From assembly GCA_029259455.1 (NCBI GenBank), contig JAPDIT010000040.1:1-40059 (forward strand): a stretch of DNA of 40,059 bases, given 5' to 3'. Positions 1 through 40,059 of the stretch are shown piece by piece. The notes beneath the pieces are model-generated. The model did not search any database and was not told where the DNA came from. It saw only the letters and a list, made by a program, of their open reading frames with translations. The DNA is from Archaeoglobi archaeon. Lineage in GTDB: Archaea; Halobacteriota; Archaeoglobi; Archaeoglobales; Archaeoglobaceae. Every line of letters begins with the position of its first letter. Positions within the stretch are counted from its first letter, which is position 1. A program made the position numbers and the translations under genes.

Positions 1-577
1 AGAGAAAGAGGTGGATACGCTACGAAAGAAGGCATTCCATGAGTTTGTGGCATACAGACTGGTTTTTCTATAATGGAAAGTGGATGATGGCTTATTTAGA
101 TGATGCATCCCGTTTAATTGTTGGTTATGGAGTATTCGACAATGCAACAGCAGAAAATGCCATACGAGTTTTAAAAGAGGCTATAGACAATTATGGTAAG
201 CCAGAATCAATACTTACCGATAGAGGTACCCAGTTCTACGCATCTGCAGGAGAGAAGAAGGCAAAAGGCATCTCAGAGTTCGAGAAATTCCTTTTTGAGA
301 ATGGAATTAAGCACATTGTTGGTAGAGTAAACCATCCTCAGACAAACGGTAAGATTGAGAGGTTTTATGGAACGCTAGAAACTAAGATGAGGTACTTTGA
401 TACGATAGATGAGTTTGTTGAGTGGTATAATATAATCACAAAAGACCCCATATGAGTCTTAATTTGGATGAATTAGAGACTCCTTATCAGGCATTTTTGA
501 GAGAGCTCCCACCTGAGAGAGTTTTGGGTTACTGCTGGAGGTGGTTCGATGGCGGGAAATAATTTTAGGAAACTACA
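1..577 (+). mobile_element. IS481-family insertion sequence (ISA0963-like), 3' part with right end; transposase frameshifted
   Basis: Integrase-core DDE motifs WHTD / ILTDRG / GKIER in ORF 39..455. A 5-bp tandem duplication (TATAATATAA, ~426-435) breaks the expected WYNHKRPHMSL. Ends ...TTTAGGAAACTACA (TGT terminus on the minus strand), shared with the copy ending at 30454. Left part is outside the window. Confidence 0.85.
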
Positions 578-1455
578 AGTACCAGTTCGGAGGAAAAACC
601 TATTTTTCTGATTGGTTTGAACCTCATGAACTCAACAAATTCTTTCAGAGCTTTTTTGTCAACTCTCTCACTCAGAGGAGAGCTTTCCGGAATACTTTCT
701 CTGCCGAATGCCCACAGGAGGTCGTCGATGATATCTGCCTCAATCCCCGCCTTCTCTGATACGAGCATCAGAGACTTCTGCGTCTGCTCTCTGAGAAGAT
801 TCGTTTCTTCATCGCTAAGCATAACTCCAGCGTTTATTTTTTCCATGATCTTCTTATGTGGAATGAGTATCCCCGATGAAATCGCAAATCTAACAAGGAC
901 GCTGTCAACGGGAAACTTCAGCTTTCCTTCTACGAATCCTTGTCTTTTCAGTATTTTCAGGAGAAGAAGGCTTTTCTTCATTAGAGGATCCTCATATGCT
1001 TTGGAGATTTTTAACCTCCTGAGAATGTCCTCAACCAGAAAATCTGACCGCCTGAGTAGATTCATGAAGTCTCCATCGTAATATCGCAGCAGCTTTTCCG
1101 CACAGTCTTTGAGCAGAAAAGTCCTCTCATCCGGTTTTGCGACAGTTTTTCCCCTGAAGGTAAAAATCCTTCTTACAGATTCGACATCGATATTTACCAG
1201 ATTCTTTGCCGTGAAGAGCTCCCGCTCTTCCAATTGCTTTTTGCGTGCGAGGTAGAAAAGAAGGTCGGAGCCGTGATACTTGAAATCTACATTGAATCCG
1301 GTTTTGTGGTCGATTGCTACCATGAAGAACACGTAATTTGGGTAAATGAAGTCGTCAGGCTCAGGAAAAAGCTCAGGATTGTCGAAGGTTACTGGGGTGT
1401 AGTTTAACTTTTTCAAAATTTCCGCAAGCTTCCTTACTCTGCCCTCGTCAATCAC
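565..1455 (-). CDS. Queuosine-salvage (DUF2419/QNG1)-like / HhH-GPD glycosylase-superfamily protein
   Basis: Start moved to the GTG at 1455 (VIDEGRV...) because the longer ORF overlaps pelota and a TATA box sits ~25 nt upstream. Motifs DPLMKKSLL, FPVDSVLVR..SG, EETNLLR and IDDLLW resemble the K..Q / ADY / E.EIR / D..LW series of this family. The stop codon lies inside the IS end. Confidence 0.55.
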   Translation of the reverse strand: MIDEGRVRKLAEILKKLNYTPVTFDNPELFPEPDDFIYPNYVFFMVAIDHKTGFNVDFKYHGSDLLFYLARKKQLEERELFTAKNLVNIDVESVRRIFTFRGKTVAKPDERTFLLKDCAEKLLRYYDGDFMNLLRRSDFLVEDILRRLKISKAYEDPLMKKSLLLLKILKRQGFVEGKLKFPVDSVLVRFAISSGILIPHKKIMEKINAGVMLSDEETNLLREQTQKSLMLVSEKAGIEADIIDDLLWAFGRESIPESSPLSERVDKKALKEFVEFMRFKPIRKIGFSSELVLVVS

Positions 1456-1475
1456 AGAACAACAAACGCCAACAC

Positions 1476-1485
1476 TTTTATAAAA
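1476..1485. promoter_or_regulatory. Palindromic TATA box TTTTATAAAA shared by two divergent genes
   Basis: Perfect palindrome about 20 nt from both GTG 1455 (-) and GTG 1505 (+), the spacing expected for leaderless archaeal transcripts. Confidence 0.6.
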
Positions 1486-1504
1486 CTGTATTCCACGGGG
1501 TGGT

Positions 1505-2539
1505 GTGCAGATTGTTGAGGAGAACTTGAGAGGTAACGAGGGCGAAATTAAGCTAATACCTGAAACTCTGGATGACCTCTGGCATCTCCGCCTCATAATC
1601 GAAAAAGGTGATGTGGTCTTTGCCACAACGAAAAGGGCGAGCCAGAGCAGTGACAAGCTGAGAAGCGATAAGGAAATGGTGACGGTTAGGCTTGGAATCG
1701 AGGTTGAGAAGGTCGAGTTTCACAAGTTCGCCAATCGCCTCAGAATTTCGGGGAGAATTGTGGCTGGAATAGAGGAATCCGGATACCACACCTTGAACAT
1801 CACCACCAGAAAGGAGCTCAGTATAATCAAGAAGTGGAAGCCTGAGCAACTCGAAAGATTGAGAAGGGCTGTTGAGGACTCAAACCGGCCAGAAATTGTG
1901 ATGCTTACCATCGAAGAGGGTTATGCGGTTGCGGGAGTTTTGAGGCAGTGGGGAGTGGAGGAAATTTTCGAGGAGAGGATGGGCTACGGAAAGGGGATGG
2001 GGGGTAGCAGGAGAGAATTTTTTGGAGAGGTTGCATCCAAACTTGAGAACCTTGAATTTAAATACCTCATCGTTGCCGGCCCGGGATTTGCCAAGAACGA
2101 TTTTATTGAGTTTCTGAAGGAAAGGCATCCTGAGATGGCGAAAAACGCAGTTGTGGTGGACGTCTCCTCAGTTGGCTCTAGAGGTTTCATGGAAATTCTC
2201 AAAAGGAGGGTAGTTGACAGGATTGTGGGAGAGGTGAGGCTTGCAGAGGAGACGGAGTACATAGAGAGGTTGCTTGAGGGTATTGCCAAGGGAGAGAAGG
2301 TTGCTTATGGTTTGGATGAAGTTAAAGAAGTGCACAACTACAGGGCGATTGAAGTGTTGCTGATTGCAGATGAGTTCCTGATTGAGGAGAGGGAGAAGTG
2401 GGATGTTGACGGACTGCTGAGGGAGGTAGAGGAGTCGGGAGGGAAGGTTGTGATAATGAGCACCGAATTTGAACCGGGAAAGAGGTTGATGAGCCTCGGC
2501 GGAATAGCTGCCCTGTTGAGATTCAGCATAAAAGGTTAA
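1505..2539 (+). CDS. pelA: Pelota (aDom34) ribosome-rescue / mRNA surveillance protein
   Basis: PETLDDLWHL, GYHTL, AGPGF and LGGIAALLRF motifs; eRF1-like three-domain length (344 aa). Confidence 0.95.
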   Translation: MQIVEENLRGNEGEIKLIPETLDDLWHLRLIIEKGDVVFATTKRASQSSDKLRSDKEMVTVRLGIEVEKVEFHKFANRLRISGRIVAGIEESGYHTLNITTRKELSIIKKWKPEQLERLRRAVEDSNRPEIVMLTIEEGYAVAGVLRQWGVEEIFEERMGYGKGMGGSRREFFGEVASKLENLEFKYLIVAGPGFAKNDFIEFLKERHPEMAKNAVVVDVSSVGSRGFMEILKRRVVDRIVGEVRLAEETEYIERLLEGIAKGEKVAYGLDEVKEVHNYRAIEVLLIADEFLIEEREKWDVDGLLREVEESGGKVVIMSTEFEPGKRLMSLGGIAALLRFSIKG

Positions 2540-2569
2540 ATAAGGAGCTCTTGGAGAGATGAGATAAGT

Positions 2570-3880
2570 ATGCGAATCGTGATTGCTGGTGCGGGGGAGG
2601 TTGGGTATAATCTTGCAACGTCACTTGCCCCAAGTCACGATGTGATAGTCATAGAAAAGGATGTATCGAGATTTGAGAGAGTTTCCGAGCTTGATGTAGT
2701 TGCTGTCAGCGGTAATGCTGCAAATGTGAAAGTACTCAAGGATGCAGGCGTTGAGAAAGCTGACGTTTTTCTGGCGGTTACAGGTGATGACGAGGTAAAC
2801 CTCCTCTCAGGCCTTGCGGCCAAGAAGATTGGAGCAAAAAGTGTTATTGTGAGGGTTGAAAATCCAGAATACGTTGACAGACCAATAGTAAAGGATCACC
2901 CTCTTGGATATGACGTTCTGGTTTGTCCACAACTCTCTCTCGCCCAGGAAGCGGCGAGAATAATCGGGATTCCAGGGGCGATAGAAGTTGTGACCTTCAG
3001 TGGAGGAAGGGTTGAGATGATTGAGTTTCAGGTTATGGAAGGCTCGAAAGCAGACGGAAAGACTGTTGCAGAACTCAACCTTCCCCAAAATATTGTAATA
3101 GCCTCGATTTATCGAAACGGTCATATAGAAATTCCTCGTGGAGATACAGTTTTGAGGGCTGGAGATAGAGTTTCCATCGTCGGCAAAACTGAAGACATCG
3201 AGATGTTGAAGGGAGTCTTCGGCCCTCCTGTAACGAGAAGAGTAACGATTTTTGGTGCTGGCACAATTGGGAGCTATACGGCAAAGATACTTTCAAAGAG
3301 CATGATGAGTGTCAAGCTAATAGATTCAAGCCTGGATAGATGTGAAGCGCTCAGCAGCGTGCTTGATGGTGTGAGAATCGTTTGTGGTGATGCTACTGAC
3401 ATCGAGTTTCTCATTGACGAGGAGATAGGCAAGTCTGATGCTGTCCTTGCAGCAACAGAGAGTGATGAAAAGAACCTGCTGATATCTCTCCTATCGAAAA
3501 ATCTTGGGGCTAAAATAGCAATTGCAAAGGTTGAGAAAAGGGAATACGTGAAGCTTTTCGAAGCGGTGGGTGTGGATGTTGCGCTAAACCCCAGAAGTGT
3601 AACGTACAACGAAGTTTCAAAGCTGCTAAGAACGATGCGGATAGAAACTCTTGCGGAAATTGAAGGTACAGCGGTGGTGGAGGTGGTGGTTAGGAACATG
3701 AAGCTGGTCGGAAAAGCCCTGAAGAATTTGCCGCTACCAAAAGACACTATAGTAGGGGCAATTGTGAGAGGGGACGAATGTATAATTCCAAGAGGGGAAA
3801 CTAAAATAAAATACGGGGACAGAGTGCTGGTTTTCGCCAGTTGGGATGAGATAGAAAAGGTTGAGGAGATATTCAGATGA
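2570..3880 (+). CDS. trkA: Trk potassium uptake system NAD-binding subunit
   Basis: Two RCK-N/RCK-C repeats with GAGEVG and GAGTIG Rossmann motifs; overlaps trkH (ATGA). Confidence 0.93.
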   Translation: MRIVIAGAGEVGYNLATSLAPSHDVIVIEKDVSRFERVSELDVVAVSGNAANVKVLKDAGVEKADVFLAVTGDDEVNLLSGLAAKKIGAKSVIVRVENPEYVDRPIVKDHPLGYDVLVCPQLSLAQEAARIIGIPGAIEVVTFSGGRVEMIEFQVMEGSKADGKTVAELNLPQNIVIASIYRNGHIEIPRGDTVLRAGDRVSIVGKTEDIEMLKGVFGPPVTRRVTIFGAGTIGSYTAKILSKSMMSVKLIDSSLDRCEALSSVLDGVRIVCGDATDIEFLIDEEIGKSDAVLAATESDEKNLLISLLSKNLGAKIAIAKVEKREYVKLFEAVGVDVALNPRSVTYNEVSKLLRTMRIETLAEIEGTAVVEVVVRNMKLVGKALKNLPLPKDTIVGAIVRGDECIIPRGETKIKYGDRVLVFASWDEIEKVEEIFR

Positions 3881-5313
3881 ACCTCAGGCTTACTGTAAGC
3901 ATACTCGGGAAATTACTGATGCTGTTCTCATTCTCGTTCATTTTGCCGCTGATAGCTGCTTACATCTACGAAGACCCTTACTATCCATTTCTGGTTCCGG
4001 CAGTGCTCTCGTTTTTGTTTGGGGCAGTGTTAGGGTATGGAATCAAAACCGAGAGCGAACCGGAACCCTTAAGGCATAAGGAGAGCTTTGCGATAGTAGG
4101 ATTGATCTGGCTCCTCATGTCGATTTTTGGGTCAGTACCATACATTTTATTTGGAGTTAATGCTGTAGATGCATTTTTCGAGTCCATGTCTGGTTTCACA
4201 ACAACTGGCGCTTCAGTTCTGACTCCTGAAGAACTTCCAAAATCTCTGCTTTTGTGGAGGAGTCTAACGCAGTGGATAGGTGGAATGGGCATCATCGTCC
4301 TCTTTCTGGCCATCTTCCCAAATGTTGCAAAAAGAAGCGCGGTGCTGTTTCAGGCAGAGTATCCGGGAGTGAGCTTGTCGAAGATTAAGCCAAGGATAAG
4401 AGATACGGCTTTATCTCTTTACAAGGTTTACCTTCTCTTGACAGTTGCAGAGATCGCTCTTCTTTACGCGTTGGGTCTCTCTCTATTCGATGCTGTCAAC
4501 CACACTTTCACGACTCTCTCCACAGGCGGTTTCTCGACGCACTCAGAAAGCATAGCGTTCTTCAGCGATGTCAGGGTAGAGGGGGTTGTAGCCTTTTTTG
4601 CCTTTGTTGGTGGAACTAATTTTGCATTGATTTATTTTCTGCTCTCAGGAAAGCCTGTGATGTTTAGAAACGCTGAATTTAGGAGCTATGTCTGTTTTCT
4701 AGCGCTGGCATCGGTCTTAATTGCTGTCGTAAATCTTGAAAGATACGGCATTTTTGGCTCACTCAGATACTCAACATTCCAGGTTATTTCAATCATGACT
4801 ACCACGGGCTTTACCACTGCAGATTTTGACACATGGAGCGACTCCGCAAAACTGATTCTGCTAATTCTGATGTTTATTGGAGGGTCAAGCGGCTCCACTG
4901 GAGGAGGAATAAAGGTCATTAGAATTTACCTCCTCATAAAGTATGCGATCCACCAGATTTTGAGAGCTGCAGAGCCGAGAACTGTTAGGGCGGTAAAGTT
5001 TGAAGGGATGGCTATTAAAAAGGAAGTTCTCGATGACATTGCCGCATTCTTTGTACTTTACATTTTAATCTTTGCTGTCTCGTCAATTCTTGTTTCCCTT
5101 TCCGGTTATGACATAGTGACTTCTCTCTCCGCAACTGCAGCGACTCTTGGCAATGTTGGGCCGGGACTTGGCTTGGCTGGTGCTGTGGAGAATTATGCGT
5201 CTTTCTCTCAGCCGACTAAGATTCTTCTCTCTCTTAACATGTGGATAGGCAGACTGGAAATCTTCACCGTGATATCGTTGTTCATACCAGCCTTCTGGAG
5301 AGAGAGGTGGTAG
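3877..5313 (+). CDS. trkH: Trk potassium uptake membrane protein
   Basis: Four pore loops (SGFTTTG, TLSTGG, MTTTGF, LGNVGPG), GSTGGGIK and GRLE motifs; highly hydrophobic. Confidence 0.95.
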   Translation: MNLRLTVSILGKLLMLFSFSFILPLIAAYIYEDPYYPFLVPAVLSFLFGAVLGYGIKTESEPEPLRHKESFAIVGLIWLLMSIFGSVPYILFGVNAVDAFFESMSGFTTTGASVLTPEELPKSLLLWRSLTQWIGGMGIIVLFLAIFPNVAKRSAVLFQAEYPGVSLSKIKPRIRDTALSLYKVYLLLTVAEIALLYALGLSLFDAVNHTFTTLSTGGFSTHSESIAFFSDVRVEGVVAFFAFVGGTNFALIYFLLSGKPVMFRNAEFRSYVCFLALASVLIAVVNLERYGIFGSLRYSTFQVISIMTTTGFTTADFDTWSDSAKLILLILMFIGGSSGSTGGGIKVIRIYLLIKYAIHQILRAAEPRTVRAVKFEGMAIKKEVLDDIAAFFVLYILIFAVSSILVSLSGYDIVTSLSATAATLGNVGPGLGLAGAVENYASFSQPTKILLSLNMWIGRLEIFTVISLFIPAFWRERW

Positions 5314-5337
5314 AAATAAAGAGTGGAATTTTTAATT

Positions 5338-5363
5338 TTAGTATGTTATATTAGTATGTTATA
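5338..5363. repeat. Perfect 13-bp tandem repeat TTAGTATGTTATA x2
   Basis: 5338-5350 and 5351-5363 are identical; immediately upstream of the BRE/TATA of the acyl-CoA ligase gene. Confidence 0.9.
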
Positions 5364-5367
5364 GAAG

Positions 5368-5383
5368 GAAAAGTTTTTAAAAA
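5368..5383 (+). promoter_or_regulatory. BRE/TATA promoter of the acyl-CoA ligase gene (probably leaderless)
   Basis: GAAAAG-TTTTTAAAAA, with the TATA ~27 nt before ATG 5402. Confidence 0.6.
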
Positions 5384-5401
5384 TACTTATTAACTTCTAT
5401 C

Positions 5402-7135
5402 ATGAACGTACTCGGCGTAGAGGGAGAGAACATCAGAGAGGTGGATGTGACTAAAATAAACAGAGTGTGGACGAAATTTTACGATGAGGGTGTCAGAGAT
5501 CACATCGATTACCCGGTGATGCCGGCATATCGGATTTTGGATGATGCTGCAGCTTCCGACCCTGACAAAATCTGTTTTGAGTTTTTCGGAACAAAGTGGA
5601 CTTACAAGCAGCTGAAAGACGCTTCAGACAAGTTAGCAAGCTTTCTCTTCGACATGGGTGTAGAGAAAGGTGATAGAATCGTTGTTGCCTTGCCAAACCT
5701 TCCCCACTACGCAATTATCGCCCACGCCATATACAAAGTGGGAGGTATAGTGGTGCAGTGCAACCCGATTTACACTGAAAGAGAAATAAGATACATTGTA
5801 AACAACAGTGGAGCAACGAGGATGTTCGCGTTTGAGGGGATGTATCCGAGAATCAGACCACTGATTGAGGACGGCACACTCGAAATGGTTGTGATTTGCA
5901 GAATTGAAGATTTCTTGGGTTCTGTGGTGGGCGCTCTCTTCAAAGCCTTTCTGAAGAAGAAAGTGGTGGGCAAAGTTGATATTGACAAGAGAAAAGAGGT
6001 CTTCTTCTGGCAAGATGCTTTGAAGCGCGAGAGGACAGATAAAAGGGCAGAAATCAACCCGAGAGAGGATGTGGCAATGTTCCAGTACACTGGTGGCACA
6101 ACAGGCTTTCCAAAGGCTGTTATGCTCACACACTACAATTTGGTCGTTAATGCCTACCAAGTTGCCGAGTGGGATCCGAGAGCCACACCAAATGATGTGG
6201 GTGTGGGCTGTCTTCCAGTCTTCCACGTTTACGGAATGACTATGCTCAACTCTTCAGCAGTTCTGAGAATGAAGGTGATTCCGATTCCCGATCCAAGAGA
6301 TGTTGAAGCCATAATGAAGGCTGTTCACAAGTATAGAGCCACTACCTTTACTGGAGTTCCGACGATGTTCATAGGTATGCTGAACCATCCAAAACTTCAC
6401 AAGTACAATCTGAAAAGTCTCAGAGTTTGTGTCAGTGGTGCTGCTCCACTTCCGGTTGAGGTTAAAAGGAAATGGGAGGAGATCACGGGAGGTAAGCTTG
6501 TTGAAGGCTACGGCTTAAGTGAAGCCTCACCTGTAACACACTGCAACCCGCTCTATGGTTTGAACAAAGAAGGCAGCATAGGCGTACCATATCCAGATAC
6601 CTACGCAGTTGTGGTCGATGATGAAGGGAACATCCTTCCACCCAGAGAGATTGGAGAGCTCGCCATTTACGGCCCTCAGGTCATGAAGGGCTACTACAAG
6701 ATGGAAGAGGAAACGAAGAAGGTCTTGGTTAATGGCTGGCTTTTGACAGGAGACATGGCGAAGATGGATGAGGACGGCTACTTCTACATAGTTGACAGGA
6801 AGAAGGACATGATAATCGCTGGAGGTTACAACATCTATCCGAGAGAGGTTGAGGAGGTGCTGTACGAACATCCTGCTGTCGCTGAAGCTGCAGTAGTTGG
6901 CGTGCCCGATCCGTACAGAGGTGAGACTGTAAAGGCCTTCATAGTTCTAAAGCCAGAATACAAGGGGAAGGTTACGGAAAAGGATTTGGATAAGTTCTGC
7001 AGAGAGAGGCTTGCAGCGTATAAAGTGCCGAGACTCTACGAGTTCAGGGATGAACTGCCGAAATCCCTTGTTGGAAAGGTTCTCAGGAGAGTTCTGAGAG
7101 AAGAGGAATTGGAGAAATTAAAGAAAAAAAGTTAA
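5402..7135 (+). CDS. fadD: Long-chain fatty acid--CoA ligase
   Basis: AMP-binding motifs [28 protein letters not shown] and PKSLVGK. Confidence 0.9.
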
Positions 7136-8145
7136 AGCTTCTCTTTTCTTAAATCTATTATTTGCTTTGTCTCAGGGCCGGTGGATATGAGCGTGACTGG
7201 AACCTTGACGTCCTCTTCAACCTGCTCTATGAACTTCTTTGCCTTTGGTGTAAGCTTTTCCCATTCAGTAACCCCGTAACACTCCTTGTCGAGCTTGTCC
7301 ACACCGGTCAGAGCAACCTGTGTTGCACCGTTAACCATTGCAGAATAACGGGCAAACTTTCCATCCCAGTAGCCTATCCTTCTCCTCCTCCCTGTGACCG
7401 TTCCGTACTCAACTATTCCGAGCTTCTCAGCTTCCTCCTGAGGCATCTCAGTCGGAAATGGCCCCGCTCCAACTCTGGTCGGGAAGCACTTGAACACAAC
7501 TATAACATCATCAACCCTCGTTGGTCCAACTCCCACGTCTGAGGCTATGGCTGAGGCGGTGGTATCTTTTGAGGTTACGTAGGGATATGTGCCATAGTAT
7601 AGGCTGAGCCCGAAACCCTGACTCCCCTCTATCAGAACGGGCTCACCATTGTCTATAGCCTGATTCACCTCAAGGGGGACATCTGCAAGAAAGTCCTTAA
7701 GCTCGGGTACATCTTTCGCCTGCTTTGCAACTCTGCTTACCCTATCAACGTTTGCCGGCCCACACCCAGTTCCAGTCGTGCCGATTTTCTTGCTCAGATG
7801 CTCGCTCCCTTTGTCTGCCTCTATGTGCTTCGGCTCGATGATTGCACACCTGTAGTCGACTCTCGCCCTGTCTGCCACCTTCAAAAGCTCGACCTCTTTC
7901 AGAAAGACCTCGGGATTGACAAGAACTCCTGCACCGATGAGGAGCTTCGCATCCTTGTAAACGAACCCAGACGGAATCATCCTCACTCCGAACTTCTGAC
8001 CGTCAATTTCCACTGTATGACCTGCGTTGGGTCCAACTCCACCTCTTGCAATTATAACGGGCTTGTCGCTGTATGCAACGTGAGCGACTATCTTTCCCTT
8101 TCCTTCATCTCCCCAGAATCCGCCAACAATTATAGTAGCACCCAT
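7132..8145 (-). CDS. purA: Adenylosuccinate synthetase (short archaeal form)
   Basis: [30 protein letters not shown] and TVTGRRRR motifs. Confidence 0.96.
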
Positions 8146-8243
8146 AACACTGACATTCCTTCACAGGTGTTTATTTGGTTTGCGATTTTTGGGGAAGGGC
8201 TTGGAGGCAAAATCTACAAAATCTAATATCAAGCGTTCAGAAA

Positions 8244-8325
8244 CGCCGGGGCTGGGATTTGAACCCAGGAGCCCTTACGGGCACCAGCTCTCAAGGCTGG
8301 CGCAGTACCTCTCTGCAACCCCGGC
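8244..8325 (-). tRNA. tRNA-Ser (anticodon UGA), intronless, CCA not encoded
   Basis: Minus strand GCCGGGG...CCCCGGC acceptor stem + G discriminator; anticodon arm CCAGC-CTTGAGA-GCTGG; long variable arm GCCC-GTAA-GGGC; T-loop TTCAAAT. Confidence 0.95.
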
Positions 8326-8368
8326 TTTTTATAAACTTCTCTTAACGTGTTTAAGAATCTTGTGATTG

Positions 8369-8405
8369 CGTAAAAGTGGACACGTCCACGTAAAAGTAAA
8401 AAAGA
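8369..8405 (-). terminator. Probable terminator of the ATP synthase operon
   Basis: On the minus strand after the atpD stop: T-tracts, then hairpin GTGGAC-GT-GTCCAC followed by TTTT. Confidence 0.45.
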
Positions 8406-8408
8406 GTT

Positions 8409-9038
8409 TTAACTCTTGCCCTTCTTCATTTTAAGCTTCTTCAACCTGATGATGTTCTCTCTGTCCATCTCTTCAAGCTTGAACGAGATGAACTTCGCCA
8501 GTTCTTCCATTGTTGGAATGACGCGGTATTCGAGAGCGTTAACTCTCCTTTTAGTTCTCTCTATCTCCTCAATTAGTCTCCTGAGCGTGGTCTCAATTTC
8601 TGCAACCTCTAGTACAGCATCAACGAGCTCCTCGTAGGCCTCAACAGCCTCATCAACTCTTGTGGATGTGCTCAGAATACCGTAACCTCTCTCAGTTGGC
8701 TTTTTCCTAACTGGTTCTCTCTTGATGACCGGAACGACTACGCCCATGATGTTCTTCCTCTTCATGCTGAACTCTGGAGGCATCTGGCGGCAAGATAGAG
8801 CAATTGACCTTACAGCCACAATCCCGTCAACGGCTATGGCCAGAGCAAGTTTGTTCTGGGCTTTTTCATACTTCTGCACCATCCCCCCTATGACTTCCTT
8901 TGCTTCTTCAAGAAGCTGCCTGAACTCCATGATGAGTCCGTCTCTCTTCATCTTCAGCAGTGCGTGACCGCGAGTTGCCATCTTTATTCTTCTTCTGAGT
9001 TTTATGAGTTCCATTCGTGTCGGTTGAACCTCTGCCAT
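8409..9038 (-). CDS. atpD: A/V-type ATP synthase subunit D
   Basis: PTRMEL, LLKMKRDGL and KRRVNALE motifs; ATG 9038 follows a GAGGTGA Shine-Dalgarno. Confidence 0.95.
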   Translation of the reverse strand: MAEVQPTRMELIKLRRRIKMATRGHALLKMKRDGLIMEFRQLLEEAKEVIGGMVQKYEKAQNKLALAIAVDGIVAVRSIALSCRQMPPEFSMKRKNIMGVVVPVIKREPVRKKPTERGYGILSTSTRVDEAVEAYEELVDAVLEVAEIETTLRRLIEEIERTKRRVNALEYRVIPTMEELAKFISFKLEEMDRENIIRLKKLKMKKGKS

Positions 9039-9061
9039 CCCTGTCACCTCTAAAAATGTTT

Positions 9062-10480
9062 TCAGGAGGCCTCTTCAGCGGCCTCCTCAGCCTTTGCCTC
9101 TCCCTTCCTGTACTTGGGGTGGTACCTCTCAATGAACTTTCTTTCTACCTTGGTCAGCTCTCTCTCAGGGAGCATTGCAAGAAGCTCCCATCCGAGATCG
9201 AGTGTGTACTCGATATCTCTGTCCTCGTATCTTCCCTGCTGGACGAATCTTCTCTCAAACTCGTCAGCAAACTTCAGGAATAGCCTGTCCCTCTCAGACA
9301 ATGCCTCTTCACCGACAATTGCCACAAGACCTCTGAGGTCAACACCCTCAGCGTAGGCAGCGTACATTTGGTCGTTCCACTGCGGGTGGTCCTCTCTTGT
9401 GTATCCTTCCCCGATACCTTCCTTCATCAGCCTGCTGAGTGATGGCAGAACGTTTATTGGCGGGTAGATACCCTTGGCATGAAGCTCTCTGCTGAGAACT
9501 ATCTGTCCCTCTGTGATGTAGCCCGTCAGGTCTGGGATTGGGTGGGTGATGTCGTCACCGGGCATTGTGAGGATTGGCATCTGGGTAATTGTCCCCTTCC
9601 TTCCTCTAATTCTCCCCGCTCTCTCGTATATTGTGGCAAGGTCGGTGTACATGTAACCTGGATAGCCTCTTCTTCCCGGAACCTCTTCTCTTGCCGCAGA
9701 GATCTCTCTCAGAGCCTCACAGTAGTTCGTCATGTCTGTCAGGATAACCAGAATGTGCAGGTCGTACTCGTAGGCAAGGAACTCTGCTGCTGTCAGCGCC
9801 ATTCTTGGTGTCAGCAGTCTCTCGATAGCCGGGTCGTTGGCGAGGTTGAGGAACACAACTGCTCTCTCCAGCGCACCCGTCCTCTCGAACTCCTTCATGA
9901 ACTGGTAGGCCTCTTCGTACGTGATACCCATAGCTGCGAAGATAACAGCGAACTCTTCTTCCTCTCCGAGAACTTTTGCCTGTCTTGCAACCTGCAGGGC
10001 AATGTCGTTGTGCGGCAAACCTGAACCGCTGAAGATGGGGAGCTTCTGACCTCTGACGAGTGTGTTCATTCCGTCTATGGCTGAAATGCCCGTCTGGATG
10101 AACTCTCTCGGATACTGCCTTGCATAGGGGTTGATTGCCGCACCAACAATAGGCCTTCTTTCTTCAGGCACTATCTTTGGCCCACCGTCGATCGGCTCAC
10201 CCGAACCGCTGAGAATTCTACCGAGCATGTCTTGTGCGCAGTTCAGCTTGACGATATCTCCCGTAAATCTAACAGTGCTTGAGGTGTCAATTCCTCTGGT
10301 ACCTTCGAAAACCTGAACAACGACGACATCTCTGGATGTGTCCAGAACCTGTCCTCTCCTCGTTGACCCGTCGGGAAGCGTTATGGTGACCAGCTCTCCA
10401 TAAGCTACGGGCTCAGTCTTCTCAACAAAAACAAGAGGTCCTGCAACCTGGGTTATGGTCTTATACTCCTTCATTTTCAT
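9062..10480 (-). CDS. atpB: A/V-type ATP synthase subunit B
   Basis: [29 protein letters not shown] and [14 protein letters not shown] motifs. Start may be 10483, 10480 or 10474. Confidence 0.96.
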
Positions 10481-12225
10481 CACTCTCCGAGCAGATTCTT
10501 TCTAATTTTCTCCAATGCAGCCTCCAATGCTGGCTTGTAGTCCTCCTCGAGTTTTGTTCTGGCAAACTCCTCAAGTCCTTCGACCCCTGCAATCTCATCG
10601 ACAGTCTTTCCTGCCTCAAGTGCTTTGAAGAACCAGTCGTTGATCTGCTTTATGGCCTTCAACATGTCATACTGCTTTTCGACGCTGCAGTATGTATCAA
10701 CGGGGTGGTATGCGTACTGCACAAGGTAAACCTCTCTGATGATCCTTGCAACCTCAAGCAACAGCCTCTGAGATTCGGGCAGCGCATCACTACCAACGAG
10801 CTGCACTATCTCTTGGAGATTAGCCTCTTCCTGCAGCACCTCCATAGCCCATCTCCTGAGCTCATTCCACTCCTCGCTGACGTTCTCGGCGAACCAGTCT
10901 TTAAGAGTGTCAACATAGAGGCTGTAGCTCTGCAGCCAGTTTATGGCCGGGAAATGTCTTCTTGCAGCAAGCTTCGCATCAAGAGCCCAGAACACCTTCA
11001 CGATTCTGAGGGTGTTCTGCGTAACGGGCTCACTGAAGTCACCACCCGGCGGCGAAACTGCACCAACAATAGTAACACTCCCGACATTTCCTGCAAGCGT
11101 CTTCACTCTTCCAGCCCTCTCGTAGAACTCTGCAAGTCTTGATGCCAGATAAGCGGGATAACCCTCTTCACCGGGCATCTCCTCAAGTCTTCCGGAAATC
11201 TCTCTCATTGCCTCTGCCCATCTGCTTGTCGAGTCAGCCTGAATGGCCACATCGTAACCCATGTCTCTGAAGTACTCTGCAATTGTGATTCCGGTGTAAA
11301 CCGAAGCCTCTCTTGCAGCGACGGGCATGTTGGATGTGTTGGCAACAAGGACGGTTCTCTCCATCAACGGCTTTCCAGTTCTCGGATCTTCAAGCTCCGG
11401 GAACTCCTCAAGAACCTCTGTCATCTCGTTGCCACGCTCACCGCAGCCAATATAAACCACAATATGCGCATCACTCCATTTTGCCAGTTGATGCTGGGTC
11501 ACAGTCTTACCGCTTCCGAAAGGTCCTGGAATTGCAGCAGTACCTCCTTTAGCAACCGGGAAGAACGTGTCGAGAATTCTCTGACCGGTTATTAGCGGCA
11601 CAACTGGCGGGAGCTTCTCCACATATGGTCTCGGAATTCTCACAGGCCACTTGTGGTAGAGTTTCAGTTCTGTGCCGTCATCAAGGACAGCTATAGTGTC
11701 CTCTACAGTAAAACTACCCTCGTAAATCTCGGCAATTACACCCTCTCTCACGTTCGGTGGAACAAGGATCTTATGCTCCACAACGTCAGTCTCCTGAACT
11801 GTTCCGATGATTTCACCGGGTTTCACCTTGTCCCCTTTCTTCACAATCGGCTTGAACTCCCACTTCGCCTTTCTGTCCAAGCCCGGAGCCTCAATACCTC
11901 TCCCTATGAAATCTCCACTGACATCCTTGAGCACAGGCAAGGGTCTCTGCACACCGTCGTAGATGTTTCTTATCAAGCCAGGTCCGAGTTCAACGCTGAG
12001 TGGCATTCCGGTGTTCTCTACCCTGTCACCCGGCTTTATGCCCTGTGTATCCTCGTAAACCTGAATCAGGACCTTCTCTCCCACTAAACCTACAACCTCT
12101 CCCATCAGCCCCTCTTCACCGACCTTGCAGAGGTCGTACATTCTGGCCTTGAGTCCCTCTGCAACGACGAGGGGTCCGGAAATCCTATAAATTTCTCCTA
12201 CATATCCAGCTTCTTTCACTTCCAT
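10480..12225 (-). CDS. atpA: A/V-type ATP synthase catalytic subunit A (no intein)
   Basis: P-loop [16 protein letters not shown] and [10 protein letters not shown] motifs. Confidence 0.97.
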
Positions 12226-12521
12226 AGGTCAACACCTATCGCCTTTCTTATTTTCTCCCTAAGCTCCTCCACACCTCCCGTTCCTCCTACAGAAACAAAG
12301 GTGGGTTCAACCCTTTCATCAATCTCCCTCCTGAGAGCAGGAGGGAGTTTTCTCAAGTACTCCTGCTTTATAATCACGATACCAACATCATCTCTACTTA
12401 AAACATCCTCAACAGCCTTAACTATTTCGTCATCGCTTGCCACTTCGTATATGTCTGAGATTCCTGCAAGCATGAAGCCAATTGTGAAATCTGGATCTCC
12501 CACTACCGCCAACTTCTTCAT
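12216..12521 (-). CDS. atpF: A/V-type ATP synthase subunit F
   Basis: [17 protein letters not shown] and IRKAIGVDL motifs; position in operon. Confidence 0.93.
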
Positions 12522-13534
12522 AATATCACCATCTGTTTCTCAATCTCCTCATTTGGCAAGCCGTAGTATTTACCCCAGCCGAGTATTCTGAGGTTGTCCA
12601 CTTCAACCTTTTTAAGAACCATGTACTGCAGAACTGGCAGTACGCTCAGCGGATAGTTGCTCGCCCTCTTTGCAATTGCAGAAATCCAAGCCTTGTCGAA
12701 GTTGACCTCAACTTCCGAAAGCTCCTCCGTGATACTCTCGACCTCTCTCCAGAACCAGTATCCCTCCAAGGACTTCGTTATCTCCTCAAAGGACATTGCA
12801 GCAAGCTTTCTTGCCTCGTCCTCTGTCAGCTCGTATCCACCGGGTATTATCCTTTCCAGAATCTCCTCCGTTGATGAACCTTCAATCTTCAACCTGAGAA
12901 TCGTCTTTATGTTTCTTATGTCGATCTCCATTTTGATGAAGTTTACGAAGAGCTTTGTTTCAAACTCCCTTGCAGGCATCTCGACTATTCTTCTGTAGTA
13001 AGCCTTGTACATTTCATCCTCAACCACGTTCATGGGGGCTGAGCCAATTTTGGATAAGGCTTCGTAGTAAGCTGTGCCCTCCATCTCTTTGACTATTTCT
13101 TCCACTTCTTTAACTATCAGCGATTTCAGGTATTCTTCACCGAACTCGCCTGCTGGAACAAGAGTTTCCTCTATTATCTCTGGTTGCACACCAGCATTTT
13201 TGCCTCTAATTATGTTGATAATATTCCAGATATCCCATCTTTTTAAGTACTCCCTGATGAGATCTTTTGCCTCTCCAAAGGAGACCTGAAGTATCTTCCT
13301 GTAGGTTCTTGCAAGATTTGAGGCGAGAGCATAATCGAGCAAGCGAGGCCCTGAGTATTTGTAGCCAACCTCGTCAATTTCCTTCCTGTATTCGGTCTCC
13401 TCCAAGAACCTGATTATTTCATCGAAGGACATGTTCAAGAGCTTTCTGAAATCCTCTGCCTTCAGCAGTCTACTCTTCATAACTTTTGTTCTGGCGACTA
13501 TGTAAGCGTAGGCAGCCTTCGTCCTCGAAATCAT
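12518..13534 (-). CDS. atpC: A/V-type ATP synthase subunit C
   Basis: YAYIVARTKVMKSRLL, IDIRNIKTILR and EVDNLR motifs; ATG 13534 follows GGTGA. Confidence 0.92.
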   Translation of the reverse strand: MISRTKAAYAYIVARTKVMKSRLLKAEDFRKLLNMSFDEIIRFLEETEYRKEIDEVGYKYSGPRLLDYALASNLARTYRKILQVSFGEAKDLIREYLKRWDIWNIINIIRGKNAGVQPEIIEETLVPAGEFGEEYLKSLIVKEVEEIVKEMEGTAYYEALSKIGSAPMNVVEDEMYKAYYRRIVEMPAREFETKLFVNFIKMEIDIRNIKTILRLKIEGSSTEEILERIIPGGYELTEDEARKLAAMSFEEITKSLEGYWFWREVESITEELSEVEVNFDKAWISAIAKRASNYPLSVLPVLQYMVLKKVEVDNLRILGWGKYYGLPNEEIEKQMVIL

Positions 13535-13539
13535 TGTGA

Positions 13540-14106
13540 TCACCCGAACAAGATCTTCGAGACTTCAGCTAACTTCTGCTCGTAAACCTGATTCAACAAT
13601 TCATCGAATGTAAGGTTGATCCTCACCTCCCCTTTGGGGTCTTCAAGCACTATCCCACCAATACATTCGATGTTTCCTGCATAGTTGATATCGAGCTTCA
13701 GCTCCTTTGTAGCGTCCTTGACAATTCCCTCGTCCTCTTTTCTTGAATACACAAGCATGCCGGGTGAGGCATTTTTGCTCAGCAACTTTTTAATGATCTC
13801 CTTCCTCGTCCCTTCATCCATGTCGCGCACTTTCTGCCTAAGAAGATCAAACACCTGCTCTACTATCTCCTTCTGCTTGTTCAGCAGCAATCTTTTCATT
13901 TCAAGTGTAACAGCAGATATTTCCTGCTTTTTAAGAGCTTCTCCTTCCCTCTCTGCCTCGTATCTTGCCTTCTTTAGAATCTCTTCTGCCTCTCTTTTAG
14001 CCTCCTCTATTATTTTTTCAGCCTCTTTTTCCGCCTCCTCCTTTATCTCCCTTACTGTCTCATCGCCTCTTTTTTGTATCTCCTCCAGTACGGGTTCAAG
14101 GGGCAT
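13540..14106 (-). CDS. atpE: A/V-type ATP synthase subunit E
   Basis: N-terminal E/K coiled coil and C-terminal IGGIVL...NLTFD; position in operon. Confidence 0.92.
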   Translation of the reverse strand: MPLEPVLEEIQKRGDETVREIKEEAEKEAEKIIEEAKREAEEILKKARYEAEREGEALKKQEISAVTLEMKRLLLNKQKEIVEQVFDLLRQKVRDMDEGTRKEIIKKLLSKNASPGMLVYSRKEDEGIVKDATKELKLDINYAGNIECIGGIVLEDPKGEVRINLTFDELLNQVYEQKLAEVSKILFG

Positions 14107-14111
14107 CTTCT

Positions 14112-14360
14112 TCACCCGTAGGCGAACATCAGTATGAAGCTGATAACGAGACCAAAGATAACGATGGTCTCTGGAATCACTGTGAACAGCAGACCCAGAC
14201 CAAGGAAGCCTCTGTCCTCTGCAATCGCTCCTACGGCGGCAGCACCAATACCGCTCTCACCAGCACCAGCACCAATGCCTGCCAAACCCACAGCAAGTCC
14301 AGCTCCTACAGCGGCACATCCCTTTATGAACGCTTCATCACTTATCAGGGCATCAACCAT
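14112..14360 (-). CDS. atpK: A/V-type ATP synthase proteolipid subunit K (c), single hairpin
   Basis: Gly/Ala-rich two-helix protein with the essential Glu in IPETIVIFG. Confidence 0.95.
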   Translation of the reverse strand: MVDALISDEAFIKGCAAVGAGLAVGLAGIGAGAGESGIGAAAVGAIAEDRGFLGLGLLFTVIPETIVIFGLVISFILMFAYG

Positions 14361-14375
14361 TTCTAACCACCTCCT

Positions 14376-16466
14376 TCAATCCTCCAAAAACTTTTTAACT
14401 CTCCCGAACGGAGAGTACTCCTTACCTCCACCCTCAAAAAACTTGGTGAAGAACTCTACGTAGTGCAATCGCAGTGACTGTAATCCGGGATCGAGTATTC
14501 CGAGCAGCAGGTTTCCTGCGTGCCCTATTATTAGCAGAATCACTGCAACTGGTAGCAGTGCCATTCCAGGTGGTGTTCCTATTTTGATGCTGAGGTAGTT
14601 TATAACAAAGGCTATGTAGACCGATGAAAGGCCGATGGCAAGCAATCGAGCGTAGCTTATAATCTGTCCAAACCATGTCAGCAGCTCTACTGCCATTATG
14701 ATTCCAAAAATTCCCATCTTCGGAATCTCTGCTTTCAGGAATATCACGAACCAGACAATGAGCAGTGGTAGCGCCAGTAGGTAGAAGATGTTGACTCCCG
14801 CCTGCCATCCATCCACCAAGCCTGGAATTGGCAGTGGAACCGCTCTCCCCTCTTCAACAGTGTAGCTTCCCAGTATGTAGAGGTTGTCTGGAAGCAGCTT
14901 CCCGAAGCCCTCCTCTGGTGGTGATGTGAAAATTCCGAGGTTGTAGCTGAATCCGAATATGAGCATCACCAAGCCGAGGACACCGATGAACCAGCAACCT
15001 TTTTCGTAAATTGCCTCCTTCATTCCGTGTTCCACGTAGACATTGTAGAATCCAAGTGCAAAGCCCCAGAGCATCTTAATCATACCGATTAGAAGGACGA
15101 TGAACAGCAGTGCTTTAACACCGAATTCCTCTACCCTGTCGAACAGCGGGTGATGATGGTTGAACGTGTAGAGCGCTGAAAGGGCATCGCCAAGGAAGTG
15201 TACCTTCGATGGCTCCTCCATTCCAGGAATTATGAACGGTCCAAAGAACTCTCCGTAGATGAAACCGAAGATGATGGATGAGATGCCACAGTAGACTGCA
15301 ATGTTCAGAAGTTTCTGCCACCCTTCTGTCCTGAAAATTTTCTTGAGGTAGAGTGCGAGTATTGTTATAAGAAGACCGTAACCCATATCTCCCAGCATCA
15401 TTCCGAAAAATATCGTGAAGAAGATAGCCATTATCGCGGTTGGGTCAATTTCTTTGTATTTGGGTGTCGCATAGGTGGTGGTGAGAAGCTCGTAATCTCT
15501 GATTACTGCAGGATTACTGAGTTTGGTCGGTGGAACGCCCTCCTCTTCCTCCTCAATCACTTCAACCACGATTTTGCCACCCTTCTCCACTTCGCTCTTG
15601 AATCTGTCCAGCTGCTTGGCTGGAACGTATCCGACGATTACAAATGTATACTTTGAAACGAGTGCCCTTAAAGGCAGTTCGGATTTGTCAAGCTCGGTGC
15701 TGAGGTACTCCTCAATAGCGAGCAGCAGATCTGCCTCTTTTACCTTAATTTCCTCAATCTCGGTCTCAAGCTGTTTTTTCCTGTTCAAAAGCTCCTCTTT
15801 CTCTCTCTCAATCTCATTTATTCTGGCATCGTAGTCCTCAATGTCTGGAACTGGCAGCTCTCTGTACCCATAAGCCTGAAGTGTTCTGAAGAATTCGTCG
15901 CCGTATTCTGCCTTTACAAAGATTGCAACCAACAGCTCTTTCTCGTACTCCTTGATTACAGCGTCAAACTTGTCTGTTATCTTACTCAGTTCATCAACTG
16001 GGTTCTCCTTGACGAACCCAACAAAACATCGCAAGTTCTTGTAGCCTTTCAGAAGTCTCGAAGGTATTCCAAGCACCTTTAGGGGTTCAATTATTCTTAG
16101 TTCGTCTTCTAGAGATCTGATCTTTTCGTCGATGCTCCTATTCTCCTCGATTTTAGTTCCAATCTGCTCTTGGTACTCTTCAAGCTTTCTGCTGAGCATC
16201 TCTTCAATTTCCTTTGACCTGTACTTTCTCTTTGGAGCGATTCTGCCCGGATCAATTTTCAGGTAAGAAATGTAGCTTCTGAGCTGCACCAGAGTACGTG
16301 ATATAATAGAAGCTTTTTCCAGTGGTTCGCCAATTCTGAAATGCTCTGCCTCTTTTGGATCTTCAATGTGAAGAAGGTTTACTTTGTGCAGGATTTCTGA
16401 TGCATACTCAAGCCGTTCTTTTGGCCCCACTACTGAAATTTTAACCATCTTTTCCGGCTTAAGCAT
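14376..16466 (-). CDS. atpI: A/V-type ATP synthase subunit I (a)
   Basis: PPTKLSNP, EIDPT, FFGMMLGDMGYG, SYARL and LRLHYVEFFTKF motifs. Confidence 0.96.
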   Translation of the reverse strand: MLKPEKMVKISVVGPKERLEYASEILHKVNLLHIEDPKEAEHFRIGEPLEKASIISRTLVQLRSYISYLKIDPGRIAPKRKYRSKEIEEMLSRKLEEYQEQIGTKIEENRSIDEKIRSLEDELRIIEPLKVLGIPSRLLKGYKNLRCFVGFVKENPVDELSKITDKFDAVIKEYEKELLVAIFVKAEYGDEFFRTLQAYGYRELPVPDIEDYDARINEIEREKEELLNRKKQLETEIEEIKVKEADLLLAIEEYLSTELDKSELPLRALVSKYTFVIVGYVPAKQLDRFKSEVEKGGKIVVEVIEEEEEGVPPTKLSNPAVIRDYELLTTTYATPKYKEIDPTAIMAIFFTIFFGMMLGDMGYGLLITILALYLKKIFRTEGWQKLLNIAVYCGISSIIFGFIYGEFFGPFIIPGMEEPSKVHFLGDALSALYTFNHHHPLFDRVEEFGVKALLFIVLLIGMIKMLWGFALGFYNVYVEHGMKEAIYEKGCWFIGVLGLVMLIFGFSYNLGIFTSPPEEGFGKLLPDNLYILGSYTVEEGRAVPLPIPGLVDGWQAGVNIFYLLALPLLIVWFVIFLKAEIPKMGIFGIIMAVELLTWFGQIISYARLLAIGLSSVYIAFVINYLSIKIGTPPGMALLPVAVILLIIGHAGNLLLGILDPGLQSLRLHYVEFFTKFFEGGGKEYSPFGRVKKFLED

Positions 16467-16788
16467 GTTCCACCATCCCTACAAACTCGTTATAGAGAAA
16501 ATCCACAGCCTTCATTATGTTGGCCTTTCCCTTTTTCTCGAAGTCCTCTATTTCTCTTGCTCTCTTTTGCCTTATCTCTTCTTTCTCTTTCTCTATCTCT
16601 GCTTTTATGTTGTTAAGTATCTCCTCTTTAACTTTTGCCGCTTCTGCTTCGGCACTCTCAATAATTTCTCTTGCTTTCATTTTAGCTTCAAGAATTTTGT
16701 TCTTCCTTTCTTCCTCTGCAGCCTTAATAGCCTCTTCAACTTTAATCTCTGTCTGCTTAATTTTTTCAAGAATTTCTGTCCTATCCAT
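16459..16788 (-). CDS. atpH: A-type ATP synthase subunit H (peripheral stalk)
   Basis: E/K/A coiled coil; first gene of the operon; ATG 16788 preceded by AAGGTGG. Confidence 0.85.
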   Translation of the reverse strand: MDRTEILEKIKQTEIKVEEAIKAAEEERKNKILEAKMKAREIIESAEAEAAKVKEEILNNIKAEIEKEKEEIRQKRAREIEDFEKKGKANIMKAVDFLYNEFVGMVEHA

Positions 16789-16961
16789 GGTAACCACCTT
16801 GATCAAACTCTTAACTTTAAAGACAATCGAAAGCCTCAACAAATCGTATTTAAGCTTTGTTATTTTTACACAGGTAGAATTTGTAATTAAAAAAGAAGAT
16901 TAATTATTTGCTCGCTTTTATTGACCGAAAACCGAATATAATCGAAGAGATAAAAAACGGT

Positions 16962-18383
16962 ATGAAGGTTCTCGTGGTTGATGCAGGAGGCAGGGGAAAT
17001 GCAATAGCTCACGCTTTTTCAAGAAGTGAGCGGGTTAAAGAAGTTTACGTGGCACCTGGAAATGGAGGTAGTGAGTTTTTCGAAAAGTGTAAAATCGCAA
17101 AACTCAATGAGAACATCCCCTCAATCAGGGCAATAGACGAAATAGTGGAGTTTGCAAAAAAATATGAGGTCGATCTCGCCTGCATAGGCCCCGAAGAGCC
17201 GCTGAGCCTAGGTTTGGTTGACAGGCTTGAAGAGGAGGGGATTCCAGCAGTAGGGCCGAAGAAGGAGGCAACAATTTTAGAGGCAAGCAAATGCTGGGCA
17301 AAGGATTTTTTGAAGAAAATTGGAGTCCCAATTCCAGAGTATGCCAACTTCGATGATCCAGAGGAGGCGAAAGAGTACATAAAAGAGAAGTTTGACAACG
17401 GGATTGTTGTTAAGGCTGACGGACTTGCGGCAGGTAAGGGTGTTTACGTCTGCGATTCCGTTGATGAGGCTTTGAAGGCTGTGGACGAGATCATGGTTCA
17501 GAAAAAGTTTGGTGAGGCGGGGAACAGGATAGTGATCGAGGAGAGATTGAGGGGTATTGAGGTTGCATTCACTGCAATAACTGACGGGAAAACCGTGAAG
17601 CCCTTCGGTCACGCTAGGGACTATAAGAGGGCTTTTGATAGCGACGACATAGAGGGGTTGAGGGACTTTTACATTGGCTTGACAAAGAAGTTCTACACAA
17701 GGGATCAGATAGAACAGCTTTTCAAGGAAGGGAAGCTTATCAACCCCAACACTGGCGGAATGGGGGCTGTGAGTCCGCATCCAGACGTAAACGAGGAGAT
17801 TGAAGAAAAAATAATGGATATGGTTGTGGAGCCAGTAATAAAGAAGTTTAAGGAGATTGAGGGTAAAGTGTTCAAGGGTGTGCTTTATCCTGTCATCATG
17901 CTCGTTGAAGAGGGTGGGGAGTTGATTCCAAAGGTTCTTGAGATAAACGTGAGAGATTGCGATCCGGGGGCTGAAGCGAAGCTTCCAAGACTGAAGAGTG
18001 ACATTGCGGAGATATCGATGGCGGTCGTTGAGGGCAGGCTTGATGAGGTAGATGTAGAGTTCAGCAATGACTGCTGTGTTGCAGTCTGTGCTGTAAGCGG
18101 TGCTCTGAAAGGCCGAGAAGGGTTGAAGCCGGGATACCCTTCCGACCACTACACCAGCCAGCCAATAACTGGCTTAGAGGAGGCAATGAAGGAGGCAATC
18201 ATATATGCCAACGGCATTGCCAAAACCAACGGGTATGTGACAACAGGAGGTAGAGTTCTGACGGTGGTTGGGAGAGGTAAAACTGTTGAGGAAGCAAGGA
18301 GTAAAGCTTACTCGGCTATTGAAAAAATCAGCTTTCCGGGAATGAGGTACAGAAAAACCATAGGGCTCGACGTTCCTGAATAG
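16962..18383 (+). CDS. purD: Phosphoribosylamine--glycine ligase
   Basis: APGNGG, GPEEPL, VKADGLAAGKGV, NTGGMG and TGGRVL motifs; start set at MKVLVVD. Confidence 0.93.
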   Translation: MKVLVVDAGGRGNAIAHAFSRSERVKEVYVAPGNGGSEFFEKCKIAKLNENIPSIRAIDEIVEFAKKYEVDLACIGPEEPLSLGLVDRLEEEGIPAVGPKKEATILEASKCWAKDFLKKIGVPIPEYANFDDPEEAKEYIKEKFDNGIVVKADGLAAGKGVYVCDSVDEALKAVDEIMVQKKFGEAGNRIVIEERLRGIEVAFTAITDGKTVKPFGHARDYKRAFDSDDIEGLRDFYIGLTKKFYTRDQIEQLFKEGKLINPNTGGMGAVSPHPDVNEEIEEKIMDMVVEPVIKKFKEIEGKVFKGVLYPVIMLVEEGGELIPKVLEINVRDCDPGAEAKLPRLKSDIAEISMAVVEGRLDEVDVEFSNDCCVAVCAVSGALKGREGLKPGYPSDHYTSQPITGLEEAMKEAIIYANGIAKTNGYVTTGGRVLTVVGRGKTVEEARSKAYSAIEKISFPGMRYRKTIGLDVPE

Positions 18384-18389
18384 CCTGAA

Positions 18390-19058
18390 TTATACCACCT
18401 TTTTTAAATCCTCAATGCTTCCAAGATAAACGACTTCCTCTTCAACTGCGTAAACCTCAATCTTTTTCGCTTTTTGAAGGATGGGGGACAGAAAGTTCTC
18501 CTGCAAAACATCACTGCCCCCCATCAGAGGTGAGAAAGCTGGCAGAACAATTTTGCTGGTGTCAGCAACGAGATAGCAGGGAAAAGTGTAAAGCGCGCCC
18601 CTCACCCTTATTTTAACAGCAGGATGTTCGTGACCCATAATAATTTTCTCCCCCTCAAATTCTTTGTGGCCGTGAATGACTACGTAGTCCCCAACTTTCA
18701 CCATCTCCTTTAACTCAATTCCATAATCGGCAAGAATTGCTGCTAGGTAATTGTCATGGTTTCCTCTCACAACTTCAAGCTCAACGTCAACAGATTCTAT
18801 GAACTCTTTAACGTCTTCCCACTCGTAGGGCAGATTTCTGCTGAACTCGTGTTTCAGATCACCAGCCACTACAATTTTGTCAACATTATATTTTTTGATA
18901 ATACTTTTTACCCTATCTTTAATTTCCTTCAGCTGCATCCTTGGCACAGCGTAGCCTTTCTCCTGAAGAACGTTTTCAAAGCCAAGATGCAGGTCAGCTA
19001 TTACAGCTGTATTTCCCACTATCGCTGCTCTCTCCGGCGTGAGCAAAACATCGTTCAT
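18390..19058 (-). CDS. Metallophosphoesterase (calcineurin-like, COG1407/MPE type)
   Basis: ADLHLG, GDLKH, GNHD, HGH, GHEHP and LPAFS motifs. Confidence 0.9.
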   Translation of the reverse strand: MNDVLLTPERAAIVGNTAVIADLHLGFENVLQEKGYAVPRMQLKEIKDRVKSIIKKYNVDKIVVAGDLKHEFSRNLPYEWEDVKEFIESVDVELEVVRGNHDNYLAAILADYGIELKEMVKVGDYVVIHGHKEFEGEKIIMGHEHPAVKIRVRGALYTFPCYLVADTSKIVLPAFSPLMGGSDVLQENFLSPILQKAKKIEVYAVEEEVVYLGSIEDLKKVV

Positions 19059-19132
19059 CGGTAATGATAAAAGCGTAAAAGTTTAAAATCTATCTGGACA
19101 CGTAAGCCAACACCTAGCAGAGAGGAATTTAG

Positions 19133-19720
19133 ATGACGCATATACTTATTAGTGGCCCGCCGGGAACGGGCAAATGTAAGTATCTTGAAGACATCTCACG
19201 GGAATTTGATAATGTAGTCTGGATTACTACCCTTTCCAGTGCATATTTTGTGAGAAAGAGGCTTAAAAGAGATGATGTTTGGATTATAGACACCTACACC
19301 TGGGGAAGGAAAGATTCTGGGGGAAACAGAGATATAGTCGTATCCAACCCCCTCAACCTCAACGAGATAAGTCTGGCTATAGGCAAAGTCCTTGATTCCA
19401 TGAAAGGAAACTACCTGCTTGTTATGAACTCAGTTTCAGGATTGCTAGTTTACCACACCTACCAGAGAATACTTCACTTCCTGAGGACTTTGCTCGTGAG
19501 AGTGGAAAGGGAAAGGTCGAACAGTCTTTTCACACTTGTTAAGGATGCGCACGAAAAGACTGTTGAAGTTTCGATATCAATGTATTTTCCCAACATTTTA
19601 GAAACGAGAGAAGACGGTAAAGTTAGAGTTGTAAAGTCTTCAATTCCTCTCGATAAAAATGAGTTTAACGCTGAAGAGGCAAAAGAAATAATTAGAAAGA
19701 TGCTCCAAGAAAGTGTATGA
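19133..19720 (+). CDS. Small KaiC/RecA-superfamily P-loop protein, degenerate
   Basis: Walker A-like GPPGTGKC, SNPLNLNEI segment, and Walker B region LVMNSVSGLL. Confidence 0.65.
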   Translation: MTHILISGPPGTGKCKYLEDISREFDNVVWITTLSSAYFVRKRLKRDDVWIIDTYTWGRKDSGGNRDIVVSNPLNLNEISLAIGKVLDSMKGNYLLVMNSVSGLLVYHTYQRILHFLRTLLVRVERERSNSLFTLVKDAHEKTVEVSISMYFPNILETREDGKVRVVKSSIPLDKNEFNAEEAKEIIRKMLQESV

Positions 19721-20280
19721 AAGATGTTTTTTACACAAACGTAAGGGCAGTTACAGATCTGCTAAGTGTATCAGTGTTGTGAGGCAGGCTGATTGACGAT
19801 GGCAGAGTTCTCGACATAGTTTCCAAGGGAGATGTTGTGGCTGTTAAGGCTCACTTTGGAGATAGGGGACGACAAGAGCGATCAGAAGTGTATTCATAAG
19901 GGCGGTCGTTGAGAAAGTAATAGAGGCTGGTGGAAGGCCATTCGTTACCGAAACGACCGGTTTGGGGTTGCTAAGGCCTAGATGCACGGCTGTGGGAAGA
20001 ATAAATATAGCTGAGGAGAACAGCTACACGCATCAGACTCTCAAAGCTGCACATACAGGCTGGTTTCGGAGGAAGCATAAAGAACGTTGGAGTCGGCTGC
20101 GTTGCACATTCTTGCGATTGACAGGGCAAGTGTTGATCTGTACAAGCAGGCTGAAAATCTTAGCGGTGCGCTGCTTAAGGATAAGAAGTTCTGGGACTGG
20201 ACGGATGCTGAGGGGATGCTCGATTACGTGAAGAACTCGGCTTGGGAACTCAGAACTACAGGCTTGTTGATGTTAGTTAG
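19717..20280 (+). pseudogene. DUF362-family Fe-S protein pseudogene with frameshifts and large internal deletions
   Basis: Pieces in different frames: GDVVAVKAHFGDRG / VVEKVIEAGGRPFVTETT / KLHIQAGFGGSIKNVGVGC / ILAIDRASVDL / EELGLGTQNYRLVDVS*. Starts by ATGA overlap with the upstream gene. Confidence 0.8.
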
Positions 20281-21349
20281 AGACTGCAATAACGTCCAAC
20301 CTCTCCACCTTAGCTGGGACTCCTATTTTTTCCGCCAAACTTGGAGTGGTTCTGCCATTGTCTCCGCTCACAAGCTCCTTGATGTAAAGCCCAGCATCAG
20401 CCTCAAACTCCACGACCGCAGCCCTGCCAGTGTGGTGAATCAGCCTAGCATCGAAGAGTCTCCGTATCCTCACCTTATCTGACCTCCTGTGAGACACTCT
20501 GGTTGGAGTTCTCTGCTTTATCTCTCCCTTTAAGCTTTCAAGAGCTTCAATAAGCTTCTCCTTTTCAACCTCCTCCTCAAAGACAATCTTTGCCCTGTAT
20601 TTCTTTCTGTGCCTTTCCATTTTTACCTCTTTCACCTTATCTGAATCGACATACTCAAGCCCGCGAACAGCGACCCACCTCTGTGCATTTATTGCCCTCT
20701 CAAGCTCTCTCAAATCCACAAATCTTCTCCTCGGCTCGATTACTTCAAGCACAAATGGTCTGCCTGTGCCGAGCATTCTCGCATCCACATCTTCCCTCCC
20801 CGCTCCGTGAAGCTTCGCATCCCTCGCCTGGAAAAGTTTTATTGCTGGTGCGGCGATTAAATCTTCAACCGACGAAACGTACCTCTTTCCGGTAAAATTG
20901 CACACCTCACAGCCTTTGCCTTTGCAGTAACCGCAAAGCCACCTTGTCTGTGAGATGTGCCTCACCCTCTTGAGATATCTCCCATAGATATACACAGGCT
21001 TTATCTGGAGGTCAAATCTGAAAGTTTCGAGGTCAAAAAGGACGTTTATGTGCGGGTTAAGACTCCTCTTCTTCCCACTGCTCTTCTCAATAACCATCGC
21101 CAGCTTTGCATTGAACCTCTGCTTTATTTCATATTCAACCCCTTTTAATGAAAGATACTCCTGCAACGCCTTCAAACTCCCCCACACCCTGCTCCCAACG
21201 TTGAAAGTCTCGAACTCATAAACGGACATTGCCTTCACAATTTCCTCTGCAAATTCCTCAGCTTTGTCCAAGGCATTGCAGCACGCTTCGCAGTTTTCAG
21301 CAATTATCCCTTCACCGATGATGCTGTAGCATTCTCTGCAGAGTTTCAC
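20273..21349 (-). CDS. pus10: tRNA pseudouridine(54/55) synthase Pus10
   Basis: GRYLK, SQTRW, catalytic GAGREDVDARMLG, QRTPTRV and GLYIKELVSGDNGRT motifs. Confidence 0.95.
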   Translation of the reverse strand: MKLCRECYSIIGEGIIAENCEACCNALDKAEEFAEEIVKAMSVYEFETFNVGSRVWGSLKALQEYLSLKGVEYEIKQRFNAKLAMVIEKSSGKKRSLNPHINVLFDLETFRFDLQIKPVYIYGRYLKRVRHISQTRWLCGYCKGKGCEVCNFTGKRYVSSVEDLIAAPAIKLFQARDAKLHGAGREDVDARMLGTGRPFVLEVIEPRRRFVDLRELERAINAQRWVAVRGLEYVDSDKVKEVKMERHRKKYRAKIVFEEEVEKEKLIEALESLKGEIKQRTPTRVSHRRSDKVRIRRLFDARLIHHTGRAAVVEFEADAGLYIKELVSGDNGRTTPSLAEKIGVPAKVERLDVIAVSN

Positions 21350-21395
21350 AGAAGAAGTAAGAAAAGGGCTTTAAAACTGCTGTGGCAGTGGTGGC

Positions 21396-21722
21396 ATGAA
21401 AGAGGTTATACTTAAACTCTACGACAAGGCCAACGAGAAGGACTGGAAGCCGTGGGATTTGCAGACGGAAATGAGAGAGATCTATGAGAATGTAATAGCG
21501 GTGGGGGACGACCTTTCATTCACGGTAAAGCTTGAAAATGACGTTAAGGCGGTGAACCTCGAATCATTTGGGGCAAACAGGATTAAGCTACACCCGTTCA
21601 AAACCGCATGGCGATTTGAAAAAGGTTTCATTGCCTACGAGGGGAAATTCTTGAGGATAAGCAGAGAAATTGATAAAAAATTGCTTTCTAAAATCCTCGA
21701 CGCTATCCTGCCTGAGGACTGA
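21396..21722 (+). CDS. Hypothetical protein (108 aa)
   Basis: Fills the gap between pus10 and pfdB; host-like composition; TATA box ~25 nt upstream. No motif recognised. Confidence 0.7.
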   Translation: MKEVILKLYDKANEKDWKPWDLQTEMREIYENVIAVGDDLSFTVKLENDVKAVNLESFGANRIKLHPFKTAWRFEKGFIAYEGKFLRISREIDKKLLSKILDAILPED

Positions 21723-22053
21723 GCATGTTCTGCAGCTTCTGCTGCGTCTCGGCAAATCTCTCTCTCAGCTTCTCCTCCTGCCTTTGCAAGGTTTTTATCC
21801 TTATTTCGTAGGTCTCCTTCTTCTCTGTGAGCTCCTTTATCACATTCTCTCTCTTCTCCTTAACCAGCACGTTGCCCACAGCCTTGTAAACGGGTGTGTC
21901 ATCATCAACCTTCTGAAGCTCCTCTAAGGCCTGCTCAGTATCCCTGAGCAAAGCCTCAACCTGCGCCCTCTGAGTGATTACAGCCTGCAACTGCTGTTGC
22001 AACTGCTGAAGCTGCGCAACCAGATTCTGAACTTGCGGGGGAAGTTCACCCAT
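21703..22053 (-). CDS. pfdB: Prefoldin beta subunit
   Basis: LPPQVQ, Gln-rich coiled coil and VYKAVGNVLV hairpin. Confidence 0.95.
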   Translation of the reverse strand: MGELPPQVQNLVAQLQQLQQQLQAVITQRAQVEALLRDTEQALEELQKVDDDTPVYKAVGNVLVKEKRENVIKELTEKKETYEIRIKTLQRQEEKLRERFAETQQKLQNMLSPQAG

Positions 22054-22270
22054 TTTTCAACACCTCTTCGACCTCTACACACATTTTGATTAGTCGCAGC
22101 CAAGAGTTTATGGCTGCTCTTAAATCTGAAACATCCTCAGCTTCAATTTCTAATACCAGCTTTTCCCCAGATTGATAAACCTTTGCCCTGCTTATGGCTT
22201 CCTTTTCCTCCTGCTTTATGCTTTTAAATATGGCCTCATCAATCCCATCAATTTTGATTTCAGCTCTCAC
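22046..22270 (-). CDS. pcc1: KEOPS complex subunit Pcc1
   Basis: LEIEAEDVSDLRAAINSWLRLI motif; typical position upstream of pfdB. Confidence 0.88.
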   Translation of the reverse strand: MRAEIKIDGIDEAIFKSIKQEEKEAISRAKVYQSGEKLVLEIEAEDVSDLRAAINSWLRLIKMCVEVEEVLKNG

Positions 22271-22314
22271 GTCCTAACTATTTTTTTGAGTTTTATAAGG
22301 TTTGGGATTTTAAC

Positions 22315-22878
22315 TCACTTCACTATCTTTGAAAACGGCTCTACATTCCACCAATCTATCTCATCCACCGTCCATTTAGGATAGCCGGGATACATGATGT
22401 CGTTAATGAAGCTTATCGCCTGCCCCGGATTCTCGTACAACTTCGGGGGATTGTAGTAATAGCTGTTCTTTGCATCGATAATACCTGGAGGGTTGTAGTT
22501 GTTCTCCGTCAGCATTGTAGCCTCAACTGCAACCTGTTCGTGGTTGTCTAGTTCAACTATAACCCACGCATGTTGCAGAGACAGCGAAGCTCCAATATAC
22601 GTGTGAAAGCCCGCGCCTTCGAGATACCATTCGAGGAATGAGGATGATTCGGAGCAGTCAAAGTAATCCCTTTTGTAGGGAGGTAGGGTTATGTTCATCA
22701 GAAGTTTTTCAAGAGTCTCTCTGTCATGTCTCTCTACTTTCGGAGCGTAATTTCTGGCAGCATCGTAGTAGCCTTCCGGAAGAAATGCTTCTCCGCTTAT
22801 ATTGTAGTAAAGAGTGTACAGAATGAAAAGAGTGAGTGATGCGAGAAACGGGTATTTAACAGCCCTCAAAATGCCCAT
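22315..22878 (-). CDS. Membrane-anchored/secreted protein with transglutaminase/papain-like Cys-His motif
   Basis: N-terminal hydrophobic helix, then FDCSE...HAWVIVE...AVEAT. Confidence 0.6.
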   Translation of the reverse strand: MGILRAVKYPFLASLTLFILYTLYYNISGEAFLPEGYYDAARNYAPKVERHDRETLEKLLMNITLPPYKRDYFDCSESSSFLEWYLEGAGFHTYIGASLSLQHAWVIVELDNHEQVAVEATMLTENNYNPPGIIDAKNSYYYNPPKLYENPGQAISFINDIMYPGYPKWTVDEIDWWNVEPFSKIVK

Positions 22879-22979
22879 AATGGTGTTACAGTTTTATCCT
22901 TAAAAATTTATTCCGGCATAATAATGATGAAGTGAGTTAGGCTAATAAACCATAAGCTGCCGAATAAATCGGTTTTAAC

Positions 22980-25655
22980 CTAATCCCAGAACTTCCTCGT
23001 TCTTACGTAGTTCCTCTCTGCCTCGATTAAAGCCTTGAAGAAGTCATTTTCTGTTGGGTAAAATCTCGACAGGATTCTCGCCGCAGTATCTGCTCCTATT
23101 CCGTATGTTGAAAGGGCGTAAACAGCTCTCTTTCCGTACCCCATAACAAGGTTTGCCAGTTTGAAAAGCTCATTTTTCCTGAAATCCTTAACATCCCTTC
23201 TTGAGTTGAATACCGCAATCATTCTCGAACCGCATCTGATGCAGGTGAACCTGTCAAAGCTTCCTACACTCTCAGTGTAGCTGGCCTTGCAGTTGAGGCA
23301 GTAAACCCTTACCACTTCCTTCTCAAGCCTCTCCCTGAAGGCCTTAAGGATTGCCTCATTTGACTTCACAGCAAGTATGTCCATTGCCCTCTGCCTTGCA
23401 GCGAGGCTGATAGGGCTCAACTCATTGTACACAGAAAGCTCAATTTCTCCGCTTTGGATTTTGTGTATGATTTCCGCAGTCCTCTTAACATCCATCTTCT
23501 CAACAAAAATCTCTCTAAGAGCTTCTCTGTAAATTGGTGTGTCTTTCAGCTTCACCACCAAGTTTCTCACATTTATCCTGCTCAGCTCATCCTCCTTAGA
23601 CAAAAATCCAAACTTTCTGGCTGCGTTTACAACCTTCCACTGCATGAGCTTCGTATCAAAAACCGCCCTCTCAGCCAGAGTTTCAACAGCCTCTGGATTA
23701 ATGCTCCCAATTATGCTTTCAACCTCCTTAGGCCTTGCCGGATTTAGCTTGATTCTGTAGGGGTCGATTTCAACAGCAACACTGCTCCCTCTTCTCGCAG
23801 TGAGGAGTAATGCAAGGATTCTGCCGAGAGCCTCGTTCACCTTGTGCCCGAAGCAAGCATTGACCACCACAACATTTTCCGATCCCTCAATGGTCACGTG
23901 AGTGTCCGAAGGAACTGCAAAACCCTTCTCAATTTGCTCTTTCAGAGTTTTAACCACCAACTCCACGTCTCCATCCACGCCCAGAGCTTTAACGGCAGAC
24001 CTTTCTCCTTTCGCCCTGATAATCCCGGCCAACCAGCTTCTTAGCATTCCTACTTCCTGAGCGACCTCAAACGGCACGGGAATTTCCTCTCCAGCCCAGG
24101 AGGGAATCTCACCTTCAGCAGAGACAGGCTCAACTCTCACCACGTCATCAACGCTCAGCACCCTCCACAGCTCTCCTTTCATCGCGAAAATCTCTCCACT
24201 GAAAGTTGAAAGGAAGCTTTCATCCAGAGAGCCAATCGTTCTTCCTGTAGAGACGTCAACAACCCTGTATCTTTTCTCATCAGGGATCATGGAAATGTTC
24301 TCGTAAAAGTATCTCCTCGTGTTTCTTCTCGCCCCGATCTCTCCATCATCGTAGAATATTTTTCCGATGTTGGCAAGAAAACTGCAAACTTCTTCAAATT
24401 CTTTGAAGCTCAGATTTCGGTAGGGAGAAGCCCTCCTGATTATTCTGTAGGCCTTCTTAGCATTAATTCTTCCGTATTCGAGGGCTAAGGCGCATATCTG
24501 GTTCGCCAGAACATCCAAACTTTTGAAGTGAATCTCGACATCCTCCAGCAAACCCTCTTTAGCCCTTCTCACAATGACTAGCGATTCGAGAACATCGTCA
24601 AAGCTTTCCGCAACGATATATCCTCTGGAGACTCTCCCCAACCCATGTCCGCTCCTTCCAACCCTCTGCACGAGCCTTACAGCCTGTCTTGGGCTGTTGT
24701 ACTGGATGACGAGGTTGACGTGGCCTATGTCTATCCCAAGCTCCATTGAGGAAGTGCAGATTAAGGCATCAAGCTCTCCTCTCGCAAACCTCTCTTCAGC
24801 CTCAACTCTTGCCTCCCTCGAAAGGCTTCCGTGATGAACTTCCACATTTATCAGCTTTTTGAGCTTCACACCAAGAGCCTCTGCAGTCTGGCGTGTGTTT
24901 ACGAAAATCAATGCGGAGCCATGTTTTTTCACAGCCTCTGCGATGAACTTGAGCTCTCCTGCAATCTCCTCATCAACATTCAGCTTTACAACAAGCTCAC
25001 TGTCCGGTTCAGGCTTCACGACGGAGATTTCGTACTCCTTTTCAGTTTTCCACTCCAGAATCTCTGCATTTACTCCAATAAACCTCGAAACAATCTCAGG
25101 CTTGCTGACGGTTGCAGAAAGACCGATCGTCTGGAATTTTGTAATCTCTCTCAACCTCTCAAGAGCTACGCTGAGCTGCACACCCCTCTCGCTGTCGATA
25201 AGCTCATGAATTTCGTCAATGACAACATACCTTACATTCTTCAAAGCTTTCCTGAGATTTTTACCCAAAAAGAGAATCTGGAAAGTTTCTGGAGTCGTTA
25301 TTAAGAGGTGTGGCGGCTTTCTTGACTGCCTCGCCCTCTGTGAGTCCGGAGTATCGCCATGTCTGACATCAACTCTAATGCCCAGAGACTCCGCAATCCC
25401 CTTTATTCTTCTCAGCATATCCCTGTTCAAAGCCCTGAGTGGGGTGATGTAGATTGCCACGATTCCGGTATCGCCCGTCTTGAGCATTTTCTCAAATATG
25501 GGGATTATCGCGGCCTCCGTCTTCCCGCTGCCGGTAGGGGCAATGATGAGAACGTCTTTGCCGCTCAGAATCTTTTTATGGGCTTCTAACTGCAATTCCG
25601 TCAGCTTCTCAATTCCTACCGTTCTCAAGGCCTCTCTGAGTCTGCTGTCAAGCAT
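22980..25655 (-). CDS. lhr: Lhr-family SF2 ATP-dependent helicase with C-terminal Zn ribbon
   Basis: APTGSGKT, TTPET, DEIH, SAT, HHGSL, SSMELGIDIG, QRVGRSGH, SMIPD and PSWAGE motifs; C-terminal CLNC...CIRC. Confidence 0.92.
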   Translation of the reverse strand: MLDSRLREALRTVGIEKLTELQLEAHKKILSGKDVLIIAPTGSGKTEAAIIPIFEKMLKTGDTGIVAIYITPLRALNRDMLRRIKGIAESLGIRVDVRHGDTPDSQRARQSRKPPHLLITTPETFQILFLGKNLRKALKNVRYVVIDEIHELIDSERGVQLSVALERLREITKFQTIGLSATVSKPEIVSRFIGVNAEILEWKTEKEYEISVVKPEPDSELVVKLNVDEEIAGELKFIAEAVKKHGSALIFVNTRQTAEALGVKLKKLINVEVHHGSLSREARVEAEERFARGELDALICTSSMELGIDIGHVNLVIQYNSPRQAVRLVQRVGRSGHGLGRVSRGYIVAESFDDVLESLVIVRRAKEGLLEDVEIHFKSLDVLANQICALALEYGRINAKKAYRIIRRASPYRNLSFKEFEEVCSFLANIGKIFYDDGEIGARRNTRRYFYENISMIPDEKRYRVVDVSTGRTIGSLDESFLSTFSGEIFAMKGELWRVLSVDDVVRVEPVSAEGEIPSWAGEEIPVPFEVAQEVGMLRSWLAGIIRAKGERSAVKALGVDGDVELVVKTLKEQIEKGFAVPSDTHVTIEGSENVVVVNACFGHKVNEALGRILALLLTARRGSSVAVEIDPYRIKLNPARPKEVESIIGSINPEAVETLAERAVFDTKLMQWKVVNAARKFGFLSKEDELSRINVRNLVVKLKDTPIYREALREIFVEKMDVKRTAEIIHKIQSGEIELSVYNELSPISLAARQRAMDILAVKSNEAILKAFRERLEKEVVRVYCLNCKASYTESVGSFDRFTCIRCGSRMIAVFNSRRDVKDFRKNELFKLANLVMGYGKRAVYALSTYGIGADTAARILSRFYPTENDFFKALIEAERNYVRTRKFWD

Positions 25656-25750
25656 CGCAAAGGCTATGTAGGCTGGAAGGGGATTAAAGTTTTTCCCTTG
25701 AAGTTTTACACTACAAAAACCTTAAAAAATTCTTCAAATAATTGGCTTTA

Positions 25751-26200
25751 ATGGTAAAAATTGATGATGTTGACATAAAAATTCTGAAGGAATTGCAAGA
25801 AGATGCGAGAAAGAGCCTGAAAGAAATTTCGGAAAAGGTAGGAGTGGCTGAGGGGACTGTTTACAACAGAATAAACAAAATGAGGAAAATTGGACTGATA
25901 AAGAAGTTCATTCCTGTAATCGACTACTCACTGCTCGGATACGACCTCATAGCGATAATAGGCATTACCGCAGAGGGTGGATATCTAACGGAAATTGAAA
26001 AGGAGATTGCAAATGAGAAGAACGTCACTGCTGTGTATGATGTCACAGGGGACTACGACATTATAGTGGTGGCGAAGTTCAAAGACAGGGACAGCCTCAA
26101 CGCCTTCGTAAAAAGAGTGGCGGGGATGAAGAGAGTTCTAAAGACTTACACAATGCTCGTGCTGAACGTCGTCAAGGAGTCGCACCTCATAGATCTCTAA
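25751..26200 (+). CDS. Lrp/AsnC-family transcriptional regulator
   Basis: IDDVDIKILKELQEDAR helix-turn-helix and YDVTGDYD RAM-domain motif. Confidence 0.93.
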   Translation: MVKIDDVDIKILKELQEDARKSLKEISEKVGVAEGTVYNRINKMRKIGLIKKFIPVIDYSLLGYDLIAIIGITAEGGYLTEIEKEIANEKNVTAVYDVTGDYDIIVVAKFKDRDSLNAFVKRVAGMKRVLKTYTMLVLNVVKESHLIDL

Positions 26201-27336
26201 GTTGTGTACTCAGCATTCAGCTTTACATAGTCATATGTGAGGTCGCAACCTATTGCAAATCCTTTGCCAGACCCTTTCTCAAGCTTTATTTTTATGATGA
26301 GGTCGTCTGAGTTTTGCATGAGATTTCTTGCCTGCTCTTCTGTCCCCAGAGGTCTTCCTGCATCAACGAGGAAGATTTCTTCCTTACCGTCAGATAAGCT
26401 GAGCGTTACTCTTTCGTCAACATTAGCCCCGCTGTAGCCGGCAGCGGCAATTATTCTTCCCCAGTTAGGGTCACAGCCAAATATTGCCGTCTTGACAAGC
26501 AGAGAGCTTGCGACTGCTCTCGCAATCAAGTTTGCATCATCATCGCTCATCCCGCCCTCAACACGAACCTCGAAAACCTTGGTAGCACCCTCTCCATCCC
26601 TCGCAATCTGCTTTGCTATGCTGTAAAAGACTGAATGTAGCTCCTGCTCGAAAACATCCTTCTCAACTCTCTCCTTGCCAGTTGAAACAAGCAAGACGGT
26701 GTCGTTGGTTGAAGTGTCGCCATCAACAGTCAGCCTGTTGAAGGTGCTGTCAACAGCCTTCTTGAGCATTTCGTAAAGCTCTCCACTGTCAAATTTTGCA
26801 GAGGTGAATGCAAAGCACAGCATCGTTGCCATGTTTGGAGCAATCATCCCCGCGCCCTTTGCCACCGCAGTTATTCTTCCTTTCTCGGAATGAGCTTTTT
26901 TCACGAACCTGTCTGTGGTGACAATAGCCTCCCCAAATCTATGAGCATTCTCAGGAGAATTTCCCAAAGAAGAGTAAACTTCAGGAGCCTTCTTCCTTAT
27001 CCAGTCCATGTTCAGCTTTCTTCCTATAACCCCAGTCGATGCCACAGCCACTCTCCTCTCATCACACCCCAAAAGCCCCGCAGCAATCCTGCACATCTCC
27101 TTGGCATCCTTCAGCCCCTGCTCACCGGTGTAGGCATTGGCATTACCACTGTTGACTATGATGCCCTCCACAACTCCTTCTCTGATGTTCTCCTCACAAA
27201 CGATAACTGGAGCGGCTCTGATTTTGTTCTGCGTAAAAACACCTGCTATACTCCCCTTTACCTTTACAAGTCCCAGTCCATACTTTCCCTCCTTTATTCC
27301 GTTGCAAAAGACTCCGTCGATATCAGTAATTTCCAT
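26197..27336 (-). CDS. argJ: Ornithine acetyltransferase / N-acetylglutamate synthase
   Basis: NSGNANA, STGVIG, KGAGMIAPNMATML, VDGDTSTND, DGEGATK and DPNWGR motifs. Confidence 0.96.
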   Translation of the reverse strand: MEITDIDGVFCNGIKEGKYGLGLVKVKGSIAGVFTQNKIRAAPVIVCEENIREGVVEGIIVNSGNANAYTGEQGLKDAKEMCRIAAGLLGCDERRVAVASTGVIGRKLNMDWIRKKAPEVYSSLGNSPENAHRFGEAIVTTDRFVKKAHSEKGRITAVAKGAGMIAPNMATMLCFAFTSAKFDSGELYEMLKKAVDSTFNRLTVDGDTSTNDTVLLVSTGKERVEKDVFEQELHSVFYSIAKQIARDGEGATKVFEVRVEGGMSDDDANLIARAVASSLLVKTAIFGCDPNWGRIIAAAGYSGANVDERVTLSLSDGKEEIFLVDAGRPLGTEEQARNLMQNSDDLIIKIKLEKGSGKGFAIGCDLTYDYVKLNAEYTT

Positions 27337-27355
27337 GCTGCAACTCTGTTCAAGT

Positions 27356-27385
27356 AAATTAAAATTTTCAGAAAATTTTTAATTT
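27356..27385. promoter_or_regulatory. Dyad-symmetric back-to-back BRE/TATA promoters of argJ and pgk
   Basis: AAATTAAAATTTTC-A-GAAAATTTTTAATTT; each half reads GAAAA-TTTT(T)AA ~28 nt from the respective start codon. Confidence 0.6.
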
Positions 27386-27405
27386 TCACGTTCCGAATTG
27401 GACTG

Positions 27406-28626
27406 ATGATCGACGGCCTTCCAACACTGGATGACATATCTTACAAAGGAAAGCACGTTCTGCTGAGGGTTGATATCAACGCACCAATTGTGAATTCAAC
27501 AATTCTGGATACGAGCAGATTTGAGAGTCACATTCCGACGATTGAAGCTCTTGAAGACTCCAAGCTCGTGCTGATTGCGCATCAGAGCAGGCCCGGAAAA
27601 AAGGATTTCACAACTCTTGAAAGCCATGCGTCAACTCTCTCAAAGCTACTCGGAAAAAGAGTCGAATACATAGACGAAATTTTCAGCAGAGGCGTTCTCA
27701 GGAAAATAAAGGAGATGGAAGACGGAGATATACTCTTGCTTGAGAACGTGAGGTTTTACTCGGAAGAGCAGTTAAACAGAAGCGCTGAGGAGCATGCTGA
27801 ATGCCATTTGGTCAAGAAACTAAGCAAAGCCTTTGACATCTTTGTCAACGATGCCTTCTCTGCCTCCCACCGAAGCCACGCATCTCTTGTAGGCTTTGTT
27901 CCCGTTCTACCATCCGTTGTGGGAAGGCTGGTGGAGAATGAAGTAACTGCCCTGAGCAAACCTTTAAGGGGGGAAGGGAGAAAAATCTTCGTTCTTGGAG
28001 GAGCTAAGATCAAGGATTCCGTGAAGGTGCTTAAAAACGTGCTGAAGAACGGAATAGCGGAGAAAGTCGTTCTGACAGGTGTCGTCGCCAACTACTTCCT
28101 CATGCTGAAAGGATTCGATATAGGGGAAGTGAACAGAAAGGTTGTGGAGGACAACAAGGAAGATGTGAAAGACGAGGAAATGAGGGCTATTCTCGAAAAG
28201 TATTCCGATAAAATCATCCTCCCCATTGACTTTGGAGTGGAGAAAGACGGTGTGAGGGTTGACACCCCTCTGGATAGATTTGATGGTAAATATAAAATCA
28301 TGGACGTAGGACTTGAGACGGTCAACATGCTTTCAGAAATCATCCCGCAGCACGATTACGTGGTTTTGAATGGCCCTGCAGGAGTTTTTGAAGATGAACG
28401 CTTCTCTCTCGGGACGTATGAAATTCTGAGAGCTGCTACAAAAGCAGGCTACTCCGTAGTTGGCGGAGGACACATAGCCTCTGCAGCCCGCTTATTCGGT
28501 CTCTCGGATAAATTCAGCCACGTATCAACTGCAGGAGGGGCATGCATCAGGTTTTTGAGCGGTGAAAAGCTTGTAGCCCTTGAAGTTATCAAAGAATACT
28601 GGAAGAGGAAGTGGAGCAAATCTTAA
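27406..28626 (+). CDS. pgk: Phosphoglycerate kinase
   Basis: RVDINAP, AHQSRPG, LLENVRF, NDAFSASHR, LGGAK, NGPAGVFE and STAGGA motifs. Confidence 0.96.
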   Translation: MIDGLPTLDDISYKGKHVLLRVDINAPIVNSTILDTSRFESHIPTIEALEDSKLVLIAHQSRPGKKDFTTLESHASTLSKLLGKRVEYIDEIFSRGVLRKIKEMEDGDILLLENVRFYSEEQLNRSAEEHAECHLVKKLSKAFDIFVNDAFSASHRSHASLVGFVPVLPSVVGRLVENEVTALSKPLRGEGRKIFVLGGAKIKDSVKVLKNVLKNGIAEKVVLTGVVANYFLMLKGFDIGEVNRKVVEDNKEDVKDEEMRAILEKYSDKIILPIDFGVEKDGVRVDTPLDRFDGKYKIMDVGLETVNMLSEIIPQHDYVVLNGPAGVFEDERFSLGTYEILRAATKAGYSVVGGGHIASAARLFGLSDKFSHVSTAGGACIRFLSGEKLVALEVIKEYWKRKWSKS

Positions 28627-28754
28627 TTTTTTAAAATTTCTTAACGATAAAATTTTATAGCTTTTGTTTTACTTAAAGGGATTAATCAGATAGTTGTTTT
28701 TAGCAGAAAACGTTAAATATTGTCTAAAATTTTCCAATGAAGAGGTGTGATAAA

Positions 28755-29655
28755 ATGAATTACAGATTACAGGGAAGAATATGAAAAAAAGCTTATCAGT
28801 CCTGAAGAGGCGGCAGGGCTTGTAGAGAACGGAATGCACATCGAATTCGTAGTTCTGCTAACACTGCTCTGATTATAGACAAATATCTCGCAAAAAGAAA
28901 GGACGAACTTGATTATGTAAAAGTCGGGATGTTCATAGACCTTGCGCACTATGAATTTCTTAAAGCAGATCCAAACGGAGAAGTCTTCGACTGGTCGAGC
29001 GGTTTTCTCTACCGCCCAGTAAGGAAAACCAGCAAGGAACTTGGTCCATGCGTTTTTAGGCCAAACCTTTACCATGACGTTCCGAAGATTGTCAGGGAAT
29101 TCGCGAGGACTACGATCCCATAGATATCGTCTACATCGTCACGACACCCATGGACAAGCACGGTTACTTCAACTTCGGCCTTACCTGCTCGCACATGAAG
29201 GCGCTGGCAGAAGTAGCGAAGAAGGTCGTTGTGGTTGTCAAGGAAGACATGCCGTGGATTAACGGAGCTACGACGAATGCATCCACATCTCAGAGGTTGA
29301 TTACATCGTTGAGGATAGTGAGATGCCGCTCCCCTTCATACCCTTCACCCCACCACCAACCAAAGAAGATGAGATGATTGCCGAAAACATACTCAATGCT
29401 GAGACAAAAGATGTAGAAAGCTCATTCAGGATGGCTCAACCATACAGGTGGGAATTGGCGGTCTGCCGGACACAGTTGTCAAGCTGCTTAAGGAGAGCGG
29501 CTACAAGAATCTTGGTGTTCATACCGAAATGATGGGCGATGGTACGCTTGAGCTCATTGAGGAGGGTGTGGTTACCAACGATCAGAAGAAGCTTGACAGG
29601 GGGAAGAGCGTTTTCACGTTTTGCCTCGGTTCACTGAAGCTATACGAATACCTCC
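28755..29655 (+). pseudogene. Acetyl-CoA hydrolase / 4-hydroxybutyrate CoA-transferase pseudogene, 3'-truncated
   Basis: Reconstructs as MNYREEYEKKLISPEEAAGLV..., TPMDKHGYFNFG, QVGIGGLP, LGVHTEM and TFCLGSLKLYEYL. It has several frameshifts, including a 7-bp duplication at 28759-28772, and runs directly into IS sequence. Confidence 0.88.
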
Positions 29656-29658
29656 TGC

Positions 29659-30454
29659 AGACAATACAAAGACATTGGAGAGATTCCCAAACTAAGAAAG
29701 CGGGCAGACCCAAAAAGGAACTATCTGAAGAAGAAATAAAAGCCATAGAAGAAGCATACGAAGAATACAGATGTAATGCGATAGTCAAAAAATACTAAAA
29801 GAAAGAGAGAGGTTACAATATAAGCAAGAACAAAATCCATGAAGTGTTGAAGATGTTAGGCTATTCTAAGGAAGAAGAGAACAAAAGGAAGAGAAAGAGG
29901 TGGATACGCTACGAAAGAAGGCATTCCATAGTTTGTGGCATACAGACTGGCTTTTCTATAATGGAAAGTGGATGATGGCTTATTTAGATGATGCATCCCG
30001 TTTAGTAGTTGGTTACGGAGTATTTGACAATGCAACAGCAGAAAATGCCATACGAGTTTTGAGAGAAGCGATGGATAATTATGGCAAACCTGAATCCATA
30101 CTAACGGATAGAGGATCTAGTTCTATGCTTCAGCAGGAGAGAAGAGAGCAAAAGGGAAATCCAGGTTTGAGAAATTCCTTGAGGAGAATGGTATAAAGCA
30201 CATCGTCGCAAGAGTAAACCACCCACAAACGAATGGTAAGATCGAGAGATTCTACGGGACTCTTGAAGATAAAGCCAGATACTTTGAAACTCTGGATGAG
30301 TTTGTAGAGTGGTATAATTGCAAAGCTGACATGAGTCTCAATCTGGAGGAGTTGGAGACTCCTTATCAAGCATTTCTGAGAAAGCTCCCACCTGAGAGAG
30401 TTTTGGGTTACTGCTGGAGGTGGTTCATGGCGGGAATAATTTTAGGAAACTACA
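29659..30454 (+). mobile_element. IS481-family insertion sequence, degenerate, left end deleted
   Basis: Homologous to 1..577 from 29890 onward; upstream part encodes RQYKDIGEIPKL.. / GRPKKELSEEE. Several frameshifts; same ...GGAAACTACA right end; no left inverted repeat seen. Confidence 0.85.
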
Positions 30455-30474
30455 CATTATCACCATTTTAAAAT

Positions 30475-30954
30475 TCATTTTTTGCTACCCCTCACCATGG
30501 CAACTTTTCCGGTTCTTGCGAGCTCCTTAATGCCATACTGTCTCATCAAATCGATGAACGCCGAAACCTTATCCTCATCACCGGTAACTTCGATGATGAA
30601 GCTATCCCTCGAAACATCAACTATTCTCGCCCTGAAGATGTTTGTCAATTCAACAATTTCTCCTCTCTTCTCAGGAGGTGCGTGAACCCTTATAAGACAG
30701 AGTTCCCTTTCAACCGAGCTCTCAGATATCTCGCTAACCTTGATTGTCTCAATAAGCTTGTTAAGCTGCTTTATCACCTGCTCGACAACCTTGTCGTCCC
30801 CTTCAACAACAATCGTCATTCTTGACAGGTCTTCTCTTTCAGTGGTGCCAACACTCAGGCTATCGATGTTGAAACCTCTTCTCCTGAACAGACTCGCGAC
30901 TCTCGCAAGGACGCCAGGCTTGTTCTCAACCAGAACGGCTATCGTGTGCTTCAT
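30475..30954 (-). CDS. ilvN: Acetolactate synthase small (regulatory) subunit
   Basis: ACT domain VENKPGVLARV..FRRRGFNIDSL, KQLNKL and ARTG motifs. Confidence 0.96.
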   Translation of the reverse strand: MKHTIAVLVENKPGVLARVASLFRRRGFNIDSLSVGTTEREDLSRMTIVVEGDDKVVEQVIKQLNKLIETIKVSEISESSVERELCLIRVHAPPEKRGEIVELTNIFRARIVDVSRDSFIIEVTGDEDKVSAFIDLMRQYGIKELARTGKVAMVRGSKK

Positions 30955-30963
30955 ACTATCACC

Positions 30964-32622
30964 TCACTCATCATCAATAATCTCTTTAAGTGAAGCTCCC
31001 GGTGGAACCATCGGGAAGACGTTTGCTTGGTAATCAATCCTGAAGTCTATGACCACCGGCGCATCAATTTCTTTTGCTTCCTTGAGGGCATCATCAACCT
31101 CTGATGGCTTCTCGACTGTCATTCCTATTGCACCAAATCCTCTAGCTATTGCCTCAAATCCCGTTTTCTCACATCCGATGCAGGTTGCTGAGTACCTTTC
31201 CCTGTAGAAGAGCTCCTGCCACTGCCTGACCATTCCCAGATAACCGTTGTTCAGAACCAAAACCTTTACAGGAATCTCGTACTTGACGCATGTCGCCAGC
31301 TCCTGAATGTTCATGAAGAAGCTGCCATCTCCAGCAATGTCGATGACAGTTTTTTCGGGAAACGCAACCTGTGCACCCATCGCTGCAGGAAAGCCAAAGC
31401 CCATGGTTCCAAGACCGCCGCTCGTGATGAACTGCCTCGGATACTTCACCTTGAAAAACTGGGCAGCCCACATCTGGTTTTGCCCAACTTCTGTTGTGAC
31501 GATGGCATCAGGCATAATCTCGTATGCCCGCTCAATCACGTACTGCGGCTTGAAACCATCCTTTTTGTACTTCAGCGGATACTTCCTCTTCCACTCATTC
31601 ACCTTGTCTTCCCACTCCTTTCTCTGCTTGTACTCAACAACTTTCTTCAACTTTGCCAGAACCTTCTTTGCATCTCCGACTATCGGCACATCAACATTGA
31701 CGTTTTTACCTATTTCTGCAGGGTCAATGTCGATGTGGATTATTTTGGCATTTGGAGCGAACATCGCAACGTTTCCCGTGGTTCTGTCGCTGAACCTGCA
31801 GCCGACCGCAATAATCAGGTCACTCTCACTTAGAGCATAATTAGCGTACTTTGTACCATGCATCCCGGCAAATCCCAATGATAGGGGATGAGTTTCAGGA
31901 ATTGAGCCTTTTCCCATAAGGGTGGTGACAACGAAAGCAGGAATTGTTTCTGCAAGCTCGACGAGCTCTTTTGAAGCGTTTGAAATTATAACACCACCGC
32001 CGGCAAGTATAACCGGTCTCTCAGCCTTCATTATCAGTTCAGCCGCTCTTGCTATCTGTTTCGGATGTCCTTCAAGCTTTGGTTTGTATCCCGGAAGGTT
32101 GATTTTCTTGGGGTAGTTGAAGTCTATGTCAGCGGTGGTGATGTCCTTGGGCAGGTCAACAAGAACAGGGCCGGGTCTGCCCGTTGAGGCAATATGAAAA
32201 GCCTCCTTTATTATACTCAGGACATCTTTCGCATCTGTAACCAGATAGTTGTGCTTGGTCACGGGCATCGTAATTCCTGTTATATCCGCCTCCTGAAACG
32301 CATCGTTTCCGATCATGCTCGTTGGAACCTGCCCTGTGAACACAACTATCGGCGAGGAGTCCATGTAGGCTGTTGCTATGCCCGTAACTGTGTTAGTCGC
32401 TCCTGGCCCGGAAGTGGTGAATGCAACTCCGACTTTACCGCTCGCCCTCGCATAGCCATCAGCAGCATGTGTTGCACCCTGCTCGTGTCTCGTTGTGATA
32501 TGCTGAATCCCGGAATCGTAGAGTGCATCGTAGACCTCAATTATCGCTCCTCCCGGTATCCCAAACACGACCTCTATGCCTTCCATCTCCAAGGCCTTGA
32601 CAATGGCATCAGCAGCACGCAT
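30964..32622 (-). CDS. ilvB: Acetolactate synthase large subunit
   Basis: [27 protein letters not shown] and GDGSF..N ThDP motif; GAGGTGG Shine-Dalgarno at 32629-32635. Confidence 0.96.
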
Positions 32623-32654
32623 TTAAAACCACCTCAGACCACCCCTAATTACCT

Positions 32655-32711
32655 TTAGAAAAGAAGTACAAGCCGTACTACAACGAGTTCCTTTCCAGAG
32701 AACTTTTTCAT
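32655..32711 (-). CDS. Putative ilvBN leader peptide MKKFSGKELVVVRLVLLF (18 aa, leaderless uORF)
   Basis: ATG at the predicted transcription start (first T of TTTAAA 28 nt upstream); 8 of the last 10 codons are Leu/Val; stop 32 nt before ilvB. Confidence 0.6.
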   Translation of the reverse strand: MKKFSGKELVVVRLVLLF

Positions 32712-32732
32712 CAACTCTTCAGACAACATGCG

Positions 32733-32748
32733 CTTTAAAAAGTTTTGG
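32733..32748 (-). promoter_or_regulatory. BRE/TATA promoter of the uORF-ilvB-ilvN transcript
   Basis: Minus strand CCAAAAC-TTTTTAAAG. Confidence 0.6.
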
Positions 32749-32984
32749 TTTTACTTGGCTCCCTCGTGGATATTCGTGCGCTGAAAATTTTTGGCTGAAT
32801 GTCTGGGATGAGAAGTGTTAATGATAATTAGAATTCATAGCACCCTATTTTTTATAATCTTTATTAGTTAAGAGTTCGTATCAGTTAAAGGCTCATGTTG
32901 CCGAGGGGCAAAGAATAGAAAAGAGACATTATATCCTTTTCATCATCCAGAAAGCTTATTTTGCGTGTTACGTAGAGTTGATGG

Positions 32985-35900
32985 ATGGATGCAACTCTGG
33001 ATTCATTCTTTCCGCTGTTTGAATCCGAGTCTAATGAGGACTTCTGGCGGATCGAGGAGATAAGAAAGTATCATGAGTCTTTAATGGTTGAACTTGAAAG
33101 AATTTACAGGATTGCGGAGGCTGCAAGGAAAAAAGGACTTGATCCTGAACCAAGAGTAGAGATTCCGATTGCAAAAAACATGGCAGAGAGGGTTGAAAAG
33201 CTGATGGCTCTGCCCGGACTGGCGGAGCATATAATGGAGCTTGAAGAAGAGGGTTTGAGCAGGGAAATCATCTGTTTTAAGGTTGCGGACGAAATTGTGG
33301 AGGGTAAGTTTGGAGAGCTTTCGAAGGAGGATGCAATAGACAAGGCTGTCAGGACCGCAGTTGCGATAATGACTGAAGGTGTTGTCGCAGCACCTATTGA
33401 GGGTATTGCAAAAGTTAAAATCGACAAGGACGACTTTCTGAGGGTTTACTATGCGGGCCCAATCAGAAGCGCTGGTGGAACTGCTCAGGTCATCTCCGTT
33501 CTCGTTGCTGATTACGTAAGGAGGAAGGTCGGAATTGGCAGGTATGTACCAACAGAAAAGGAGATTCTCAGATACTGTGAGGAGATTCCCCTATACAAGA
33601 AAGTTGCAAATCTCCAGTATCTCCCGGATGATGAGGAAATCAGGCTCATCGTTTCCAACTGTCCGGTTTGCATAGATGGTGAGCCGACAGAAAGTGTTGA
33701 AGTTTCAGGATACAGAAACCTGCCGAGAGTTGAGACTAACAGAGTTAGAGGGGGAATGGCATTAGTCATTGCAGAGGGTATTGCTCTGAAAGCTCCAAAG
33801 CTGAAGAAAATTATCGATGAAGTGGGTATAGAGGGGTGGGAGTGGCTCGATTCGTTGATTAAAGGCGGTGGAGGGAGCAGTGGTGGTGAGGAAGAGGAAA
33901 AGACTGTAATCAAGCCGAAAGATAAATACCTTTCGGATATCGTTGCCGGAAGGCCTGTTTTGAGCCATCCGTCAAGAAAAGGTGGGTTCAGGCTGCGTTA
34001 TGGCAGGGCGAGAAACTCAGGATTTGCGACAGTCGGAATAAACCCGGCAACGATGTACCTTCTCGACTTCATTGCAGTTGGAACTCAGCTGAAGCTCGAG
34101 AGACCCGGAAAGGCGGGAGGCGTTGTGCCCATCTCCACAATAGAAGGACCCACGGTCAGACTCAGAAACGGGGATGTTGTGAAGATTAACACTTTAAGCG
34201 AGGCAAAAGCTCTGAAAAGTGAAGTTGCAGCAATTCTCGACTTGGGAGAGATTCTGATAAACTACGGCGACTTTCTTGAGAACAACCACCCCCTCATTCC
34301 TGCATCCTATACTTATGAGTGGTGGATTCAGGAAGCTGAAAAGGCTGGATTGAGGGGTGACTACAGGAAGATAAGTGAAGATGAGGCTTTGAAGTTATGC
34401 GACGAGTACCACGTACCGTTGCACCCTGACTACACGTATCTTTGGCACGACATAAGTGTGGAGGATTACAGATACCTGAGAGACTTTGTTTCCGATAATG
34501 GGAAGATAGAGGGGAAACATGGAAAGAGTGTCTTAATTCTGCCTTACGATTCGAGAGCAAAAGAGATTCTGGAAAGTTTGCTGGTAGAACACAAGGTGAG
34601 AGATTCCTTCATCGTAATCGAAACCTGGAAAGTCTTCACAAGGTGTCTTGGTCTGGATGAGAAGTTATCAAAGGTCTCTACAGTCTCAGGAAAAGATGTT
34701 CTAGAAATTGTGAACAGCGTTTCTGGGATAAAGGTGAGACCAAAAGCCCTGTCAAGGATAGGGGCGAGAATGGGGAGGCCTGAGAAGGCCAAGGAAAGGA
34801 AAATGAGCCCTCCCCCCCACATTCTCTTCCCGGTTGGCATGGCAGGGGGAAACACCAGAGACATAAAGAATGCCATAAACTACACCAAGGACTACAACGC
34901 AAAAAAGGGTGAAATAGAGGTTGAGATTGCGATAAGGAAGTGCAGCCAGTGCGGGAAGGAGACTTTCTGGTTGAGATGCGACGATTGCGGTGGGCTGACC
35001 GAGCAGCTTTACTACTGCCCCTCTTGCAGGATGAAGAGTACTTCAAGCGTTTGTGAGAGCTGCGGCAGAGAGTGCAACGGATACACGAGAAGAAAGGTGA
35101 ACCTCAGAGAGCTCTACGAGAGGGCAATAGCGAACCTTGGCGAGTACGACTCATTCACGACAATAAAGGGAGTAATTGGGATGACATCGAAGATAAAAAT
35201 GCCCGAAAGGCTTGAAAAGGGGATGCTGAGAGTTAAGCACGGTGTTTTCGTATTCAAAGACGGTACTGCCAGATTTGATGCGACTGACCTTCCAATAACG
35301 CACTTCAGGCCGGCTGAAATTGGTGTTAGCGTGGAGAAGCTCAGGGAGCTTGGTTATGAGAGAGACTACAAGGGGGCGGAGCTTAAAAACGAGAACCAGA
35401 TAGTGGAGCTGAAACCTCAGGATGTTATACTGCCCAAGAGCGGTGCTGAGTACTTGCTTAGAGTTGCAAACTTCATAGACGACCTGCTGGTCAAATTTTA
35501 CGGAATGGAGCCTTTTTACAATGCGAAAACGATTGATGATTTGATAGGTCATCTGGTGATAGGTCTCGCCCCTCACACCTCTGCCGGCGTGCTCGGAAGG
35601 ATAATCGGGTTCTCAGACGTTCTCGCTGGCTACGCTCACCCCTACTTCCATGCAGCCAAGAGGAGAAACTGCGACGGTGATGAAGACTGCTTCATGCTTT
35701 TGCTCGACGGTCTTCTGAACTTCTCCCGAAAGTTTCTGCCCGACAAGCGTGGAGGGCAGATGGACGCTCCATTAGTCCTGACAGCCATAGTGGATCCAAG
35801 GGAGGTTGATAAGGAAGTTCACAACATGGACATCATGGAACGCTATCCACTTGAGTTCTACGAGGCTACAATGAGGTATGCCAGTCCAAAGGAGGTCGAG

Positions 35901-36422
35901 GACTGCGTGGAGAAGGTAAAGGACAGGCTGAAGGATGAAAGCAGGTTCTGCGGATTGTTCTTTACCCACGACACTGAAAACATTGCCGCAGGGGTGAAGG
36001 AGAGCGCATACAAATCTCTGAAAACGATGCAGGACAAAGTTTACAGACAGATGGAACTTGCAAAGATGATTGTAGCTGTTGACGAGCATGATGTGGCTGA
36101 GAGGGTTATAAATGTGCACTTCTTGCCAGACATAATCGGAAATCTGAGAGCTTTCTCAAGGCAGGAGTTCAGATGCACGAAGTGCAACACGAAATACCGC
36201 AGAATTCCGCTTGTGGGAAAGTGTTTGAAGTGCGGAAACAAGCTAACTTTAACGGTCCACAGCAGCTCCATAATGAAGTACCTAGAACTCTCCAAGTTCC
36301 TGTGCGAGAACTTCAACGTGTCCAGCTACACCAGACAGAGACTCATGCTTCTTGAGCAGGAAATAAAATCAATGTTCGAAAACGGTACTGAAAAGCAGGT
36401 TTCAATATCCGATTTCGTGTAA
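32985..36422 (+). CDS. polC: DNA polymerase D large subunit DP2 (no intein)
   Basis: TEGVVAAPIEGI, GPIRSAGGT, RMGRPEKA, FKDGTARFD, catalytic RNCDGDED and Cys zinc modules. Confidence 0.97.
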   Translation: MDATLDSFFPLFESESNEDFWRIEEIRKYHESLMVELERIYRIAEAARKKGLDPEPRVEIPIAKNMAERVEKLMALPGLAEHIMELEEEGLSREIICFKVADEIVEGKFGELSKEDAIDKAVRTAVAIMTEGVVAAPIEGIAKVKIDKDDFLRVYYAGPIRSAGGTAQVISVLVADYVRRKVGIGRYVPTEKEILRYCEEIPLYKKVANLQYLPDDEEIRLIVSNCPVCIDGEPTESVEVSGYRNLPRVETNRVRGGMALVIAEGIALKAPKLKKIIDEVGIEGWEWLDSLIKGGGGSSGGEEEEKTVIKPKDKYLSDIVAGRPVLSHPSRKGGFRLRYGRARNSGFATVGINPATMYLLDFIAVGTQLKLERPGKAGGVVPISTIEGPTVRLRNGDVVKINTLSEAKALKSEVAAILDLGEILINYGDFLENNHPLIPASYTYEWWIQEAEKAGLRGDYRKISEDEALKLCDEYHVPLHPDYTYLWHDISVEDYRYLRDFVSDNGKIEGKHGKSVLILPYDSRAKEILESLLVEHKVRDSFIVIETWKVFTRCLGLDEKLSKVSTVSGKDVLEIVNSVSGIKVRPKALSRIGARMGRPEKAKERKMSPPPHILFPVGMAGGNTRDIKNAINYTKDYNAKKGEIEVEIAIRKCSQCGKETFWLRCDDCGGLTEQLYYCPSCRMKSTSSVCESCGRECNGYTRRKVNLRELYERAIANLGEYDSFTTIKGVIGMTSKIKMPERLEKGMLRVKHGVFVFKDGTARFDATDLPITHFRPAEIGVSVEKLRELGYERDYKGAELKNENQIVELKPQDVILPKSGAEYLLRVANFIDDLLVKFYGMEPFYNAKTIDDLIGHLVIGLAPHTSAGVLGRIIGFSDVLAGYAHPYFHAAKRRNCDGDEDCFMLLLDGLLNFSRKFLPDKRGGQMDAPLVLTAIVDPREVDKEVHNMDIMERYPLEFYEATMRYASPKEVEDCVEKVKDRLKDESRFCGLFFTHDTENIAAGVKESAYKSLKTMQDKVYRQMELAKMIVAVDEHDVAERVINVHFLPDIIGNLRAFSRQEFRCTKCNTKYRRIPLVGKCLKCGNKLTLTVHSSSIMKYLELSKFLCENFNVSSYTRQRLMLLEQEIKSMFENGTEKQVSISDFV

Positions 36423-36480
36423 TATCAATTAAACAACGGATATCGTAAAGTAGATTAGTACTCACACAGTAAATTAGGCA

Positions 36481-37398
36481 ATGAAAGACAGGTTCAGAAA
36501 CTGCATTTTGGGTCTGGCGGTTGGAGATGCTCTTGGAATGCCGGTAGAAGGTTTGTCACCTGAGAACATCAAGCAGCTTTACGGAGAGGTTAGGGATTTT
36601 CTGCCGTCTCCATATGGTGACCTGAAGGCTGGAGAGTGGACTGACGATACGGAGCAGATGATCGTTCTCGCTGAATCAATTCTCGAAACGGTTTACTTCA
36701 GCCCGGAAAACTTTGCCGAGAAGCTGAAAAAGTGGTTTGTGAAGACGAGCTGCAAGAGGATTGGGCCGAGCTCAACCAGAGCGATATCGAATTTGATGAG
36801 AGGTGTGTACTGGAGCAGGGCCGGGGTTTTCAGCGACACATGTGGTGCGGCAATGAGAGTCGCGCCCATAGGGCTTGTTTACCACTTCAGCCTGAATCTG
36901 GTGGAGAGGTATGCGGAGATCTCAGCCAGAGTTACGCACACGGGGACTGCGGCAATCGGCGGGGCTGTGGCTGTGGCAATAGCGATATCCTGCAACGTTC
37001 TCGACTTCAGCGATGAGGAAATGCTGGAGGAGGTTTTGAAAAGGGTTGAAGCTTACGACAACCTTCTCACGGAGAAAATAAAATTTGCCTACGAAATCTC
37101 CGACAGGGATGTGAGCTATGCTGTCGAAAAGCTTGGAAACAGCATTTTTGCACTTGATGTGGTTCCGATGGCGTTTTACTCGTACTTTTCGGGGAAGGAC
37201 TTCAAGGAATCGCTGATAAAGGCCGTTAATGCTGGTGGGGATGCTGATTCCATTGCTGCCGTGTGCGGCGCGATTAAGGGCGCGAGGGGCTTCAGCATTC
37301 CCGAAAGATGGCTGAAAAAGCTGAAAGACAGGGATTTTCTTGAGGAGCTGGCAATGAAGCTCTATGATCTCCACGTGAAGATAGTCAAGCTAACCTAA
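36481..37398 (+). CDS. ADP-ribosylglycohydrolase (DraG/ARH family)
   Basis: GLAVGDALG, WTDDTEQ, GAAMRVAP, VTH and GGDADS motifs. Confidence 0.92.
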   Translation: MKDRFRNCILGLAVGDALGMPVEGLSPENIKQLYGEVRDFLPSPYGDLKAGEWTDDTEQMIVLAESILETVYFSPENFAEKLKKWFVKTSCKRIGPSSTRAISNLMRGVYWSRAGVFSDTCGAAMRVAPIGLVYHFSLNLVERYAEISARVTHTGTAAIGGAVAVAIAISCNVLDFSDEEMLEEVLKRVEAYDNLLTEKIKFAYEISDRDVSYAVEKLGNSIFALDVVPMAFYSYFSGKDFKESLIKAVNAGGDADSIAAVCGAIKGARGFSIPERWLKKLKDRDFLEELAMKLYDLHVKIVKLT

Positions 37399-38336
37399 TC
37401 GATTTTGCATTCATCCGGACTTTTATCTTCCCTCAATCTCAAAAATACCGGCGCTCTGAGCTTACCATCCTCCGTGAATTCCAGAAACTCCACCTCGCAG
37501 ACGTACCTTGGCCTAACCCAGTGCACGTTCTTGGTTTCAATGTCAAAATGCGGTTTTTCAACTTCAATCTCCCTCAGCTTTTTCGAAAACCAAGTCAGGA
37601 ATTCGGAATCGAAGCCGGTTCCGACATTTCCGATGTGCCTTAATTTTCCGTCCTCGTAAACAGCAAGGACAAGGGAGCCGAAAGTCTCAACCCTCTCACC
37701 CTCTCCCTCTATCCAGCCAACTATAACGCAATCTAGGGTGTTTTTCTTCTTTATCTTTTTCCAGAGGTTGCTTCTCTTTCCTATCAAGTACTTTCCATCC
37801 TTTTTCTTCGCCACAATTCCCTCAAGCCCCATTTCCACCGCTCTCCTGTAGAGCTCCTCTCCGTTCCCTTCAATCCACTCTGCCATCACAACTCTCCCTC
37901 TGTTATGAAGAATTTCCGAAAGTATCCTCTTTCTCTCCATCAGCTCCAAATCCACGACCCAGCCGTCGCAGTAGAGGACGTCAAAAACAATGTAAACTGC
38001 AGGAATCGTCTTGCTGAGGATTTCAATCTTGAATTTGCTGTCAACATGCTCCCTCTTCTGCAGCAGCGGAAAGGATGGCTTCCCGCCCCTTATCACAACA
38101 ATCTCACCATCGAGAATTGCGTTTCTCTCAACCGCATCCAGAACCTTCAGCTCAGGGTAGCGGTAGGTGATGTCAAACAGCCTTCTGTTCTGCAGTCTCA
38201 GCCTTTTATTCTCTACATCAACAAAGGCTAAGCACCTTGTCCCGTCCCACTTTACCTCGTAAATGTGGTCATCGCTACTGAATGGTTTTGACCTCACCGC
38301 AAGCATCGGTTTGATTTTCTTCTCAAACCAGCTCAT
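37395..38336 (-). CDS. ATP-dependent DNA ligase, stand-alone LigD/LigC-type ligase domain (NHEJ)
   Basis: Motif I EVKWDG, then LDGEIV, VFDVL, EGIVAK, WKKIK and LRAPVF.RLREDK; 313 aa; translationally coupled to Ku. Confidence 0.93.
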   Translation of the reverse strand: MSWFEKKIKPMLAVRSKPFSSDDHIYEVKWDGTRCLAFVDVENKRLRLQNRRLFDITYRYPELKVLDAVERNAILDGEIVVIRGGKPSFPLLQKREHVDSKFKIEILSKTIPAVYIVFDVLYCDGWVVDLELMERKRILSEILHNRGRVVMAEWIEGNGEELYRRAVEMGLEGIVAKKKDGKYLIGKRSNLWKKIKKKNTLDCVIVGWIEGEGERVETFGSLVLAVYEDGKLRHIGNVGTGFDSEFLTWFSKKLREIEVEKPHFDIETKNVHWVRPRYVCEVEFLEFTEDGKLRAPVFLRLREDKSPDECKID

Positions 38337-39094
38337 TTGACTGCCTCAAGGCTCGCTCTAAGAGCATCTACTAACGACTTGACTTCTTCTACACCCTCAC
38401 TGACAACAATCTCTCTCCCAGAGAGCTTGGCTTCGATGAGCTGTGTAAGTGCCTCCTTGTATTCATCTCTGAACTCTTCCAGCTTGAGTGGCTTCTTCAT
38501 CGCAAGAATCAGTTTCTTGGCAAGCTCCAGCTCTTCTTCAGTTATGTCCGCCACAACTCCCCAGCCAGGGAGCTCCAAAGGGCTTCTAACTTCATCAATG
38601 TAGTGCAGCTGAGCAAGAACTATTCCCCCATCGTAGGGGCGTAAGGCAACAAGGTTCTCCTTCCCCCGCATGGTCACCTTTCCAATGCCCATGCTGTTGG
38701 TCTCCTCCATTGCCTTCTTGAGCAGGTAGTATGCTTTCTCACCGCCCTTGTCGGGCGAGATATAGTAAAAGCTACCATAGTATATCAGCCCAAGCTCAGC
38801 GGGGTCAAAAAATTGCCTTATCTCTATACTTTTCGTCGATTTTAGAGGAATCTTTTCGAAGTCTTCATCAGTGAGAATAACGTATTCATTTTTCGATATT
38901 TCGTATCCCTTGACGATTTCTCCATCCGAAACCTCTTTTCCGCACTTCTCGCAGACCTTCCTGTATCTGATCCTTCCGCCATCAGCTGAGTGGAGGAGAT
39001 GGAATTTAATCTCTTTCTGTGTGGTGGCTTTGTAAACCTTCACGGGTATGTTCACGAGGCCAAAGGATATGCTACCTTTCCATGTCGCCCTCAT
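38333..39094 (-). CDS. ku: Prokaryotic Ku DNA end-binding protein
   Basis: RATWKGSISFGLVNIPVK, IVKGYE, AYYLL and FRDEY motifs; minimal core without a basic C-terminal tail. Confidence 0.95.
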   Translation of the reverse strand: MRATWKGSISFGLVNIPVKVYKATTQKEIKFHLLHSADGGRIRYRKVCEKCGKEVSDGEIVKGYEISKNEYVILTDEDFEKIPLKSTKSIEIRQFFDPAELGLIYYGSFYYISPDKGGEKAYYLLKKAMEETNSMGIGKVTMRGKENLVALRPYDGGIVLAQLHYIDEVRSPLELPGWGVVADITEEELELAKKLILAMKKPLKLEEFRDEYKEALTQLIEAKLSGREIVVSEGVEEVKSLVDALRASLEAVK

Positions 39095-39151
39095 ATTATA
39101 AGAGTGGACTCGTCGGTAAAAAACGCTTCCCCATCAACATGATAAAATAAG

Positions 39152-39400
39152 GTGATGGTGTGTACGATTGACGTAATAGCTTTCCACAGAGATGAGATAA
39201 TGACAAACGGCAAACTTGACCCGATTTTAAAGGAGAAAATTGCGATAAAAGTTTCTACGGTAAATAAGTGCAATCCGTGCTATGTTATAAAAAGAAGCTT
39301 GAAATGGCTGGTCATTCTGAGAATGCGGAAGGTGAAAAGGAAAGAGTAGCTTTGCGGTTTGCTGAACTTGCTGCAATGGACAGGGGCAAGGTAAGCGAAG
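39152..39400 (+). pseudogene. Carboxymuconolactone decarboxylase / AhpD-family pseudogene
   Basis: LDPILKEKIAIKVSTVNKCNPCY (CxxC), frameshift at ~39286, then KERVALRFA; truncated by IS sequence. Confidence 0.72.
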
Positions 39401-39745
39401 GAGACGAAAAATGGGAGCTTCTATCAAAAATCATTGATAAGCTCGAATCAAGGGAAACCAAGAAAGCTTTAGCAAGGAATGGAATAACGCCAGTAAACAA
39501 GGCAATAAAAATGCTTAAGGATTTCTGGCTATGTTCTTTGAATTAGATGTGTCTTATGCAGTTAGCGAGGTAAACAAGCGTTTAGAACTGAGAAAGTTCT
39601 TGAGGATAGAGGAAGTTAAACTAAGGGCAGTCTACTCATTCATGGCAGAATTCGAAGCAGACCAATTTATAAACTTTGTATTCTCAATTCTTAACGCTAA
39701 TTCAAAGAAAAGTCGAAGTAGGCCATCCATTTTAATACTGGATTG
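39401..39745 (+). mobile_element. N-terminal fragment of an archaeal IS5/IS4-type DDE transposase, frameshifted and interrupted at its first catalytic Asp
   Basis: KWELLSKII..LARNGITP..AMFFELDVSYAVSE..ELRKFL..ILILD resembles euryarchaeal IS5-like transposases (recognised from memory). Frameshift at ~39520. Left boundary approximate. Confidence 0.6.
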
Positions 39746-39758
39746 ACCACATGTGGAA

Positions 39759-39845
39759 CCCTTTTCAGCAGACCGATGTAAAAGCCTGCAGTTAGTTCGG
39801 TCCATGCATCTAGAATGCGGTGGATTGACTTAACAGGCAAAAAGG
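39759..39845 (+). ncRNA. Candidate bridge/seek guide RNA of the IS110 element
   Basis: Stem GCCT(GCA)GTTAG / TTAAC-AGGC encloses a ~9+10 nt internal loop capped by hairpin TGCAT-CTAGA-ATGCG. One loop strand (TGGATTGAC) equals the insertion junction. Confidence 0.6.
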
Positions 39846-39856
39846 ATGGTGGAAGT

Positions 39857-40059
39857 GTGGTGGAAGCACGAATAGGTGGTTATCCGGTCTGCATCGGATT
39901 GGATGTGCACAAAAGGTATTCGTATGTAGCTGTAGTTGACGAGCTGGGAGAAATAGTAGAGGAAAAAAGAATAGAAAACACAAAGGAATCTCTACAAAAA
40001 TTCGCATCAAAATACAAAGCTAAAGCTGTAATAGAGGCAACATCCAACTACAGGTTCAT
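39857..40059 (+). CDS. IS110-family DEDD transposase/recombinase, 5' part
   Basis: Open frame VVEARIGGYPVCIGLDVHKRYSYVAVVDELGEIVEEKRIENT...AVIEATSNYRF contains the first two DEDD residues (GLDVHK, IEAT). GTG start follows GGTGG; an in-frame ATG at 39815 is an alternative. Not in the ORF track because it has no stop in the window. Confidence 0.88.
   Translation, partial: MVEARIGGYPVCIGLDVHKRYSYVAVVDELGEIVEEKRIENTKESLQKFASKYKAKAVIEATSNYRF

What the first reader, a model, noticed from the sequence alone, without database searches (positions are those of the whole stretch)
39739..40059. IS110 recombinase with a structured leader that copies its own insertion junction: candidate archaeal bridge/seek RNA
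Seen: an unannotated ORF with IS110 DEDD motifs (IGLDVHK, AVIEATS), preceded by ~110 nt of non-coding DNA. By eye this folds into an outer stem (39784-39795 with 39830-39838), a large internal loop (TTCGGTCCA 39796-39804 opposite GTGGATTGAC 39820-39829) and a cap hairpin (39805-39819), plus a smaller 5' hairpin (39761-39784). The loop 9-mer TGGATTGAC (39821-39829) is identical to the sequence spanning the element's left junction (39739-39747). Established: IS110-family elements (IS621 bridge RNA, IS110/IS1111 seekRNA) encode a non-coding RNA whose internal loops pair with target and donor DNA around a 2-nt core. Inference: this is the target-binding loop of a compact guide RNA from a probably thermophilic archaeon, with core TG (39744-39745). 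The left-target guide is on the 3' side of the loop, mirrored relative to IS621. The extra AC matches the first two bases of the element, as a handshake-type pairing would.
Basis: partly seen in the sequence, partly recalled or inferred. Interest (0 to 1): 0.92.

Follow-up and report, generated by a model that had tools for sequence, protein, structure and literature searches.

The report
Archaeal bridge RNA overlapping recombinase start
This is the left end of an archaeal jumping gene whose leader likely folds into a 125-base guide RNA: one loop copies the landing site, here inside another jumping gene, and a second loop copies the element's own ends and overlaps the predicted start codon of its enzyme, an unusual layout of a known RNA-guided recombination system.

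Summary
Confirmed and extended. The 9-mer copy is real, and across 33 left junctions of this Archaeoglobaceae IS110-family element the loop follows each copy's own left flank (140/165 bases; shuffled 63). Across nine related archaeal lineages all four guide strands and the AC/AT handshake track their own target and ends. The 'mirror' is the published IS1111 guide order, and the element has IS1111-type subterminal repeats. Unusual: the RNA sits at the left end (homologues in related lineages sit at the right end), and the donor loop contains the only conserved in-frame start (GTG 39857/39860). This guide aims at the first catalytic-Asp region of a DDE transposase; another aims at IS481 ends. 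Against: right-arm matching within the family is not significant; no RNA, circle or activity was observed; the matching full copy is frameshifted. Nearest named element: ISHvo10 of Haloferax volcanii (47%). The scan noted similar archaeal elements on other DNA (e1-8142954, e1-8316952). New variant of a known kind.

The parts
39398..39743 (+). 5'-truncated, frameshifted remnant of the host element's DDE_Tnp_1 (IS4/IS5-like) transposase, ending in ...ILD; 39739-39743 is the left target arm
   Evidence: Intact 343-365 aa copies L062-L072 continue ILD-W-TD through one TG; PF01609 91.5 bits; identity to L037 starts at 39398
39744..39745 (+). TG core (first two bases of the host Trp codon)
   Evidence: 36 of 37 left junctions end in TG; empty sites have one TG; filled copies L051, L056 have TG on the right too
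39746..39750 (+). first five bases of the element (right donor arm, ACCAC)
   Evidence: flank/element boundary; read by the handshake AC and by the 4-nt guide at 39849-39852
39751..39763 (+). left subterminal inverted repeat (13 bp; 7 bp in from the end counting the core, partner 3 bp from the right end)
   Evidence: L001 14 bp, L056 13 bp; coordinates
39768..39892 (+). predicted bridge RNA, closed by helix 39768-39774/39886-39892
   Evidence: z -3.68; 94.8% of cells paired in 25 sequences, 5 of 32 pairs with two-sided change; no Rfam match
39784..39838 (+). target-binding loop: 5' strand 39796-39804 complementary to core plus right target; cap 39805-39820; 3' strand 39821-39827 identical to left target plus core; handshake AC 39828-39829
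   Evidence: nine lineages; second handshake weak
39857..40059 (+). IS110-family recombinase, 5' part, cut by the contig end; likely start GTG 39857 or 39860, inside the donor loop

Best explanation
The stretch is the left end of an IS110-family insertion sequence whose leader likely encodes a ~125-nt two-loop bridge RNA that is predicted to guide the recombinase to insert the element at a TG core, here inside another element's DDE transposase gene. Shown in sequence: element ends, 13-14 bp subterminal repeats, a conserved fold, a first loop whose strands match the left and right target arms, a second loop whose strands match the element's two ends, a handshake dinucleotide that follows the element's first two bases, and a start codon inside the second loop. 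Inferred by analogy with IS621 and IS1111 elements: the element would form a circle joining its right end to its left end; a TATA-like box 40-47 nt before the right end would then drive a transcript across the junction; recombinase dimers would bind each loop, pair them with target and donor DNA and exchange strands at TG, helped by handshake pairing. Loop order is the IS1111 one, so the cassette likely moved between element ends without changing polarity. Because the donor loop holds the start codon, one transcript likely cannot be both bound guide and translated message, which would give negative autoregulation; this last step is the least supported.
For: Left arm: 140 of 165 bases match in 33 of 37 left junctions (4 with deleted loops dropped), shuffled 63 +/- 8.5, 0 of 50,000; by 11 guide types 3.8 vs 1.7 of 5, 0 of 200,000. 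Nine lineages, guides read from covariance-model columns, ends from the inverted repeats: left target 4.12 vs 1.45 of 5 (n 8; 3/200,000), right target 5.0 vs 2.85 of 7 (16/200,000), donor 4-mer 3.22 vs 1.49 of 4 (0/200,000), donor end plus core 6.78 vs 5.33 of 7 (120/200,000), handshake 1.89 vs 1.40 of 2 (1,524/200,000). The window's 5' loop strand pairs with 6-7 (7-8 with G-U) of 9 bases at 10 empty host sites found in 11 loci. Structure. The model built from left-end RNAs also finds RNAs at the right end of related elements (L118 21.7 bits, L015 18.2, L016 17.1, L125, L111, L123 weaker). All 6 of 32 leaders with a frame open for 300+ codons have their only in-frame start inside the donor loop. 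TATA-like box in 18 of 22 right ends (pattern chosen after seeing the sequences, no control). Published mechanism: PMC11208160, PMC11208158, PMC11187229.
Against: Within the Archaeoglobi family the right arm is not significantly matched: 3.62 vs 3.21 of 7 in 13 full copies, 13,359/100,000; 4 of 33 left flanks match 2 or fewer of 5. The second handshake is weak (1.0 vs 0.58, 9,428/200,000). The donor 4-mer does not follow the ACCAC/ACAAC change within the family (L004 row). The model hit 13 of 29 relatives at E up to 1 and missed L104, L106-L108, L018, L124, L128; ISHvo10 gave only a weak partial hit (8.7 bits). Most structure pairs never vary or vary on one side, and RNAalifold did not predict the donor loop's closing helix. 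Lineages are kin, so the permutation counts overstate. Computed accessibility of the start region hardly changes with context (0.44-0.50 unpaired), so folding alone gives no support for translational control. The full copy at this site (L037) is frameshifted and its right junction lacks the core T.
Confidence: 0.86

Rival explanations
1. Only the first loop is a guide (a seekRNA-like target-only RNA of about 55-80 nt); the element's ends are recognised by protein through the subterminal repeats, and the second hairpin is a relic or merely part of the coding start.
For: Short seekRNAs holding the target matches were the most abundant form and sufficient for ISEc11 (PMC11187229 passages). Within the family the donor 4-mer does not follow the ACC/ACA change; 9 of 32 leaders carry a 2-nt deletion in the loop's closing helix.
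Against: Both strands of the second loop track the element's own ends across nine lineages (0 and 120 of 200,000), including lineages where the loop is non-coding; its inner stem has two-sided changes; none of the 9 deletion variants shows a frame open for 300 codons (many are cut by contig ends).
Confidence: 0.09
2. The match is a DNA-level product: the loop was copied from, or recombined with, the flank (gene conversion or a duplicated junction), with no RNA involved.
For: No transcript was seen: only contigs were available, and RNA runs X12 and X15 give no ends or strand. The left arm matches far better than the right arm within the family.
Against: The same guide stands beside many different flanks that share only the motif; the 5' strand is the reverse complement, not a copy, of the right arm; stems covary as RNA pairs; the handshake bases match the element, not the target.
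Confidence: 0.03
3. Chance 9-mer next to an ordinary IS110 end, or coding sequence translated from ATG 39815.
Against: Covariation over 33 junctions; ATG at that place in only 3 of 32 leaders, with in-frame stops 21-26 codons upstream of the conserved Cys in L001, L007, L009, L038, L047.
Confidence: 0.02

Closest known systems
IS1111-family seekRNA elements (ISEc11, ISKpn4, ISPa11, ISPst6; PMC11187229, passages and section 6 read, supplements searched)
   Same: Subterminal repeats of 11-14 bp with 7 bp left and 3 bp right extensions; top-strand complement 5' of the bottom-strand match; GL-P----SG motif; 330-350 aa.
   Different: RNA in the left end, overlapping the start codon, instead of downstream of the gene; protein only about 22-27% identical to such enterobacterial elements in the plasmid search and not shown to group with IS5075/IS884; archaeal host.
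IS621 / ISCro4 bridge RNA (PMC11208160, PMC11208158, PMC13626964 passages; PDB 8wt6, 9t56)
   Same: Left-end RNA with a target loop then a donor loop, 2-nt core, 9-nt first guide strand, shorter second strand followed by a handshake dinucleotide that pairs after strand exchange.
   Different: Att sites have the opposite polarity relative to the gene; long subterminal repeats; about 125 nt closed by a long-range helix instead of 177 nt with a 5' stem-loop; core TG; donor loop is also coding.
ISHvo10 of Haloferax volcanii (with ISH18, ISHvo9; record NC_013966.1)
   Same: 47% identical recombinase; same right end (..CATAGG|TG), long subterminal repeats 7/3; by eye its left end carries the same two loops matching its own flanks and ends; haloarchaeal left-end elements are the sister group (100/99).
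   Different: ISHvo10 has long non-coding DNA at both ends (noted in PMC11187229 without a guide assignment in the parts read) and its RNA ends about 30 nt before the ATG; here the ends are about 110 and 50 nt and the RNA runs into the gene.
IS110-family elements that target other mobile elements: ISEc21 (second Asp codon of IS3 transposases), IS4321/IS5075 (Tn21 inverted repeats; title seen in reference lists), ISMtsp17 (IS1111 member with upstream non-coding region)
   Same: Targets a catalytic-residue region or a terminal repeat of another element; precedent for an IS1111-type element with an upstream region.
   Different: One family here uses at least 11 guide types, aimed at a DDE_Tnp_1 gene and at IS481-like ends among others.

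Membership tests
IS110 family (broad) | DEDD RuvC domain plus Transposase_20 domain with catalytic Ser | tested here: met
   L001 (83% identical over the window's first 78 aa): NF033542 264.9 bits, PF01548 84.1, PF02371 87.6; GLCPSIKQSG motif. The window holds only the first 68 codons; the matching full copy L037 is frameshifted.
IS110 family (broad) | No target duplication beyond a 2-nt core | tested here: met
   Empty host sites have one TG, filled ones TG on both sides; a minority of right junctions deviate (C55, C73, L010, L037).
IS110 family (broad) | Circular intermediate with a junction promoter | tested here: inconclusive
   No right-end to left-end joint in contigs of 8 runs; contigs drop rare forms. 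TATA-like box in 18 of 22 right ends, uncontrolled.
bridge RNA systems | Target loop with two strands matching both target arms and core | tested here: met
   Left arm; right arm met across nine lineages and at empty host sites, not significant within the family.
bridge RNA systems | Donor loop with two strands matching both element ends | tested here: met
   (0 and 120 of 200,000)
bridge RNA systems | Handshake dinucleotides | tested here: inconclusive
   Target-loop handshake follows the element's first two bases in 8 of 9 lineages; donor-loop handshake weak.
bridge RNA systems | RNA expressed, bound by the recombinase and needed for recombination | not testable with these tools
   Only assembled contigs of RNA runs were available.
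IS1111 group | Subterminal inverted repeats 11-13 bp, 7 bp left and 3 bp right extensions | tested here: met
   definition from PMC11187229
IS1111 group | Top-strand complement 5' of the bottom-strand match | tested here: met
   39796-39804 precedes 39821-39827
IS1111 group | Long non-coding region downstream of the gene | tested here: not met
   Right end about 50 nt, RNA in the left end; published exceptions exist.
IS1111 group | Transposase groups with IS1111 over its full length | tested here: inconclusive
   Tree of 41 proteins leaves the archaeal clade unresolved against IS5075/IS884 and ISEc21/ISEc32; IS1111 itself and ISEc11 were not in the tree (one search found no record).
IS110 group proper (IS621, ISEc21) | Left-end RNA | tested here: met
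IS110 group proper (IS621, ISEc21) | No long subterminal repeats; bottom-strand match 5' of the top-strand match | tested here: not met
   13-14 bp repeats and reversed order

The most novel reading that the evidence does not exclude
In an archaeal clade of IS110-family elements the bridge RNA is a movable cassette that has jumped between the two ends of the element with its polarity intact, and in the compact Archaeoglobi branch it has fused with the start of the recombinase gene, so that the donor loop is at once guide, ribosome entry site and first codons: a built-in switch by which the recombinase shuts off its own translation when it loads its guide. The family uses natural reprogramming of this 125-nt guide to parasitise other insertion sequences, and is a candidate heat-stable programmable recombinase with a testable relative in Haloferax volcanii.
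Probability: 0.35. Interest if true: 0.75.

Novelty: new variant of a known kind. Interest (0 to 1): 0.52.

Why it matters
Bridge recombinases are a leading class of programmable genome-rewriting tools, and my searches of the paper library found no archaeal bridge RNA described. This family gives a compact two-loop guide with at least 11 natural programmes, from organisms of hydrothermal settings (runs), so it may work hot. It bears on an open point: Durrant et al. proposed that the RNA moved between element ends in the ancestor of the IS110 and IS1111 groups; here homologous RNAs stand at either end within one clade at 40-50% protein identity, with unchanged polarity, which separates RNA position from guide order. 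It assigns the guide of ISHvo10, whose two long ends were ambiguous, making the system testable in a genetic model archaeon. The overlap with the start codon suggests how guide and message made from one promoter may be balanced.

Tried and rejected
Rfam: no match at E up to 1. Bacterial promoter/terminator scan: nothing above shuffles, wrong promoter type. Reads: contigs of 8 runs showed no circle joint and no RNA ends; RNA runs X12 and X15 (one sample) hold related copies but cannot show expression. The automatic 7/3 repeat finder mis-registered elements with a 1-nt indel in a repeat; ends were re-anchored on the repeats' outer triplet. mis-anchored 3 of 34 left junctions; redone. The LT5 column for empty sites is off by one and was not used. 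The right-junction list contains about 8 chance hits and was read by eye, not counted. Idea that the TAGGG-type guide targets the left terminal repeat of the DDE_Tnp_1 family: empty ends match the guide (L063, L067, L068, L070, L072), but no host ORF was found beside any of 5 left or 3 right flanks: unconfirmed. Direction and number of RNA moves: monophyly of the right-end lineages is not rejected (AU p 0.12), so neither is determined. Translational control by folding: no computed support. ATG 39815 as start: rejected as a family feature. No structure or complex prediction was run; it would not bear on the RNA. Five of 46 intended proteins (L019, L037, L116, L121, L122) were left out of the tree because no intact frame was extracted. 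Look-up of earlier notes on look-alike stretches found none.

Full report
Observation. The window is contig C1 of an incomplete genome (879 kb, 82 contigs, 55% complete) whose nearest relatives are titled Archaeoglobus or Archaeoglobi. TGGATTGAC stands at 39739-39747 and 39821-39829; about 0.0008 copies are expected in the 153 nt after the junction. The open ORF at the contig end is an IS110-family recombinase (full-length relative L001). Extending to 39767-39893 gives z -3.68; 4 of 5 family members folded had z below -3, one -1.18.

Element anatomy. The genome holds further left ends (C3, C55) and right ends (C4, C28, C55, C73) broken at contig ends. Metagenome contig L037 is the same insertion (99.4% over 662 nt), 1190 bp long. 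The element begins TG|ACCAC, then a 13-14 bp repeat; it ends with the inverted repeat, three bases and TG. That is the 7 bp/3 bp geometry given for IS1111 elements (PMC11187229). 36 of 37 left junctions end in TG; intact host genes carry one TG. L037's recombinase frame is broken, so the copy in the window is probably inactive in cis.

Target loop. With loci from genome and metagenome searches, 37 distinct left junctions had a loop, 33 with both strands intact. The five bases before the loop's TG match the five before the junction's TG at 140 of 165 positions (20 perfect, 9 one mismatch, 4 with two or fewer matches); shuffled mean 63, 0 of 50,000. Collapsed into 11 guide types: 3.8 against 1.7, 0 of 200,000. 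The 5' strand is the reverse complement of core plus right arm: the window's strand pairs with 6-7 of 9 bases (7-8 with G-U) at all 10 empty host sites found in 11 loci. But among 13 full copies of the family the right arm is not significantly matched (3.62 vs 3.21 of 7; 13,359/100,000): several copies match on the left only or have shifted right junctions. One-sided 'half-match' insertion is reported for IS621 (bioRxiv 2026.08.31.748434, passages) and top-strand insertion for CazIS110 (bioRxiv 2025.10.25.684509, abstract); trans action of other copies' guides and mis-assembly of repeats are other possible causes (inference).

Downstream lies a second hairpin with an internal loop, 39844-39885. 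Its 3' strand (39872-39878) equals the last five bases of the element plus core; four bases of its 5' strand (39849-39852) are complementary to element bases 2-5. On an alignment of 25 family RNAs my structure has 94.8% of cells paired and 5 of 32 pairs with two-sided changes, against 23-41% paired for slid controls; RNAalifold recovers the outer helix, the target hairpin and the donor inner stem but not the donor closing helix. A covariance model finds homologues in 13 of 29 more distant elements. For nine lineages that the model aligned and that had both ends, guides were read from model columns and ends from the repeats: all four guide strands and the target-loop handshake match their own element better than others' (figures under best explanation). 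The donor-loop handshake is weak. Kinship among lineages makes these counts optimistic; the right-arm score allowed the better of two registers for all pairings.

The mirror. Read on the bottom strand, the RNA has IS621's layout: a 9-nt first strand, a shorter second strand and a handshake pair (PMC11208158). So the loops are ordinary; the att sites are inverted relative to the gene.

Position of the RNA. Relatives at 40-55% protein identity carry the homologous RNA either at the left end (haloarchaeal-type L104-L109, L135; L117, L121, L122, L127) or at the right end (L015 group including this genome's C14 element, L118 group, L111, L123), some with the same right end and donor strand. In the tree the Archaeoglobi and haloarchaeal left-end elements form a clade (100/99) inside a larger, mostly archaeal clade (95/93) with the right-end lineages. 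At least one move is needed; direction and number are not fixed (AU p 0.12), and the relation to IS5075 or ISEc21 is unresolved. The nearest named element is ISHvo10 (47%); by eye its left end has both loops matching its own flanks and ends, though the model scores it weakly. Durrant et al. proposed such a move at the root of the two groups (section 12); ISMtsp17 is a published IS1111 member with an upstream region and ISHvo10 one with two long ends.

Overlap with the gene. Relatives start with Met three residues before the first G-x-D; here that codon is GTC, part of the closing helix. Of 32 leaders, the 6 whose frame stays open for 300+ codons have their only in-frame start 10-11 codons before the conserved Cys, inside the donor loop's inner stem (GTG, or ATG in L047); ATG 39815 has a counterpart in 3 of 32. 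In the window these are GTG 39857 and 39860, with a purine-rich GGTGG a few bases upstream (likeness to a Shine-Dalgarno site is recalled, not tested). So about 12 codons lie inside the RNA. ISHvo10's RNA ends before its ATG. Autoregulation is my inference; computed accessibility gave no support. I found no mention of such an overlap in the passages searched; this is not a full reading of those papers.

What it targets. The window's guide type inserts in the Trp codon after ILD of a DDE_Tnp_1 transposase: 7 of 8 such left flanks hit that protein, intact copies exist. That this Asp is the first catalytic one rests on the recalled D-x-T motif and the start of the Pfam match at residue 126. The AATTT guide type abuts an IS481-like ORF in 3 of 10 distinct flanks (NF033577 197.6 bits, under the 224 cut-off). 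L054's guide sits at the 3' end of a DDE_Tnp_1 relative. Precedents: ISEc21, IS4321/IS5075.

Literature seen. PMC11208160: passages, section 12, supplement search (one file cut, one unread; Supplementary Table 5 not seen and may already predict a left-end RNA for ISHvo10/ISH18). PMC11187229: passages, section 6, supplement search. PMC11208158, PMC13626964, bioRxiv 2025.05.14.653916, 2024.06.21.599552, 2026.08.31.748434: passages. bioRxiv 2025.10.25.684509: abstract and passages. Searches for archaeal, Haloferax or Archaeoglobus bridge RNAs returned none; subscription papers are not covered. Earlier notes of this scan describe similar archaeal elements elsewhere; I did not test them.

Verdict. 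A real, well-supported bridge RNA of a known system, in a new configuration: IS1111-type ends and guide order, left-end position, overlap with the start codon, archaeal host. No experiment backs it yet. New variant of a known kind; interest 0.52.

Noticed in passing
window 37395-39094 (- strand): Ku (PF02735) and an ATP-dependent DNA ligase (PF01068, PF04679) side by side, an NHEJ-like gene pair, 650 bp from the insertion. Whether such repair causes the 1-2 nt variation at right junctions is untested.
   Followed up: no
G000 C55 start, C73 start, L010, L037, L105: Right junctions that lose, gain or change a base at the core (GG, AG, TA, G) while 36 of 37 left junctions are precise; may reflect one-strand insertion and host repair.
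   Followed up: partly
L084, L092, L098 (genome G052): Left end with the full two-loop RNA followed by non-recombinase sequence, with a right end in the same locus: possible non-autonomous guide-carrying elements.
   Followed up: no
G000 C14 12114-13082 (L018): A second IS110-family element in the same genome, 46-49% identical, with a similar left terminus but its RNA at the right end.
   Followed up: partly
window 39398 and G000 C75, C76, C42: The host DDE element is cut at its left in the window but complete in L037; C75 joins a host left end directly to the inside of the recombinase gene: deletion derivatives or assembly joins.
   Followed up: no
window 39152-39349: Short ORF with a weak carboxymuconolactone decarboxylase match (PF02627), apparently interrupted by the host element.
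   Followed up: no
L003, L041, L042, L043, L049, L050, L051, L056, L058: A 2-nt deletion in the donor loop's closing helix shifts the frame so that the only in-frame start is the GTG holding the loop's core bases.
   Followed up: partly
L107-L109, L145, L106: Haloarchaeal-type RNAs have a long G+C-rich hairpin inserted in the donor loop's cap, and these elements keep a further 210-240 nt non-coding right end of unknown role.
   Followed up: no
window about 556-577 and 30433-30454: Two similar stretches resembling IS481-type terminal repeats, with a third on C52.
   Followed up: no
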